DNA from: a virus | Lineage: Duplodnaviria > Heunggongvirae > Uroviricota > Caudoviricetes | Reading direction: 5' to 3' (one strand) | IMG/VR virus record: IMGVR_UViG_3300029305_002265 | Length of the DNA: 64,000 nucleotides | Shown: positions 1-64,000 of the stretch, one piece after another | How the letters are laid out: the number at the start of each line of letters is the position of its first letter | How positions within the stretch are numbered: the first letter of the stretch is position 1 | The notes under the pieces: generated by a model | What the model was told of the DNA's origin: nothing | Seen by the model: only the letters and a program-made list of their open reading frames with translations | Database searches by the model: none | Program-made: the position numbers and the translations under genes

Positions 1-2
1 AG

Positions 3-830
3 GGCGTTGTTGCTCGTCCTGTTCCTAAGGAGTGGCTTAATGCAAGAATGTTCAAACCTGAGGAAGATGATGACGACGATATTCTTCAGGATAAACAAAT
101 TAATGCCAATATCGCCGCAGAGATTAAACCTTGGTTCTTTATTTATAGATATTCTCAGCTTAAATCAGAACTGGATAAGTATATGAAGGCAGTTAAGTCA
201 AATTGTAAAATTAGATTTGGTAAGAGTTTGGATGGTCTGTATGCTTGCGAAAACAGAACCGAAGAAGAAGAGGTTTTCTTATATCACTATGAAAAGTATC
301 TTCCAGTTAGCAGGGCTCCTGGAACAATGAATCGTATTTGTTGGAAAATTGAAGATGCATTTTGCACTACGGATGTTCTTCCGAATGTTGATTTTGATAA
401 ATCTATTTTAAAGAGTGAAGCTGAATATACTCAAGATGAATATGAACAGGTTCAACAGTTATACGACGAGTATAACAAGGGTATACAGCTGTTCTTAAAG
501 AAACAAAATCAAAATGATCTTGGCGATGATGAAGTCGGCTTTGACATTGTGCATCTCAAAGATGTTTTCATAGATGAATGTAGTAAGGTATGTCCAAATG
601 TGGAGGTATTGTCTAATATCGTTGTGGACTTGTGTTACACTTCTAATAAAAATAAAACTTTTGCATGGGATGTTGCAGGCGAGCAGATTTTCAATAATGT
701 TTTGAAGAACAGCGGATATTATATAACATATCCAGTTAAAGATGAGAATGGAGATATTGAGTTTGGTGGAAAGAAATTTTCTTTGTATACACAACAGATA
801 GGTGGTGATTTAGATGTTGATTTTGAATGA
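3..830 (+). CDS. C-terminal fragment of a probable YonO-like single-subunit RNA polymerase (5' truncated by window edge)
   Basis: Frame is open from position 3 (GVVARPVPKEWLNARMFKP...), upstream of the ATG at 48. The RPVPKEW and KPWFFIYRY segments and the position ahead of an SPbeta-like late module resemble YonO-type RNAP C-termini. The catalytic DxDGD motif is not in the window. Confidence 0.55.
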   Translation, partial: GVVARPVPKEWLNARMFKPEEDDDDDILQDKQINANIAAEIKPWFFIYRYSQLKSELDKYMKAVKSNCKIRFGKSLDGLYACENRTEEEEVFLYHYEKYLPVSRAPGTMNRICWKIEDAFCTTDVLPNVDFDKSILKSEAEYTQDEYEQVQQLYDEYNKGIQLFLKKQNQNDLGDDEVGFDIVHLKDVFIDECSKVCPNVEVLSNIVVDLCYTSNKNKTFAWDVAGEQIFNNVLKNSGYYITYPVKDENGDIEFGGKKFSLYTQQIGGDLDVDFE

Positions 831-1608
831 AGAGAAATATGCAAAAGATTTGTATGACGGCAAAAACCAAGATGTTAAATCTATTATGGCTAAAATTAGA
901 TATGTTACTAGATATTTGGTGCACTCTAAGTTAAAAGGCGATGATGATGCCTACAAAGAAACTGTAAAATGGTTAAGGCAGTATCATAATAACTTTGATG
1001 AAAGTAGTTATTCTAATATTATTTCGGACGCCATTAAAGTGGCGGAAAAATATCCCTTTTATATCATCGACAACATCAAAATTGCTCAGTCTGAGTTAGA
1101 GGCCATATCTTCTCTCGATAATTTGAGGGCAGAAAAGATTTTGTTTGTGCTTTTATGTATGGCGAAGCAACAAAGTATGGCTAATGGTTTCACGAATGGA
1201 CTTGTTAAATATTCAATTACTGACTTATGTAAGGCCGCCCGTGTGTCTGTACCCGCAGATGATAGAGAATATATTTTGTATGAAATTGTACAAAAGGGGC
1301 TTCTCGGTTATCCAAAGAAAAATAACACACAATGTTTAATTGTGAATTTTATTAATACGGATGAAATAGTATTGGAACTCGATGAAGATGACTGTCGGGA
1401 ACTTGCGTATGTTTATTTAAACTGGAAGAATGATGGTAAGGGCTATACGAAGTGTCAAAGATGCAATCGATGGATGAAACAAAGTAAAACGAAACCTAAA
1501 AAGTATTGTGAAGATTGTGCTAAGGAATCTGAGCGTGAGCATACTAGAGAGCGTGTTAGGCGTTACAGAGAAAAATGTAACGGTAATTCAACACAACAAA
1601 ATGATTGA
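814..1608 (+). CDS. Hypothetical protein with C-terminal zinc finger
   Basis: 264-aa ORF overlapping the upstream stop; CQRC...CEDC near the C-terminus. Confidence 0.75.
   Translation: MLILNEEKYAKDLYDGKNQDVKSIMAKIRYVTRYLVHSKLKGDDDAYKETVKWLRQYHNNFDESSYSNIISDAIKVAEKYPFYIIDNIKIAQSELEAISSLDNLRAEKILFVLLCMAKQQSMANGFTNGLVKYSITDLCKAARVSVPADDREYILYEIVQKGLLGYPKKNNTQCLIVNFINTDEIVLELDEDDCRELAYVYLNWKNDGKGYTKCQRCNRWMKQSKTKPKKYCEDCAKESEREHTRERVRRYREKCNGNSTQQND
1596..1606 (+). promoter_or_regulatory. ACAAAATGATT motif copy
   Basis: Exact 11-mer at gene end, upstream of the clpP-like gene; recurs at least 7 times in the window. Confidence 0.5.
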
Positions 1609-1736
1609 AAAACCATAGGAAAATGCTTGGGAAATATCGAGTCGCTTAAAAAATGGTCGAGATTTTCTTAACTGATATAGGATTGCACTAGCATTTCCCT
1701 ATATCAAATCTTAGCAGAAATAAAAGGAGAAAATTT

Positions 1737-2360
1737 ATGGAAGAACTTGAAAATGTATTACTTTCAATCCCAACCTCAGTAGCAAACCTTCAGCTACCTG
1801 ATCCTAGTCTTAGAGATCATTATTTAGACGAGCAAGATAGGATTTACTGGCTAGACACACAGATTGACGACTCTACTCTTGAACTTGTGAAATATATTTT
1901 CAGATGTAACAAAGAAGATATGGGCAAACCTATTGCGGAGAGAAAGAGAATTTTAGTTATGATCGATAGTCCTGGTGGTTCCGTAGAGGTACTTGCCTCA
2001 CTTATTGGTGCTACTAAAAACAGTAAGACACCGATTTGGACTTGCTGCTACTGTACGGCTTATTCGGCTGCCGCAGACTATTTGGCTTGTGGACATAAAA
2101 GATTTGCATTTCCTATGACTAATATGATGTTCCATGCCGGTTCGGCTTGTTATCAGGGATCTCAGAATGACATTAATAGCGCCAAAAAGTTCTTTGATGG
2201 TATGAGTAAGAGAATCACGACAGAAGTGACTTCAAGAACAAAGTTTGATAACAAGTTCCTGAAAAAACTCAAAACAGATGATATTTATATGAATGAGGAA
2301 GAAGCGCTAAAGTATGGCGTAATCGATGAGATTGTGACCGACTTTGATGTTCTTTGTTGA
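1737..2360 (+). CDS. clpP: ClpP-like serine protease
   Basis: IDSPGGSV, AYSAAA (catalytic Ser), MFH (His) and DIYMNEEEALKYGVIDEI motifs; AAGGAG RBS. Confidence 0.9.
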   Translation: MEELENVLLSIPTSVANLQLPDPSLRDHYLDEQDRIYWLDTQIDDSTLELVKYIFRCNKEDMGKPIAERKRILVMIDSPGGSVEVLASLIGATKNSKTPIWTCCYCTAYSAAADYLACGHKRFAFPMTNMMFHAGSACYQGSQNDINSAKKFFDGMSKRITTEVTSRTKFDNKFLKKLKTDDIYMNEEEALKYGVIDEIVTDFDVLC

Positions 2361-2374
2361 TTGGAGAGAAAATA

Positions 2375-3802
2375 ATGGCAAAGTCCAAAAGCAAAATTCA
2401 GATTAACTTTATAGGAGAGGCAGCAGACGACGTAACTGGAAGTTGTATTCACATCCAGACTTCTAACAGACAAATTCTTTTGGAGTGTGGCTTATTTCAA
2501 TCGTGTGGCAGTACACTCGAAAATTACAAAATTAATAACAAGCACTTTGAATTTAAACCAAAAGAAATAGATTATGTGTTTGTGATGCATTGTCATGCCG
2601 ATCATCTTTGTTTATCTCCTAAACTATATGGGCAAGGTTGTCAGGCACAAATCATCGCTCCCAATGGAACAAAGCCTATTTCCGAAATATTATTAAAGGA
2701 TTCGGCGCGTATTATGGAAGCTGATGCTTTAGAATTATCAAGTAAGTTCAAAAGAGATTATGCTCCCATATATACAGAGAGTGAAGTTGGACAATGCTTA
2801 AAGCATTATACTGAATATCCAATTGGTGAGATAATTCAGTTGGATGAGTATATAAAATTTAGATTTATTCCTTCTGGGCACATACTAAATAGTGCCCAGT
2901 TGGAACTTTGGATTACTGAGGGCAATGTAACCAAGAAGATTGGTTACACAAGCGACCTTGGTAACATCCATATTAAGAAATATTATACTAATAAATTTGA
3001 ACCAATTACGAAGTGTGATGTATTGATTGGAGAAACGACATATGCTCGTGAGGAACGTATTGCCAATCAAAAAATGCGCAACAAGGATTTGGAAAAATTA
3101 GAGACTGTTATTAGACAGACTTGCATAGAAAATGACGCGAGAATATTGATTCCTGTATTTGCGAATGACAGATGTCAGAATATGTTGACATATATTTATG
3201 ACTTATTCCATAACGATGAGGACTTTGATATTCCTATTTTAATCGACTCGCCTATGGCCACTAGAGTATGCAATGCATATACCGAATTACTTGATGGCGA
3301 TGAAGCTAAAAAGTGGAAAGAAGTTTTAACGTGGAAGAATATTCACTTTGTTGAAAGTTCAATAGAAAGCCGAGAATGGCGAGATAGCAAACGACCCGTG
3401 GTTGTACTTGCTAGTAGCGGAATGATGGTTAGAGGCCGTAGTACGGGTTGGGCCCATAGCATGTTACCTCGAACGAATGACAGAATTGTATTCTGTGGTT
3501 TTACGGCAGATAATTCATTGGCATCCATTATTAAAGAGGGCAAGCAGAAAACTATTACTATTTCTGGGCATAGGGTAAAAAACAAATGTCAGGTAACAGA
3601 TTTGCATAGCTTTTCGAGTCATATGCAGAGAGATAGTTTACTTAAAACATATGGGGCAACTGAGTGTGAAAAAATCGTGCTAGTGCATGGTGAAATGAAC
3701 GGCAAGATTGGGTTTGCAAAAGAACTGCAGGAAGAAATAAGTAAAAATAACAATACAAGCAAAGTGATAATTGCAAACAAGGGATATGTGTTGTCACTTT
3801 AA
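2375..3802 (+). CDS. Metallo-beta-lactamase fold, beta-CASP family nuclease
   Basis: HCHADH (HxHxDH), SGHIL, TSDLG, GETTY, FSSH and VHGE motifs. Start moved to ATG 2375 behind the GGAG RBS. Confidence 0.9.
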   Translation: MAKSKSKIQINFIGEAADDVTGSCIHIQTSNRQILLECGLFQSCGSTLENYKINNKHFEFKPKEIDYVFVMHCHADHLCLSPKLYGQGCQAQIIAPNGTKPISEILLKDSARIMEADALELSSKFKRDYAPIYTESEVGQCLKHYTEYPIGEIIQLDEYIKFRFIPSGHILNSAQLELWITEGNVTKKIGYTSDLGNIHIKKYYTNKFEPITKCDVLIGETTYAREERIANQKMRNKDLEKLETVIRQTCIENDARILIPVFANDRCQNMLTYIYDLFHNDEDFDIPILIDSPMATRVCNAYTELLDGDEAKKWKEVLTWKNIHFVESSIESREWRDSKRPVVVLASSGMMVRGRSTGWAHSMLPRTNDRIVFCGFTADNSLASIIKEGKQKTITISGHRVKNKCQVTDLHSFSSHMQRDSLLKTYGATECEKIVLVHGEMNGKIGFAKELQEEISKNNNTSKVIIANKGYVLSL

Positions 3803-3829
3803 TAAACAGAATATTAAGGAGAAAAGATT

Positions 3830-4000
3830 ATGGCAAGAAAGAAGTCTAATATTGAAATAGTTCTCGTTTGCGACCAGTGTGGTAAACAGCCTCCTGTGGA
3901 CGAGGAACAAAGCAACGAAAATTGGGTTGTTTACAAAGTTTCCACTCCTTGTGAATGTGGCGGACACTGGACCCATCAAATAGTTGAAGTAAATGATTAA
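3830..4000 (+). CDS. Small zinc-ribbon protein (56 aa, missed by ORF track)
   Basis: AAGGAG RBS, ATG 3830, MARKKSNIEIVLVCDQCG...PCECGGHW, TAA at 4000. Confidence 0.75.
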   Translation: MARKKSNIEIVLVCDQCGKQPPVDEEQSNENWVVYKVSTPCECGGHWTHQIVEVND

Positions 4001-4017
4001 ACAAAGGAGAAAAGATT

Positions 4018-4248
4018 ATGGCTGACATTAAGTATAATTACAAGTTGAACATCAAGGGTGTCCTTTCGGTTGAGGGAGACAGAATTATCGTTTCAGTCGA
4101 GGATGATGTAGATTATAATCTCGCCGCACTTTGCAGAGATTTTGATGGCAAACTTTGTAAGATTGGTGTTGCTTATGAAGAGGAATACAGTGCTTCTGAT
4201 GTTGATGATGAAATTGAAATCGACGAGGAAACTGGCGAAGTAATTTAA
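4018..4248 (+). CDS. YonK-like small acidic protein
   Basis: 76 aa with a KLNIKG...L...FDGK...I pattern recalling SPbeta YonK; syntenic position; good RBS. Confidence 0.6.
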   Translation: MADIKYNYKLNIKGVLSVEGDRIIVSVEDDVDYNLAALCRDFDGKLCKIGVAYEEEYSASDVDDEIEIDEETGEVI

Positions 4249-4319
4249 GATACACAGTTATGGCTATCTTGGCGGATAGTCGGTATATAAGGGTTGTGGG
4301 TTACCCTAAACCCACATTT

Positions 4320-4394
4320 GGGAGATTAGCCTAGTGGTTTAGGCAGCGGACTGTTAATCCGCCTAGAGATGTTCAATCCATCTATCTCCCGCCA
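4320..4394 (+). tRNA. tRNA-Asn(GTT)
   Basis: GGGAGAT/ATCTCCC acceptor, GCGGA-CT-GTT-AA-TCCGC anticodon arm, TTCAATC T-loop, encoded CCA. Confidence 0.93.
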
Positions 4395-4398
4395 TTAT

Positions 4399-4474
4399 GG
4401 GGTTATAATTCAATTGGGAGAGTGCTACCCTTGCAAGGTAGAAGTTATGGGTTCAAGTCCCATTAGCTCCACCA
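4399..4474 (+). tRNA. tRNA-Ala(TGC)
   Basis: GGGGTTA/TAGCTCC acceptor with G3:U70, CTACC-CT-TGC-AA-GGTAG anticodon arm, CCA. Confidence 0.95.
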
Positions 4475-4552
4475 GGTAGCCAGTGTGAATGCAGGATTGG
4501 CTCTGCAGTGCGGCAACGGGGAGAGGCGCACTTAAATATCCCCTTTCCACCA
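4475..4552 (+). ncRNA. Candidate tRNA-sized structured RNA (hairpin plus pseudoknot) ending in ACCA
   Basis: 78 nt between tRNA-Ala and tRNA-Asp. Stems: AGCCAGT/ATTGGCT, AGTGCG/CGCACT, GGAGAGG/CCTTTCC. Does not form a cloverleaf. Confidence 0.4.
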
Positions 4553-4555
4553 TAT

Positions 4556-4632
4556 GGCTCCGTAGCTCAGTTGGTTAGAGCGCTAGCCTGTCACGCTATA
4601 GGTCAGGGGTTCGAGTCCCCTCGGAGTCGCCA
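4556..4632 (+). tRNA. tRNA-Asp(GTC)
   Basis: GGCTCCG/CGGAGTC acceptor, TAGC-CT-GTC-AC-GCTA anticodon arm, GGTTCGAGTCC T-arm, CCA. Confidence 0.95.
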
Positions 4633-4637
4633 TTTAT

Positions 4638-4720
4638 CGGAGGGCGGCGAAGTCGGAGAGTCGCGGCGGACTGTAAATCCGTTCCCTCTGGGTGAGTGGG
4701 TTCGACTCCCACCCCTCCGA
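4638..4720 (+). tRNA. tRNA-Tyr(GTA), C1:G72, no encoded CCA
   Basis: CGGAGGG/CCCTCCG acceptor, A73, GCGGA-CT-GTA-AA-TCCGT anticodon arm, long variable arm; followed by CCG. Confidence 0.92.
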
Positions 4721-4728
4721 CCGAATAT

Positions 4729-4802
4729 GGGTTGCTAGGCTAATGGTAAACCGGCAGGTTGTGGCCCTGCTCTTTCGTGTTCGATTCACGGGCTTCCCTC
4801 CA
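4729..4802 (+). tRNA. tRNA-His(GTG), atypical
   Basis: GCAGG-TT-GTG-GC-CCTGC anticodon arm, TTCGATT T-loop, CCA. Acceptor GGGTTGC/GCTTCCC has two U:U mismatches; U73; no G-1. Confidence 0.8.
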
Positions 4803-4810
4803 ATTTATAT

Positions 4811-4886
4811 GCTGGTGTGGCGCAATTGGTAGCGCAGCAGCCTTGTAATCTGCAGGTTCTCGGTTCGAGTCCGAGCATCAGCTCCA
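4811..4886 (+). tRNA. tRNA-Thr(TGT)
   Basis: GCTGGTG/CATCAGC acceptor, CT-TGT-AA loop, GGTTCGAGTCC T-arm, CCA. Confidence 0.95.
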
Positions 4887-4889
4887 TAT

Positions 4890-4968
4890 CGCAGGATAGT
4901 GTAATTGGCAACACGCTAGGCTCATAACCTGGAATTTATCTGAGGTTCGAATCCTCCTCCTGCAACCA
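4890..4968 (+). tRNA. tRNA-Met(CAT), initiator type
   Basis: C1xA72 mismatch (CGCAGGA/TCCTGCA), CTAGG-CT-CAT-AA-CCTGG anticodon arm, CCA. Confidence 0.88.
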
Positions 4969-5037
4969 AGTGATCGCGTTATGGAAACTTGCGAAGCCCA
5001 TAACCATAGGAGGTTCTGCGGAGCCTCCTATTATTAT

Positions 5038-5113
5038 CTCTCATTAGCTCAACGGATAGAGCATCTGGCTTCGAACCAGAGGGTTGCGCGTTCGAATCGT
5101 GCATGTGAGACCA
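5038..5113 (+). tRNA. tRNA-Arg(TCG)
   Basis: CTCTCAT/ATGTGAG acceptor, TCTGG-CT-TCG-AA-CCAGA anticodon arm, CCA. Confidence 0.93.
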
Positions 5114-5143
5114 TATAAAATAATAAGAAAAGGAGAAAAGATT

Positions 5144-5464
5144 ATGACAATTACTAGAGAAGAAATGGTAAGAAAACTTTCAGCGAAAAGTGGATATAAC
5201 ATGAAGGACATACGTGAAGTGTTGCGCTGTATGGACGATGTTGTTTTCGAAGAACTTTGTGAAGTGGATGACGACAATGATGTGTCGATACAATTGGTGC
5301 AAGGGATTAAAGTAAAAGCGGCGGTTGTACCTGAAAGAGACAGAGTAGATCCCCGCACACAGCAACCAATAGTGGTAAAGGCTACCGTAAAACCTGCTTG
5401 TAAGTTTAGCCAGGATTATAGGATTAAACTTCAGGAAGCATATGACAATAACAAGAACGGCTAA
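5144..5464 (+). CDS. HU/IHF-like DNA-binding protein (YonN-like)
   Basis: MTITREEMVRKLSAKSG...RDRVDPRTQQPIVVKATVKPACKFS is HU-fold. True start is ATG 5144; the track start lies inside tRNA-Arg. Confidence 0.9.
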   Translation: MTITREEMVRKLSAKSGYNMKDIREVLRCMDDVVFEELCEVDDDNDVSIQLVQGIKVKAAVVPERDRVDPRTQQPIVVKATVKPACKFSQDYRIKLQEAYDNNKNG

Positions 5465-5479
5465 CACCGTTCTTTTTTT
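5453..5479 (+). terminator. Intrinsic terminator
   Basis: AAGAACGG/CCGTTCTT stem followed by a T run. Confidence 0.75.
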
Positions 5480-5505
5480 AATTTAAAAGAAAGGAAAAGA
5501 GAACT

Positions 5506-6741
5506 ATGAATAATATTTTAGTACATTTACCTAACGAGACCGAGGATCAGTGTTTGTGGAGAATTGGAAAAGCTAAGGATGCCGGTACTCTAACCGAGAA
5601 TTGGCCCGAGATTGCCCTCTTCTTTAATAAGACCTTTAGAGAAGATGAGACACAGTATTACGATCCTTCAGCCTATAGAAAGAAGTACCGGAACTTTGTG
5701 ACCGCCTATGAGAGTATTTTTAGTCAGGAGAATTTTACTAATCAGCAGATACTTACATATGAGGAGCAAAAGAGAGAACTGGAGAAGGCTAAGATTAAAC
5801 TCAGAACTGAAAAATTAGAGTACAATAGATGGCTTCGTGAAGAGGCGAGAGATGAACTTATTTGTGAGAGAATTGTAGAGGCAATCAGAGAACTTCCTCC
5901 TCTTGAGGTTCCTGAAATTTTACCGGCGCATATTGCAGGTAGGATTCATAATGACAGAGAAGGATGTCTTATTTTTGCGGACACTCATTATGGCGTAGAC
6001 CTTAAGATAACTGGCTTGTTTGGAGAAACTATAAACGAATATAGTCCTGAAATTTTTGAGCAAAGAATGTGGGATCTTTTAACACAGGTAGTTGATATTT
6101 GCCAAAAGGAAGGATTTACATCTTTGAATGTGTATGATCTTGGAGATGAAGTAGACGGTATACTTAGGGTTTCTCAGTTGTGGAAGTTGAGATATGGAGT
6201 AATTGAAAGTACCGTAAGATATGGCAGATTTATTACTGAGTGGCTAAATGAATTATCCAAACATGTTTACATAAAATATCAAATGGTAAAGGATTCAAAC
6301 CATTGTCAGTTGAGGCTTTTGAATCAACCTAAGGGCACGTTTAAAGATGAAAATATGGCGTATATTATTGCCGAAAAAATTATGGACAGACTTGGAGACA
6401 ATCCTAATTTTGAATTTATTCAAAACCCCACCGGGTATGTTTTTGATAATATTCTTGGATATAATGTTTTAGGAATTCACGGCGAAGGTAAAGGACTTGA
6501 AAGCGCTATTAAGGATTTTTCGAAAACTTATGGTGTAGAGATTAGCTTCTTGGTTGGAGGTCATAAGCATCACCAGAACAGTAGTAATATTGGAATTAAA
6601 TCCGATGTTATTAGTGTGCCATCTGTGATTGGTGTAGATGATTATTCGTTATCTTTGCATAAAACATCTGATCCTGGTGCCACTTTGTTTGTTTTGGAGG
6701 CGGGCAAAGGAAAGACTATGGAGTACAATATTAAACTTTAA
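5506..6741 (+). CDS. Calcineurin-like metallophosphoesterase with N-terminal coiled coil (YonJ-like)
   Basis: ADTHYG, LGDEVDG, SNH, IHGE and GHKH metal-binding motifs. Confidence 0.85.
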   Translation: MNNILVHLPNETEDQCLWRIGKAKDAGTLTENWPEIALFFNKTFREDETQYYDPSAYRKKYRNFVTAYESIFSQENFTNQQILTYEEQKRELEKAKIKLRTEKLEYNRWLREEARDELICERIVEAIRELPPLEVPEILPAHIAGRIHNDREGCLIFADTHYGVDLKITGLFGETINEYSPEIFEQRMWDLLTQVVDICQKEGFTSLNVYDLGDEVDGILRVSQLWKLRYGVIESTVRYGRFITEWLNELSKHVYIKYQMVKDSNHCQLRLLNQPKGTFKDENMAYIIAEKIMDRLGDNPNFEFIQNPTGYVFDNILGYNVLGIHGEGKGLESAIKDFSKTYGVEISFLVGGHKHHQNSSNIGIKSDVISVPSVIGVDDYSLSLHKTSDPGATLFVLEAGKGKTMEYNIKL

Positions 6742-6746
6742 ATAAT

Positions 6747-6757
6747 ACAAAATGATT
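6747..6757 (+). promoter_or_regulatory. ACAAAATGATT motif copy
   Basis: Exact 11-mer in the intergenic gap ahead of the packaging genes. Confidence 0.5.
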
Positions 6758-6778
6758 TAGAAAGAGAGAGTAGAAATT

Positions 6779-7117
6779 ATGAATAACAAAACAAAAAAGA
6801 GTCAGTTAGTTTTCGATATGAAAGCAACAAGAAAACTCTTAAAGATGAATTCTGAAATTAAATATTGCCCTTATTGTGGCAAGGGTATCGCAGAAAATTG
6901 CGAGTGCCACAAAAACATTATCATAGATGTTAAGCCTTATAGAAATGAGCTAGGAACTATTGAGCCTGACAGAAGCGTAATGGTGTTCGATAATAATGCT
7001 AGTTTCCAGGCAGATTTCAATCAGTTGATTGAGGATGCAAAGGCAAAGAAGGAAGCAGAACAAGACGTCGAAATCGAGGTCGAATTTGATGTTGAGGTAG
7101 AAATTGACCTTGACTAA
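6779..7117 (+). CDS. Hypothetical protein with zinc ribbon
   Basis: 112 aa; CPYC...CEC; acidic tail. Confidence 0.75.
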   Translation: MNNKTKKSQLVFDMKATRKLLKMNSEIKYCPYCGKGIAENCECHKNIIIDVKPYRNELGTIEPDRSVMVFDNNASFQADFNQLIEDAKAKKEAEQDVEIEVEFDVEVEIDLD

Positions 7118-7151
7118 TTGCTTCTAAAATTTGTAGAAAGGAGTGATATCT

Positions 7152-8414
7152 ATGGCAAAAGCTATGGGCAAGAGTGCCCCTAAGAAGGCGATGACGACAA
7201 CTAAAGACCCAGTGCCGGAATATGTGTGTCCGCATTGTGGCAAGACTAAAAAGAAGTCAGAATTTTATGTATCTTCCGATCCAGCCGTATCTATTGGTGT
7301 AGCTTTCCCGTGTAAAGAGTGTGCGGAAAATATTGCTCGTAGATATGACCCCAAGACTGGTTCTTACTCCGATGTGACCGAAACATCTTTAAAAAATGCA
7401 CTTATGTATTTAGATAAGCCATTTTTAAAAACATTGTGGGATTCGGCATATAACGAGGTGCACGACGCATCATTGAAGCAACCAAAGCGTAATATGTGGG
7501 CAGCATATATTAAAAGTGTGCAGATGGTGAATTATAAGACGATGCGCTGGAGAGATGGAGATTTTGATGACATAAAGGTGAATGAGGAAATTCATTCCGA
7601 AACAACCACCCTACCACAAAACCAAGAAGTTCTTGAGGAGTGCGAAAAGAATCGTAAGGATGTTATTAGGTTAATTGGGTATGATCCTTTTGATAAAGAG
7701 GCGCCAGAAGACCAGCCTCTTCTATATGCTCAGCTGATCGGTTATATAGATGGCGACGGCAATAACGACGATATGACTCGTATTCTTGATTGCATAGAAA
7801 TGGTGCGTGGCTATTTACAAATGCAAAAAGTTAATGATATGGCAGCAAAGGCGTTTGCTAACTTGGCAAAGACTGGACAATCTGGCGAAATTAAAAATTA
7901 TATGGATACCAAGAAGAAACTAGCTGATGTTATTAGCCAATTAGCCGAACAGAGTTGTATTAGTCAAAAACATAATAAGAACTCAAAGAAGGGCGAAAAT
8001 ACTTGGACTGGTAAGATTAAGATGCTCAAGGATCTAAATCTTCGTGAAGCTGAAAACAATGGCTTTGATATTGGTACTTGTCGTGGAATGCAACAAGTGT
8101 TGGAGATTAGCGATGCTTCTATTATGAAGCAATTGGCTCTTGATGAATCTGAATGGTCAGATATGGTTGCCGAACAGCGTCAGAAGATTGTTTCGTTACA
8201 GTCTGAAAGAGATATATATAAAGAAATTAATAGAATACTTTTAAGAGAAAATATCGACCTCAGAGATACTTTATCTGAGAACGACCTACTTGATGAATCT
8301 AATTTGCAAAACCTTAAACAACTCTTCTCTGCTTTCTCGGATATAGAGAAAGATGATGAGGAAGACGAAGATTCGTTGGAAGATGCATCTAGTGAGGTGG
8401 ATGCCGATGAATAA
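7152..8414 (+). CDS. Zinc-finger protein upstream of TerL, possible terminase small-subunit equivalent
   Basis: CPHC...CKEC at the N-terminus; overlaps the TerL start. Function inferred from position only. Confidence 0.55.
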   Translation: MAKAMGKSAPKKAMTTTKDPVPEYVCPHCGKTKKKSEFYVSSDPAVSIGVAFPCKECAENIARRYDPKTGSYSDVTETSLKNALMYLDKPFLKTLWDSAYNEVHDASLKQPKRNMWAAYIKSVQMVNYKTMRWRDGDFDDIKVNEEIHSETTTLPQNQEVLEECEKNRKDVIRLIGYDPFDKEAPEDQPLLYAQLIGYIDGDGNNDDMTRILDCIEMVRGYLQMQKVNDMAAKAFANLAKTGQSGEIKNYMDTKKKLADVISQLAEQSCISQKHNKNSKKGENTWTGKIKMLKDLNLREAENNGFDIGTCRGMQQVLEISDASIMKQLALDESEWSDMVAEQRQKIVSLQSERDIYKEINRILLRENIDLRDTLSENDLLDESNLQNLKQLFSAFSDIEKDDEEDEDSLEDASSEVDADE

Positions 8415-10473
8415 TCTGAATTTTAATGATTATAAATTTAAAATTATAGAAAATATTGACGATGAAGACTTGCTAAGTATGTTCGATAGTGACAATGTCG
8501 TATATGTTAAACCTGGTATCTACGCAATGTCCACGAGAAAGCTTGAGGCTTTGATTAAAATTGCATATATACAAAAATATTATCAATGTAATCCAGTAAG
8601 ATTTATTGATAACTTTTTTAATATTGAGTTACTTGATGCACAGGCTTATATTGTTCAGAGAACTTGGAATTGCCCTAATGTTTTAGTGCTTGCGAGTCGT
8701 GGTTTTGGTAAGTCAACGGTAATCGACTTGATTCTTATGGCCAAAGATATGTTATTCTCTAATATATGGACATACATAGCTTCGGGTACCGGTGGACAGG
8801 CAGAGCAGACATTTACCAAACTTGAACAGATAGCAAACGACGGAATTGATGAGATGAAGGGTTCTACTGGATATATATTTAAAAATGAAGTCTCCATTAA
8901 TAATGCCGCCGGTGATGGATTTAGTCACGGAAGTAATGGATTTAAATACACACTTTATAACGGTTCGTTTACACAGACTCTTAACAGTAATATCGACGCT
9001 AAGAGAGGCGCCAGAGGTTCCGTAGTATTTGATGAGTGTGGTTTCTTGTCTGACGAAATGATTAACGTTTATGGCGCATTTGCAGCCGTTAACAAAAACT
9101 TTGCATTAGGTAAGGATAGAGATGGACACTCTATTGACCCCATTCGTTTAAGAACATTTGCAACCAATATACCGAACCAAAAATTTTATATTAGTTCGGC
9201 GTCTGATACTAGCACGAAATTCTATAGGCTTTATAGAGAGTTCTCTAAGAAGCAGATAATGGGCGATAGAGATTATTGTGTTATTCAGGTTGACTGCGAT
9301 GTAGTTCTTAACCCTACGATACACGGTGAAGCGGTTAACGCTCTTCTATCTCGTAGTACCATTGAATCCGAAATGCAGACTAACCCAGAGAAGGCACGTC
9401 GTGAGTACTATTGTCAGTTTACTTCTGATGCGGGTGCCGCAGCCATTATTAGGCGTGGTGTTATCGCTAGAAATAGTGAAACAAGAGTTCCTTTGCTTTA
9501 TAACGATACAAATGACAAGAAGTTTGTTATATGTTATGACCCTGCGCGTAGTCGAGATAATAGCGTTATCTTGATTATGGAAATTTATATGGATGTGGCT
9601 ACCAAGGAATATAAAGGCAGAATTGTCAACTGCGTTAACTTGGTTGATATAGGCAAAAAGAGAAAAACTCCTATGCAGACCCCAGACCAGATTCAGTATT
9701 TGAAAGAACTTATTCTTGCATATAATGGAGATGCTCCAGACTATGAAAATATTGAAGCTGTTATGATAGACGCCGGTTCTGGTGGAGGCGGCGTAAACAT
9801 TGCCGACTATTTAATGGAAGATTGGGTTGACGATAGAGGTAGAACTCATCGTGGCTTAATTGATAAAGAATATAGTGCAGATTATGTATCTAAATATCCC
9901 AATGCCATCGATAAGGTGAGACTAATGTCTCCTTCTCAATTCAAGTCAATGATGTGTGAGGCACTCATTGAAATGATGAATATGGATCTAATTAGTTTAA
10001 CAACTGATTATGACCATAAGGGATATTTAACTATATTTGAAACAGATGAAAAAGAGTTAAATAAAGAAAAGAAAAAGATTGAAGAAGAATTGAGAAAGCA
10101 AAGGGTGCCCGAGGATGAGATTCCCGTGAGGGCGCGAGAAATGCTCAAAGATGCTTCTTGTGTAAAAACCAAGATGGTTAAATTAGATCCTTATCAGGAA
10201 ATTGCACTGAGTAATATAGACGCTCTTAAAGAAGAGATGGTTAATATTGTTCGTAAAAAGCGTGATAGTGGTAAGGATTCTTTTGATTTAATACCAGAAA
10301 AACAAAATAAACTTCATGATGACCGTTTCTACTGTGCTTGTTTGGCCGCATATTGGCTATCTGAAAAGCGTAGAGAGAACATTACTTCTCGTAAGAAACT
10401 GGGAAATATGAAAGAAATACTTGATAAATTTGTAGTTTCTAATGGAAAACACATTGATAAAATTTTCGGATAG
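8407..10473 (+). CDS. terL: Terminase large subunit
   Basis: Walker A ASRGFGKS, Walker B VVFDE, nuclease-domain YDPARSRD and HDDRF. Start chosen behind the GAGGTG RBS. Confidence 0.92.
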   Translation: MNNLNFNDYKFKIIENIDDEDLLSMFDSDNVVYVKPGIYAMSTRKLEALIKIAYIQKYYQCNPVRFIDNFFNIELLDAQAYIVQRTWNCPNVLVLASRGFGKSTVIDLILMAKDMLFSNIWTYIASGTGGQAEQTFTKLEQIANDGIDEMKGSTGYIFKNEVSINNAAGDGFSHGSNGFKYTLYNGSFTQTLNSNIDAKRGARGSVVFDECGFLSDEMINVYGAFAAVNKNFALGKDRDGHSIDPIRLRTFATNIPNQKFYISSASDTSTKFYRLYREFSKKQIMGDRDYCVIQVDCDVVLNPTIHGEAVNALLSRSTIESEMQTNPEKARREYYCQFTSDAGAAAIIRRGVIARNSETRVPLLYNDTNDKKFVICYDPARSRDNSVILIMEIYMDVATKEYKGRIVNCVNLVDIGKKRKTPMQTPDQIQYLKELILAYNGDAPDYENIEAVMIDAGSGGGGVNIADYLMEDWVDDRGRTHRGLIDKEYSADYVSKYPNAIDKVRLMSPSQFKSMMCEALIEMMNMDLISLTTDYDHKGYLTIFETDEKELNKEKKKIEEELRKQRVPEDEIPVRAREMLKDASCVKTKMVKLDPYQEIALSNIDALKEEMVNIVRKKRDSGKDSFDLIPEKQNKLHDDRFYCACLAAYWLSEKRRENITSRKKLGNMKEILDKFVVSNGKHIDKIFG

Positions 10474-10491
10474 AAAGGATGGTGAAGTGCC

Positions 10492-12003
10492 GTGGAAACT
10501 AAAGAAAAAATTGCAAAATTAAAAGAAGATGAAAAGAGAACACAAATAAAGCAGTTCGCCGAAGAATTGAAGAATGTTTTACAATTGTTCAATCCAGAAA
10601 AAATTCCGAATAGAACAACTACAACATATAACAGGGAGACTCTTAGAACCTATCTAAGAAACCCTGCAACTGAATCAAACAATCAAAACTTGAGAAAGCT
10701 CAGTAATTATCTTTATACGATTTCCCATGTTTATCGTCGTATGATTAGATTTAAGGCGCACCAGATGAATTGTAAGGTTTGGAGTGCCTATCCTATTGTT
10801 AGTATGCTTGAAGAAAATGACGAAGAGTCTATTTTGAAGGAGTATGAGCGCGTCGTTAATATTGTGACAAATATGAACATGAAGTCTCAGATATTTAAGA
10901 TGAACCTTCTTGCTTGGAAGCATGGTGTATCATATGGATTTTGTTATGGAGATCCTGAGGGCGAAGGAAGTTTTTATATTCATCCTTTAGACCCCGATCG
11001 TTGCAAGGTGTCTTGTGCGTCGTTTGATAATGGTGTTTTAGGATTCCTGTTTGATATGTCCTACTTCAGAGGCAACGAAGACCAACTAGAGTATTATGAC
11101 GAGGTGTTTACAACCCTTTATAATGAATTCACAAGAGATAATATCAAGTGGAAGCAGCTTCCTATAGAAAGGACATACTGCGTCAAGGTAGACCTCGATA
11201 ATCTTGACTATTCCATTCCCCCACTTTCGGGATTGATGGAGCAGGTAATTTCTGTTACTGATTTACAGGCGGCCCAGGACGAGATAGACAACCTTTCTAA
11301 CTATAAGATGGTTTGGGGTAAACTTGATACTATTGCGGGCTCAAAGAATCCTGACGACTTTGCGGTTGATCTGGATTTGGCTCTTTCGTTTATGAGAAAG
11401 ATTAATGATGCTTTGCCCGAAAATGTTGCTTATGCCCTCTCTCCTCTTGATTTAGATGTCATTGAATTTAAAGACAACGACGCTAGTGATGTTAATGTCC
11501 TTAGCAAGGCTTATAGCAATCTTATTGAGGCAAACGGTTCTATCATTTTGAATTCAAATAAGATTACAAATAGTCAGTCGTTCAAGTTGGCGCTTAAGGC
11601 AGAGTGTGACGATGCTATGAGTTTAACTCCTCAGTTGAATGCATGGCTGAAATTCTATTTGAAATATAATCACAATGTCGAGACTGTGGCGGTCGAGTTC
11701 TCTGATGTTTCTCCCTACTTTATGGATGAGGAAATTGAGAAGATGACCAAGTTGGCAGGACTCGGATTGCCCGTTAAGACAAAGCTTGCGGCTTTGGCTG
11801 GAGCTAATCCTCAGGAGAGTTTCGGTATGGACTTCCTTGAAAGACAATTATTAAAGCTCGGTACTGAAAGATGGAATAATCCTCTCGTATCTTCCAATAC
11901 TCAAAGTGGTATTGGTAGTGAGGGTGGTGCTCCTACAAAATCTGAGGGAGGGCTGAGCGATGAGGGTCTTGAGGATAGAGACCAAAATAAGAATGACAAT
12001 TAA
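10492..12003 (+). CDS. Portal protein
   Basis: 503 aa directly after TerL; size and position typical. Confidence 0.75.
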   Translation: METKEKIAKLKEDEKRTQIKQFAEELKNVLQLFNPEKIPNRTTTTYNRETLRTYLRNPATESNNQNLRKLSNYLYTISHVYRRMIRFKAHQMNCKVWSAYPIVSMLEENDEESILKEYERVVNIVTNMNMKSQIFKMNLLAWKHGVSYGFCYGDPEGEGSFYIHPLDPDRCKVSCASFDNGVLGFLFDMSYFRGNEDQLEYYDEVFTTLYNEFTRDNIKWKQLPIERTYCVKVDLDNLDYSIPPLSGLMEQVISVTDLQAAQDEIDNLSNYKMVWGKLDTIAGSKNPDDFAVDLDLALSFMRKINDALPENVAYALSPLDLDVIEFKDNDASDVNVLSKAYSNLIEANGSIILNSNKITNSQSFKLALKAECDDAMSLTPQLNAWLKFYLKYNHNVETVAVEFSDVSPYFMDEEIEKMTKLAGLGLPVKTKLAALAGANPQESFGMDFLERQLLKLGTERWNNPLVSSNTQSGIGSEGGAPTKSEGGLSDEGLEDRDQNKNDN

Positions 12004-12017
12004 GGAGGTATGCCTTA

Positions 12018-12200
12018 ATGGATAAGAAGTTTATTAAAACTACCGATACTGAAACTGCGAACAAGTTGACCGCTTATGGTTTTAAACTTATTACGCACAT
12101 TGGCGACATATACACCTTTTTGAACGAAATGCCGACTAATTTTACTTTTGAGGTAATCGATAAGAAAAAGATTGTATATGATGATAAATTAAGTCTGTAA
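12018..12200 (+). CDS. Small hypothetical protein
   Basis: 60 aa, AAGGAGG RBS. Confidence 0.75.
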   Translation: MDKKFIKTTDTETANKLTAYGFKLITHIGDIYTFLNEMPTNFTFEVIDKKKIVYDDKLSL

Positions 12201-12252
12201 TCTCCTTTCGGAGTTACATATATTTACTATTTAAGAAAGGAGGATGATACGG

Positions 12253-13932
12253 ATGGCGAGAAAATTTTATACATTGGACGACCTTTATAATTTCTGTAAA
12301 GAAAATCGTTTTGAATTTTTTAGCGCAGAGAAGTTTGGTGCACCTTTGGTTGTACAGTCTTTTGGTACATTTGAGGCCGATAGCAAAAATTCCGACGGTT
12401 TAATGGATGTAAAACTTAAGTCTTGTCATACGGGTAAGAACGGGAATAAGTCTGGCATTACTGATGACAATATGAACAAGTACAAGTATACCTTTAAGGG
12501 CAGACCTATTCTTGGGGCCATTTACAAGACCGATACCGGAGAGTACGAATTCCGTGCTCACGATATGAAGGTTATTGATGATGGCGAAGATATTGAGTAT
12601 ATTGAGCAGCCCATTGGCGTAATCTCTCAGACCGAGGAACCTTATCTTGAGTATGATGCAGAAGAAGATAAAAACTACCTTATGGTTAGTGGTACAATCT
12701 TCTCTGACTATTCTAAGGCTGCAGAGATTCTTGAGAGACGCAGAACTTGTAAGTGCTCTGTGGAAATTGCCGTAGAGGAACTTAGTTATAACTGTGACGA
12801 GGATTATTTATCTATTGATAAATTCCGTTTCTCTGGCGTCACCATACTTGGATATGAGCAAGATGGTGTTACAGAAATTCAAGAAGGTATGAAGGGCAGT
12901 AAGATTACTATTGACGACTTTAGCGAAAAGAAGAATAGTATGTTTTCTGCTGATTGCCAAGACAAATTGATTGAGACGCTTGAAAAGCTCAATATGACGC
13001 TTGAAAGTTTCAATAATAAAAATCAGAATTCAGAGAAAGGAGGAGAAAAAGTTATGAACAAGTTTGAAGAATTGCTTGCTAAATATGGCAAGACTGCTGA
13101 CGAAGTAACTTTTGAGTACGAAAATCTCTCTGATGAAGAACTTGAAGTTGCTTTTAAGAAAGCGTTTGAAGAGGTTGAGGAAGAGACCGAGACTGTTGTT
13201 GAAGAGACGGTGGTCGAGGAAGAGGTTGAGACACCTGCCGAGGAACCCACAGGGGAAGATACTACTGATGAGCCCGAAGTAGTTGTTGTTGAAGAGGCCG
13301 CTGCAGACCCCGTAGAGGAAGTTGTTGCACAGCCCGAAGAGAAGTTTGTGCTTAAGTATGAGCTTAGCCACGATGATATTCGCTCTGCGCTTTATAATCT
13401 TTTAGGTGCAGAAAACGAGGACAATTACTACTATGCTTGGATTCTTGAGGTATATGATGATAAGTTTATTTATCAGGATTATCTCGAAGGCAAGTTCTAT
13501 AGACAGGATTATTCCAAGGATGGCGAAAATGTTGCTCTCGGCGGGAATAAGGTTGAAGTGTTCAACGAGTGGCTTTCTAAGGCAGAAAAGGATGCTCTTG
13601 ACGCATTGAAGGCAGACTATGAGTTGCTTACAGCATTTAAGCAATCGTATGATGAGGAACTTGACAGACGTCACAAGACCGAAATTCTCGATAAGGCAGA
13701 ATATGAGTGTCTTGCAGAAAATGTAGAGTTTGCACAGTTAAGAACTGATATGGACAAGTATTCCGTTGAGGAAATTTCCACTAAGGCAGATCTTATCTTC
13801 GCTGCGCATATGAAGTCTACTATGGAGTTCAGTGCAAAGGATGACGGCAAGAAGAAACCTAAGGTTCTTGGTTTTAGTGTAGACAACAAAAAGGAAAAGA
13901 AAAAGAAGGCTTATGGAAATCTTTTTGGTTAA
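12253..13932 (+). CDS. Prohead protease/scaffold fusion (YonD-like)
   Basis: N-terminal protease-like domain (CSVEI, FSGVTILG) and a long acidic, coiled-coil C-terminal half; lies between portal and capsid. Confidence 0.7.
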   Translation: MARKFYTLDDLYNFCKENRFEFFSAEKFGAPLVVQSFGTFEADSKNSDGLMDVKLKSCHTGKNGNKSGITDDNMNKYKYTFKGRPILGAIYKTDTGEYEFRAHDMKVIDDGEDIEYIEQPIGVISQTEEPYLEYDAEEDKNYLMVSGTIFSDYSKAAEILERRRTCKCSVEIAVEELSYNCDEDYLSIDKFRFSGVTILGYEQDGVTEIQEGMKGSKITIDDFSEKKNSMFSADCQDKLIETLEKLNMTLESFNNKNQNSEKGGEKVMNKFEELLAKYGKTADEVTFEYENLSDEELEVAFKKAFEEVEEETETVVEETVVEEEVETPAEEPTGEDTTDEPEVVVVEEAAADPVEEVVAQPEEKFVLKYELSHDDIRSALYNLLGAENEDNYYYAWILEVYDDKFIYQDYLEGKFYRQDYSKDGENVALGGNKVEVFNEWLSKAEKDALDALKADYELLTAFKQSYDEELDRRHKTEILDKAEYECLAENVEFAQLRTDMDKYSVEEISTKADLIFAAHMKSTMEFSAKDDGKKKPKVLGFSVDNKKEKKKKAYGNLFG

Positions 13933-13939
13933 TTACAAC

Positions 13940-13950
13940 ACAAAATGATT
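13940..13950 (+). promoter_or_regulatory. ACAAAATGATT motif copy
   Basis: Exact 11-mer ahead of the head decoration and capsid genes. Confidence 0.5.
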
Positions 13951-13955
13951 AAACT

Positions 13956-13979
13956 AAGAGTGTTAAAACACTCTTTTTT
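13956..13979 (+). terminator. Intrinsic terminator
   Basis: AAGAGTGT/ACACTCTT stem plus T run. Confidence 0.7.
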
Positions 13980-14024
13980 AATATCAAAAAACTAAAAATA
14001 AAATTTATTTAGGAGGAAAAACTT

Positions 14025-14495
14025 ATGGCACAGGATCTTATTAATAAGCACTGGGTCGCAGAAATTTCTAGAGTTTCTGCTGTTTATGGCACAGGTCATA
14101 TCCTCTCTGGTGAGATGGATAAGGACAGAGACAACGGCGAGATTGTTGCTGTTGGCGAGTACAAGGAAGGCGAGTACTACACTGTTGGTGACTTCGCTGG
14201 TGATTTTGAGGCAAAGGTAATTGAGATTGTTAATCACCCTGGTCGTACTATGGTTAGATTTGAACTTACCAAGGACTGCGAGGGCTACTTCGTTCACAAT
14301 CCCGAGACTATGCCCAACGATTTCTTGAAGGTATATCAGGATATCGCAAACTACTACAATGCAGAGGGCGACAGAGCAAGAATGTACCCTATGTATAAGC
14401 ACGATGTATTTACCGTATCTGTTGATGCATTTGGTGGCACTGTTCCTACTGTTGGACAGACCGTATCTTATGCTGACGGCTATACTGTTGCGTAA
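14025..14495 (+). CDS. Probable head decoration/cement protein
   Basis: 156 aa immediately upstream of the major capsid gene; highly biased codon usage. Confidence 0.6.
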   Translation: MAQDLINKHWVAEISRVSAVYGTGHILSGEMDKDRDNGEIVAVGEYKEGEYYTVGDFAGDFEAKVIEIVNHPGRTMVRFELTKDCEGYFVHNPETMPNDFLKVYQDIANYYNAEGDRARMYPMYKHDVFTVSVDAFGGTVPTVGQTVSYADGYTVA

Positions 14496-14518
14496 TTAAG
14501 TGAAAGGAGGAAATGATT

Positions 14519-15625
14519 ATGAAGAATTTAATGACTTTTAATACTACTGTTCAGAATGCATTCGATAACGATAATGAAAATCTCGTTTGCTTCAGAGAGC
14601 TCCTTTCCGACGCTGCTCGTGGTGAGGTAAAGGATCATTCCGCTAAGGAAGCTAATAAGAAGATTGTTGAGAAGTTCAGAGCCGCTCTTGGTATTGAGCC
14701 CACTGACAGACCTCAGGCAATCAAGCGCGCAATCCGCGCTAACAAGGATCTCGTATTCACTCTTATTGAGGAGACTATCGAGGAACTTATTATTACTGGT
14801 TGGATGGAGAATCCCTTCTTCATGCAGTTCGTTGAGGTAAAGAACCTCGCTCTTGGTGATGAGAACGACTTCTATGTTGAAGACGACGCAATCCTTAGCG
14901 TATCTAAGGTTTCTGGAAATCACCACAATATGATACGTCAGAGACTTGCAGGAGGCAGACACTTCTCCGTAGCTGGTGAGTGGTTCGGCCTTAAGATTTA
15001 CGCAGATTTTGAAAGAGTACTTACTGGTGCTGAGGACTGGGCATCCTTCGTTGCTAAGGTTGCTGAGGCTGTTAACCGTTATCTTTACGATGCTCTTTAT
15101 GCAGCTCTTAGAGGTGCTAAGGAGAACCTTGGTGCAAACTGGGTTAAGAACGGTGCGCTTGAGGCTACCAACAAGGCAACTCTTGTAAAGCTTTGCCAGG
15201 ATATTGCTTATGCAACTGGCTCCGAGGTTACTATCTTCGGTGCTCGTACTGCACTTTCTTCTCTTACTGCTATGGCTGATGTAAACTGGGCTCCTGAAAC
15301 TGTTAAGAAGGAGTACTACAACAATGGTGGCATCCTTGGTAACTGGGAGGGCTTTGCTGTTGCAGAAATCGGTCAGGGTCTTAAGAGAGGCGCTGGCATT
15401 AACAGTGCATCTGTTGAGTATCAGCTTGACACTGATAGACTTTACATTATTCCTACTAGCCTTGCGAACAAATTTATAAAACTTGTGAATTACGGTGAGA
15501 CTCAGATTTCTCAGGTTACCGACAGAGATGTTAACAGAGATATGAGCTACGAGTATGAATTACTCTACAAGATGGGTATCAACGTTATTCTTAACACCGT
15601 CTTTGGAGTATGGGAGATTGTATAA
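14519..15625 (+). CDS. Major capsid protein
   Basis: ~368 aa, strong codon bias, AAAGGAGG RBS, position in the head module. Confidence 0.8.
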   Translation: MKNLMTFNTTVQNAFDNDNENLVCFRELLSDAARGEVKDHSAKEANKKIVEKFRAALGIEPTDRPQAIKRAIRANKDLVFTLIEETIEELIITGWMENPFFMQFVEVKNLALGDENDFYVEDDAILSVSKVSGNHHNMIRQRLAGGRHFSVAGEWFGLKIYADFERVLTGAEDWASFVAKVAEAVNRYLYDALYAALRGAKENLGANWVKNGALEATNKATLVKLCQDIAYATGSEVTIFGARTALSSLTAMADVNWAPETVKKEYYNNGGILGNWEGFAVAEIGQGLKRGAGINSASVEYQLDTDRLYIIPTSLANKFIKLVNYGETQISQVTDRDVNRDMSYEYELLYKMGINVILNTVFGVWEIV

Positions 15626-15662
15626 TCTTTAATTAACATATAGACAAAAAGGAGAAAATATT

Positions 15663-16211
15663 ATGGCTAACACAAAAAAATCAACAGTCGAAACCGAAGA
15701 AATCATCGAGACCGAGACCGTAGAGGAGGTAAAGCCTACACCTAAGAAGGCTAACAAGGTTAAACATGACCCCAATGAGTATATTACTTGTAGAAGTGTT
15801 CGCTTTGGGGAGCTTATTCTTATTGGTCCCAAGACTAGAACTCCTTACAGATGGTCAAACGAGGGCGATATTGCAGAAGTGGAATATCAGGATCTTTTGT
15901 CCTGGAAGGCACAGCGCCACAAGTATCTCTTCGAGCCTATGATTATTATCGAGGACGAGGATATTGTAGAGGAGTGGAACGCAGACCTTGGTAAACTTTA
16001 TGCCGATCTTAAGGATATTGACGTTAAGGCGCTGTTCAAACTTCCTCATAGACAGTTCGTTGCACAGCTTAAGAAACTTCCTGCAGGTATGAAGACTACT
16101 GTTCAGAATATGGCTTACTCTATGATTCAGGACAGAACTCTTTATGACCTTAGAATTATCGACGCCATCGATGAAATTCTTGGTACTGAGTTGAAAATGA
16201 TGATTAACTAA
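15663..16211 (+). CDS. Hypothetical virion-module protein
   Basis: 182 aa after capsid; AAAGGAG RBS. Confidence 0.75.
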   Translation: MANTKKSTVETEEIIETETVEEVKPTPKKANKVKHDPNEYITCRSVRFGELILIGPKTRTPYRWSNEGDIAEVEYQDLLSWKAQRHKYLFEPMIIIEDEDIVEEWNADLGKLYADLKDIDVKALFKLPHRQFVAQLKKLPAGMKTTVQNMAYSMIQDRTLYDLRIIDAIDEILGTELKMMIN

Positions 16212-16229
16212 TATAGGGAGGTGTCTTAG

Positions 16230-16652
16230 ATGACTTCCTATGAAGTTCTTTATGATACGGCACTCTCAAAAATTTCTGATCCACAATTAGCAATGCTTCC
16301 CGAGGAGGATCTCGAACATATGCTATATGGCTGGATGAAGAGTGCCATCGCAAAACATCGTAAGTGTACTAGCGACTTGTCCGACAGAGATGAGGAGTTA
16401 AAGCAGTTTAATGCCGACCTGACCGATCTTGAAATTGAGATACTTGGTATCCTAATGGCAAGAGAATGGGTATCGGGTCAACTTTTGAGTGTAACCAATA
16501 CACTTCAGGTCTTTAGTGGCAAGGAAACAAATTACTACTCACAAGCCGCACATCTTAAGGAGTTGCAGGCATTAGACGAGAAACTTCGTCTTGAAGCCCA
16601 GCAACTTTCTCGCGACTACACTTATGCAAACAATGACTATTTCAATGATTGA
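16230..16652 (+). CDS. Probable head-tail adaptor
   Basis: 140-aa helical protein in the neck-gene position. Confidence 0.55.
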   Translation: MTSYEVLYDTALSKISDPQLAMLPEEDLEHMLYGWMKSAIAKHRKCTSDLSDRDEELKQFNADLTDLEIEILGILMAREWVSGQLLSVTNTLQVFSGKETNYYSQAAHLKELQALDEKLRLEAQQLSRDYTYANNDYFND

Positions 16653-16663
16653 GGTGCATTGCT

Positions 16664-16972
16664 ATGAGAAACGTTTATGAAAATGTACCGTCGAATCAAA
16701 TTGAAAAACAAAAGCGCTACTTCTATGGCGCAATCTTAGATGTCTTATATAAGTTCGAGGAAGGATATCCCTTCCTCGATAATAGGCTTCAAAACCTTAT
16801 TAATCAAGTCCAAGGGTCTAACGACCTTTTTGGCAATCAACCACAGGTTTTAACTATTTGTGCATTGCTTCAAACTGCACGAGAAGACCACAGTCAACTT
16901 CGCAGTTGTATTCTTAATGCAATTAATCTTGTTGATTCACTTAAAGGTGGTGATTACGATGCCAAAGTTTGA
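16664..16972 (+). CDS. Hypothetical protein
   Basis: 102 aa; GAGGTG RBS. Confidence 0.7.
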   Translation: MRNVYENVPSNQIEKQKRYFYGAILDVLYKFEEGYPFLDNRLQNLINQVQGSNDLFGNQPQVLTICALLQTAREDHSQLRSCILNAINLVDSLKGGDYDAKV

Positions 16973-18035
16973 ACATTATAGAAGTCGTATGGCTCATCAG
17001 GGCACTAATCAAAGTGAAATGCACCGTATGCAGTCCAACATGGTTATTGAGCAAACTTGGGATCGTGACCCGAATTATCGACGAGTTTATGTTGTCAAGG
17101 TGAGCAGTGGTTTGCCCGTAGTGACAGAACGACACGAACTCATTGATGTTAAGTTTAATGTTGAGACATATCAGAGACTTACTTCTGATGAACCAGCATA
17201 TCTTCTTCAATTTAGGCACGGGGCCGAGAAACGCAATTCAGACATTGCCATCGGCTCTTATGTTTATATGGAAGACGAGGATGGCGAGTGGAAGTGGTGG
17301 TTAATTGTTGCATTAGATGAGCGTCCACAGTTTAGACAGTATCATATTCTTGAAACCAACTGGACTCTTAGGTGGGTTGTGGATAATAAAATTCACACTT
17401 GTCTTGCAGTACAAAGGTATCAGAATAGTTATAGTTCTGGATTACAGTCTGGAAGTAGAATTACTGGAGTCGATGATATGACCGCTCTTTGGGTGCCCAC
17501 CAATACAAGTACTCAAACTATTGGTTATAACCAGAGATTCTTAATTTCTGATGTTGGAAGAATTCCGGCACTTTGTTATGAGGTATCGAAGATTTCCGAT
17601 ACATCTCCCATTGGTCTAATTAAGTTTAGCCTTGCGCAGACAACCTTCAATGAGGAAACCGATAATGTTGATCTGATGATTGCGGATTATTGGGCTTCTC
17701 ATATTGAACCTATGGAATCCGACGTCGAGACCGAACTTTCTGGCACAGCCGCAATTACATCTAGCGGCATCTCTGCTACCATTAAAGTTGGTGGTTCGTT
17801 TAAAACATTTACACCAGCTTTTAGTAATGAGGGTACTACCGTACAGTCGTGGCTTATTAGTGACGAGAATGGAGACATCTCCTCTGATACGGAAAATTAC
17901 ACCATCGAATATAGTGGCGAGCTACTTAAGATTAAGGTTGCGCAGAATTATAATCTGATAGGTCGTGTACTTATAATTCAGGTTGTGGGAACCGACGGCT
18001 CAACCGCCGAGCAGAGCGTGGAGGTGATTGGTTAA
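16959..18035 (+). CDS. Probable head-closure/neck protein with C-terminal Ig-like domain
   Basis: Start at ATG 16959 (MPKFEHYRSR) behind GGTGGTG; beta-rich C-terminus; neck position. Confidence 0.55.
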   Translation: MPKFEHYRSRMAHQGTNQSEMHRMQSNMVIEQTWDRDPNYRRVYVVKVSSGLPVVTERHELIDVKFNVETYQRLTSDEPAYLLQFRHGAEKRNSDIAIGSYVYMEDEDGEWKWWLIVALDERPQFRQYHILETNWTLRWVVDNKIHTCLAVQRYQNSYSSGLQSGSRITGVDDMTALWVPTNTSTQTIGYNQRFLISDVGRIPALCYEVSKISDTSPIGLIKFSLAQTTFNEETDNVDLMIADYWASHIEPMESDVETELSGTAAITSSGISATIKVGGSFKTFTPAFSNEGTTVQSWLISDENGDISSDTENYTIEYSGELLKIKVAQNYNLIGRVLIIQVVGTDGSTAEQSVEVIG

Positions 18036-18550
18036 TGAGACGTGATATACAATATGTAGACGATGATATTATTCGCAAGAAACGTATCATTGAACAAATG
18101 CTTTATTCCGACCCTGATATTGTTGAGGTTATTAATGACCCCGATATCGACCCTTCTTGTCCCGAGGAATTATTATATAAGTCCATATGGCCTTTTATAC
18201 GAATCCCCGGCGTACAAGATAAATCCAAAAATTATATTACCTTTTCTATTAGCGATATGGGGCTGTCGCCACGAAATGAGGTAATGAAAAATCAATATAT
18301 TCAGTTTGTTATATTTGTCCATAAAGATTTAGCTAAAACTAATTTTGGTATGGCTAGGCATGACTGTTTGGGGTATCTGATTAGAGATATTTTCAATCTA
18401 TCTGACAAGTTGGGAGCACAATTAAATTTGGTGAGTAACGCTGAAGGTGCAACAGACACCGACTATCTGACTCGCACATTGAAGTTTGAGATTGTAGATA
18501 ATAACTCTACAAAGCCGTTGAGAACTAATCCTTATGAATATCGGAGGTAA
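18035..18550 (+). CDS. Probable tail terminator/completion protein
   Basis: 171 aa, translationally coupled (TAATG); position before tail genes. Confidence 0.5.
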   Translation: MRRDIQYVDDDIIRKKRIIEQMLYSDPDIVEVINDPDIDPSCPEELLYKSIWPFIRIPGVQDKSKNYITFSISDMGLSPRNEVMKNQYIQFVIFVHKDLAKTNFGMARHDCLGYLIRDIFNLSDKLGAQLNLVSNAEGATDTDYLTRTLKFEIVDNNSTKPLRTNPYEYRR

Positions 18551-18553
18551 GTT

Positions 18554-19348
18554 ATGGAAGGCTTCCAAGTAGACGAACTTAAGCTTTATATGTCTGAGGA
18601 TATAAAAATCGCAAATGGTATTGTGTTAAAGTGTCCCAAAGTTCGAGATGTCGCCGAGTTTGGCGAAAGCGCTTATTTTTCTATGGCGCAACAACTTTGT
18701 GCTACACCTAGTAGTATGATGGTACAATTAGATGACATGAAACTCAACTATATGAAGGTTAAAGACTTTGAACTCTTTATGATGCTTTGTCAAACCTTCA
18801 AGCCGGAAGCAACACATCTTCTTCTTGGAGATTTAGATTTAACTAAATTTAAACCCCGTCCATATGGACAGACAGAAGAGGTTGTATTGGTGTATGAGGG
18901 CACCGAGAACGATGAAAATCCCATTGTGATTACGCCGATTATACACGAAGTATTGACCACATATATTCGTAAGATGCACAACTTCAAGAAAGAGGTCAAA
19001 AAGGCTGGTAACGAGATTACTCGTAAGCAGTTGATTCGTTTGGCTCGTCAAGATGCCGCAATGGCAAAGAACAAGCCATATGAGTCTTTCTTGAGACCTG
19101 TGATTTCTGCGGTTAAGTGTAGACAAGGATATTCTATGGATTATATTCGTGAAATGGGGATATTTGAACTTATGGATGATTTGTCGAGGCTCAATGTAAT
19201 AGTTCAGGCAGATGCCGCATTAGGTGGTATGTATTCTGGATTTGTGGATACCAAGAAAATGGACAAGACAGTTCTTAATTGGACTAGAAATATAACAGAC
19301 GATGAAAATAATAAAGGCAAGGCAATTGCCGATGGTGTGGTTAGATAA
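18554..19348 (+). CDS. Hypothetical tail-module protein
   Basis: 264 aa, GGAGG RBS. Confidence 0.75.
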   Translation: MEGFQVDELKLYMSEDIKIANGIVLKCPKVRDVAEFGESAYFSMAQQLCATPSSMMVQLDDMKLNYMKVKDFELFMMLCQTFKPEATHLLLGDLDLTKFKPRPYGQTEEVVLVYEGTENDENPIVITPIIHEVLTTYIRKMHNFKKEVKKAGNEITRKQLIRLARQDAAMAKNKPYESFLRPVISAVKCRQGYSMDYIREMGIFELMDDLSRLNVIVQADAALGGMYSGFVDTKKMDKTVLNWTRNITDDENNKGKAIADGVVR

Positions 19349-19360
19349 TCACACCTTTCT
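19334..19360 (+). terminator. Possible intrinsic terminator
   Basis: GGTGTGGTT/AATCACACC stem followed by TTTCT. Confidence 0.5.
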
Positions 19361-19416
19361 AATTTGAGTTATTAAAATTATAATATAAAAATTTTTATTA
19401 AATGGAGGAAAATATT

Positions 19417-19432
19417 ATGGCACTAGCACGGT
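19417..19432 (+). CDS. Putative exon 1 of the major tail protein gene (MALAR plus one T)
   Basis: Strong GGAGG RBS 8 nt upstream of ATG; ends at the U of a P1 U:G pair (CGGT/GCCG). Confidence 0.5.
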
Positions 19433-19835
19433 TAATTATGTTAGCCGCTAATAATGCCCATATATAGTAATATGTATGATAAAATAACCCATTGAATTGC
19501 TGGAACACCCTAAAGTCTATTTAACTACAGCATAAGGATGAAATACGCCTAAGTGCGAATGTGACGAAAGTAGAAAAAATAAATAGAATGACATATGGTT
19601 AAATCCTAAGTGTTATATAATGGGCAATCAGCATCTAAGACTCGAATAGAGTAAAGTTCAACGATCAGAGAGGAATCTCGTAGGTGACAAGTAGTCAATG
19701 TTGCCGAAGTGGTGGGAATCCTACACAGAGGATTATGATATGATCTGCACTCGTGCGAAAGCGCGAGGCTAGTTTATAGCGATATTGTGGACTGACAATC
19801 CAAAATTTAAGTGTTATAAAAATAAGTTATACAAT

Positions 19836-19846
19836 ACAAAATGATT
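19836..19846 (+). promoter_or_regulatory. ACAAAATGATT motif copy upstream of intron endonuclease
   Basis: Exact 11-mer just before the AAGGAGG RBS of the GIY-YIG ORF. Confidence 0.5.
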
Positions 19847-19864
19847 ATAAAGGAGGTGGACAAG

Positions 19865-20647
19865 ATGAGGGCTATATGTGGAATTTATTGCATAGAAAAT
19901 TTAGTAAATCACAAAAAATACATAGGACAATCAATAGACATACAGAATAGATGGAAAGACCATAGACGAGAATTAGATGGGAATAGACATCGTAACGAGC
20001 ATCTTCAGAGGGCGTGGAATAAGTATGAAGAACATAATTTTTATTTTTACATAGTTGAAGAATGTGAAACGTCTTTATTGAATGAACGAGAGATTTATTA
20101 CATTGATTATTTTAACTGCTTAAATAACAAATATAGTTATAATCTTGAATTGGGTGGTAATGCTAATAAAATTCTTTCTTCTGAGACAAGAGAAAAAATG
20201 TCTGAATCTGCAAAGGCGAGAAGTTATGGAGCCAATAATTCAAATGCGCGTCCCGTGTATTGTCCACAACTTGATATGATATTTGGCTGCATTGCCGATG
20301 TTGAGAGAGAAGGATATGCTTGCGCTTCAAGTGTTAGACTTTGTTTGAGGGGCAAGAGCAATACCGCCGGGAAGCATCCAATCACTGGAGAGAAACTAAC
20401 TTGGTGTGATGCGAAAGATACTAAGAGGGTTGTACCTAAAGAAAGAAAATATGATCAGCATGGTGCGATATATTGCATTGAGTTAGACAGAATATTTGAT
20501 GGTGGTCCATCTCAGGTCGACAGAGAGGGTGTTGCAAGTAGAACTTGCGTTGCGAGATGTTTAAAGGGTGAGCGCCAATCTGCTGGCAAACATCCTATTA
20601 CTGGTGAAAAACTTCACTGGGCCATTTTAGAAAATAGTAACACTTAA
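19865..20647 (+). CDS. GIY-YIG homing endonuclease with NUMOD3 and two NUMOD1-like repeats
   Basis: GIYCIENLVNHKKYIGQS...RWKDH...EREIYYI...YN; LSSETREKMS; two AGKHPITGEKLxW repeats. Confidence 0.93.
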   Translation: MRAICGIYCIENLVNHKKYIGQSIDIQNRWKDHRRELDGNRHRNEHLQRAWNKYEEHNFYFYIVEECETSLLNEREIYYIDYFNCLNNKYSYNLELGGNANKILSSETREKMSESAKARSYGANNSNARPVYCPQLDMIFGCIADVEREGYACASSVRLCLRGKSNTAGKHPITGEKLTWCDAKDTKRVVPKERKYDQHGAIYCIELDRIFDGGPSQVDREGVASRTCVARCLKGERQSAGKHPITGEKLHWAILENSNT

Positions 20648-20662
20648 ATTATATTAAACATA

Positions 20663-21424
20663 ATGGAGTACGCTTTTGATAGAGCGATTTCCGTCGCTGG
20701 TACTTATGTAGGTGCTAACGCTGCTAAAAACATTGAAGCTGGCCAGCTTGCTTTCTGGGCAGAGCAGATCACCGAGCCTACACTTAACTTTACTTCTGAA
20801 ACCGAAGAGATCATGGACGCACGTAACAACGTCGTAATGGTTCTTCAGAACGGTAGAGGTGCTACTTTCGGTGCTTCTAACGCATTCTTCAATACTTCTA
20901 TCCTTGCTGCACAGGTTGGTACCGCAGTTAAGGATTCTACTGGTGCAACTATCTCCAAGTTCGAGATGGTTACCGCCAATGACGAAGGTACAGCAAACAT
21001 CACCTACGAGCCCGTTGGTGATTGTGTTGTTTATGAGCTCAACACCGACGGTTCTTTCAAGACTGCTACCGCATCTGAGACTGTAAAGGTTGAAGCTAAG
21101 GCACTTACTGGTGGTACTAAGGGAGCTAAGTATCTTGTTGTTTACGATATCGAGGCTCCTGCAGGTGAGAGAATTACTGCTCTTGCTGACGCAGAGAACG
21201 AGCTTCTTGACGTTACCGCAGAGGTTCTTCTTCGTGACCTTTGCTCTCAGGAAATCTACTTCGCATTCCTCTTCATGAGAGGTAAACTTTCTGGTGAGGC
21301 TGAGTGGGGTATGGCAAGAGACGGTGCTCATGCGTTTGAGATTACCGCAATGCCTGCTTACTGCGACGTAGAGAAGCAGCTTGTAGACATCGTTATCGTT
21401 AAGGACGAGACTCTTAGAGCTTAA
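20663..21424 (+). CDS. Major tail (tube) protein, main exon
   Basis: 253 aa, highly biased codons like the capsid gene, followed by a terminator. No SD sequence before ATG 20663. Confidence 0.75.
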   Translation: MEYAFDRAISVAGTYVGANAAKNIEAGQLAFWAEQITEPTLNFTSETEEIMDARNNVVMVLQNGRGATFGASNAFFNTSILAAQVGTAVKDSTGATISKFEMVTANDEGTANITYEPVGDCVVYELNTDGSFKTATASETVKVEAKALTGGTKGAKYLVVYDIEAPAGERITALADAENELLDVTAEVLLRDLCSQEIYFAFLFMRGKLSGEAEWGMARDGAHAFEITAMPAYCDVEKQLVDIVIVKDETLRA

Positions 21425-21439
21425 TTAAGCAACTTGTTT

Positions 21440-21466
21440 GAGGGGAGGCAACTCCCCTCTTACTTT
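21440..21466 (+). terminator. Intrinsic terminator
   Basis: GAGGGGAG-GCAA-CTCCCCTC followed by TTACTTT. Confidence 0.75.
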
Positions 21467-21481
21467 AATTAGGAGGCACAT

Positions 21482-21673
21482 ATGGATATCCATGTATGCA
21501 AACAATGCGGACTACGCTTCGCTTATTGCAGGGCGTGCGTCTTCAAACCAATTTATTATAAAGATTTAGGATTCTGTAGCAAAGATTGCTATACAGAATC
21601 AAAAAAAGAAATTATCCCAGCAGAGGATGTAGAAGTAGTTATAACTGATAGGGATATCTCTACATCTGAATAA
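21482..21673 (+). CDS. Small Cys-rich zinc-binding protein
   Basis: CKQC...CRAC...CSKDC; GGAGG RBS. Confidence 0.75.
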   Translation: MDIHVCKQCGLRFAYCRACVFKPIYYKDLGFCSKDCYTESKKEIIPAEDVEVVITDRDISTSE

Positions 21674-21699
21674 GATTTAGTATGATATCCCTATTTTTT
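21648..21699 (+). terminator. Long-stem hairpin, possible terminator
   Basis: ATAGGGATATC/GATATCCCTAT followed by a T run. Confidence 0.55.
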
Positions 21700-21725
21700 A
21701 CGCTGATAAAAAGGAGAAAATTAAA

Positions 21726-21947
21726 ATGATTACGTCTAAAATTACGGGCAAATCATACAGTCCGAGTGATGCAGTATATCTAACAAACCCAATTCAGTGC
21801 CAAAGATATTTTAAATTTCTTGGTGATGATGCCTTTTTAGATATATTGTATACCTCTGAAAAGAGAGAGGATGCACTTGTCTTTGTATGGAAGAAATGCC
21901 CAGAAACAAGAGAAGCAAAACAAAGATGGGATAATCACGAGTTGTGA
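21726..21947 (+). CDS. Small hypothetical protein
   Basis: 73 aa, AAAGGAG RBS. Confidence 0.75.
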   Translation: MITSKITGKSYSPSDAVYLTNPIQCQRYFKFLGDDAFLDILYTSEKREDALVFVWKKCPETREAKQRWDNHEL

Positions 21948-21988
21948 TTCCTATAAACTTTAATAACAAAGAAAGGAGTTGATGCGAC

Positions 21989-22510
21989 GTGCAGATTTTT
22001 GTATTTAACTGCGCGAATTCTCGTTTGAGAAGATACTCTTCAGGTTTAATTTACGCTAACTCCTATCCAAATACCGTATTCAAATTCAACTTCAACACAC
22101 CCGACTGGGATTTAGTACCTACCAAGACTGCTGTTTTCAGTTATCGCGGCAAGAACCACCCCGAGCCTCTTGATGAAAACAATATGTGTAAAGTGCCCAA
22201 AGAGGTGCTTCACGAGGGTTATTTCTTGGTGTCTATTCAAGGTGGAAACACTCCCACGAACAATGTGCGTGTGCCTGTGACACCAATTCCCGAAGAACTT
22301 GTACCAGACATTCCTGGCTCTGGTGGAGATTGCGATTGTGGTCCAAGTATGGTTTATGTACCTGCAATTGATGACAACAAGATTCTTTCCTGGACAGTTC
22401 AAGAGGCAACGGAAGATATGCCTGTTCCCGAGCCCGTTGATTTAAACTTGGCGGATGATTGGGTTGAAGACGAAACTGAAAGCGAATATGAATGGGAGGA
22501 GGACATATAA
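21989..22510 (+). CDS. BppU-N-like baseplate/fibre anchoring protein
   Basis: F.F....W....KTAVF...C.VP.EVL..G.F.V pattern; acidic C-terminus. Confidence 0.55.
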   Translation: MQIFVFNCANSRLRRYSSGLIYANSYPNTVFKFNFNTPDWDLVPTKTAVFSYRGKNHPEPLDENNMCKVPKEVLHEGYFLVSIQGGNTPTNNVRVPVTPIPEELVPDIPGSGGDCDCGPSMVYVPAIDDNKILSWTVQEATEDMPVPEPVDLNLADDWVEDETESEYEWEEDI

Positions 22511-23154
22511 TGGCTAATGTACGTTTTATAAGGACAACAAAAGAGAGACATCTTAGACGTGATACATACGACCCTAATGCCCTCTATTTTTGCGAGGATA
22601 CGCAAGAGATTTATAAGGGTCAATATCCTTACACGGAAGGTGTCAAAGTAATACCAACTAAGGCCGACTTACCCTCGTGCCCTTGTGCGGCAGATGGTGT
22701 TGTATATTTTGTAGCAGAGACTAAAAGCGGCTATATGATGTCACCTGATAGAACCGAGTGGCTTCAAACGATTTATGCTCCCGTAACTGACGCCTATACG
22801 ATTCCCGAGAGCGAAATGTATAGTACCGTTACAACTGTTGGAGCAGTAAGAGATATTGAAAAGAAAATTTATGCTCATATTGATGAGGAAATTGCCAGTG
22901 TTGAGGCTGGTGACGGAGTTGATTCTATTAGTTTTGCAGGTGTAACAATGACCGAAGCCGATGGAGTTTTTAGCATAGACCAAACAAGCGCACGACAGGC
23001 GCTTGGTATTAGTGTACCAGAGGGTACGGAGGGCGAAGATGTTGTTATTGCAACAGAAGCATCTGTAAATGCTATGTCTGAGGAGTTAAAGGCATATGTA
23101 GATCAACAGATTATCACTGGTGGTACAGGAACAATGGATTATGGGGAGATTTAA
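22510..23154 (+). CDS. Hypothetical fibre-module protein
   Basis: Coupled start ATG 22510 (MANVRF...ALYFCEDTQEIYKG). Confidence 0.7.
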   Translation: MANVRFIRTTKERHLRRDTYDPNALYFCEDTQEIYKGQYPYTEGVKVIPTKADLPSCPCAADGVVYFVAETKSGYMMSPDRTEWLQTIYAPVTDAYTIPESEMYSTVTTVGAVRDIEKKIYAHIDEEIASVEAGDGVDSISFAGVTMTEADGVFSIDQTSARQALGISVPEGTEGEDVVIATEASVNAMSEELKAYVDQQIITGGTGTMDYGEI

Positions 23155-23157
23155 GAT

Positions 23158-23514
23158 ATGGCGACATTACAATTAAAAAGAGGTACTGCCGCTCGTTGGA
23201 AAGAGCTCAATTTAGTATTGGCGGCAGGTGAACCTGGTTTCGTCATAGACGAAAATCGGCTCAAAATTGGCGACGGTAGTACCACATGGAATGACCTTCC
23301 ATATATAGGTGAGGCGTGCGTTGTCAACGCACAAACGCATTATGACTTTCCTTCTATAGGTAGGGAAGATGTAATTTATAAGGCTGAATCTGAGAAATTA
23401 CTCTATCAATGGAATACGGCCGACCTTAAATATGAGGTCGTTGGTAAAGTTGATTCAAGTGGAGATCTGGAAAGCATTGAAGTTATTAATGGCGGAAGCG
23501 CCAATAATGAATAA
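23158..23514 (+). CDS. Mtd_N/hyaluronidase-N-like domain protein
   Basis: LQLKRGTAARW...LAAGEPGF...RLKIGDGSTTWNDLPY. Confidence 0.8.
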   Translation: MATLQLKRGTAARWKELNLVLAAGEPGFVIDENRLKIGDGSTTWNDLPYIGEACVVNAQTHYDFPSIGREDVIYKAESEKLLYQWNTADLKYEVVGKVDSSGDLESIEVINGGSANNE

Positions 23515-23541
23515 ATAATATTTTAAAGGAGAGAAACAATT

Positions 23542-24900
23542 ATGGCGAACACTTTGAATACGCGCATCATTTTGCGCAACGACAGTTTTAACAATTGGGA
23601 AGCTGTCAAGGACACGGTCATTCTTCTCAAGGGTGAAATGGGCATTGAGTTTAATCCCGATGCCACATCTGATGGTAAGAAAGTGCGTGTCAAAATTGGC
23701 GACGGTGTAACCACATGGGCCAACCTTCCCTATTTCGGTGGCGAGGAAGCTCACGTTTATGAGGCAACCGTTGCTAAGGACGGAGATCACATCGCTGCTA
23801 TTACTACTGCACTTGATGGTGCAGAACCCAATTCTCACGATGTTGCTATTGTTAAGGAGGCAATTATCGCAGAGGATCTTTTGAGTGAGACTGTTACTCA
23901 GAAATATGAACACACCGCTTATCGTTGGAATGGCACTGAGTGGGTTGCTTTCAGCGGTAACTATAGCGCTAAGAATGTTATTTTCGATGAGGACTTTACC
24001 TTCACAACCAAGATTGGTACCGTACAGACTCTTACAAATGGTAGTACTACAGTTGCTGCCGCAGGTAAGAGCGTTAAGGATTTCTTTGCGGGCATTTTTG
24101 CAGAAGAAAAGAATCCTTCCAGAACAGCTAATGCTTATGTTTCTTGGACCACTGAGCCCAAGGGCACTGTTGAGGTTGGTTCTGAGGTAACCCCCACTTA
24201 TAACGCAAAGCTTAATGCGGGTTCTTATACTTATGGCCCTGCTACTGGCATTACCGCTAAGTCTTGGGTTGTTGATATCGCTGACCTTACAGACGAAAAC
24301 AAGACTACTAACTCTGGCACATTCTCTAAGTTTACCGCTACTGACGGTATGAGCGGATATGCTAAGATTACTGCTACTGCATCTTACGACGATGGTGCAA
24401 TTCCTGTTACTAACATCGGTAACCAGTACGACGCAGATGGTAATAAGAATATAAGAATTATGGCCGGCTCCAAGTCCGCTACTTCTGCAGGCTATACCTC
24501 TTATCGTACTTGGTTCTATGGTTATAGATCTGGTGCTAATAAGCTTGTTATTGCAGACCTTGATTCTGACGCTATTCGTCAGGATAGCACTGCTGTTGCA
24601 AATCGTATTTTCACAAGAGCAAACGGCTCCTTCACCACTTCTATGGCTACCACTGATATGCAGCAGATGTTCTTCATGGCTCCTGCTGGTAAGGTTGCAT
24701 CCGTTGGTGTTGCTCACTCTGTAAATGGTGCACCTCAGACTGTAAAAAAGACCACTGTTTATATTAAGGGTGCGAACAACTATTGTGCCAACGAGACCGA
24801 GACCACTAACGGCGGTATGGCATATGATTTGTTCTATGTTAGCAACGACAACCCCAACAGCGGTGACGCTACTTACACTATTACTACAACTATGGCTTAA
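23542..24900 (+). CDS. Fibre/virion protein with Mtd_N-like N-terminus
   Basis: TRIILRND...W...LLKGEMG...KIGDGVTTWANLPY; Thr/Ala/Gly-rich beta region. Confidence 0.75.
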   Translation: MANTLNTRIILRNDSFNNWEAVKDTVILLKGEMGIEFNPDATSDGKKVRVKIGDGVTTWANLPYFGGEEAHVYEATVAKDGDHIAAITTALDGAEPNSHDVAIVKEAIIAEDLLSETVTQKYEHTAYRWNGTEWVAFSGNYSAKNVIFDEDFTFTTKIGTVQTLTNGSTTVAAAGKSVKDFFAGIFAEEKNPSRTANAYVSWTTEPKGTVEVGSEVTPTYNAKLNAGSYTYGPATGITAKSWVVDIADLTDENKTTNSGTFSKFTATDGMSGYAKITATASYDDGAIPVTNIGNQYDADGNKNIRIMAGSKSATSAGYTSYRTWFYGYRSGANKLVIADLDSDAIRQDSTAVANRIFTRANGSFTTSMATTDMQQMFFMAPAGKVASVGVAHSVNGAPQTVKKTTVYIKGANNYCANETETTNGGMAYDLFYVSNDNPNSGDATYTITTTMA

Positions 24901-24917
24901 TGAGGAGGTAAAATGCA

Positions 24918-27428
24918 ATGGCTGTTAAAGACTTTTTTGATAATTTAAATGGCGGCGCAAGATGGGACGTCGGTGTATCGATAAACCGTTCTAACTCTCT
25001 TCCTCTTGACGCCAACTCTGTATTTGCTTCTCTTGAGGCTGCGCAGAATTATGCGGCGGGCAATCCTGCCGAGGGCACTCTTGCGAATGCATATCCTGGT
25101 CAGGTACTTGCAGTTGTAACTGATGCCGAAACTATTATTTATTATATTGATGCTAATATGACCCTTCAGCCTGTTGGTAATACCAAGGATGTAATGGCTT
25201 ATATTGGCAATATTCCCGAAGGCTCTGATGCTGCAACCATCGTTGAATACATCAATAAGAAGACCGAAGGTATTGCTACTGATGCTGCGCTTGGCGAACT
25301 TCAGAGATCTGTTGATGCGGTTGAAGCTATTGTTGGTGATGAGGAGGCTGGCCTTGTAAAGACCTCTGCAGACCACACTGCTGCTATTGAAAACCTTGAG
25401 GCAAAGACAAATTATTACATTGGCGAATGGTTTGATGAACTCGAATATAGCACATCTGACAACACATATTATGAGGTTTACACGCCTTCTGCGGCAGTTG
25501 ATGGCGACTCTTATTGGATTCGAAATGAATATTTTGATTTGCCAGTTGTAACAATTGCTCCTTCTGCGTTCGAGGGCGATGTAGAGGTGAAGCGCATTAG
25601 ACTTCCTGAGAGTATTACATCTATCGGATCTGGCGCATTTACTGACTGTACTTCGCTTACAGATATATATTACGAGGGAACCGAGGAACAGTGGGCCCAG
25701 ATTTATATTGGTGGCGGAAACGAAGCTTTCGAGAACGCTACTGTACACTATAATTACGACCTTCCTACATATGAGCAGCTTTGCGATGAAATTGGAGTTC
25801 TCAACGGTGACGATAATGTAGAGGGTTCGGTTGCCAAGGCCGTTAAGGATGCCGTAGATGCTCTTGATTATTCTAAGGTTGAGAATGTTGGCGACGGCAA
25901 AATTAAGATTGATGGCGAAGAGGTAGTTGTTTATGCTCACCCCGAGAAGCATGCTATTGCTGATGTAGAGGGTCTTCAGGACGCTCTTGATAAGGTTCTT
26001 GAGGATGCCCAGCAGTATGCTGACGATAACGACGCAAATACTACCTATACTCTTGGTTACGAGAGCAAGGTTGATGGCGAAGGCGGACATCCCGCTCGTA
26101 TCGTTTTGACTCCTTCTAATGGCGATGCTCAGTATGTTGATGCAACTCCTTTCATTAAGGATGGTATGATTGAGAAGGTTGAGCTTTCTGATGATGGCCT
26201 TAAGATCGTTATCACTTGGAATACCGATGCTGACAAGGGTGAAAATAATGTAACTGAGATTCCTCTTGGCGACCTCGTAGATGTTTATACTGGTGTTGAT
26301 GGCACTACTGTTAAGGTTGAAGTTTCCAATAAGAACGAGATTAGTGCGGAAGTAAAGACTGGTTCTATCAAGGACGGTCACATCGCTTCTGATGCCGCTA
26401 TCGCTAAGGGCAAACTTGCAGATGACGTTCAGGCTTCTCTTGACCTTGCAGACTCTGCGCTTCAGGGTGTAGACGGCGAGAATGCTATCGATGTAAATAT
26501 TACCGATAAAAACGCAAAGGTTACTCTTAAGATTAACGAGGCCGAGGCTGGCAATGTTGTGCTTACTCAGGATGCAAATGGTTTGAAGGCAAATGTTGAC
26601 CTTAGCGACTATGCTCTTAGTGACGATCTTCATAACCATGCAAACAAGAATCTTCTTGATACTTATGACCAGACTAATGCAGATATTAAGGATGCAGTAG
26701 ACAAGAGACACGAGCACGACAATAAGACTCTTCTTGATGCTATTACTGACGAGAGAGTTGCTAAGTGGGATGCAGCTGAGAAGAACATCTTTGATGTTGT
26801 TGATACCGACTATTTCGAAATTGCTCTCGCTGATGATGATCTTAATGAGCTTACTCTTAAGGATATTGATGAGAGTAAGATTTCTGGCTTAACCAATAAG
26901 GCTGGTGAGACTGCTACTCTTGCAGAAGTTCTTGCTGAGAAGGTTGATAAGGTAGAGGGCTCTCGTCTTATCACTGCTGACGAGGCTTCTAAGTTAGAAA
27001 AGCTCGTTCTTGGTGAAAATGGTGAAGTTACCGTCTCTGGTAAGGTTGCTGCGGGTAATGTAGATGGTCTCGATGCTTGGATTACTGCACGCGCAGGTAC
27101 CCTTAAGGGTCTTTCTGAGAATAATCTTACCGACACTCTTCTTGGCAAGCTCAATGGCATTGAGGCTGGTGCACAGGTTAACGTAATCGAGGGCATTACC
27201 TTCAATGGCGTTGCAATTCCTGTTGGCGAGGACAAGATTGCTGACATTACCTATACTCTTCCTATCGCTGATGCTGACACTCTTGGTGGTGTTAAGTCTT
27301 CTGAGGCTGAGAATGGCGTTAAGGTAAACAATGATGGTACTATGACCGTAAATGCTATCAATGTTAACAAGCTTGTACAGACCACTGGTGAGTATTTGAT
27401 TATGAATGGCGGCGGAGCTGCTCTCTAA
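24918..27428 (+). CDS. Fibre-like protein with inserted BspA/LRR_5 module
   Basis: 836 aa; coiled-coil segments; internal IAPSAF...ITSIGSGAFTDCTSLTDIYY; C-terminal LPIADADTLGGVKSS. Confidence 0.75.
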   Translation: MAVKDFFDNLNGGARWDVGVSINRSNSLPLDANSVFASLEAAQNYAAGNPAEGTLANAYPGQVLAVVTDAETIIYYIDANMTLQPVGNTKDVMAYIGNIPEGSDAATIVEYINKKTEGIATDAALGELQRSVDAVEAIVGDEEAGLVKTSADHTAAIENLEAKTNYYIGEWFDELEYSTSDNTYYEVYTPSAAVDGDSYWIRNEYFDLPVVTIAPSAFEGDVEVKRIRLPESITSIGSGAFTDCTSLTDIYYEGTEEQWAQIYIGGGNEAFENATVHYNYDLPTYEQLCDEIGVLNGDDNVEGSVAKAVKDAVDALDYSKVENVGDGKIKIDGEEVVVYAHPEKHAIADVEGLQDALDKVLEDAQQYADDNDANTTYTLGYESKVDGEGGHPARIVLTPSNGDAQYVDATPFIKDGMIEKVELSDDGLKIVITWNTDADKGENNVTEIPLGDLVDVYTGVDGTTVKVEVSNKNEISAEVKTGSIKDGHIASDAAIAKGKLADDVQASLDLADSALQGVDGENAIDVNITDKNAKVTLKINEAEAGNVVLTQDANGLKANVDLSDYALSDDLHNHANKNLLDTYDQTNADIKDAVDKRHEHDNKTLLDAITDERVAKWDAAEKNIFDVVDTDYFEIALADDDLNELTLKDIDESKISGLTNKAGETATLAEVLAEKVDKVEGSRLITADEASKLEKLVLGENGEVTVSGKVAAGNVDGLDAWITARAGTLKGLSENNLTDTLLGKLNGIEAGAQVNVIEGITFNGVAIPVGEDKIADITYTLPIADADTLGGVKSSEAENGVKVNNDGTMTVNAINVNKLVQTTGEYLIMNGGGAAL
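26139..26465 (+). repeat. Copy 1 of a ~110-codon module shared with 28348..28674
   Basis: DATPFIKDGMIE...TWNTDADKGENN...VKTGSIKDGHIASDAAIAKGKLA...ADSALQ. Confidence 0.85.
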
Positions 27429-27445
27429 TACCATATAAAATAACT

Positions 27446-27479
27446 AAGGGGTAGTGTGTTTTTCATACTACCTCTTTTT
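27446..27479 (+). terminator. Intrinsic terminator
   Basis: AAGGGGTAGTGTG/CATACTACCTCTT stem plus T run. Confidence 0.75.
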
Positions 27480-27510
27480 ATAAATATTTAATTAAAGGAG
27501 ATATATAATT

Positions 27511-29085
27511 ATGGCGATTGAAAAAATTTTACAAACTCGCATTCAACTTCGTTATGATGAATATACCAATTGGTATAACAATAACCCTGTGTTGAAGCGT
27601 GGTGAAATAGCGATTGCTACAATTCCCGAAAACCATACCAATCCTAGTACTGGCGAGATTACACAAATCCCTGCAGTAGTAATGAAGGTAGGTACTGGTG
27701 CAGAGACCGGTAGTAATTATCGCGATCTTCCCTTTGTATCTGCAAAGGCAGCAGATGTACTTGCGGCTTGTAAGTCCGAGGCAAGTCTTAGAACTTTCGT
27801 TAACGGTGTTATTGCAGATGCGGGCATCGCTACAAGTGAAGCTATGGAAGCTCTCGCTGGTCGTGTAACCAAGCTCGAGGGCGATGAGAATACTGCTGGC
27901 TCTGTAGCAAAGGCTATCAAGGATGCTATCAACGCACTTAATCTTACTGATACTTATGCCACAAAAGATCACGATCACGAAATTTTTGATGTAAACGGTC
28001 TTCAGGATGCACTCGACGGTAAACAGGCTTCTGGCGATTACGCTACCAAGTCTGAGGCTCAGGGCTATGCCAATGCCAAGGATAACGCGATTGCTGAAGC
28101 TAAGAAGGCTGGTGATGATGCCGCTGCTGCTCTTAATACATACAAGGGTGAGATGGTTACTGCCCTTGCTGGCAAGCAGGATGTTATTGCCGAAAATACC
28201 TACGACGCTTATGGTTCTGCTGCTCAGGCACTTGAAGATGCTAAGAAGTACGCAGATGATAATGACGCAGATACTCAGTATGGTATCGAATATGACTCGG
28301 TTAACAAGAAGATTAAGCTTGTTTCTGATACTTCTAAGACTGAAATTGATGCCACCGACTTTATTAAGGATGGCATGATTGAGAGCGTCGCTCTTTCCGA
28401 TGACGGTCTTAACCTCGTTATTACTTGGAATACCGATGCGGATAAGGGCGAGAATAATATGACCACAATTCCCCTTACTGGTCTCGTTGATGTATACACT
28501 GGTGTTGATGGTACAACCGTAACTGTTAGTGTTTCTTCTGACGATAAGATTAGCGCAGAAGTAAAGACCGGAAGCATTAAGGATGGTCATATTGCATCCG
28601 ATGCTGCGATTGCAAAGGGTAAGCTTGCGGCTGATGTCCAAACTTCTCTTGGTCTTGCTGACAGCGCAATTCAGGAAGCAGATCTTGGCACTATGGCTAA
28701 GGAGACCGCAGATGACTATGTAAAGAAGGCTGATGCTGTTGGTTATGCTGATATTCTTACTAAGACTGAGGCACAGGGTGCTTATCAGGCTAAGGGTGAA
28801 TATTATACTAAGTCTGAGGCAGATGCCGCATTTACAAATTCTACCGAAGTAGACGGTCAGATTGACGCAAAGATTACTGCGCTCGATCTTGCCAACACTT
28901 ACCAGGCAAAGGGTAATTATGCAACTGCTGAGCAGGGCGGTAAGGCCGATACTGCTATTCAGAGCGTAACTTCTGTTGCTGGTAACGGCATCAAGGCCAC
29001 CACTAACGGTACATCTGTAACCATTGATTGGGACTCTGAAGTAGTCCTTGTCTTCGATTGCGGCGACTCTGGCGTTACCGCTTAA
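27511..29085 (+). CDS. Fibre-like protein with Mtd_N-like N-terminus
   Basis: TRIQLRYD...W...PVLKRGEIAI...MKVGTG...DLPF; Ala-rich repeats. Confidence 0.75.
   Translation: MAIEKILQTRIQLRYDEYTNWYNNNPVLKRGEIAIATIPENHTNPSTGEITQIPAVVMKVGTGAETGSNYRDLPFVSAKAADVLAACKSEASLRTFVNGVIADAGIATSEAMEALAGRVTKLEGDENTAGSVAKAIKDAINALNLTDTYATKDHDHEIFDVNGLQDALDGKQASGDYATKSEAQGYANAKDNAIAEAKKAGDDAAAALNTYKGEMVTALAGKQDVIAENTYDAYGSAAQALEDAKKYADDNDADTQYGIEYDSVNKKIKLVSDTSKTEIDATDFIKDGMIESVALSDDGLNLVITWNTDADKGENNMTTIPLTGLVDVYTGVDGTTVTVSVSSDDKISAEVKTGSIKDGHIASDAAIAKGKLAADVQTSLGLADSAIQEADLGTMAKETADDYVKKADAVGYADILTKTEAQGAYQAKGEYYTKSEADAAFTNSTEVDGQIDAKITALDLANTYQAKGNYATAEQGGKADTAIQSVTSVAGNGIKATTNGTSVTIDWDSEVVLVFDCGDSGVTA
28348..28674 (+). 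repeat. Copy 2 of the module shared with 26139..26465
   Basis: DATDFIKDGMIE...TWNTDADKGENN...VKTGSIKDGHIASDAAIAKGKLA...ADSAIQ. Confidence 0.85.
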
Positions 29086-29104
29086 TTACTTTTAAACAAC
29101 TTTC

Positions 29105-29134
29105 AGAGACCCGCCCAATGGGCGAGTCTCTCTT
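29105..29134 (+). terminator. Possible intrinsic terminator
   Basis: AGAGAC-C-CGCCC-AAT-GGGCG-A-GTCTCT hairpin followed by CTTATATT. Confidence 0.6.
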
Positions 29135-29224
29135 ATATTAACTTTGAAAATGCGAGAAAATCTGGAATGATGATTTTCTCATAGCTCCAAATTTTGAAAA
29201 CGATAAATTGAAAGGAGTATATAA

Positions 29225-29476
29225 ATGACTGAAAAAATTATTAAGGGCAGACTTGTGCAGAAACACGATACTGCCGAAAATTGGTCAAAAGCAACAACTT
29301 TTGTTCCCAAAAATGGTGAACTTATTATCTACGACCCAGATTCCACATATTCTTACTCTCGTTTTAAGATAGGCGACGGCACGACAACCGTCACTGCTCT
29401 TCCATTTACTCTCAACATCATCCTTGAAGATGCAAAGACTTATGTTGACGAGGCCATTTTGAATGGAGAGTGGTAA
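29225..29476 (+). CDS. Stand-alone Mtd_N-like domain protein
   Basis: GRLVQKHDTAENW...PKNGELIIY...FKIGDGTTTVTALPF. Confidence 0.8.
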   Translation: MTEKIIKGRLVQKHDTAENWSKATTFVPKNGELIIYDPDSTYSYSRFKIGDGTTTVTALPFTLNIILEDAKTYVDEAILNGEW

Positions 29477-29478
29477 TT

Positions 29479-30585
29479 ATGAGCATAAATTCTAAAATGA
29501 CGGCTCTTGCCGATGAAATAAGAGAACTCAGTGGCACAACTATAACAAAAAGCATCGACTCAATGACTGCTGATGTAGATGCCGCAAACACAGAAATAAG
29601 CGAACAGATGGATTTGATTGCACAAATCTCTACGGCACTTGACGGCAAAGCAAGTGCAAGTGGAGGAGTAACTCTCCCTACGCTTGATAACCCAGCGTCT
29701 GCCTCTGATATCTTAAGTGGCAAAGAGGCGATTGATGGTAGTGGCACTAAAATTACTGGTACTATTGCAACAAAAACATCAAGCAACTTAACAGCAAGCG
29801 GTGCTACAGTCACCGTCCCTGCTGGTTATTATGCAAGCCAGGCAACAAAATCAGTTTCTTCTGGCTTAGCTAAAACTCCTGCAACAACAATAACAAAAAA
29901 TCCAACTATCTCGGTTAGCTCTTCTGGCTTGATTACAGCATCGGTTAGTGGTACCCAAAGCGTAACCCCAACAGTAACCTCTGGTTATGTGTCGAGTGGT
30001 ACTGCTGGTACAATTACGGTTAGTGGTTCAAATACAAAACAACTGATTACTCAATCAGCTAAAACTATCACACCGAGCACATCTTCACAGACTGCCGTTG
30101 CTTCTGGTGTTTATACTACTGGGGCTATTACAGTTGGTGCAATTCCGAGTAACTATGAAGATGTTGCTACTGAAACAAGTGAGTATACTACTAAACTGTC
30201 TTCTTTAGAAACTGCTATTACTGCCTTGGAGACAGAACTTGCTGGTAAGGCTAGTGGTGGTTCTGGTGGTGGAAGTATTGATACTTGTACTGTTACAATT
30301 ATTTCTAACGGCGTAGGAGGAAGTTTTATTAATTCTTTCTTTGCTACAGGGAATCAGGCATCAGGCTTAATTACTTCAGCCTATAACTATGTAAAAGGTG
30401 GTTCCACACCAGTGAATAATGTTGTCAAAGGGACTATTATGTTTTTTCCTAATGCAACAGGTATTGTAAGTGCTACAGGTGATGGGGTGACCATACACCA
30501 ACTATCAACTACAAACAACTCTGTAGTATGTAGTATTAACACAGACGCACCAGATGCCGTAACTATTACTTTGAGTTCAGATTAA
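29479..30585 (+). CDS. Ser/Thr-rich fibre paralog 1
   Basis: ASDILSGKEA...KITGTI...TVTVPAGYY...AKTITPSTS...GGSIDTCTVT followed by a unique tip. Confidence 0.75.
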   Translation: MSINSKMTALADEIRELSGTTITKSIDSMTADVDAANTEISEQMDLIAQISTALDGKASASGGVTLPTLDNPASASDILSGKEAIDGSGTKITGTIATKTSSNLTASGATVTVPAGYYASQATKSVSSGLAKTPATTITKNPTISVSSSGLITASVSGTQSVTPTVTSGYVSSGTAGTITVSGSNTKQLITQSAKTITPSTSSQTAVASGVYTTGAITVGAIPSNYEDVATETSEYTTKLSSLETAITALETELAGKASGGSGGGSIDTCTVTIISNGVGGSFINSFFATGNQASGLITSAYNYVKGGSTPVNNVVKGTIMFFPNATGIVSATGDGVTIHQLSTTNNSVVCSINTDAPDAVTITLSSD

Positions 30586-30602
30586 CAAGGAGGAAACAAC
30601 TA

Positions 30603-31043
30603 ATGTCAAATAAAACACAATTACAAACAAACAATACAACATTGGACGGTTATATTACTCGTATTAATGCCGCAAAAGAAGTTGCCGCCTCCTTACCTGA
30701 TGCTGGAAGTGGTTCTGGTGGAGCGAGTATTGATACTTGCACCGTGACAGTGACTTGTCAACAGGGATATATTGCCAGTCTTGTAACTACTGTAAAAGAT
30801 GGTGATAATGGGGTACCGTATTATTATGCGCCTATAGTACCTTCAGAAACTTCATTGACTGTTGAAAATGTTGTATGCGGTTCTCCCATAGTGCTTCAAA
30901 TTGCAAATTTGAGCATTGTTGGTAACAATGTTGGTGGAGGGGCTGAGTTTATTACTGTGCTATATACAACAAACAATAGATTGTTTAAGGCTCCAACAGA
31001 AGCAGGAGCTGTCGGAACGATTAGTATTTATGATAATGATTGA
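30603..31043 (+). CDS. Short fibre-tip paralog 2
   Basis: LQTNNTTL...LPDAG head, then GASIDTCTVT and a unique tip. Confidence 0.75.
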   Translation: MSNKTQLQTNNTTLDGYITRINAAKEVAASLPDAGSGSGGASIDTCTVTVTCQQGYIASLVTTVKDGDNGVPYYYAPIVPSETSLTVENVVCGSPIVLQIANLSIVGNNVGGGAEFITVLYTTNNRLFKAPTEAGAVGTISIYDND

Positions 31044-31060
31044 TAAGGAGGCAACAAACA

Positions 31061-31870
31061 ATGTCAAATTTAAATAATAACACAACACAACTTGAAGCCC
31101 TCCTTACTAAAGTCAACGCCCTTCCCGAAGCAGGTTCAGGTGGCACCAACACCTCAGACGCAACCGCAACAGCCGACGAAATCTTTGCTGGTGAAACAGC
31201 TTATGGCGCAGATGGTAAGGTGACTGGCACATTTACTATAGAAAACGAATTAACAGAACAAAATGATTTAATTTCTCAAATTGCTACTTTGGTGACAACA
31301 AAAGCAAATCCGCAAGGCGGAACGGATACTTCTGACGCTACTGCGACTGCCGGAGATATTCTTAATGGTAAAACCGCTTATGTTAAGGGTAATAAAGTTA
31401 CTGGTACAATTCCAAGTAAAGCCGCAACCACATACACACCTAGTACTTCTAATCAGACTATTGCGAGTGGCACCTATTTATCTGGTACACAGACTATTGC
31501 GGGCGACGCGAATCTCGTAGCAGGTAATATCAAGAGTGGCGTAAGTATCTTTGGTGTTGCGGGCAGTTATGAAGGAAGCGGTGGTGGAAGTGGTTCGAGT
31601 GGTGGTACGGTTAGGGTGACTGTTGGCAATCAGTCAGCAAATCCGGTATATTATTGGGATGCGAACGGGACGATGTGCGAAGTAGCTGGCTATTTTTCTC
31701 AAACTGTTAATGCTTTAAATGGTGTATTGTTCTATGCACAAGAGATGAATACTAGTTGTGATGGTCAGCCCAACACATATTCTTTTTTCATGCTTCGCGG
31801 TGTATATGTTGCGATATTTTGGGCGGATGGCGGCCAGATGACATGTTATGGTGATATGGGTGGCGCTTAA
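31061..31870 (+). CDS. Fibre paralog 3
   Basis: Two TSDATATA.DI..G.TAY..G.KVTGT repeats; NLVAGNIKSGVSIFGV; unique tip. Start moved to 31061. Confidence 0.75.
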   Translation: MSNLNNNTTQLEALLTKVNALPEAGSGGTNTSDATATADEIFAGETAYGADGKVTGTFTIENELTEQNDLISQIATLVTTKANPQGGTDTSDATATAGDILNGKTAYVKGNKVTGTIPSKAATTYTPSTSNQTIASGTYLSGTQTIAGDANLVAGNIKSGVSIFGVAGSYEGSGGGSGSSGGTVRVTVGNQSANPVYYWDANGTMCEVAGYFSQTVNALNGVLFYAQEMNTSCDGQPNTYSFFMLRGVYVAIFWADGGQMTCYGDMGGA

Positions 31871-31886
31871 AAGGAGGAATTAAACA

Positions 31887-33224
31887 ATGCCAAATTATAA
31901 TCAAACATTACAAACAAATAATTCCTCTTTAGAGGAAATTATAACACAACTTAACGCAATGCCCGATGCGGGCGCTGGAGGCATAGATACTAGCGATGCC
32001 ACAGCTACATCTAATGATATACTTAGTGGTAAAACAGCTTATGTTGATGGTGAAAAGATTACTGGTACGATAGTGACCAAAACTTCAAGTAATCTCACCG
32101 CCAGTGGCGCAACCGTAACTGTGCCTGCTGGCTATTATTCTATGGCTGCAAGCAAAGCTGTTACAACCGCAACTCAGGCTACACCTTCTATTACGGTTAA
32201 TGCAAGTGGTTTAATTACTGCTACGGCAACCCAAACTGCTGGTTATGTAACTGCTGGTAGCAAGTCTGCTACTAAACAATTGGCATTCCAAGCTGCAAAA
32301 ACAATAACACCCAAGGCAACAAGTCAAGTAGCAGTATCTTCTGGTTATTATACTGGTGGTAGTGTTACTGTTGCAGGTGACTCCAATCTTGTTGCGAGCA
32401 ATATTAAGAGTGGTGTAAGTATCTTTGGAGTTAATGGTACTTATGTTGGAAGTGGCGGAAGTGGAGGAAGTGGAAGTTCTGATAATAGTGCGGAAGATGG
32501 AATAATTACAAGAACTATTAGTGGTACTTATACTAACAGTCGTGTTACCGCCATTGGTACTACTGCGTTCTATTCTTGCTCCAGCCTTACCACAGTAAGT
32601 TTCCCTGAGTGCACTTATATTGGTAGTAATGCGTTCCAGAATTGCTCCAAACTTACCTCAGTAAGTTTTCCTGCGTGTACTTCTATTGGTATTTCTGCGT
32701 TCGCTTATTGCTCCAGCCTTACTTCGGTAAACTTTCCAGTTTGTGTTTCTATTAATGGGTATGCGTTTAGCTATTGCTCCAAACTTACCTCAGTAAGTTT
32801 TCCTGCGTGTACTTCTATTGGTATTTCTGCGTTCGCCAATTGCCACAGCCTTACCTCAGTAAACTTTCCAGTTTGTGTTTCTATTGATAGGTACGCATTC
32901 AGTTATTGCTCACGCCTTACCTCAGTAAGTTTCCCTGCGTGCACTTATATTGGTAGTTATGCGTTCGCTTATTGCTCCAGCCTTACCACAGTAAGTTTCC
33001 CATTATGCACAAGCATTAGTGGTTATGCGTTCTATAGTTGTAGCAAATTGTCTATAATTTACTTAATTAATTCATCTATATGTATTTTAGGCAATTCGAA
33101 CGCGTTCTCTAACACAAGTATCTGGTCAACAAAAGGTTCCATCTTCGTACCATCATCACTAGTAGCATCTTACAAAACGGCTTCACACTGGTCATACTTC
33201 TCGAACCGTATTTTCGGCGTATAA
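31887..33224 (+). CDS. Fibre paralog 4 with BspA/TpLRR tip
   Basis: Shares modules with paralogs 1-3; C-terminal IGxxAFxxCxxLTSVxFP repeats. Confidence 0.85.
   Translation: MPNYNQTLQTNNSSLEEIITQLNAMPDAGAGGIDTSDATATSNDILSGKTAYVDGEKITGTIVTKTSSNLTASGATVTVPAGYYSMAASKAVTTATQATPSITVNASGLITATATQTAGYVTAGSKSATKQLAFQAAKTITPKATSQVAVSSGYYTGGSVTVAGDSNLVASNIKSGVSIFGVNGTYVGSGGSGGSGSSDNSAEDGIITRTISGTYTNSRVTAIGTTAFYSCSSLTTVSFPECTYIGSNAFQNCSKLTSVSFPACTSIGISAFAYCSSLTSVNFPVCVSINGYAFSYCSKLTSVSFPACTSIGISAFANCHSLTSVNFPVCVSIDRYAFSYCSRLTSVSFPACTYIGSYAFAYCSSLTTVSFPLCTSISGYAFYSCSKLSIIYLINSSICILGNSNAFSNTSIWSTKGSIFVPSSLVASYKTASHWSYFSNRIFGV
32553..33080 (+). repeat. Eight tandem 66-nt (22-aa) TpLRR repeats
   Basis: ATT codons at 66-nt spacing from 32553 to 33015; repeats 2-3 resemble repeats 4-5. 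Confidence 0.9.
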
Positions 33225-33251
33225 ATTAAAAGATTAAAAGGAGAAAAATGA

Positions 33252-34229
33252 ATGAAATTACAAATACTTATCCCTCAATATAAGGAAACTGAGGCTATCA
33301 TTAAGCCTCTACTTGACAGCATTGAAATTCAGCAAAATGTTGACTTAAAAAATGATGTAGGTGTTATCATTGTGAATGATGGTACAGATGTGCATCTTTC
33401 TCGTGAATTTCTTGATAGATATACATACCACATTGATTATTATCTCAATGAGCACAAGGGTGTTTCGGCAACACGAAATGCTTGTTTCGACTATGCAACG
33501 GCAGATTATGTAATGTTCTGCGACGCAGATGATATGTTCTACAATGCTTGTGGTTTGTACATCATCTTTAGGGAAATAGAAAATGGCGGCTTCGATAGTT
33601 TGGTTTCTGCATTTATTGAAGAATCTCGCATACCTGATACTAAGGAGCCTATCTACATCAATCACGATATGGATAGTACCTTTGTTCACGGCAAGGTACA
33701 TCGCCGCAAGTACCTCATTGACAATAATATTCGTTGGAACGACAAGTTAACTATTCACGAAGATAGTTACTTTAACTGCCTTTGCCAAAAACTTGCGGGC
33801 GAACTGAAGTACTCTCAGACTTCCTTCTATCTTTGGAGATGGCGTGATGATTCAGTGTGCCGCAATGACTTTAAGTACATCTTGAAGACTTATAATAATA
33901 TGCTCGATAGTAATGAGGCACTTGTAGATGAACTGTTGAGTCGTCGCAGAAAAGAGGACGCTCAGTTCTATGCGACATCTATGATATTCGATGCTTATTT
34001 TACGATGAATAAGGCTGAATGGATTAATCAGGAGAACAAGGAATATCGTGATGCAACCGAGAGACGCTTCAAAGGCTACTATTTGAAATTTAAGGATTTG
34101 TATGACACGATACCCGAAGATATTAAGACTCAGATTGTTATGGGTATTAAAAATAGAATGTATGGAGAAGGCTTGCTTATGGAGAGCATTACCTTTGAAG
34201 ACTGGATTAAACAGATAGAAAAATTATAA
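33252..34229 (+). CDS. GT2 (GT-A fold) glycosyltransferase, paralog 1
   Basis: ILIPQYKE, IIVNDGT, GVSATRN, YVMFCDADD (DxD). Confidence 0.92.
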   Translation: MKLQILIPQYKETEAIIKPLLDSIEIQQNVDLKNDVGVIIVNDGTDVHLSREFLDRYTYHIDYYLNEHKGVSATRNACFDYATADYVMFCDADDMFYNACGLYIIFREIENGGFDSLVSAFIEESRIPDTKEPIYINHDMDSTFVHGKVHRRKYLIDNNIRWNDKLTIHEDSYFNCLCQKLAGELKYSQTSFYLWRWRDDSVCRNDFKYILKTYNNMLDSNEALVDELLSRRRKEDAQFYATSMIFDAYFTMNKAEWINQENKEYRDATERRFKGYYLKFKDLYDTIPEDIKTQIVMGIKNRMYGEGLLMESITFEDWIKQIEKL

Positions 34230-34278
34230 AGATGGACTATGCGCATTGGCCCGGCGGTCAAACAAGGAGAAAAGAAAT

Positions 34279-35241
34279 ATGAAATTACAAATTCTTATAC
34301 CTCAGTATAAGGAAACCGAGGATGTCATTAAGCCTTTGTTAGATAGCATTGAGCTACAACAAAGCGTTGACCTTAAAAACGACGTAGGTGTCATTATTGT
34401 AAATGATGGCACCGACGTTCATTTGTCGCGCGAATTTCTTGACAAATATACATATCGTATAGATTATTACCTACATGAACATAAAGGCGTCTCGGCGACG
34501 CGCAATGCGTGTCTTGATTATGCAATGGCTGATTATGTTATGTTCTGTGATGCGGACGACGCATTTTATAATATTTGCGGATTGTATATTATTTTCCGCG
34601 AAATTAACAATGGCGGCTTTGACAGCTTATCTTCGGCTTTTATTGAGGAAGTAAAAAATCGAACCACAGGAGAAACGGCATATGTTAATCATAAGACTGA
34701 TAGTACTTTTGTACATGGCAAAGTGCATCGTCGCCAGTTTTTAATTGATCGAAATATCCGTTGGAATGAAAAACTAATTGTGCACGAGGATAGCTATTTT
34801 AATGTTTTGTGTCAAAGATTAGCTATGTCAGTTAAGTATTGCAACTCTTCATTTTATTTATGGAGATGGCGTGCCGACTCAGTATGCCGTAGCGAACTTC
34901 AGTGGACATTGAAAACTTATGAACATTTGATTGAGAGCAATGCGGCTTTAGTCAACGAATTGTTACGCCGAGGTCATAAATCTGACGCACAGTTTTATAT
35001 TGCCACAATGCTATACAATGCTTATGACATGATGAACCGTCCGGCGTGGATTAACCAAGAAGATACTGAACATCGCATATTGACTGAACTACGCTTAAAA
35101 GATTATTATTTAACATTCAAGAATTTATACGATATTGTTGATGAAGATGTTAAAACTAAGATTGCGGCAAATATCACGAATAAAATGTCTAGAGCGATTT
35201 CTTTTGAAGATTGGCTTCATCAGATAGAAAATTATAAATAA
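34279..35241 (+). CDS. GT2 glycosyltransferase, paralog 2
   Basis: Same motifs; about 90% identical to paralog 1 over the first 124 aa (13 differences by hand count). Start ATG 34279. Confidence 0.92.
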   Translation: MKLQILIPQYKETEDVIKPLLDSIELQQSVDLKNDVGVIIVNDGTDVHLSREFLDKYTYRIDYYLHEHKGVSATRNACLDYAMADYVMFCDADDAFYNICGLYIIFREINNGGFDSLSSAFIEEVKNRTTGETAYVNHKTDSTFVHGKVHRRQFLIDRNIRWNEKLIVHEDSYFNVLCQRLAMSVKYCNSSFYLWRWRADSVCRSELQWTLKTYEHLIESNAALVNELLRRGHKSDAQFYIATMLYNAYDMMNRPAWINQEDTEHRILTELRLKDYYLTFKNLYDIVDEDVKTKIAANITNKMSRAISFEDWLHQIENYK

Positions 35242-35259
35242 GGAAAGGAGGCGAGGCCA

Positions 35260-35763
35260 ATGGCTAGATACCTGATACAATTACGTAGAGGTGTTAAAGA
35301 CGACGCTTCGGGCAGGAATGACTGGGCTAATCGCGCAGACATCATTCCTTTGGAGGGCGAACTCGTCCTCGAATACGATAATGGCATTCCACGCCTTAAG
35401 ATTGGCAACGGCAAAGACCCGTTTAGTGCCTTGCCATATATGAGTGTGGATAGCTTTATTTTACCAAAACCCATCTCGGTTACGCTTTATGCGGATAAGT
35501 GGGAACAAATGCTTGACGCAAATGATGAGCCGGTTGCAGATACATATTATCAGGTGGTAACGGTAGATAATGCGGTTATTACGGCAAATAGCAAGGTGGA
35601 TCTGAATCCTAATCCTTCGCAGTTACTGGATTTTTATGATGCGGGCGTTACTCTTACAACCGAAAATGATTCGGGTGTTGTACGAGTCTATGTTGTTGGT
35701 GACGTTTTAATGAAATCATATCAAATCCAAGCCGTAGTCACGGAGGTGGTTGTCGATGCCTAA
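35260..35763 (+). CDS. Mtd_N-like domain protein
   Basis: IQLRRG...W...PLEGELVL...RLKIGNG...SALPY. Confidence 0.78.
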   Translation: MARYLIQLRRGVKDDASGRNDWANRADIIPLEGELVLEYDNGIPRLKIGNGKDPFSALPYMSVDSFILPKPISVTLYADKWEQMLDANDEPVADTYYQVVTVDNAVITANSKVDLNPNPSQLLDFYDAGVTLTTENDSGVVRVYVVGDVLMKSYQIQAVVTEVVVDA

Positions 35764-36271
35764 GATCTATGGAAATACGGTCGGCGCTGGCGGTGGATTA
35801 CCCAAGAGTTTTTTACTTGAAACTGAAGACGGAGTGCAATTCGTTGGGGTGACCGTAGGTGAGGAGACGGTATTTGACGCAGGAGACGACGATGTAAGAG
35901 AAGGCAAAATATACGCCGGAGATCATGGCGTATCTATGGGTACAAAAGTTATACCTAGCTATAATACTATGGTTGGGGCTAAACTAATTCCAGAGGGCAG
36001 TGTTTTTAAACTATCAAATTTGGATTCTAGAATAGATTATTATAATTATACTAAATTGCAAACAATAATTTGTTTATTCAATACAAGTATTTCGAAAAGT
36101 GTATCGGCAGAAAAAATTTCAATTGATGATAGTGTTTACAACGTTCAATCAACCGAAGTGGTTTCAACGATAGTTAAAAATCACGACACTAGATCAATTG
36201 ATTTTGGCATTGCCAATGATTTAGAAGTACCTTGTATTATTAGATTTTTTACTTATAAGGAGATTTTATAA
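35756..36271 (+). CDS. Hypothetical protein
   Basis: Overlapping start behind GGAGG; contains a DVREGKIY collar-like motif. Confidence 0.7.
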   Translation: MPKIYGNTVGAGGGLPKSFLLETEDGVQFVGVTVGEETVFDAGDDDVREGKIYAGDHGVSMGTKVIPSYNTMVGAKLIPEGSVFKLSNLDSRIDYYNYTKLQTIICLFNTSISKSVSAEKISIDDSVYNVQSTEVVSTIVKNHDTRSIDFGIANDLEVPCIIRFFTYKEIL

Positions 36272-36486
36272 TGGCTATAAATTATGCATATAATTACGCG
36301 GAAATTGATCCAGACACCAATATGTGTATTGGCGTGTACACTATGACAAGTGAGGCAGACGATCCCAATGTAGTACCTATTCCTGTTTACGACGAGGAAT
36401 ATATTACCAAATATTACAATTGGGATGACGGAAAATTCTATTATGATCCTGAATACACTCAGGAGTACATTTCCCCTTTGCTTTAA
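36271..36486 (+). CDS. Small acidic protein, possible fibre assembly factor
   Basis: 71 aa, coupled start; YAEID...C...IP...Y..KYY...F pattern. Confidence 0.65.
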   Translation: MAINYAYNYAEIDPDTNMCIGVYTMTSEADDPNVVPIPVYDEEYITKYYNWDDGKFYYDPEYTQEYISPLL

Positions 36487-36492
36487 TACACA

Positions 36493-36503
36493 ACAAAATA
36501 ATT
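36493..36503 (+). promoter_or_regulatory. Variant motif ACAAAATAATT
   Basis: One mismatch; intergenic; same ACACA upstream context as the exact copies. Confidence 0.35.
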
Positions 36504-36524
36504 AACAAATAGGAGGAATAATAA

Positions 36525-38027
36525 ATGGCCTCAAAAAAAATTCAAATAGTCGGTCTTGATATTCCTCAATCTGATTGGGCTCAGACCGACGAAACGCAAT
36601 TAGATTTTATAAAAAATAAGCCAAACCTTGGCAGCCTCGCTACAAAAGATGAGGTTGCCAAGAGTGACCTTGCAGCCGAGGTTCGGAAGGCGCTTGACAC
36701 TAAACCAAGCTATACTTCCGATGAAGTGGGTGCTATTCCAATTGCTCAAAAGGGCATCGCGGACGGTGTAGCAACTTTGGACGAAAATGGTCACGTTCCG
36801 TCTACTCAGCTGCCTTCATATGTCGATGATGTTATAGAGGGCTATGTAAACGAAGATTGTACCAAATTTTATGAAGATGAAGCAAAGACAAAAGAAGTGA
36901 CATCGGAAACAGGTAAAATCTATCTCGATCTTATTTCTCTTCGAACTTATCGTTGGGGCGGTTCCATGTTTGCTGAAATTTCGGAGTCGCTTGCGCTTGG
37001 CGAAACTTCCAATACCGCATATTATGGAGATAAGGGTAAGGTTGCCTACGACCATAGTCAGATAACGGGCGAAAATCCACACGGCGTTACGGCCGAACAG
37101 GTTGGGCTTGGCAATGTAAACAACACTGCCGATGCCGATAAGCCTATATCGACTGCACAAGCATCAGCAATTGCTGACGCTAAAAAGGCGGGCACTGACG
37201 CACAAGCTAATTTGAACGCACACACTGCCGATATAAATAACCCTCATGGAGTAACACTTACTCAGCTTGGTGTAACGGCTACTGCCGATGAGCTTAATTA
37301 TGTTGATGGGGTAACAGGCAACATTCAAACACAATTAAACGGAAAACTTAGTGATTATACAATTGAAATATATAACGGCACTTCTGGTAACCCAAAACCT
37401 GTAAGGTTCTTAACAGTTAACTATACGACTTGTGATTCCGAGAATGGTGTTGCAATTAAAGTTGGTATGGTTTCGGGTCATGGTAATGGTACTTCTTATG
37501 CTTTCTTGCAGGACGCAATAATTAAAGTAAGTTACTTAGGTGGTGTAGAAGTAGACAATTTCAAGTATTACGGGGCATCTACTGGTACTTATGATGGTGC
37601 AAATAGACAGTATGGTGATATCTTCTGGGTGATTGACGGTACAAATAAAATTGTTGATTTCTATGTTTTAATGGGTCAGTATGCTCGTGTGAATAGTACT
37701 GTTTACAAGAAGTTAACCTATAGTTCTGGCGGAACTGTAACTCAACATAAGAGTGGCGCTGTTTATTCAACTGGAACAAAAGAATGGGCGAATAATAGTA
37801 ATATTGCTCTACTGAGTGACCTTCCAACGAGTATGACACCGACAGCTCACGATCAAGCGGCAAGCACTATCACAGCGGGAACATTTGCAGGACAAGTGAA
37901 GGCTAATGCAGTCGCTGTACAAACGCTTGGAATGGCACAAGTGCGAAACATCTATGCAGGTACAAGTGACTTAACTGCAGGAAGTTCGTCACTTGCTACA
38001 GGTGATATTTATTTTGTCTATGAGTAA
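36525..38027 (+). CDS. Tail-fibre-like protein
   Basis: QSDWAQTD...FIKNKP; VPSTQLPSYVDDVIEG; two NPHGVT..Q.G repeats. Confidence 0.75.
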   Translation: MASKKIQIVGLDIPQSDWAQTDETQLDFIKNKPNLGSLATKDEVAKSDLAAEVRKALDTKPSYTSDEVGAIPIAQKGIADGVATLDENGHVPSTQLPSYVDDVIEGYVNEDCTKFYEDEAKTKEVTSETGKIYLDLISLRTYRWGGSMFAEISESLALGETSNTAYYGDKGKVAYDHSQITGENPHGVTAEQVGLGNVNNTADADKPISTAQASAIADAKKAGTDAQANLNAHTADINNPHGVTLTQLGVTATADELNYVDGVTGNIQTQLNGKLSDYTIEIYNGTSGNPKPVRFLTVNYTTCDSENGVAIKVGMVSGHGNGTSYAFLQDAIIKVSYLGGVEVDNFKYYGASTGTYDGANRQYGDIFWVIDGTNKIVDFYVLMGQYARVNSTVYKKLTYSSGGTVTQHKSGAVYSTGTKEWANNSNIALLSDLPTSMTPTAHDQAASTITAGTFAGQVKANAVAVQTLGMAQVRNIYAGTSDLTAGSSSLATGDIYFVYE

Positions 38028-38039
38028 GGTGGTGACGAT

Positions 38040-39215
38040 ATGGCAAAGAAAGCTTATATCGGCGTTGAAGGTATAGCGAGGAAGATAAAGAAAGGCTATA
38101 TCGGCGTAGATGAAATTGCACGAAAAATTAAAAAAGCATATATTGGCATTGGTGGTGTAGCTAGACCTTGTTTTTCAAGCAGTGGATTACATTACTATGG
38201 AGAAATAACATCTTTAGGAGCAAGCCTATACGATTTTGCTGCAACATCGGTAGGAGACTATGCATTATTTGGTGGAGGTGCTATTTCTGTAAGTAATCCA
38301 CGTGATTATGTTAAAGCATATAATTCTTCGTTTACACAAATGACACCTACTGCATTAAGTGTTGCAAGAGAAGAACTCACTGCGACATCAGTTGGAAATT
38401 ATGCTTTATTTGCTGGAGGAGCTAAATGCCGCTTAAATTCTGGTGATCTTACATATACAGAATATGATACTGTAGATGCTTATGACATTTCTTTAACAAG
38501 AACAATTCCTACTGTATTAAGCTATGCAAAAAGACGAATAGCTGCAACATCAGTTGGAAATTATGCTTTGTTTTGTGGTGGTAAAAGTTCGTCTTATAAT
38601 GACCAAAGTGGAAATTTTATATTTAGAGAATCGGATGCTTATAATACATCATTAACAAGAAGCATATTAACTTCATTAAGTGATGATAAAGGTGATTTAG
38701 CTGCAACTACTATAGGTAATTATGCTTTGTTTGGTGGAGGCTCTGGTACTGAAACCAAACCTAATTCTGATACTGTAGACGCTTATGATACATCTTTAAC
38801 AAAAATAATGCCTACTGCATTAAGTGTTGGAAGATACTCTTTAGCTGCAACGTCGGTTGGAGCTTATGCTTTATTTGGTGGAGGTTACATTTATAATTCA
38901 GACGCTCCTCACTCTTCTGTTGTTGACGCATACAATCAATCATTAACAAGAAGTACTCCAATTGGTTTAAGTGTTGCGAGAAGTAATCTATCTGCGACTA
39001 CTGCAGGAATTTATGCCTTGTTTAGTGGCGGTAATGATAAATCAAATGAAGCTGCTGCTTATGTAGTAGATGCTTATGACATCTCTCTAACAAGAACAAT
39101 TCCTACTGCATTAACTGGTGACGGAAATGGCTCTGCAGCAACTTCTCTTAAAAATTATGCATTGTTTGGAGCTAGATATGGTAAAGTTGAAGTTTATGAA
39201 TATGTACCTGAATAA
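38040..39215 (+). CDS. Kelch-like beta-propeller repeat protein
   Basis: N-terminal triple KKAYIG..GIAR repeat, then six ~50-aa AATSVGNYALFGGG...DAYD.SLTR..PT.LS repeats. Confidence 0.75.
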   Translation: MAKKAYIGVEGIARKIKKGYIGVDEIARKIKKAYIGIGGVARPCFSSSGLHYYGEITSLGASLYDFAATSVGDYALFGGGAISVSNPRDYVKAYNSSFTQMTPTALSVAREELTATSVGNYALFAGGAKCRLNSGDLTYTEYDTVDAYDISLTRTIPTVLSYAKRRIAATSVGNYALFCGGKSSSYNDQSGNFIFRESDAYNTSLTRSILTSLSDDKGDLAATTIGNYALFGGGSGTETKPNSDTVDAYDTSLTKIMPTALSVGRYSLAATSVGAYALFGGGYIYNSDAPHSSVVDAYNQSLTRSTPIGLSVARSNLSATTAGIYALFSGGNDKSNEAAAYVVDAYDISLTRTIPTALTGDGNGSAATSLKNYALFGARYGKVEVYEYVPE

Positions 39216-39239
39216 TAAATAAGAAGGAGATAAATTAAT

Positions 39240-39647
39240 ATGTCAAGATATGCAATTTGGAATAAGAAAGACCCTATTCTCACTCCTATTGGCGAAGTAT
39301 TAACCGCAGAACAGTGGATTGATAGATACCCAATAGCGGGAGTGGAAACTGTCACTATAGTTTGTGGTGGTGGTGAAATTAATGGTGCATTTTTCGGCAC
39401 TCTTGGTAGTATGGTAGAAACTTATACCAAGCAGGGCTGCGATTTCTCTGCTTGCGTAACTGCGGAGGAAAAAATCACCACTATTGAAGCTTTTGAGGAT
39501 GAGAAAACAGCAAAAGCAGCAGCGGAAGCAAAAGCGGCGGCAGAAGCAGAAGCTGCAAATGCAGAACTTAATGCCTCTTCTCTTGCAAGTATAGCCGCGA
39601 GTATGGAATATCAGAATATGCTCACTCTTGAAGATACGGAGGTATAA
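39240..39647 (+). CDS. Hypothetical protein preceding XkdX (XkdW-like position)
   Basis: 135 aa; Ala-rich C-terminal helix ending LASIAASMEY. Confidence 0.65.
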   Translation: MSRYAIWNKKDPILTPIGEVLTAEQWIDRYPIAGVETVTIVCGGGEINGAFFGTLGSMVETYTKQGCDFSACVTAEEKITTIEAFEDEKTAKAAAEAKAAAEAEAANAELNASSLASIAASMEYQNMLTLEDTEV

Positions 39648-39649
39648 TA

Positions 39650-39781
39650 ATGAGTTACGAAAGAATTAAATACTATTATGAAGCAGGACTTTGGAGTGCA
39701 CCCATGGTAAAAATGGCTGTTCGTAAAGGTGTAATTACTAAGGAACAATACACTGAAATTACAGGAAAAGAATACAAATAA
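39650..39781 (+). CDS. XkdX-family small protein (43 aa, missed by ORF track)
   Basis: MSYERIKYYYEAGLWSAPMVKMAVRKGVITKEQYTEITGKEYK; GGAGG RBS. Confidence 0.85.
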   Translation: MSYERIKYYYEAGLWSAPMVKMAVRKGVITKEQYTEITGKEYK

Positions 39782-39818
39782 TAATACAAATTAAAATATA
39801 TAGAAAGGAGTGGTATCT

Positions 39819-40226
39819 ATGATTCGTGGAACAAATGCAGAATTTAGATTTAAATTGCCCTATGATTATGATGAAATAGCGGCAGTGCAAATTGTTTTTT
39901 GGCAAGATAATAATGATGGTCCGTCAAAAGATAGACCTTTGCCAATATATAAAGCAAAGTCGCAATGTCTCAAAGGAGACACCCCAAATATACTTTGCGT
40001 AATATTACACCAAGAAGAAACATTAAGATTTACAGAAAAAAGAAAGGCAAAGGTTCAGCTAAGGGCAACAACCACAACGGGCACACCTATTGCTTGTAAA
40101 GAACGATTAATTACGGTTTATCCTGTTTATGATGATTCTGTTTTAGACGACGTAATTCCAACTACTCCGAGTTACGATGGGCTTATTATACTTGATGGTC
40201 AAAATATTATAGAAGGAGAGTGGTAA
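39819..40226 (+). CDS. BppU-N-like protein
   Basis: MIRGT...F.LP.D..EI..VQIVFWQ...LHQEETLRF...KVQLRA. Confidence 0.6.
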   Translation: MIRGTNAEFRFKLPYDYDEIAAVQIVFWQDNNDGPSKDRPLPIYKAKSQCLKGDTPNILCVILHQEETLRFTEKRKAKVQLRATTTTGTPIACKERLITVYPVYDDSVLDDVIPTTPSYDGLIILDGQNIIEGEW

Positions 40227-40228
40227 CA

Positions 40229-43200
40229 ATGCAGGAAGAAGAAATGATTTATGAAGATTTGCAAATATCTGAAATTCAAGATGATATAACTATTGAAGAA
40301 ATTATGCCGGTTGTAGAGGTAGAGGATGTCGAAACCTTTGAAATTGAAGTGTCTGAGGCCTTTCCTGCATATACCGACATTGACGCACTCAACCATGCTA
40401 TATTAAATAATAGAGAATTAAGTGACCAGCACCCCATCACCGCAATTACAGGGCTTCGTGAGGAGCTAGATTCAATCGAAGCCCTCCAAACAGTATATTC
40501 GGATAAGAAAGGTAATGCAGACTATTACGAATGGGCAGATGGGCACGCAATTGGTGAAAATGGCGTTGGACGTTTTGTGACTTTAAATAGGGATGTTTGC
40601 ACTATATCTATCTGCTCAGGCGATGATATATTTGGCGTTGTTGCTGATAGCGCCGCTTTTGTTGGTGGTCAGGACGACGTCGCAAGGGACGATCACTATG
40701 GATTAGTGGTTACTTCTGGAGCCGTGCTTGTTAGATGCAACTTAGATGTTGCAGAGGGAGACTATGTTATTTCGGACTCATATGGCATAGCAACTAAGTC
40801 TAGCTCTGGGCATGGTTATAAGGTTGTGTCGTTGCACGATATTAAGGGTGTGCCACACGCAACAATTAATTTAAACATATCGGCGGATCAGATTGACTTG
40901 ATGGGTTCTGAATTACAGAACTTAGATTCTCGTATGGACGCTGCCGAATCGAATATTGTATCTGCTGTCAATGTGGCAAATGAGGCATACAAGAAGGCAG
41001 CTGAGGCAGGAAATGTAAGTATCAATGCTTCGAATAAAGCACAGGATGCGCTAGATACATCCAATAAAGTGCTTGACTCGGTGGGTAATTTAGAAAATGC
41101 GGCTTCGCAAAGCCAAATTATCGCAGCACAGGCTAAGGCTATTGCAGAGGGCGCTTTGGTTTCAGCGGAGACTATGTGTCAAGAAGCTATCGATGAAGCT
41201 AATGAGGCATTGGACGAAGCGGCAAAACTTAGAGAAGACTTTAGTGATATTATTGATAACGTAAATGGCGATATTGGCGATACCGTTAACGACATGAAAA
41301 AAATGATGGAAGACTTGGAACCTTTAGCAGCATGGCCCGAGGGCGCCACTGGTGATGACATTAAGGGAATTGCCGGATTTGTGGCGAGAGCAGACGAAGA
41401 TTCTGCCATACTTGGTGCAATGGTTGGCAGAAAAGGCGAGGAAGGCGAAACTCTTGCTGGGTTTATACAGGAGGCCGAAGAAACTCGTGCTACAGTCAGG
41501 GCTTTTGCTTCATATGAGCAAAAAGACGAAAACGGTGATGTGATTGGCGAGGGGGTAGCCGGATTTATATCTCAGGTGGACGTTAACAAGGCAAATATTG
41601 AGGCTGTGACAAAACTTGAGGGTGATGGCTATACGGGAATTTCAGGTTTGGTTGCCCAGGTTGACGCTAATAAATCAGAACTTTCTAATATCACCACTCA
41701 CACTTACACAGACGCTAATGGAGAAACTAAAACTGGTTTGGCGGCAATAGACTTGCAGGTTACCGATCAGGGAACTACAATTAATGGTCTTGTTGATTGG
41801 CAAGGCGACGCTAATACCGCCATGGCTCGCATTGAGCAGAAGGCAGATGCTAACGGTGCTTATATTCAGAGCACAGTTGCAAACCTTGATAAATATGCCG
41901 TTGGCCCATACTCACAATCGTATAACTTTAAGTTAGACCAAGCAAAAAGTATTTTAACAAAGGGTATGATATATGTACCAACAAGCACACATACAGAGGA
42001 TTTACCATCTAGTAGAACCTTCACAAAACAATATTATTATACATGGGACGGCGTAAAATGGGTTACATCTAGTACTGTTGCAGTTTTTCATTCTGATAAG
42101 TATGAAACCGGCACTGCCAATAGCCCATATTGGTACATACCTGGAGAGAATAATATTATACAAAACGGAATTACATACTACTCTCACACGCTGTACAAAT
42201 GGGAGTTATGCTGGGTTGCTGTTGCTACGCTTGAGGGTAATTCACAAAGCAGAGCCGTGAGCCAAATTAGGCAGGATACAAATAGTATTGTTGCTGAGGT
42301 TACGGATGCTCGTGGAAATTCGGCGTCATTAAGTGCCAAGATAACTGATACTGATACTAAAGTGAATACGGTGGCCTCTTGGCAAAGTGGTGCGGAAACA
42401 AGACTTGCGGCAGTAGAGCAGAAAGCAACTGATAATGGCGCAAGTATCGGACTTGTTGTTTCTGATTGTAAGGTTAACGGATCTGTTGTTATTGATGCTA
42501 TTAATGGCACAACTAATGCCTCCATCACAGCGGACCACATCAATCTTAATGGTGCGGTCACAGCAAATAATAACGTCACTATAAGCACAGACGGTAGAAT
42601 TACAGCTGTTAATGCAGATATTACTGGCGCAATTACAGCAACTTCTTTGAATTTAGGCACTAATAAAATTTCTACTAACAATATCTCCGGCTTGTCTACC
42701 GTTGCAACAAGCGGTAAATATACGGATTTGGGTGACCAACCGACAATACCTACGAAAACCAGTCAATTAACTAACGATAGTGGGCTAGCATATACATCGC
42801 AAATTCCCACGTCCGTTAGCCAACTTGGACTTGATACTTCAAAGATTATTTACAAAGGTGATGTAACTCAAACGGAAAAAACAGATGAGTACGGTCAAAC
42901 ATACATTGAAACCAAGTTTGGCGATATAACTTATGATACTTATAGCGCGGGTGATTATATGGTCTTTGGTCAACAGGTGGGTACTAACGCTGATAATAAT
43001 AATTATTTTACACTATCTAAAGAAGGGTTGTTGACCGCGCGAAATGCTGTAATCTATGGTGAGATTTATGCTGGCGAAGGTCAGATCGGTGGCTGGGAGA
43101 TTGGCGACAGTTTGAGCAAAACAGTTAAAAGTATCGGCACTAACTACACTACTTATTATACTACATCTATTGCTCCTCCTGATAGTGTGTCAAGTAAAGT

Positions 43201-44743
43201 TTTTAGTATTCATCGTAAAGGTGTGACTAATAGTGGTGTGGTTGATGTAGATAATACGCCATTTTATATACAAGCCGACGGAGCTATAAATGCTAGCGGC
43301 GGATTTATTGGTGGTTGGAGTCTTTCACCTTATGGCCTTATGACGGTAGGTTCTGATTCGATGTATACAGGTATTAGAATAGACAGGATTAGTAGTCGAG
43401 CGGTTTCGTCATTAATCGAGGGCAATCCTGATGGATATATTCGATTTTTTTCTGGCGCGACATCACAATACGGAGATGGTGCAAAATTCAAAGTTCTTAA
43501 TGATGGTTCTCTGTATGCAGAGGCGGTAAAACTTGGTAGTGGTGATATCGGCGATAATGATAGTGTATTTATAAGCACGACTAATACGACTGGACCAGCA
43601 ACCTTCTTCCCGGATAATTCTACGGGAACTGCGACTGCGAGAACAAATTGGCGAATGACGGTTGGTAGTAATTTCGGCGTAACATCCGATGGGTGTGTAT
43701 TCACACAGAATGCTAATATTGCAGGTACAGTTAAAGCAACTAGCGGTGAGTTTTATGGAGATATATATGCTAGTGGCGGTAACATAGCTGGATTTGAGAT
43801 AGGAAACGGCACTCTGACTGCGAATCAAGGAGTAAAGATACAAGGTGGTGCCTTTACTTATATAGGCTTAAACACGTCGACTGGAGGCACTGCACAGACT
43901 TCGACAATAAGTATGCAGGCGTGGGGTAAGGATGGTAAGATTCATATACGTATTAAATCTGACAAGGCATTATTATTGGACGCCTCTTTTCATGTCAGGA
44001 TAAGAATGTATACATATGATGTTATTGGCCAAGCTGGTCTATGGAGTGCAACACACACATTCACCATTTCAAAGAACAATACGACTAGCGACTGGTACAC
44101 TCCTTGGTCAGATTCATATATTCTAGATACTTATTATGCTGGAACATTTGAGGCAAACTTTACACATCTAGCAGGAGATTATAATAGTGATGATTTGGTG
44201 TCATTAAGTAACTTATGGAACGCCACTGAATCGAGTCCTTATACATATACGGGAAACAGTAACTATGCATCTTTTCAGTTAACTCAAGACACTTCATCGC
44301 AAATTGAAATAAAGGGAAATTTGATGCCGACAATAAATGATAATCCAAAATCGGGATATAGTATTGGTAACGATGAACGCTATTGGAATAGCATTGTTTG
44401 TTACAATCTTACTCAAAAGTCAGATAAAAACTTAAAAAATACTATAAGCGATTTGAATGAATCGTATTCAAAGTTATTTGATAAACTTCGCCCCGTAACT
44501 TATAAGTTTAACGACGGCACAAGTGGACGACTACATACAGGATTTATTGCCCAAGAAATAGGAGATGCTCTTAATGAAGTTGGCATTGACTCACAAAATT
44601 TTGCCGCATATTGTGATTATGAGTGTGAAGATGGCTCGCATACCTACTCTTTGCGATATACTGAGTTTATAGCACTTTGCGTAGATCAAATTCAAAAACT
44701 TAAAAAGCGTGTAGCGGAACTCGAAGCACGACAAAATGATTAA
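40229..44743 (+). CDS. Large tail fibre/spike with C-terminal intramolecular chaperone (peptidase S74)
   Basis: C-terminal SDKNLKNTI...LRPVTYKF...HTGFIAQE...LRYTEFIA...IQKL; coiled-coil middle; G2-like domain near the N-terminus. Confidence 0.85.
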   Translation: MQEEEMIYEDLQISEIQDDITIEEIMPVVEVEDVETFEIEVSEAFPAYTDIDALNHAILNNRELSDQHPITAITGLREELDSIEALQTVYSDKKGNADYYEWADGHAIGENGVGRFVTLNRDVCTISICSGDDIFGVVADSAAFVGGQDDVARDDHYGLVVTSGAVLVRCNLDVAEGDYVISDSYGIATKSSSGHGYKVVSLHDIKGVPHATINLNISADQIDLMGSELQNLDSRMDAAESNIVSAVNVANEAYKKAAEAGNVSINASNKAQDALDTSNKVLDSVGNLENAASQSQIIAAQAKAIAEGALVSAETMCQEAIDEANEALDEAAKLREDFSDIIDNVNGDIGDTVNDMKKMMEDLEPLAAWPEGATGDDIKGIAGFVARADEDSAILGAMVGRKGEEGETLAGFIQEAEETRATVRAFASYEQKDENGDVIGEGVAGFISQVDVNKANIEAVTKLEGDGYTGISGLVAQVDANKSELSNITTHTYTDANGETKTGLAAIDLQVTDQGTTINGLVDWQGDANTAMARIEQKADANGAYIQSTVANLDKYAVGPYSQSYNFKLDQAKSILTKGMIYVPTSTHTEDLPSSRTFTKQYYYTWDGVKWVTSSTVAVFHSDKYETGTANSPYWYIPGENNIIQNGITYYSHTLYKWELCWVAVATLEGNSQSRAVSQIRQDTNSIVAEVTDARGNSASLSAKITDTDTKVNTVASWQSGAETRLAAVEQKATDNGASIGLVVSDCKVNGSVVIDAINGTTNASITADHINLNGAVTANNNVTISTDGRITAVNADITGAITATSLNLGTNKISTNNISGLSTVATSGKYTDLGDQPTIPTKTSQLTNDSGLAYTSQIPTSVSQLGLDTSKIIYKGDVTQTEKTDEYGQTYIETKFGDITYDTYSAGDYMVFGQQVGTNADNNNYFTLSKEGLLTARNAVIYGEIYAGEGQIGGWEIGDSLSKTVKSIGTNYTTYYTTSIAPPDSVSSKVFSIHRKGVTNSGVVDVDNTPFYIQADGAINASGGFIGGWSLSPYGLMTVGSDSMYTGIRIDRISSRAVSSLIEGNPDGYIRFFSGATSQYGDGAKFKVLNDGSLYAEAVKLGSGDIGDNDSVFISTTNTTGPATFFPDNSTGTATARTNWRMTVGSNFGVTSDGCVFTQNANIAGTVKATSGEFYGDIYASGGNIAGFEIGNGTLTANQGVKIQGGAFTYIGLNTSTGGTAQTSTISMQAWGKDGKIHIRIKSDKALLLDASFHVRIRMYTYDVIGQAGLWSATHTFTISKNNTTSDWYTPWSDSYILDTYYAGTFEANFTHLAGDYNSDDLVSLSNLWNATESSPYTYTGNSNYASFQLTQDTSSQIEIKGNLMPTINDNPKSGYSIGNDERYWNSIVCYNLTQKSDKNLKNTISDLNESYSKLFDKLRPVTYKFNDGTSGRLHTGFIAQEIGDALNEVGIDSQNFAAYCDYECEDGSHTYSLRYTEFIALCVDQIQKLKKRVAELEARQND
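44731..44741 (+). promoter_or_regulatory. ACAAAATGATT motif copy
   Basis: Exact 11-mer at the end of the fibre gene, before the next RBS. Confidence 0.45.
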
Positions 44744-44756
44744 AAGGAGAAAACAT

Positions 44757-44990
44757 ATGGAACAGAAACCAATAATCCTCGAACTTGAGGAAGCAAAACA
44801 AGAATTAATACAGTGTGTCAATGACATTATGCGTAAGCACGGGCTCAATTGCTATTTGATGGAGCCTATGTTTGCGGATTTGTACGCCGAAGTTAAGGCT
44901 GGAGCACAGAGAGAATTGGCTCAGGCTAGAGCAAATGAGGCTGCGAAAATGCAGATGGAAGGGGCGGCAGAGGCTGCCCCTCAGGAATAA
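44757..44990 (+). CDS. Small helical hypothetical protein
   Basis: 77 aa; AAAGGAG RBS. Confidence 0.7.
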   Translation: MEQKPIILELEEAKQELIQCVNDIMRKHGLNCYLMEPMFADLYAEVKAGAQRELAQARANEAAKMQMEGAAEAAPQE

Positions 44991-44996
44991 AACAAT

Positions 44997-45007
44997 ACAA
45001 AGTGATT
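44997..45007 (+). promoter_or_regulatory. Variant motif ACAAAGTGATT
   Basis: One mismatch; intergenic; ACAAT upstream context. Confidence 0.45.
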
Positions 45008-45023
45008 AAAAGGAGACTTTATT

Positions 45024-45602
45024 ATGAAAAAAACTATTAAAGAATTTTGTGATGCTTATAAAGCAAAGAGATTTGTTATGACAAAGAACGGCCCAGATGA
45101 GAGATCCGAGTGGCTCAGAAAAGAGCTCGAAATTAAGACTTACATTCCCTTTAGGGAGAAGCGTAAGATTGCAGAAATGATAGTGGCGCAGAACATTAAG
45201 GAAGTTGACGGAATTAAAAAGTATGATGACATCAACAGTTATGTGTCGCTTGTCGTGGCTTCTATTATTGCACATACGAACTTGCGGTTTGATGAGGATG
45301 TGATCGCTGGTTATGACCTATTGGCAGAGAGTGGATTGTTGTCGCAGATTATTGCTGAATTTCAGGGTTCTCATGAGGAGATTGGTATTTTGTTGAAAAT
45401 GGCCATTGCGTCCGAGCTTGAGGATAACAATGTGAATGTTCTTGTGGGCAGATTTTTAGATAGTGTTCTTAAGAGGCTTGATGGTGTTGTTGACGGAGTG
45501 AAAGATTTGGTTGACAACGTCGATCTCAAGGATCTTCTTGGAATGAATTTTGAAGAGGAAGATTTGGCCCAGCTGAAGGGCTTTTTAGATAAAATGAAAT
45601 AA
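45024..45602 (+). CDS. Hypothetical protein, possible tail assembly chaperone
   Basis: 192 aa, two genes upstream of the tape measure gene. Confidence 0.6.
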   Translation: MKKTIKEFCDAYKAKRFVMTKNGPDERSEWLRKELEIKTYIPFREKRKIAEMIVAQNIKEVDGIKKYDDINSYVSLVVASIIAHTNLRFDEDVIAGYDLLAESGLLSQIIAEFQGSHEEIGILLKMAIASELEDNNVNVLVGRFLDSVLKRLDGVVDGVKDLVDNVDLKDLLGMNFEEEDLAQLKGFLDKMK

Positions 45603-45625
45603 AATTTACGGAGGAGTTGGTGGAT

Positions 45626-46174
45626 ATGGCAAAGGAACACACAATAGATGATGTTATTAATAGCATTATAGATAACTATAAAGTCTTATTGGTTGATGCC
45701 GTAGCACACGTAGCAGAGAAAGCAAAAGAGGATATTAAAAGCACTGCGGTTCAATGCATGATCGATTATTATTATGGTGGATATGACCCGACAAGCTACT
45801 ATCGTACAGGTGCTTTGATACAATCAATTATACCGTTTTCGACAATTTCGGCCAAGGGCGAAAAATTACAGTGTGTTGTTGGCGTAGAATATAGTCCATC
45901 AGCATTAAAGGATTATTTGGAAACTTTTGAATACCCTTATAAGGCATCAAAAAAATATGGGGAGCCAGACCCTGAATGGGTAATTGAAAACTTTTGGGAA
46001 GGCAAACACCCTTATACTGATGGTTCAAGTCGGCCCGGAGCAGAGATTAATTACCATAAATCACAGCAAACTCAGGATGAGGCAATGCGTAGACCTTTGC
46101 TATATTATGCACACACAACATTTCCTCGCGCAGTCATGAATTATATGCTCGTAGAGGGCTCAAAACTATTTTAA
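45626..46174 (+). CDS. Hypothetical tail-module protein
   Basis: 182 aa; YDPTSYYRTGAL motif. Confidence 0.7.
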   Translation: MAKEHTIDDVINSIIDNYKVLLVDAVAHVAEKAKEDIKSTAVQCMIDYYYGGYDPTSYYRTGALIQSIIPFSTISAKGEKLQCVVGVEYSPSALKDYLETFEYPYKASKKYGEPDPEWVIENFWEGKHPYTDGSSRPGAEINYHKSQQTQDEAMRRPLLYYAHTTFPRAVMNYMLVEGSKLF

Positions 46175-46186
46175 GGAGGTGGTGAT

Positions 46187-49100
46187 ATGGCTGATAAAAT
46201 TACAAATGATATAACCCTGTTATTTAAAACGAAGTTGGATGAAAAAAGCAAACAAGAGGTTGGTAAAAATCTGAAGAGTCTGCTTGAGAATGCGGCAATT
46301 GGTTTTGACGAAGCGGAAACTAAGCGAAATCTTGAGCCAATCATTCGAATGATGAAAAAGCTCTTCGATAAAGCCGAAATAGCATTTGATGCCGATCAAC
46401 TGCTTGCAATGCCCAGTAAACAGGCACTGCAGAAGATGGCTGAAATAGAAGTAGACCAGTTGCAGTTGGCCTTTGACAAAGCATTAGCTAAGAGCGGCGG
46501 TATTAAGATCGACTTTGGCGATATGGATTTGTCGGCAACGACCGAATCTCTGAAAAAGTTAAACAATGAGGTGTCCAGGATTGGAGATAGGGTTGCGAGT
46601 ACAACCAAGAAGAGTGTGCGCGAGATTGAAAACACCATAACATCTCTCAGCAAAACCAAAAAACTCGATGAAACCGTAGAACATATCGAAAAAACTCTTG
46701 AGGCGGTTAATGACCCCAAACATTATACTTCGCAGAAATCAGCCGCAAAAGCGCTCCAACAAGCCCGTGATGCGCTTAATAAATCGGTTGAAAATAATGA
46801 TCCTTGGGAGAAGCAGTATCAACATATGCTAAAATTTGTTTCAAGATATGAAGCAATGACCAAAAAGGTTAAGCCATTGATTGATGAGGAGAGACCTGAA
46901 TTCAAATCTCTTTATGAGCAACTTGTGCCTAAGGCAGGCGAAATGAAAATGTCTCTTGAACACCTGATTGATCTTAGACAGGGCAATGAGCTTAGGGAAT
47001 ATAAAAATCAACCTTGGGCAAGAGAAACAACGCTCAAACAGATTAGGGATAGTCTGAAGAATGGCATTACTGTCAAGGAGGGCACTGGCGGCATCGACGA
47101 ACGCCACGTAGATAACCCTACTCCGCCTTGGGAAGAAAACGATAATAAAACTACTAAGGTTCCAAATACTAAGGAGCCACTCGTGGACCCTGTGGACGTT
47201 AAGGGTGCCGAGTTAGTTATAGAAGCCGAAGAAGAAAGGCTGCGCCTTGTTGAGCAAAGAAGAATTGAAGAAGAGAAAGCGGCGGAGGCGGCCAGAAAAG
47301 CCGCCGAGGAAGCGAAGAAGAAAAAGAAGGCTGAAACGGTAAGTACTCCAAAAACAGAAACAGAAAAACTGATATACGACGCGGTTAAAGCCGCAAAAGG
47401 TGACAGGACTGACGGTCAGTGGGAAAATCTGGACTTAGATACAAGAGAGAGATTACTTGAAAAATCACTGAAATCTAGTATTGATTTTTCTGCGCTAGAT
47501 GAAGACCAGCAATTTGATTTGTTGTATGATGCTGCGGGATATAGTATTGGAGCAAAAGGAAATAATTTATCTAAGATTGCAGCAAAATATGATGGACAGA
47601 TTAAAGCCATAGAGCAGGTGGTAGAATTATCTTTGGATGAAGCATACAGCAATGCGTCAGAGGATATTCAGAAGCTTGTTCAACGATATGCTCAAGTTTT
47701 TGATAGTGGCAACGATGAATCTTTTGATTTGTATGACAAAATTAGAGAAAAAGATAGTGCTCTTGCTGACTTAATTGACAGCGATGATGGATGGGAGAAT
47801 TTGAAAAGCAGATTGAACTCGGAGAGTGGGTCTGTCACACCTCCTGTAACCGAGAGTGCTACCGAGCAGACCAATAGTTCTCTCGCAGAGCAAACAACTC
47901 TATTGGAGAAAATTCAGAAACTTACAACGTATATAGACGATGAATATTTGAGCGCCGGCAAACATCTTTCAGATTTCCTAGATGATGTTCAAAGGGAAAG
48001 TGGTGAGCTTGATGGCGAACTCAAAGAAATATTAACTACGCTAAACCTTATTGATGACAAAGGAAATTTGACCTTTAATGTTAAACGCAACGGCGAAGAA
48101 GGCGGCGGCACTACTCATAATGGCGCACTCATTAGCGATGACTTTGTATTAATCGAAAGAGGGAACTATGAGCGCGTTAAAAATAGTAAATTGCCCGACT
48201 CTACGCAATCCGCTGCTAAAGATGGTGTAAATGTTGCTGAAGTTTTAGGGTATTTACCTTCTAAACATACTGAAGGCTTCTTTGATGTACAAGGTACAGC
48301 AAAAGGACACAATTTGTTTGAAGGCGGTGTATTAAGTCAGGATGTAGTTAATGCGACCGAAGATCAATTGGAACAACTTATTCAAGCATTTATCAAGGCT
48401 ATCGACTATGGTTTTAATATTGAAAACGGTGGAAGTAATATTGTTTATGATAAAGAAAAGGGCTTCTCATTCTATGACTTAGAAGAGTTGTCTGTGGACG
48501 AGGCGGATTTTTGGAATAGTAAAACCGAAGCCGAAAAGAAGCTTTGGGCATTAGAAGAGTTGTTTTCATTATTTTCTGGTATCAATAGAGACCATGATGG
48601 ACTCGAAAATGACGATGGCGCTGGTGTTTTAGCAGAGCGCATCAGGGGCGTTGTTGAGGCGAAAAACATAGTATCTTTTGATGATGTTGACGAAAAGGGA
48701 CGTAATTACGAAGATATATATGACGATGTGTTTAGTCGCAATATAGATGACGAATTTGCTGATATTTTAGCGCAAGTAGATGCCGAAGCGGAGGCACATC
48801 GAGAAAATGCGGCGACAATCGTTGCAGAAACTCAGGCACAAGAGACTCTGAATGACGCAAAGGTTGAAGGTCAGCGGATAGATGTCAAAGAGGATGTTTC
48901 CACCGTGGTGGACAAACCGGTTGCTACAGTTGAGCCCGCAGGCGAAGTTGCAGCTAAGAGCTCCATTCAAACAGAAGAACTTAGACAGTTATTAAATTCA
49001 ATTACTTATAACGTAAAAGTAGTCCAAGATGCTGAGCCGGCTGAAGATAATAAAATTTCTATTGACGAGGCGGCGCTAGAGAATGTTCTTAATAGAATTA

Positions 49101-51153
49101 CTTATAATGTCAAGATTGCACATGATGATGCGGATAAAACTGCAAATAAGATTGCAATAGATGAGGGCGCACTTGAACAGACGCTTAATAGAGTGTTTGC
49201 GAATGTGCTTAACCCAGAAGTTGATCAAGCCGAATCCGAATCCAAGAATGAACCCTGGGCATTAGAAAAGACACTCCTTTCTGTTAAGGAAGTGCTTGAT
49301 GGTATTCGCACAAACACAACGAAGGCAGAATCTGTTGAAATTGCTCCTGTAAACATGGAGGTTGATAATGTATTAGCAACCGAGAATACTTTGGCGGCGA
49401 TTAAAACTGCAGTCGAGGCAATTAACAAGAAGGTTATTAAAGGCACGAAGGCTAAAACATCTAATGGCGGTGCCGAAAAGAAAGCCGGCGTAGGCAAGAA
49501 GAATACAGAAAACTACGCTGGTTCCCAGTATTTCACTGAAAAACTTAAGACCCAGACTATGCAACTTGCGAAGTTCAGAGCGCAGTTAATGACCACCGGC
49601 AAATTGACCGACGATGTTGATGCGCAGATTTACGAGTTACTTGATGCACTGGCGCAGGTTAAGAATGGCCCCGACTTCTCTCAGTGGGCTCAGAAGTTCC
49701 AGCAGTTAAAAACATCGGTTGGAATTACGGACATTTTTGACAAGGCTGAAGGTAAAGAGGCTACAGCTTCTTATCAGCAGTTAATCGAATTCCAGAAGAC
49801 TCGTAATAAATTAGAACTTCAGTACGAGAAAGCACAAGACGGTTCAGCACTCAAGCAGTTCTATTCAGAGCAGCTAACACAAATGGATAACGTAATCGCA
49901 AAGCAGGAAGAAATGCTCGAAAACGAAGAGTATGAGGCAAAGCTTGCGAAAATACGTGAAGAACAGGCCAGAAAACTTGGTGAGGCAGAGGCTAAAGCTG
50001 CAGATAAGGCGGCGAAGAAAACTGCTACCAATGCTAAGAAGATGGCTCAGAGAGAAGCTATGCTTGGTAAGGCTGGTAATGCCGTTGGACGCGCAGAAAA
50101 CACTTGGATGAGTGCTATTGGTCTTGAGGGTGAGTTACCTGCTGGTTTTGTAGCAGATATAGACAAATATTATCAGAAACTTGATGCACTCAGAAAGAAA
50201 CATCAAGAGTTGAAAAATAGTGATATTATTTCCGAAGAACAAAAGAAGGAATTAATTGATCAGACAATAAGCATTAATAAGATGACTGAGGAAATTGGCG
50301 GATTGATATCTCAGTATCAACGCCTAAGCGGAGATAATACTGAGGTCTTGGGTGCTAGTACTCTCAGTGATAAAGCGACAATAGGTGAATACGAACAGGC
50401 ATTAAGACAAGCGGTAATGACCGCTACTAATGGCAAGGCTCAAATCAAAGGTTTCGACCACGATACAAAAACTTTAACCTATACTTTAAAAACGGGTAAA
50501 CACGCGTTTACTGAATATACGGCGGAAGTTAGGGAGCTAGATCATCAATACACGTCTACCGCTGGTAAGACCAAGAAGATGGAAACCTTCCTTGAGGCAA
50601 CCAAGCGTAAGATGAAAGAACTTACGTCTTATTTCTCTGGTATGGCGGTGTTTAATCGTGTTGGTCAGGAACTGAGACGTGGCATTCAGTATGTCAGAGA
50701 GATTGATTTAGCATTGACGGAGCTCAAGAAGGTAACAGACGAGACAGAAGAAACTTATGATAAATTCTTAGATACTGCGGCAAAGACTGGTGCTAGACTT
50801 GGTACTACGATTTCTGCTGTAACTGAGGCGACTGCAACGTTCGCTAAGCTTGGATACAGTATGGAACAAGCTACTGAGATGGCTGAGGCTGCTATTGTAT
50901 ATAAAAATGTTGGTGACAATATTGAAAGTACTGGAGATGCTGCGGACAGTATTATCAGTACGATGAAGGGCTTTAGACTTGAAGCGTCTGAGTCTATGGC
51001 AATTGTTGATAGGTTTAATGAGGTAGGAAACCGCTTTGCGATTACTTCTCAGGGCATTGGCGAAGCATTAAGGCTTTCTGCGAGTGCTTTAAGTGAGGGC
51101 GGCAACTCACTCGACGAATCAATTGGTTTAATTACGGCCGCAAATGAGGTGGT
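46187..51153 (+). CDS. Tape measure protein, exon 1
   Basis: TP901-type core motifs (REIDLALTELKKVTDE...DRFNEVGNRFAITSQGIGEAL...LITAANEV); ends at the U of a P1 U:G pair. Confidence 0.9.
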
Positions 51154-51279
51154 AAGATTTATGCCACGTAGCCATAGTAATATGGTTACTAGAAGTGACT
51201 TAAAACGGGGAAACTCCTGAGAAGGACAATCCCGTGGGTAAGAATATGTAAATATTTTGTAAATAATATTATAATTATA

Positions 51280-51307
51280 TTGACATTTTAAAATAAAGTA
51301 TTATAAT
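51280..51307 (+). promoter_or_regulatory. Consensus sigma70/sigmaA-type promoter inside intron A
   Basis: TTGACA-16 nt-TATAAT with AT-rich upstream DNA. Confidence 0.6.
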
Positions 51308-51316
51308 ATATACACT

Positions 51317-51327
51317 ACAAAATGATT
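51317..51327 (+). promoter_or_regulatory. ACAAAATGATT motif copy in intron A L6
   Basis: Exact 11-mer with no ORF behind it. Confidence 0.45.
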
Positions 51328-51514
51328 AATATTCCCTGTAACGATCACAGAGACATAGGTAACTATTCTCGTATGTCACTATCCTATATATTAGGATAAA
51401 GAGATGATCTAAACTCATGCTATAATCTAATAATGAAACATGAGAGTTAGCCAGAAATGACTAACCGCCATAGAAATATGGTCAGTAGGCGTGGGAGCCG
51501 AAAGTAATAGATTG

Positions 51515-51718
51515 GAATGACCCTTCAAGCGTAGGAACCGCGCTAAAAACTTTGACATTACGTCTTAGAGGTTCAAAAACAGAACTTGAGGAAATGGGCG
51601 AAGACGTATCCGATATGGCTACGACCACATCCCAACTTCAAGCAAAACTTTTAGCTCTAACTGGTGGACAAGTTGACATCATGTTAGACGAAAATACGTT
51701 TAAGAATTCGACTGAGAT
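51515..51718 (+). CDS. Tape measure protein, exon 2 (204 nt)
   Basis: NDPSSVGTALKTLTLRLRGSKTELEEMGED...NTFKNSTE; phase 2 at both ends. Confidence 0.9.
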
Positions 51719-51846
51719 AAATTATATGTCTCCATATGGGGAAACTTATATGCTATGTGCGTAAACATAGATAACAACTATATCGGTTAAAGACCAGAGG
51801 TGGTTCAGACCGAGCAAAGATTTATAATATTGCAAGGAGAAGAATT

Positions 51847-52029
51847 ATGAAAAAATATCGTTGTGAGTCGGTTAGATTGTGTAGATTTTTATATGGTCTT
51901 GGTTTTGATAAAGAATCCATACAATATAATGGACAAGAAGCATGGTTGTTTGATAGAAGTCCTGAGTTGCAAGAAAGTTTGGATTTCTTTTTTTACATGA
52001 GGCAAAAATTAAAAAACAATACAAAATGA
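51847..52029 (+). CDS. Small intron-encoded protein (possibly DUF5659-like)
   Basis: 60 aa, AAGGAG RBS; Y..S..L..FL..LGF...W.F..S.EL pattern. Confidence 0.7.
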   Translation: MKKYRCESVRLCRFLYGLGFDKESIQYNGQEAWLFDRSPELQESLDFFFYMRQKLKNNTK

Positions 52030-52031
52030 TT
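52021..52031 (+). promoter_or_regulatory. ACAAAATGATT motif copy upstream of intron B endonuclease
   Basis: Exact 11-mer before the AAGGAG RBS. Confidence 0.5.
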
Positions 52032-52048
52032 AATTATTAAAGGAGCGA

Positions 52049-53554
52049 ATGAATATGAAATTAAGTTTTTATGATTGGTGTGTTCAAAATGAACGCAAAG
52101 ATTTATTGGGTCGATGGGATTATATTTTAAATAATTGTAGCCCAAAGGATATTTCATATGGTAGTGGGAAAGACATGTATTTTATATGTGATAAGGAACC
52201 AAATCATACATCTGAAAAACACCGGATTAGTCATATTACCAATATTGGTATTGATATTGATTGTAAGCAATGTAATTCTTTTTATCAATGGTGCATAGAT
52301 AACTCTCGACAAGATTTAATAGATGCGTGGGATTATGATTTGAATAAAGATGATATACATTTTGTGCCATATGGCAGTGGTAAAAAATTTTATTTTTGTA
52401 TTGAAACTAATATGCCAAGCATTCGATATGCTCTTTGTGAAATCACGGGATACAAACAATTGTGTCCTATTAAAAAGTTTTACAATTCATTTGGATATTG
52501 GTTGGTATCAACATATGGCAATACAGCAATTGAAAAATACTGGTCTGACAAAAATAAACGCACTCCTTGGGATTATGATAAGGGCAGTGGAAAATATGTG
52601 TGGTTTAAGTGTTTAGAAAAAGACTATCACGATGATTATTTTTCGCAAATTTATCATTTCGTTAAAGGTTCAAGATGCCCGTGGTGTGCAGGTAAAAAAA
52701 TACATCCATTGGATTCGTTTGCTCAATACAATATTAATAGGTTGGGCAAGGATTTTTTAGAAAAGTATTGGTGTAAAGACAATACCATAGATCCGTGGTC
52801 GATACGTCCATTTACAAATGGATTACAGGTACATATTCAATGTCAGCATAAAGATTATCATCAGTATTGGGTAGAAGCATCAGATTATAGCATAGGTGTA
52901 GACTGCCCATTCTGTAATAGAAGTAGATTGCATACTAATGATAGTCTTGGCGTGTTGTATCCAAAAACCGTAATTTTATGGTCGGATAAAAATGAGAAGA
53001 GTCCATATGACTATCATCCACATAGTCATAAATTTGCATGGTGGAAATGTGAAAACGGCATTCACGAAGATTATGCCAGAAGGATTTCAGACGTGACATC
53101 ACAGGGATTTGACCGTTGTTCTAGTTGTGTGCGAGCAGAACATGAGTCATCTTTTCAAAAAGAAGTTAGAATGTTTTTAGAAAATATGCAATATCAATTA
53201 CTACATGAGTTTGATTGCAATATTGTGCCAATAAATCCAAATACAAAACAAAAAATGCCTTTTGATAACGAATTATGTGGGGTTTATGGTAAAAATATTA
53301 TTATAGAAACGCATGGAATACAACATTATGAGCTTGGTGGGTGGCATATCACGCGAGCTAAGCAGAGAGGTATTACGCCAGAAGAAGAGTTTGAATATCA
53401 AAAATGGAAGGATGCCTTTAAGAAAGAGTTTGCAATTTCTAACGAATATGAATATTTAGAAATACCATACTGGACTATTGAAGACGGAACATACAAAAAC
53501 TTAATTTTAGAGAAAATTAATCAAATTAAATTGCAATATTATAAAAATGCGTAG
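52049..53554 (+). CDS. Putative homing endonuclease: zinc-ribbon (DUF4379-like) repeats plus C-terminal Vsr-like PD-(D/E)xK domain
   Basis: Repeated W...N..sP.D...GSgk..WfkC...H...CPwC units; C-terminal ESSFQ...PFDN...IIIETHGIQHY...D..K..FA...LEIPYW. Confidence 0.8.
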   Translation: MNMKLSFYDWCVQNERKDLLGRWDYILNNCSPKDISYGSGKDMYFICDKEPNHTSEKHRISHITNIGIDIDCKQCNSFYQWCIDNSRQDLIDAWDYDLNKDDIHFVPYGSGKKFYFCIETNMPSIRYALCEITGYKQLCPIKKFYNSFGYWLVSTYGNTAIEKYWSDKNKRTPWDYDKGSGKYVWFKCLEKDYHDDYFSQIYHFVKGSRCPWCAGKKIHPLDSFAQYNINRLGKDFLEKYWCKDNTIDPWSIRPFTNGLQVHIQCQHKDYHQYWVEASDYSIGVDCPFCNRSRLHTNDSLGVLYPKTVILWSDKNEKSPYDYHPHSHKFAWWKCENGIHEDYARRISDVTSQGFDRCSSCVRAEHESSFQKEVRMFLENMQYQLLHEFDCNIVPINPNTKQKMPFDNELCGVYGKNIIIETHGIQHYELGGWHITRAKQRGITPEEEFEYQKWKDAFKKEFAISNEYEYLEIPYWTIEDGTYKNLILEKINQIKLQYYKNA

Positions 53555-53735
53555 AGACTGCAGGTTATATGTGGTAACACATATAATGAAGTTGTTCGCC
53601 CTGTCGTAAGACGAGCGTAATATACAGTCCGCTCTCACAGTATAACCAAACAATGAAGTGTGAGAGATAGGCCGAAAGACCTATCCGCCACAGAAATGTG
53701 GTTAGTAACCATTCTCTGGTGAAAGTAACAGTAGG

Positions 53736-56700
53736 ATTAAGAGAAATGGCAGAAGCATGGGAAGATATGAATGATATCCAGCGTGCATCTGCATTGGAAT
53801 TGATGGGAGGCAAGAGGCAGGCAAACGTTCTTTCCGCCCTCATCCAAAACTTCGACACAGTAGAAAGTGTAATCGAGACCTCCGCCAACAGCGCAGGCTC
53901 GGCATTAAAAGAAAATGAACGCTACCTTGATTCAATTCAAGGTAAAATTGACCAATTCAACAACGCTATGCAAGCAATGTGGAGCAACACGCTTGATAGC
54001 GGCTGGGTCAAGGGTTTTGTAGAATTAGCTACTCAACTCGTTAAAATCGTTGATGCAATTGGCCCTCTTAACATTGCTCTTGTCGGTTTCTTTACATATC
54101 TTGAAAAGAAGCATGGTGTTCTGAGCAATTTCTTTAAGCCGGCAGAAGATGGCGTCGAAGCGCTCAAGAAGCAACTCGCAAAAGCCGAGCAAGATCTTGC
54201 TAAGGCAACTCAAGCAGACATGCAACATGGTAGTAAGAAAACTGCTCAAAACAGAAGAGACGCAGAAGAAAGAGTTGCAATTTTGAAATCTAAAATTCAA
54301 GAATCTTCTTCAGAAGCGATTCTTGACGGCATCGATGAATCTTTTGACCCAGGAAAAGTCAAGAAATCAATTGGCGGCAAAAAAGGCGCTATTACAAAAC
54401 GAGCAAAGAAGCTCGAAAGTGAGGGCATGTCTTTTGCTCAAATTCAAGAAGATCCTAAAATTAAACAATGGACGCAAGAAGTCAAAGAAGGTGAACAAGC
54501 ACTTAATGACTATAATGCAAAAGTCGTACAAGCCGATGTTATTTTGAAACAGAAGAATGCAACCACCGCTCAGGCTGCCGGTGTTGAAAACGCAAAGGCA
54601 GGAGCAGAAGCCGGTGATGCTGTTGCGACAAATGCCGGAACTGTGGCTGATGCAAATGCAACTACTGCTACGACTACAAAAACAGCGGCTACCTGGGCTG
54701 ATATTTGGGCTGAGATGACGCGCACCGGTGCGACTGGTGCATCTGTGGCCGCAACCATTAAGCAAGTGTTAGCAACTAAGCTTGCCAATTCGGCTTTGGT
54801 GCAGAAGGGGCTCGCAATTATGGGTGTTACAGCGGCAGAGGGTGCAAGCATTCCTGTGACAACCATGCTCGCAGGTGGTTTTGTTGGTCTTGCTAGTAGC
54901 ATATGGTCTGCTATTACAGCCATGTGGACATTCATGACTACAACTCCAATTGGTTGGATATTGCTTGCCGTAGGTGCTGTTGTTGCTCTTGGCGCAGCAT
55001 TTTCTGCTATACATAAAACCACAGAAGAACTTAAAGAAGAATTAGACGGTTTCAAGTCCGAACTCTCTGACGTTCGCTCCGAATTAGATTCTGTTAACTC
55101 TGAACTTGAAACAACCAACAAGCGTATGGAAGAACTTCTTGCGAAAGATAAATTAACATTCGAAGAGCAAGAAGAACTTGATAGATTGCGTGCTACAAAT
55201 GATGAATTGGAGCGTCGTAAAAAGCTTTTAGAGAGCGAAGAAGAATACAAAACCGGGCTCGTTGGTCGCCAGGCGGCAAGAGTTGTTGACAGTACAAAGA
55301 ATAATTATGACTTTTGGGAAAGTATTCTTCCTGTTGTACGTCATTTCAAAACAACTGCGGAAGAAGATGTAAAAAATAATATTGACGATTATAAGAAGAT
55401 TAAAGAAAAATTTGATAATGCGTCCACCTTAATATGGCAAGAGGAATATCAAAAGCAACTCGATGCAAAAGCTGCTGAAATAGATAAATATATTCTCGAA
55501 TTATCAGAGGCATTAGATGGTGTGGAATACGGCGACAGTGAAGAGTCTGATGCAGCACTAGACTATTTGGCTGAGCTTCAAGATACTTATGGTATTGCGC
55601 GTGGCTCCGCTAGTGCAGAAACAAATGCTATTAAGGGTGTATTCAATAAACCAGAATTCGAATCTATGTCTAAAGCTATCAACTATTATGTTGAGGCGTT
55701 AAAAGATGGAGATGAGAATGCTGCCACATCTATTGAGGAAATCATCAATAACAACGAAGATTTGGTTGCAGACCTTGAAGCCCATGGTGTTGATGCGGAT
55801 AAAGCTATTAAGTATTGGACACAGCTTGGCTCGGATGCGAATTTTTCTACTCTTGAGGGTAAAACTGAAGAGATTAAAAGGGCGACAGAAAAACTTCCAG
55901 ATGCGTTTAACAACATTAGTCAATTTATGGATGGTGACGAGGTTGATAAGACTGCTATCGCAGAATATTTTAAAGGCACATCCGATAAAACCCGCGAAGA
56001 AATTGCTAAACTCATCCAGGATATCAATGACGGCAAGATTGACGTCAATAATGCTCTAAAGAAGTTTGAACTTTTTGGTGTACAATCCGTAGTTGAAATT
56101 GAAATTAGTGAAGTTCAAACAAACTTCAAAGATACCTTTACAGACCTTGAAAATGCTGATGGACTGATTAACACATTCCAAGAACTTGCTGATGCTATTG
56201 GCAGTACCTCTAAGGCTATGGATGCGTTGAATGCGGCGCAGGCCGAAATGGACTATAGTGGGCGAGTTTCTATTGAGACCGCGTTAAAACTTATGGAGTC
56301 AACTGATGATTACAGTAAAGTTTTAACTATCTCGGAAGGTAAGCTTGTACTTGCCGAAGACGCAGAAGAAAACTTAATTGACGCTCGACTTGAGGGCATG
56401 AAGGCTTCTGCCCTTAAGGCTTTAGAAGAAGCTAAAGCAGCAAGAGAAACTACCGTATTGGCTCGTTCTACTGCGGAGACAGCATTGTCAACATATAATT
56501 CTGCGATAGAGACTGAAATGGCAGCCGCTGTTACCGCTACCGCATGGGATAAAGTGCTTGCTGCAGCCGCTGGTTTATGGGCCGGTATTAAGAGTTTGTT
56601 TACCGATGAGTCTTGGACCGAGGCATACGATAGAGCATATCAAGAAACCTTGAATTCACTTGGTGGTGATAGAGCTGCTGAGGTTAAAGCAAAATATGCC

Positions 56701-59148
56701 ACTGCGGAAGAACAAGCTAAAAAGGCACAACTAGAAAAAGATATTGAAAATGCCGATAAGGCTATAGCGGAACAAGACAAAGAGATTGAAAAGCTTCAAG
56801 GTAATTATGATCTTGTTAGTGGATTGAATAAAGATAATATTGGCGATGTATTCAAATCTGATGACCTTGAAGACCCGGAAGATGCAGAAAAGAAGAAGCA
56901 GGACGACATTAAAGACGGTTGGGAAGCTTTGCTTTCTAAATACGAAAACCAGCTTGCTCTCCTTTCTAACGAACGCGATCTTATTCAAGCCGAAATTGAC
57001 AAAGCTGAAACGCAAGGTGGCAAGGCGTCTACAAAGTATTATGATGACCTAATCGACAATTCTAATACCGAAAAGGAGCTATTAATACAAAAGAAAGCCG
57101 CGCTTGAAGAGTATCTTACGGCTAACGCTGGCGCAATCGACCAAGATACTTGGACTGATTACAACAACGAAATCAATGCAACCGCTGTTGCCATAAAAGA
57201 GTGTGAAATTAATACAATCGAATGGGAAGAAGCCATTCGCGAAATTGATTTACATTACTTCGAGCAAATCACAGATGAGATTTCTCGTCTCGGCGAAGAG
57301 CTTGATTTTGTTAACAGTCTTCTTGAGGACGAAGAGGTTGCCGACGAAAATGGCAATTGGAGCTCTGCGGCACTTACCCGTATGGGTCTGTACACTCAGC
57401 AGATGGAGAAGGCTGCCACGGAAGCAGCAATGTACCAAGATGAACTTGACAAGGTTAATGAACAATATAAAAATGGTGAATTAAGCGAAGAACAATATCA
57501 AGAGAAATTATCTAACCTTGTGAGCGGACAACAAGATGCCATTGAATCTTATAAAGATGCCAAGGATAGTATCGTTGAAATGAATGAGGCGCGTATTGAT
57601 GCTATTCGTGAGGGTATAGAAAAAGAGATCGAGGCATATGAAGATTTGATTGATGCAAAAAAAGAAGAACTTGATGCCGAAAGAGATTTATATGATTTTA
57701 GAAAAAATATAAAAAATCAAACAAAAGAAATTTCAGAATTAGAACGCCGTATCGCAAGCTTGAGTGGTAGTTCTGCGGCTTCAGATATAGCTGAACGTCG
57801 TAAACTTGAAGCTCAACTTATGGAAGCAAAAGAGGGCTTAAACGATACATATTATGACCATAGTCGCGATGCCCAGTCCCAAGCTCTCGATGAAGAATCT
57901 GAAGCATTTGCTCTTTCTAAAGAACGATATATTGAGCAGTTAGAGGAACAGTTAAAAGACACTCAAACTCTTATCGAAAATAGCATAATGGACGTTATGC
58001 TCAATGCAGATATTGTTTATACAGAACTTAACGAGCTCGCAGATTTGTATGGTATTGACTTATCCGATTCGTTAACATTACCTTGGAAGAACGCATCTGC
58101 TCAGGCGATTAAGTGGAAAGATGAACTAAAAGAGAGTATGACTGCGGGTGAGTATGCAGCGTTGATAGGCGAGGGCGGAGCAATTACTGGGTTTGCAAAT
58201 GGCGTCGCCGCTAAATTGCAGGGTTCATGGAGTAAAGCACAGACTGCGGCAAAGAATTATGCTGGATATTTAACTGGTACGGAGTTGAAGAATAAGTTCA
58301 CCAATACTCTGACCGGTTTTGGTAGTCAGATCCAGAGTATTATCGATAAATGGAATGGCGTTAAAGCTGCAGCTGATGCCGCTTATACTGCACAAACACG
58401 CGAAGTAACTGTTGGCGGTACAGGTTCTAATACAACTGGCGATAGCGATTCGGGGTCTGGTGGTGGGGGCGGTAGTACAACACCCCCAACGAAACCTACA
58501 ATTCCAAAATCCGCAACCGCATATCTTAAAATCGGCAATACTGTCTATTCTGCAATTGGTTCTGGCACATCATTATCGTTAGCACAAACTGCGGCTACTG
58601 GTAATGTGGTGCAAAAGGCGTACAACGCTTATAAGGCGATGGGTTATGATGATTCATGGATAGACAAGCGTTATTCAACGTGGAAGAAGAACGTTACGTT
58701 TACTAAGCCACCAGTCGCCGTTAAGAGTAATGCCAATATTCGTCAGAACTTGATGTATGCGAAAGGTACAACTGGCACTACTCGTGACCAGTGGGCAATT
58801 ACAGACGAACCAAAATTCGGAGACGAATTAACCATGTATGCAACTCCCGAGGGTACGCTTTCATTTATGAGAGCCGGAAGCACCGTTATTCCAGCTGACT
58901 TAACACGGGAATTAATCGATCTTCCAAAGGTTGTTGATGGCTTAATTAATAGACCGAAGTTTGATTCTGGTATTAACATGATTGCTAACGCAATTAATAA
59001 GCCAGAAATTGTTATTGATGTAGAGAACTTCTTAAAGGTTGACAGAGTTGACAAGGACAGTCTTCCTCAACTTGAAGCAATGATGGATAAAAAGATTGAT
59101 ACATTCGCTCGTCAACTCAATTACTCTATCAAGAAATTTAGCAGATAA
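53736..59148 (+). CDS. Tape measure protein, exon 3
   Basis: LREMAEAWEDM...LMGGKRQANVL; hydrophobic middle; long coiled coil; C-terminal YAKGT...AITDE. Track start 53698 is intronic. Confidence 0.9.
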
Positions 59149-59161
59149 AACAAACAATTAC

Positions 59162-59198
59162 TTAGCATTTGGTGGGGATTACTCCCCACCTTTGCTAA
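59162..59198 (+). terminator. Strong hairpin, probable terminator
   Basis: TTAGCA...GGTGGGGA-TTAC-TCCCCACC...TGCTAA. Confidence 0.65.
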
Positions 59199-59259
59199 AT
59201 TATAAGGAGAAACTTTAAATGAACAAAAATATTGAAGTAGTTAAGGAGGGAAAACCACT

Positions 59260-60249
59260 ATGGTAAGTCCTCATAGAATAAAATATAACAATATATTTAG
59301 TAACGAACTAAATATACCAGATCTTATTATGTGCGTCGCTATGGATAGTGACAATGGCGAAACCCCCTCATTCTTAAACAGAGAGGCGGTGTCTTCTGAG
59401 TCACATGATGGTCGCTATAAAAGAATTCATAGATTTAAATTCACAGAAACATTTGCACCCAAGTTTACATTTTTCAAGAAGGATTTTAGTAATTTTGACA
59501 TAGACGAAGTGCGTGTGGTTTTAAAGTGGTTGACATCAAAAGATACCACTTCTCTGCTTGAGGTCTATTATGACGATAGTAATGTAGTAATTTGGGCAAG
59601 TATTGGCGGATTTGTAGATTTACAAACCTATAAACTTGCTAATAACCGTACTATTGCGATAACTGCAACTTGGGATAGTATATCGCCATTTGCTCTTTCT
59701 GACCTCTATACTGTCACCAAAACAATAACATCAACAGACAATAAAATTATAATTAACATAGATACAGACGACAATAAACCTGTTTATCCTCGAATTACAA
59801 TTCAGGAAAAAGGATCTGTAGTTCGTATTGCAGATGGCACAACATTAACTTATCTGTCCGATATGGTTGAGAATACAGTGTATTACAATGGCACAACATA
59901 TTACTGGAAAACTGCCGACAGCACTGACCCGGCGTATTTTCATTCGTCTACAACTAACCCTAATTTGAGTACGACAAGCGCAAGGATTACTAACAGACAT
60001 ACGGACTTTTTGAATCAGTCTACCACACTTACTCCTACCATAGTTAAGAATAATAATAATTCAGAAGAGGTAGTGCTTGACGGAGCCAACAAGGTTATCT
60101 CTAGTTCTAGCGTCAATCGTGTATTCGATGATGATTTTGTAAACTGGAATTGGTTGATGTTGCTTGATGGCAAAAACGAGATTACTATAGAGGGCAACTG
60201 TATGGTGACTATCGAATATAGGGAACCTCGCAAAGTAGGCGAATACTAA
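59260..60249 (+). CDS. Distal tail (Dit)-like protein
   Basis: 329 aa directly after the tape measure gene; ends W..LLDGKNEITIEGNC.VTIEYREPRKVG. Confidence 0.7.
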   Translation: MVSPHRIKYNNIFSNELNIPDLIMCVAMDSDNGETPSFLNREAVSSESHDGRYKRIHRFKFTETFAPKFTFFKKDFSNFDIDEVRVVLKWLTSKDTTSLLEVYYDDSNVVIWASIGGFVDLQTYKLANNRTIAITATWDSISPFALSDLYTVTKTITSTDNKIIINIDTDDNKPVYPRITIQEKGSVVRIADGTTLTYLSDMVENTVYYNGTTYYWKTADSTDPAYFHSSTTNPNLSTTSARITNRHTDFLNQSTTLTPTIVKNNNNSEEVVLDGANKVISSSSVNRVFDDDFVNWNWLMLLDGKNEITIEGNCMVTIEYREPRKVGEY

Positions 60250-60261
60250 GGTGGTGGTTAT

Positions 60262-63200
60262 ATGAAACTATTTATCCCGAAGGATTATTTTAATAACCCA
60301 ACACCACCAGAAATATATCTTTGTAACACATCGAAGCGTACACTTGGTCAACTGCCAGCTTATGACAGAAGAGGAACGTTTAAGTGGAATACATATTCTG
60401 AAATACAGTTCTCTGTTGACAGAACTTATGTGGATATACTTACCGGAGAAACAAAAGTTCACCCTTTGTTCGACAAGGTAGAAAGCCCTCGTAATGTATA
60501 TGTGAAAAATATTGGATATTTTTCATTGCAGGATATTGATACAAGCCATGGTGATAAAGATACGAAGACGGTTACCGCCTTCAGTTTAGAATATTCAACC
60601 TTGGGTACAAAATATCTGACCAACTTTAAAGTCAATAAGGGTGAGGTTGATTCAAAGGAAGTCATATATCTTGCGAGTTTGTACGGTGAAGACTATAGCC
60701 CAACAGGAGACAGTTTATATACGAAAGCTACTGCTGCGTTTGACCCATATGAAAGTTATTATATAAAAGATTATACAGATAATAATTCGTACACTTGGAA
60801 TCAGGTAGAAATTAGCGACGCATCGGTTTACGCCACATATGATGGTTCAACAGTTGCTACAACACTATATGTTAAAAAATATCCTAATGTAAGATTTTAT
60901 TATCCTACAAAGCCAGAATTGAGCCTTCTGCATCTTATTTTAGAATCTGTTCCCGAGTGGAAAATAGGCAATGTTGATGCAACGCTTTGGCGCAAAGAAA
61001 GAAGTTTCGACGAAAGCCGAGTGGCGATATACGACTTCTTGACTGGTACCGTAGCAGATACATTTGGTTGCGTCGTGGAATTCGATACTTTGACAAGTAC
61101 CATAAACATCTATGAAGAAGTGGATGATGGCATAACTGAGGATAACGAGGTTGCTACTAGATGGGCAACGGATGTTATGGTCTCTCGTGACAATCTAGCT
61201 AACGAGATTAACATTTCTTATAGCTCCGACAATATCAAAACAAAACTTACTGTTTCTGGTGCTGATGATTTAAATATTAGCGAAATCAATCTTGGTCGAA
61301 ATGAAATTATGAATCTTAGTTTTTATCATACTACCGATTGGATGGAACAAGACTTATTTGAAGCTTATGACGACTATCTTGAGGCTGTTGAGGAGGCTAA
61401 CACAGGTTTAGATAAAAATGGACTATCTAGCACAATATATCCAATGTCTTATTCTGATGCTGTGCAAAAATGGGTGGCCGCTTATAATAAGTGGGATGAC
61501 CTAATGAATGCCGTTCCGGCAGAGAATGATACTGTGCTTATTGGCGATGAATTTAAGAAGCTATATTGTATGTACACACCAATAGATACGGCATTTGTTA
61601 AGACAACAATTCCAGAAGCGAGTCCAACTTCAGAGTTTGATATTATTTATTCCGATCCTGAGTGTACGACGGCGATTGTAGAGATGAGTCTATCTAATAA
61701 TGCAACATTTATTATTCAGGGATACGCATACGCTTATAACTCTACAACGGGTAAATTTGCATATGTTCGTCGTGTCGCTACTACAACAGCACTCGATGCG
61801 TTGGTTGAAAAACTTGGTTTGTATCACGTTGATGAAGACACCAAGGGTACCAAAAATGACAATGTATTATTAAAGCTAAAGAATGCCAACTCTGATATTG
61901 CTACTATTCGCATTTACGACCCAAAGCGTTTAGTAAACGATAATTATAAGGATGGCGTTCGATATTACACTAGATCTGTTAGTGCCTCTGGTGTTGAAAC
62001 ATACACGAGGGTTTATATTAACTCTGCTACAGAATTTGCAGCATATGATAAAAACTCATTATATACCAACAACTATACAATTCAAAGCGTTGTGGTTAGA
62101 GCAACAAGCGGTTTGTCTGATGCTCCATCTTATTGGAGTATAGCCAACGAGAACATCTCTGACGGTGATAACATTGGGCAATTTACCGAGTGGATTAAGG
62201 GTAACCTCACTGCCGAGGCAATGGATTTAGAAGGTTATACTGTTTCTTATATTGGTACAATGGGTGCGTATCTTGTTTTAGCGGAGAACGAATTTGTGAT
62301 GACCGATGATGGACCGGTTCCATCAAAAGATTATTTGAGAACATATGGTGTTAATCTTCTTAAAGAGAAGCATGAAATTTATACTACCATATTCCAAACA
62401 CAAACCGAGGCAATGTACTCTCAAGAAGATTATCAGTGTGTTGCGAGTGCCGAGCCTCCGACAGGTACAATTGCAAATGAGACAAGATGGTTTGATACAG
62501 ATAGTAATCCACCCACATTGTATAAGTGGAATGGTCAAAGCTGGGCTTATGTTGAGACGGATGCCGATCCTGCCGATTTGGAAAATTATCAGCGATATAT
62601 AGATAATTATCTAAAGCTTCAAGCAGTACAAGAGGTGTTACTTGAGAAAACACGCGAAGCAGAATATTGCCTGAATGGGTATTCTGTTCCAGATAGAAAA
62701 ATTGACATTTCTTTATATGCAGAAGATAGCGATGGCACGTTAAGATATAATGGACAAACTTTAGAAGAGAATATGCATAGAGCAGCGCAAGAACATTTTA
62801 CCACACGTGGAGCTAATGGCGAAGGCGTGACAATGTATAATGTTGTAAGAAAAGCATTTAACGACAAATTACCGCTATATACTTTTACTACAGCTTTTGA
62901 TCCAGATAGTACATTTGCAGTTTATCTTAGCGGTACAACCCCGTATGTCGCTTATGCAGATTCTCGTGGTGTATATCAGATGATTAGAAACTATATTCGT
63001 GATAAGACAGAGATGTCAAATTTCTTTACTGAAGATCAATGGATTAGGCTATCTCCTTTTATTAGAGAGGACGAGTTTAATGACTCCAACTTCTTACTGA
63101 CGGGATATGAGTCGGAGGAAGAAAGAATGAGTATCTGTGAAGAACTTATGGAGGCGGCAAATAAGGAGCTAAACACCTTATGTCAGCCTAGCCTTGAGTT

Positions 63201-64000
63201 CTCTATGACTATGGCTAACATTTTGGCATTACCTGAATTTGCACCTCTTATAGACCAGTTCCAGCTTGGTAACTTTATTCGAGTTCACATCAGGGATGGA
63301 TATATCAAGAGGTCGAGATTACTTGAAGTTGATTTGAATTTTGATGATTTAAGCGATTTTAATGCCACATTCGGTAACTTGGTCACTACAAAATCAGAGA
63401 TCGATAAGCACGCCGAATTACTTGCCCAGGCAGTATCTGCGGGTAAGCAGGTGGCTACTGCTGCGAGTGATTGGCAGAGAGCTGTTGACAAATCAAATAA
63501 ACTGGAAGAGGCAATAGCAAGTGGTCTTCAGGACGCTGCTCTGCAAGTTGGTCGAGCGAGTGGACAGGCAATTTCGTGGGACCAAAATGGATTCTTCTGT
63601 AGAAAGTTTTTAGACGGTACTACTGACCAATATGAAAACGAACAAATAGCAATTATCAACAATAAAATTGTTTTCACAAATGATGGTTGGCAAACTAGTA
63701 AGGCTGCACTTGGTGAATTCCAAGTGGATACCAATGGCGATGGTGTGGCAGAGACGATGTATGGACTTCTCGCCGACGCTGTAGTTTCGGGCTATGTCAA
63801 AGGTTCTGTCATTGAGGGTGGTTCTCTGAAAATCGGTGGCACTGGTGGAACATTTATTGTAAATGAAGACGGTTCTGTTCAAATCCTCGGTCCAGACGCG
63901 GAGACACCGGTTTATGCAACAAAGGATTCTGTTGATTTAGTTAATAATGCTCGTCAGTATTATACCGAACTTGTATACAGTGGTTCAACCATATTTACAG
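60262..64000 (+). CDS. Tal/baseplate hub-tail spike protein (3' truncated; absent from ORF track)
   Basis: ATG 60262 behind GGTGGTGG; frame open wherever checked up to the window end (MKLFIPKDYFNNPTPPEIYLCN...QPSLEFSMTMANIL...QFQLGNFIRV...); position after Dit. Confidence 0.75.
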   Translation, partial: MKLFIPKDYFNNPTPPEIYLCNTSKRTLGQLPAYDRRGTFKWNTYSEIQFSVDRTYVDILTGETKVHPLFDKVESPRNVYVKNIGYFSLQDIDTSHGDKDTKTVTAFSLEYSTLGTKYLTNFKVNKGEVDSKEVIYLASLYGEDYSPTGDSLYTKATAAFDPYESYYIKDYTDNNSYTWNQVEISDASVYATYDGSTVATTLYVKKYPNVRFYYPTKPELSLLHLILESVPEWKIGNVDATLWRKERSFDESRVAIYDFLTGTVADTFGCVVEFDTLTSTINIYEEVDDGITEDNEVATRWATDVMVSRDNLANEINISYSSDNIKTKLTVSGADDLNISEINLGRNEIMNLSFYHTTDWMEQDLFEAYDDYLEAVEEANTGLDKNGLSSTIYPMSYSDAVQKWVAAYNKWDDLMNAVPAENDTVLIGDEFKKLYCMYTPIDTAFVKTTIPEASPTSEFDIIYSDPECTTAIVEMSLSNNATFIIQGYAYAYNSTTGKFAYVRRVATTTALDALVEKLGLYHVDEDTKGTKNDNVLLKLKNANSDIATIRIYDPKRLVNDNYKDGVRYYTRSVSASGVETYTRVYINSATEFAAYDKNSLYTNNYTIQSVVVRATSGLSDAPSYWSIANENISDGDNIGQFTEWIKGNLTAEAMDLEGYTVSYIGTMGAYLVLAENEFVMTDDGPVPSKDYLRTYGVNLLKEKHEIYTTIFQTQTEAMYSQEDYQCVASAEPPTGTIANETRWFDTDSNPPTLYKWNGQSWAYVETDADPADLENYQRYIDNYLKLQAVQEVLLEKTREAEYCLNGYSVPDRKIDISLYAEDSDGTLRYNGQTLEENMHRAAQEHFTTRGANGEGVTMYNVVRKAFNDKLPLYTFTTAFDPDSTFAVYLSGTTPYVAYADSRGVYQMIRNYIRDKTEMSNFFTEDQWIRLSPFIREDEFNDSNFLLTGYESEEERMSICEELMEAANKELNTLCQPSLEFSMTMANILALPEFAPLIDQFQLGNFIRVHIRDGYIKRSRLLEVDLNFDDLSDFNATFGNLVTTKSEIDKHAELLAQAVSAGKQVATAASDWQRAVDKSNKLEEAIASGLQDAALQVGRASGQAISWDQNGFFCRKFLDGTTDQYENEQIAIINNKIVFTNDGWQTSKAALGEFQVDTNGDGVAETMYGLLADAVVSGYVKGSVIEGGSLKIGGTGGTFIVNEDGSVQILGPDAETPVYATKDSVDLVNNARQYYTELVYSGSTIFT

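Follow-up and report, generated by a model that had tools for sequence, protein, structure and literature searches.

The window, a stretch of 64,000 nucleotides of viral DNA, is part of a large phage and encodes a prohead protease, a terminase and a portal protein. Its terminase shows only 25% identity to large Clostridioides phages, and no close cultured relative of the array region was found. Between 4320 and 5113 the + strand carries a tRNA array in the order Asn, Ala, a 78-nt gap, Asp, Tyr, His, Thr, Met, a 72-nt gap and Arg. Of the 8 tRNAs that ARAGORN predicts in the window, none falls at 4475–4552, the first of these gaps. A reading made from the sequence alone had placed here a tRNA-sized unit that does not fold as a cloverleaf, and indeed neither ARAGORN nor the Rfam tRNA model finds a tRNA at these positions. 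The placement was also correct: the gap starts after the CCA of tRNA-Ala (which ends at 4474), closes with ACCA, and is followed by TAT and by tRNA-Asp at 4556. However, homologues limit the conserved part of the proposed 78-nt unit to 46 nt, 4507–4552, which we refer to as the element. Its parts and neighbours are as follows.

4399–4474, + strand: tRNA-Ala(tgc), upstream neighbour of the element (ARAGORN, Rfam)
4475–4506, + strand: lineage-specific spacer with a small hairpin, outside the conserved element
4507–4512, + strand: S1 5' strand, AGUGCG, pairing with 4527–4532
4513–4519, + strand: loop 1, GCAACGG (family consensus GUAACGG), 96% mean pairwise identity over 24 variants
4520–4526, + strand: S2 5' strand, GGAGAGG, acceptor-like, invariant but for a single position, where 2 variants have C instead of A
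4527–4532, + strand: S1 3' strand, CGCACU, covarying with 4507–4512
4533–4541, + strand: loop 3, UAAAUAUCC, A/U-rich, with a conserved AAUAUCC core (86% identity)
4542–4548, + strand: S2 3' strand, CCUUUCC, complementary to 4520–4526 with an invariant G.U pair; the junction base alone varies (C, A, U)
4549–4552, + strand: single-stranded ACCA end, discriminator plus CCA
4553–4555, + strand: TAT spacer of 3 nt between the element and tRNA-Asp
4556–4632, + strand: tRNA-Asp(gtc), downstream neighbour of the element (ARAGORN, Rfam)

Several other features lie close by. A 482-aa metallo-beta-lactamase/beta-CASP/RMMBL protein, an RNA nuclease of the RNase J or CPSF73 type, is encoded 0.5 kb 5' of the array (2354–3802, + strand). 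We considered this gene as a partner of the element and rejected it, as five other element-bearing records contain no homologue or Beta-Casp domain and the gene is missing at the syntenic locus L043. The 76-aa neighbour protein, used as a query for related loci, matched only a near-identical contig. The tRNA-Tyr of the window (4638–4722) and those of L046, L048 and L012 combine a long variable arm of the bacterial type with C1-G72 as the first pair, which is the tyrosine identity pair of archaea and eukaryotes; the window copy ends in ACCG, so that its encoded CCA is incomplete. Tyr genes adjoin the element in several lineages, an association too weak to claim. The second non-tRNA spacer of the array (4966–5037) has a fold z of −3.6 and contains a 15-nt core, GAAACTTGCGAAGCC (4984–4998), that is found exactly in spacers of L030, L053, L063 and L038; a strong 11-bp hairpin at 5006–5031, followed by a U-rich run, lies immediately 5' of tRNA-Arg.

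The boundaries of the element come from its homologues. An exact 33-mer search returned the near-identical contig and a distinct phage of 174.8 kb, L002, in which conservation is limited to the 3' 46 nt and the array opens with the element. Beyond the near-identical contig, positions 4475–4506 were seen in L020 only (90% over 29 nt), and these 5' 32 nt are missing from L043, the closest protein-level relative of the window. Other lineages have 0–55 nt of unrelated spacer 5' of the element, often with a different small hairpin. The hairpin proposed at 4478–4484/4496–4502 can therefore pair but does not belong to the element, since it falls within this lineage-restricted part.

We then scanned IMG/VR, metagenome contigs and 185,579 species genomes with degenerate patterns, the pattern for the species genomes requiring the conserved loops, half of S2 and CCACCA. 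Homologues in phage tRNA arrays, for which the sequence-only reading had proposed a search, were found: IMG/VR and metagenome contigs gave at least 45 occurrences in 28 distinct variants, on viral and metagenome contigs, each beside tRNA genes and on the tRNA strand. All 26 of the 26 metagenome matches were true members, even though the pattern left 3 bp of S2 free. The sole match among the 185,579 species genomes lies on a 39-kb contig with 19 tRNAs in a Bacteroidales MAG, and this contig is probably a phage. In 50,697 records of cultured phages, blastn of a 51-mer (E ≤ 10) did not find the element and returned two chance 18-mers, in Providencia phage PSTCR7. Covariance-model scores were bimodal, with members at 60–77 bits and everything else below 20 bits. 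Each of five whole viral records, including the complete 174.8-kb genome, holds exactly one copy, and there is one copy per array of 3–26 tRNAs, with varying neighbouring tRNA species. The 46-nt element is almost certainly a real conserved RNA gene of phages, and it represents a novel RNA family, present in many uncultured phages from gut or rumen.

Taken alone, the 78-mer has a fold no more stable than those of its shuffled versions (MFE −23.5 kcal/mol, z = 0.18). Covariation was assessed in an alignment of 24 distinct element sequences. Both sides of S1 have changed in five of its six pairs and 95% of its cells are paired, with variants that include GUGCG/CGCAC, UGUGCU/AGCACA, GACCU/AGGUC, AGAGCA/UGCUCU, GUUGCA/UGCAAC and GGCGCG/CGCGCU. 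None of 500 shuffles reached the observed S1 covariation score, and no slid register approached it. This comparative evidence indicates that the S1 hairpin forms.

The remainder of the element is under strong constraint. Over all variants, mean identity is 62% for S1 and 96% for both loop 1 and S2; loop 3 is longer by 2 nt in L012-type copies. The combination of a variable S1 with invariant loops and an invariant RCCA-proximal helix is the pattern expected if loops and helix are read sequence-specifically. Among the window, L020, L043 and L002 the element is 93–96% identical, compared with 67–87% for their tRNA-Ala and tRNA-Asn genes (except for the Asn genes of L020 and L002, at 96%) and 26–71% for the proteins they have in common; the terminases of the window and L020 are 38% identical. 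A whole-record comparison of three element-bearing lineages gave 7 protein clusters in common. These data bear on whether the locus might be a decayed tRNA pseudogene, as the sequence-only reading had allowed, or a site acting at the DNA level, such as a homing-endonuclease or integrase target. The array does hold homing endonuclease genes, and the acceptor-like strand is the same as in a tRNA-Ser, but the element is better conserved than the real tRNAs that adjoin it, it is invariably on the tRNA strand, and the compensatory changes in S1 reflect selection on RNA pairing rather than on a DNA word. We regard either explanation as very improbable.

S2 is a different case. The complementary segments of both helices lie where the sequence-only reading had put them, with zero bases between S2-5' and S1-3', and covariation, which it had asked of both, is present in S1 (five of six pairs) and absent from S2. 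S2 does not covary because both of its strands, including the G.U pair, are invariant. Its two variable positions are uncompensated: an A to C change opposite U in the L024 and L030 types, and a C to A change at the helix junction in L020, L030 and L042. Patterns that freed both strands of S2, or its middle 3 bp, returned GGAG[A/C]GG with [C/A/U]CUUUCC and nothing else. In 2–9% of shuffles the S1 loop and the tail are complementary over at least 7 bp. RNAalifold, which allows nested helices only, selects S2 and adds two G-C pairs using the CC of CCA; the last two G of loop 1 can pair with this CC and so lengthen S2.

Could S1 stand alone, as a hairpin with conserved single strands and no pseudoknot? 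The purine tract and the pyrimidine-RCCA tail would then bind a protein or RNA, or the whole would be a new ribozyme or aptamer. The uncompensated mismatches and lack of covariation in S2 agree with this possibility, as does a second S2 register (GGGGA/UCCCC, 5 bp) that fits the alignment equally well. Conservation extends to about 40 of the 46 positions, a level also seen with small ribozymes and aptamers, and in some loci a leader contains GUUAC, complementary to GUAAC of loop 1. On the other hand, S2 is the thermodynamically best consensus helix, it fits S1 geometrically with loops of 7 and 9 nt, and Rfam ribozyme and riboswitch models do not match at E ≤ 10; overall we think a structure lacking the pseudoknot quite unlikely. 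S1, which covaries, and S2, which is thermodynamically best, are compatible only together as an H-type pseudoknot, with a 6-bp S1, a 7-nt loop 1, a 7-bp S2, a 9-nt loop 3 and a 0-nt junction. Thus the H-type pseudoknot first proposed from the sequence has S1 secured by covariation, while S2 is complementary and favoured thermodynamically but does not covary; as modelled from the two helices together, we consider its formation probable.

The leader, GGRAAYRAGUUACCRUAGAAGACU, lies ~35 nt 5' of the element in L030, L053, L063, L056, L060 and L073–L076. Its GUUAC might pair with the loop-1 GUAAC, or the leader might be a promoter or processing signal.

We compared the element with known RNA families. 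Rfam 15, searched at gathering thresholds and, over 4200–5150, at E ≤ 10, gave no family at the element. The tRNA model RF00005 does not match it at E ≤ 10, and 46 nt is below cloverleaf size. RF00233, the tymovirus tRNA-like structure (TLS), gave one match at E ≤ 10, of 16 bits, inside tRNA-Tyr (4662–4723) and not at the element. The HDV families likewise do not match it at E ≤ 10, and there is no P3 hairpin of the HDV type, because the segment beside S1-3' pairs downstream. Models in Rfam 15 for the Pistol ribozyme, preQ1-I and other small pseudoknot riboswitches and ribozymes gave no match at E ≤ 10 in 4200–5150. These non-matches rule out the element as a member of the tymovirus TLS family or as a known ribozyme or riboswitch. 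Literature searches with strings of the element sequence returned unrelated primers only, and searches for tRNA-like pseudoknots of phage arrays found no description of the 46-nt element. Thus the earlier suggestion that this phage RNA is undescribed agrees with both Rfam 15 and the literature searched.

The likeness to tymovirus structures that had been noted holds for the probable H-type topology ahead of RCCA and does not extend to family membership, as RF00233 does not match and the conserved 46 nt contain no sequence for a T/D elbow or an anticodon-arm mimic. If S2 forms, the TYMV TLS shares with the element an H-type pseudoknot, an acceptor-like helix that lacks a 5' strand and a single-stranded ACCA, and its fold class is a substrate of RNase P (PMC12710915). 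It differs in being ~82 nt long, with the whole L-shape (T/D elbow and anticodon arm), in ending a plus-strand RNA genome and in being valylated, whereas the element has 46 nt, mimics neither elbow nor anticodon, and is a gene in the tRNA arrays of dsDNA phages.

The last four bases were left free in the pattern so that the 3' end could be judged. In 16 viral loci the element ends in ACCA (12 loci), GCCA (3 loci, L074–L076) or ACUA (L073), giving RCCA in 15 of 16. Retained without having been demanded, RCCA is part of the element; CCA is encoded by 69% of the tRNAs of these arrays. The next tRNA begins 1–5 nt past the element in 30 of 32 loci. One exception is L037, where a tRNA that ARAGORN missed and Rfam detects lies 1 nt away, and the other is L076, where a tRNA-like start follows. 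Ordinary tRNA–tRNA gaps in the same arrays have a median of 98 nt, and 29% are ≤10 nt. The upstream neighbour of the element lies 0 to 3,524 nt away, and the downstream tRNA species vary widely. With the next tRNA within 1–5 nt, the RNase P cut at its 5' end probably sets the 3' end of the element. Bacterial RNase P also cuts H-type pseudoknots with a 3' RCCA, in loop 1, in vitro, and it cuts the TYMV TLS in the same way; a G at −1, and a GG able to pair with CCA, disfavour such cleavage (PMC12710915). If S2 forms, the element has the shape of such a substrate (helices of 6 and 7 bp that abut directly, followed by RCCA) and may itself be cut by RNase P at 4519/4520, although the G at −1 argues against this.

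A tight link to the downstream tRNA could also serve the RNA that lies upstream. The element might act in cis as a 3'-end cap, in which the knot and CCA shield the upstream RNA (an mRNA, ROOL or the half of a permuted tRNA) from 3' exonucleases and RNase P makes the end, much as with the MALAT1 triple helix that lies 5' of mascRNA. The close coupling downstream and the variable partner upstream are consistent with this. The element comes straight after ROOL RNA in L059 (12 nt), L009 and L057, after a 76-aa ORF in L002 and L045, and, at loci of the L005 type, after the 5' half of a tRNA whose gene is permuted. However, a cap makes no sense 0–2 nt past the CCA of a complete tRNA, which is where the element sits in at least seven loci (L012, L013, L018, L043, L048, L054 and L064), and stability alone would not need ~96% conservation of loops and S2 across distant phages. 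We therefore judge a cap to be an unlikely explanation.

Alternatively, the element could be punctuation for processing, a surrogate tRNA that recruits RNase P or exonucleases for the maturation of its neighbours and is then released as a functionless fragment. Its position and spacing resemble those of a tRNA gene, RNase P cuts pseudoknot-RCCA substrates (PMC12710915), and the arrays contain other processing devices, such as the HDV-like ribozyme directly 3' of tRNA-Ala in L060 (PMC10879173). However, any tRNA would do this job, there is one copy per array of 3–26 tRNAs beside differing tRNA species, and the extreme sequence constraint argues for a sequence-specific partner, so that we give this explanation little weight.

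In the loci with ROOL RNA (RF03087), which belong to one lineage, this RNA occupies L059:1514–2088, L009:9666–10250 and L057:933–1287 and ends 12–80 nt 5' of the element, which may be the 3' end of the ROOL transcript in these phages. The permuted gene is a circularly permuted tRNA-like gene directly 5' of the element (L005:413–541; also L038, L049, L058 and L006; L037 and L047; and L050). It runs from a closing strand, UAGACC(U), through a linker, anticodon arm and T arm to the acceptor 3' strand (followed by ACCA in L005); next come an 11-nt loop, the acceptor 5' strand, the D arm, a linker and GGUCUA. The anticodon is GUA in L005 and L037 and GAA in L050, and when the halves were rejoined in silico ARAGORN called full-length tRNA-Tyr or tRNA-Phe. 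L005 and L038 differ by a compensatory acceptor change (GGGGCUG/CAGCCCC and GGGGCGG/CCGCCCC). No account of permuted tRNA genes from phages turned up in the literature searched.

We also looked for tRNAs that resemble the acceptor-like part of the element. Among 305 tRNAs of the member loci, only the tRNA-Ser(gct) genes of L012 and L054 start with GGAGAGG. The 3' strand of the L054 tRNA-Ser, CCUCUCC, differs from that of S2 at position 69 only (C for U), and that of L012 differs at 69 and 71. Bacterial tRNA-Ser conserves G1-C72 and G2-C71, and G73 is a moderate determinant (PMC9976931). S2 would give the element the tRNA-Ser acceptor pairs 1–3 (G1-C72, G2-C71 and A3-U70, the last of which is present in many tRNA-Ser). 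The element has no variable arm; its discriminator is A in most copies and G, as in tRNA-Ser, in 3. This resemblance supports a putative acceptor-stem mimic, possibly derived from tRNA-Ser, with charging being a separate matter.

Together, these observations suggest a model in which 4507–4552 would encode a ~46-nt phage-specific RNA and would function within the array in the manner of a tRNA gene. S1 would form a hairpin, and GGAGAGG, the 3' half of its loop, would most likely pair with CCUUUCC to give the H-type pseudoknot. Its two stacked helices would make a rod of ~13 bp ending in single-stranded RCCA, which would match the acceptor/T arm of a tRNA in size and terminus and would bear an acceptor sequence of the tRNA-Ser type. 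RNase P would generate the 3' end by cutting the tRNA 1–5 nt downstream, exonucleases would trim it to CCA, and the pseudoknot itself is possibly an RNase P substrate, cleaved in loop 1. The mature RNA could then act in trans as a mimic of the acceptor end, occupying a conserved factor that recognizes acceptor stems or CCA ends of tRNAs, which is the weakest step. Candidate targets would be a host defence toxin that modifies tRNA 3' ends, a synthetase, or a repair or processing enzyme.

Our confidence differs between the parts of this model. From what the sequences offer, we lean towards a pseudoknotted acceptor-arm mimic with a tRNA-like matured end. The full proposal, a tRNA-processed, pseudoknotted acceptor-arm mimic with RCCA that would act in trans, is the best reading overall, held at somewhat less than even confidence. 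That the RNA would be a trans-acting decoy or competitor is a tentative suggestion on which we would not rely, and it is more doubtful still that it would be a minimal acceptor-end decoy that absorbs or diverts a host enzyme attacking, tagging or sensing tRNA 3' ends, for example nucleotidyltransferase toxins of the DUF1814/MenT/AbiEii type or CCA-pyrophosphorylating toxSAS, or would itself be aminoacylated. The decoy or sensor roles put forward in the sequence-only reading are likewise tentative, and no partner was found. Against a mimic, S2 does not covary, a mimic of the T-loop or elbow, which many tRNA-binding enzymes need, is missing, and the discriminator is mostly A. No phage gene was found to co-occur specifically with the element, and neither a CCA-adding enzyme nor RtcB was found as a phage-encoded partner in 5 element-bearing records.

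A kinase-HD end-healing enzyme occurs together with an RlaP-like 3'-nucleotidyltransferase in four of five viral records that contain the element, and G001 also has a bona fide RlaP. This RNA end-repair set consists of a fusion of P-loop polynucleotide kinase and HD phosphohydrolase beside one or two RlaP-like Pol-beta nucleotidyltransferases (L085:8348–9226 and L085:9223–10062, both on the − strand; G001:167331–168266; homologues in G002, G003 and G005). The set is within the 7 protein clusters common to three otherwise unrelated element-bearing lineages, and its kinase-HD protein shows 65% identity between G001 and G003. No sequence relative of the 279-aa nucleotidyltransferase-like protein was found in the PDB. 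RlaP adds 1–2 nt to damaged RNA 3' ends (PMC12776372). The cassette fits phages that defend their tRNA pool, but it may merely travel with large tRNA arrays.

CCA-ended small RNAs of phage tRNA clusters and viral tRNA-like structures are both already known as kinds; what is new here is the family of the element, its fold and its tight link to the next tRNA. The species 1 and 2 RNAs of T4 (rnaC/rnaD) and the stable RNAs of T5 are non-tRNA products of phage tRNA clusters, ~100–140 nt long and partly cloverleaf-like. Like the element they are small, co-encoded and presumably co-processed with phage tRNAs, but they are longer, and no sequence relation was detected. MALAT1 and MEN-beta, with mascRNA/menRNA (RF01684), resemble the element in that RNase P cuts, as it probably does here, at a downstream tRNA or tRNA-like unit and a compact structure lies at the new end. 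These are eukaryotic lncRNAs in which a triple helix guards an A-rich tail, whereas the element has a genuine tRNA downstream and ends in RCCA. Acceptor-T-arm minihelices, such as minihelix-Ser and other SerRS substrates (PMC9976931), are rods of ~12–13 bp ending in NCCA, as the element would be; in contrast, the helix of the element would be built by a pseudoknot, without a T loop, with a G4.U69 wobble and mostly with A73 rather than G73. The theta ribozymes, minimal HDV-like ribozymes of gut phages with a nested double-pseudoknot HDV fold, lie 3' of mostly CCA-less tRNAs (PMC10879173). They are small pseudoknotted RNAs, as the element probably is, and like it are tightly joined to gut-phage tRNA genes, but the element lies 5' of its tRNA, ends in RCCA, lacks P3 and P4 and matches no HDV model. 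ROOL, GOLLD, drum and skipping-rope are orphan structured RNAs enriched in phage tRNA arrays (PMC5737381); they are unrelated to the element in sequence, size and fold, and ROOL, drum and skipping-rope are present in member loci.

The member loci contain a range of further elements. L060 has an HDV-like ribozyme of the F. prausnitzii type directly after tRNA-Ala (4793–4849) and a tmRNA gene (891–1267). A tRNA with a CUA anticodon, an amber suppressor that ARAGORN assigns to Pyl, lies at L062:1123–1198, and tRNAs with an 8-nt anticodon loop (tgaa) lie at L012:7764–7837 and L064:4975–5048. Drum RNA is found in L013, skipping-rope RNA in L046, cow-rumen-4 RNA in L073 and a group I intron in L020. 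In L050 an HNH-like endonuclease ORF (560–1330) sits between tRNA-Thr and the permuted tRNA-like gene, and GIY-YIG/NUMOD endonuclease genes are among the few proteins common to all lineages.

Phage tRNA arrays are now viewed as counter-defence toolkits, and their non-tRNA RNAs are almost all unexplained. The element is small and sharply bounded, it is more constrained than the tRNAs that adjoin it, and it shows a helix with RCCA, the most widely recognised RNA end. Should its role be limited to processing or capping, it would offer a small and portable means of setting RNA 3' ends. A mimic, by contrast, would carry the principle of viral tRNA-like structures over from plant RNA viruses to DNA phages and would hint at a factor, of host or phage, that reads the acceptor ends of tRNAs; if it proves to be a decoy or to be aminoacylated, DNA phages would have their first tRNA-like structure known to serve in this way.

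Follow-up and report, generated by a model that had tools for sequence, protein, structure and literature searches.

The window, a stretch of 64,000 nucleotides from a tailed phage of the class Caudoviricetes (IMG/VR record IMGVR_UViG_3300029305_002265), carries a tail module of the SPbeta type, and the genes that neighbour the homologues of its tube gene are YomW- and YomV-like. The tail tube protein matches PHROG 2729, a virion structural protein (E 5.7e-17), and has more than 400 homologues in total, the best 120 of which all carry a precomputed match to PF27173 (YomU_Tube). Searches of 50,697 phage records with megablast and tblastn returned no match for either the locus or the tube protein. 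The gene starts at an ATG at 19417, behind a GGAGG Shine-Dalgarno sequence that is kept in intron-bearing and intron-less tube alleles alike. Shortly after this start codon, the coding sequence is interrupted by a group I intron that houses a homing endonuclease gene. The features of the locus are the following (in this and all later sequences a caret marks a splice site).

19404 to 19408, + strand: Shine-Dalgarno sequence GGAGG of the tail tube gene, 8 nt before the ATG, read directly.
19417 to 19423, + strand: coding part of exon 1, ATGGCAC (Met, Ala and the first base of Gln codon 3), as indicated by homology to intron-less alleles.
19424 to 20666, + strand: group I intron of 1243 nt, starting UAG and ending AAUGG, with limits set by the comparison with intron-less alleles.
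19459 to 19478, + strand: P2 hairpin (RNAalifold, columns 57-76 of alignment A2).
19488 to 19767, + strand: catalytic core P3-P9, probably of IA type, with P7.1/P7.2-like hairpins between P7 and P3' (Rfam and consensus fold).
19804 to 19816, + strand: 5' strand of a long-range helix of 13 bp, the exact reverse complement of 20638-20650.
19865 to 20647, + strand: GIY-YIG homing endonuclease gene, 260 aa (PF01541 and PHROG matches).
20638 to 20650, + strand: 3' strand of the long-range helix, AACACTTAAATT in all alleles and in the sister introns described below.
20667 to 21424, + strand: exon 2 of the tail tube gene, AG TAC GCT to TAA, from the homology of the spliced product.

A first-pass annotation, made from the sequence alone, had placed a group I intron early in the major tail gene and an endonuclease within it, and both elements were confirmed. 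The Rfam family RF00028 (Intron_gpI) covers positions 19423-19767 over its full model (1-253) with 48.5 bits (E 6.6e-11). The score falls 1.5 bits short of the gathering threshold (50), and default scans miss the intron; a scan of the whole window at E <= 0.01 returned tRNAs only, and a scan of 50800-54200 gave no match at E <= 1. Over 197 nt, the core has 80% identity with an intron of Clostridium phage D-1873 that is annotated as group I. Across Clostridium, Bacillus, Enterocloster and Staphylococcus phages, introns match it with 72-81% identity over about 180 nt. The consensus fold of nine sequences (RNAalifold, alignment A2) contains 96 pairs, 33 of which show compensatory changes, and includes two covarying hairpins (columns 267-280 and 284-306) between the 5' strand of P7 and the 3' strand of P3. 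The endonuclease ORF has its own ribosome binding site (AGGAGG, 19851-19856). Residues 5-85 of its product form the N-terminal GIY-YIG domain (PF01541, E 5.7e-9), and the protein matches PHROGs 314 and 7168, both 'homing endonuclease', at about E 1e-34. The 13-bp helix between 19804-19816 and 20638-20650 closes the loop that holds this gene, near the 3' end of the intron.

The exon boundaries are less straightforward. The first-pass annotation took the hairpin CGGU^UAA-UUAUG-UUAGCCG, with its U19432·G19444 pair, as P1, which places the 5' splice site after U19432, in codon 6; the Rfam covariance model also puts P1 there. Four outcomes were derived from this site, and we could reproduce all of them. 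Splicing to omega G20665 gives MALAR*, and splicing to omega G20666 gives MALAR*YAFDR. Joining to 20655 gives MALARLNIMEYAFDR, an outcome that came with a complementarity between the intron ends, ATTATGTT (19435-19442) being the exact reverse complement of AACATAAT (20657-20664). Finally, the unspliced RNA has an in-frame AUG at 20663, 15 nt past the endonuclease stop and without a Shine-Dalgarno sequence. The Shine-Dalgarno sequence and ATG of the tube gene, the hairpin and the endonuclease ORF are likewise all present where they had been described. The tube protein was thus left to depend on amber readthrough, on a 3' splice site without G or on unspliced RNA, unless a one-base assembly error had occurred. 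This paradox is real if the hairpin is accepted as P1, and it vanishes when the 5' splice site is moved nine bases upstream.

Comparison with intron-less alleles points to this upstream position. Alleles L004-L008 read ATGGCACAATAC or ATGGCACAATTC. The homology of the window to the intron-less alleles (ATGGCACAA/ATGGCACAG...) ends after C19423 and resumes at A20667, and the boundaries cannot slide because the bases on either side differ. Joining C19423 to A20667 in silico gives ATG GCA CAG TAC, that is MAQYAFDR, as at the N-terminus of the intron-less proteins, and the spliced product of 254 aa is 94% identical to the intron-less protein P0001. Aligning intron-less homologues was one of the checks suggested by the first-pass annotation. 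Its outcome was mixed for that annotation: the reading frame is restored from C19423, so that the paradox falls, and omega G20666, one of its two canonical candidates, stands. With this cleavage position, the 5' end of the intron and the AUG near its 3' end can be described by four further features.

19419 to 19425, + strand: proposed true 5' strand of P1, GGCAC^UA, with cleavage after C19423, pairing with 19452-19458.
19429 to 19447, + strand: upper hairpin in the P1 loop, the P1 of the first-pass annotation and of Rfam, with a kept fold and an unconserved 'wobble' position.
19452 to 19458, + strand: candidate internal guide sequence UAAUGCC, with A19454 opposite C19423, supported by conservation and by its spacing to P2.
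20663 to 20665, + strand: in-frame AUG within AAUGG, at which gene callers start the protein MEYAFDR (allele comparison).

Next, we compared alleles of the intron. Several tube homologues start MEY, as does the ORF called in the window. The contigs fetched for six of these proteins supplied six further distinct alleles (L002, to which L001 is identical, L003, L011, L012, L013 and L014). All seven alleles share the intron position, an identical exon 1 (ATGGCAC), the start ATGGCAC^TAGCACG and the general layout ATGGCAC^TAG...AATGG^A(A/G)TA, and in silico joining at the positions equivalent to C19423 and A20667 yields MAQY in each of them. The six other contigs were assembled independently and begin with the same ATGGCACTAGCACG; seven independent assemblies therefore exclude a one-base assembly error. 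In addition, six feces-metagenome DNA runs contain 97-100% of the sampled words of this stretch. Scanning viral contigs with a 16-mer of the core gave only chance matches besides L009 and L010, and a metagenome scan with ATTATGGCACTAGC gave 120 chance matches and no further allele. Within the core, 16 pairs vary among the seven alleles; 14 of these remain canonical in every allele, and four of the 14 have changed on both sides. As far as the sequences tell, the ribozyme is under purifying selection in the codon-3 lineage, which suggests that splicing is probably still needed.

The two candidate P1 helices behave differently among these alleles. The pair equivalent to U19432:G19444 is U·G in three (the window, L003 and L011), C·A in one, U-A in one and C-G in two, being Watson-Crick in L012, L013 and L014. 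Pairing in this hairpin is otherwise held by compensatory changes. The drift into Watson-Crick pairs argues that U19432 does not occupy the true cleavage-site wobble. The guide AAUAAUGCCC is invariant in all seven alleles, while the adjoining hairpin varies at 10 columns. The whole lower stem is likewise invariant within the seven alleles, so that the evidence of covariation for it comes from sister introns at other sites.

Such sister introns occupy two other positions in the tube gene and share P2, the core, the AACACTTAAATT strand and the AACATAATGG ending with the intron of the window. One lies after codon 7 (L027 and L029; TTCGAT^TAA...TTA G TCG, exon 2 AGAGCC) and the other within codon 37 (L009, L010 and L015; CAGAT^TAG...ATA G TCTG, exon 2 TACTGAA). 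Both have an unambiguous, canonical U·G in P1 and the same omega G. In these introns the frame is restored only by the second G of AAUGG, which confirms G20666 as omega G in the window. In alignment A2, the first bases and the guide of the codon-37 intron share columns with the lower stem of the window. Three pairs of this stem differ on both sides between window and sister intron and are still paired (GC/CG, GC/AU, CG/GC), and at the cleavage site seven rows have C·A whereas two have U·G. Overall, 56 of the 63 cells of the lower stem are paired in register, as against 11-32 when the partner strand is slid by one to three columns. The distance from the wobble partner to P2 is equal at all three intron sites.

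In the window, the hairpin chosen by the first-pass annotation is nested in the loop of the lower helix (19419-19425 with 19452-19458). Minimum-energy folds of the window, L003 and L013 show this two-tier stem, and L009 has the same architecture. A further candidate, pairing of UAG (19424-19426) with CUA (19448-19450), was discarded, as the 3' triplet is CUA, CCA or UUA among the alleles. P10 pairing with exon 2 is absent, which is a point against the lower helix as P1.

Together, these observations make it likely that the 5' splice site lies after C19423 with a C·A pair in P1, that G20666 is omega G and that MAQYAFDR is restored. The usual U·G at the cleavage site is replaced by C19423·A19454 in all seven alleles. 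We infer that the helix containing this pair is the one used, and that the RNA splices itself. What counts against a C·A site is that this pair is less efficient than U·G in model ribozymes and that the tube protein is needed abundantly. The last exon base is plausibly a C because the Ala-Gln codons (GCA C^AG) offer no U. In the three alleles that retain U·G in the upper hairpin, the window among them, this helix could compete with the lower P1. Moreover, the start codon lies partly within P1, and ribosome loading and splicing could hinder each other.

Our model suggests that the intron (19424-20666) interrupts codon 3, in phase 1, of an SPbeta-like, YomU-type tube gene. The P1 formed by GGCAC^UA and UAAUGCC would present the 5' splice site, with C19423·A19454 standing in for U·G, and the 3' splice site would lie directly after omega G20666. 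Ligation of ATGGCAC to AGTAC would then give ATG GCA CAG TAC (ligated junction ATTATGGCAC^AGTACGC), and the spliced mRNA would be translated from the strong Shine-Dalgarno sequence and ATG at 19404-19419. There is a good probability, in our judgement, that this is a mobile phage intron of IA type at codon 3, phase 1, ordinary in every respect other than its non-canonical C·A 5' splice site. The tube gene would thus be explained without readthrough, a 3' splice site lacking G or translation of unspliced RNA.

Four other explanations deserve attention. The one that fares best, improbable as we consider it, is that the intron need not splice: ribosomes would begin the tube protein at AUG 20663 of the unspliced RNA (MEYAFDR), perhaps reinitiating past the endonuclease stop. 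In all seven alleles this AUG is in frame, and a start there would cost the protein a single residue. However, it has no Shine-Dalgarno sequence, which is a strong handicap for an abundant protein in what is presumably a low-GC Gram-positive host. AAUGG is also the intron family's own 3' end: it closes the sister introns at both other sites, and at codon 37 its AUG is out of frame. As the motif is intrinsic to the family, an in-frame AUG at the codon-3 site amounts to a one-in-three coincidence. The ribozyme helices, the guide and the upstream Shine-Dalgarno sequence with its ATG are all conserved, which speaks against a start at 20663, and splicing would remove this AUG altogether. It may, as we suppose, have kept an intermediate allele viable during a shift of the insertion site.

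Four bovine metatranscriptome runs contain only 7-17% of the words, and their contigs are mostly less than 90% alike. The joints recovered there, and a loose end at 19421-19423, come from relatives reading ATGGC(A/T)CAATATGCA, and intron-less DNA and spliced RNA would look alike in them.

A second possibility is that both helices are used, so that a productive cut after C19423 and a cryptic, non-productive cut after U19432 would together tune the yield of tube protein. Three alleles indeed keep a 7-bp upper helix with U·G, and the helix is maintained by compensatory changes. Yet the proposal is pure inference, the position of the upper helix relative to P2 departs from the family rule, and the four alleles without U·G show no sign of compensation elsewhere. 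We regard it as decidedly unlikely.

Considerably less credible still is the model implied by the first-pass annotation, in which the RNA is cut after U19432 (CACGGT^AGTAC) and the resulting stop is either overcome, through amber readthrough or by means of a suppressor tRNA, or avoided by a 3' splice site without G. In its favour are the canonical U·G of the window, L003 and L011, the placement of P1 by Rfam, and the rarity of TAG as a stop on the + strand (2 of 49 long ORFs). Cutting at U19432 would also give a junction codon of CAA (two alleles) or CAG (one) in L002, L013 and L014, that is Gln, as in MAQY. In the other four of the seven alleles the junction is nevertheless a stop, UAG in two and UAA in L011 and L012, and the UAA junctions exclude an amber-specific mechanism. 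None of the window's eight tRNAs has a CUA anticodon, so the proposed search for such a suppressor came back empty within the window. TAG ends the ORFs 8353-10473 and 52049-53554, each of which is followed by a separate ORF. Signs that TAG is recoded as Gln were likewise absent from the window: its ORFs are long and uninterrupted in code 11, and two of them end in TAG. Furthermore, the 'wobble' has become Watson-Crick in three alleles, no homologue has an N-terminus with MALAR, and the spacing between guide and P2 would exceed that of the sister introns by 12 nt. The non-G variant does not survive the comparison either. Its 8-bp match between the intron ends, which we considered as a P10-like helix, is broken by uncompensated mismatches in L002 and L011-L014; the codon-7 intron lacks this match, and the base before the implied splice site is not a G.

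Finally, a 5' splice site after A19422 with omega G20665 would give MAEYAFDR and is open in all seven alleles, but we can give it almost no credence: in the sister introns no G but the second of AAUGG restores the frame, cleavage after an A would have neither a helix nor a wobble partner, and no homologue begins MAEY.

The origin of the upper hairpin was considered as well. When the codon-7 allele and the window are aligned globally, they are colinear through ATGGCAC, a shortened version of codons 4-7 and the former cleavage site and guide; the former guide is followed by a 10-nt insertion that supplies the new one, just before P2. The hairpin is colinear with exon 1 and P1 of L027 and L029, at a local score that was reached by 4 of 2000 shuffles. 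Thus, the upper hairpin probably descends from the P1 that the codon-7 sister intron uses, and includes a degenerate remnant of former exon. The codon-7 site is 14 nt downstream of the codon-3 site. Codons 3-7 would now be encoded downstream of the intron, and the hairpin would have been kept as a helix and not as a splice site. We lean, by a modest degree, towards the fuller reading: a natural and functional intron that uses C·A, as its Ala-Gln codons offer no U, and that carries its former P1 inside the present one, recording a move of 14 nt by means of a new guide, with the old and new P1 possibly in competition, and the yield of tube protein modulated by it, in the alleles that keep U·G. 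If this is true, the locus records how a guide sequence was retargeted as the insertion site shifted by a short distance. A relic P1 of this kind can mislead a careful reader and the Rfam model alike.

How unusual would the C·A site be? C·A, which is isosteric with U·G, can take its place in P1 (PMC5769748, citing Doudna et al. 1989). In an engineered system only U·G was more reactive, and C·A was spliced accurately (PMC11417360). Nature also has group I introns whose 5' splice site carries a C, in a C·G pair (Hur and Waring 1995, cited in PMC6468297). The intron of the window resembles these introns and the engineered C·A ribozymes in having C instead of U as the last exon base. It differs from the introns of Hur and Waring in that the partner is A, so that the wobble geometry is kept, and in that the pair is conserved in seven natural alleles. 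A literature search, which was not exhaustive, turned up no natural group I intron with C·A at this position. If our reading is true, the site would be a natural example of a pair otherwise known to us only from engineered ribozymes.

In other respects the intron is close to the IA introns of the T4 td / I-TevI type and to the widespread Firmicutes phage family found in Clostridium phages c-st and D-1873, Bacillus cereus phages, Enterocloster phages and Staphylococcus kayviruses. It shares with them the P3-P9 core, probably with the extra hairpins between P7 and P3', the omega G, a peripheral loop that holds a free-standing GIY-YIG ORF, and a place in a conserved essential gene. Unlike them, it has the C·A 5' site and a two-tier P1 with an internal hairpin, and its endonuclease ORF sits in a loop after P9, closed by the 13-bp helix. 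In the td intron, the ORF reportedly lies earlier than here.

A phage tail tube gene with more than one group I intron site has a parallel in Staphylococcus phage Twort, whose tail tube gene orf142 contains three such introns (Landthaler and Shub 1999, cited in PMC11878797). In contrast to Twort, the sites described here belong to different phage genomes, with one per allele in the contigs examined, and all fall within the first ~50 codons; the host clade also differs, and the tube protein is of the SPbeta/YomU type.

The intron also affects how the tube protein is annotated. In a census of N-termini among the best 120 of the more than 400 homologues, counted as protein clusters, 71 start MAQY, MAQF, MANY or MSQY, and 21 start MEY, as in the window ORF. 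The MEY proteins stem from alleles with the intron, in which gene callers placed the start within the intron sequence; this was verified for the seven fetched alleles. About 25 further homologues among the 120 are truncated, probably for the most part by introns at other sites. Consequently, false MEY starts (21 of the 120 best clusters, confirmed in seven alleles) and truncations cause metagenome gene catalogues to misreport this tube protein.

The intron family that interrupts codon 3 of the tail tube gene in the window was also found, in other phage contigs, at two additional sites of the same gene, both within its first 40 codons:

L027:1219-2510, and also in L029: sister intron after codon 7 (GAT/AGA junction)
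L009, L010 and L015 (e.g. L009:1256-2526): sister intron inside codon 37 (AT/T junction)

At these sister-intron alleles, gene callers report truncated proteins that start with MAATY (from GTG) or MDARNN. A further contig, L017, carries in its first 200 nucleotides (L017:1-200) a different intervening sequence, of which only the 3' part is visible, the contig being cut and the 5' end missing. This sequence ends in ...AAAAATTTTGGG directly before CCAGAAACAAT of the tube gene (Ala-Arg-Asn-Asn, about codon 50), and the called proteins that result from it start with MAIYYKLL.

Next, the alleles at the codon-3 site share a nearly identical ribozyme and carry different endonuclease cargo:

L002:1991-2983: 330 aa, GIY-YIG plus NUMOD3
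window 19865-20647: 260-268 aa, GIY-YIG
L012:1385-2185: 266 aa, faint NUMOD3 match only

Since the cargo differs between alleles whose ribozymes are nearly identical, this comparison suggests that cargo has been swapped within the same intron loop.

Regarding termination in the window, the 49 long plus-strand ORFs (1-64000) end in TAA (39), TGA (8) or TAG (2). Though rare, TAG terminates the plus-strand ORFs 8353-10473 and 52049-53554. None of the eight genes in the tRNA cluster at 4320-5113 (Asn, Ala, Asp, Tyr, His, Thr, Met and Arg) encodes a suppressor tRNA. Separately, an Rfam scan of 50800-54200 (E <= 1) returned no match.

On the unspliced RNA, the upstream ATG (19417-19419) starts a 16-codon ORF (MALARLIMLAANNAHI; 19417-19470) that spans P1, the proposed 5' splice-site helix, and the P2 hairpin, and terminates at a tandem TAG TAA. 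The G of this start codon is paired within the predicted P1.
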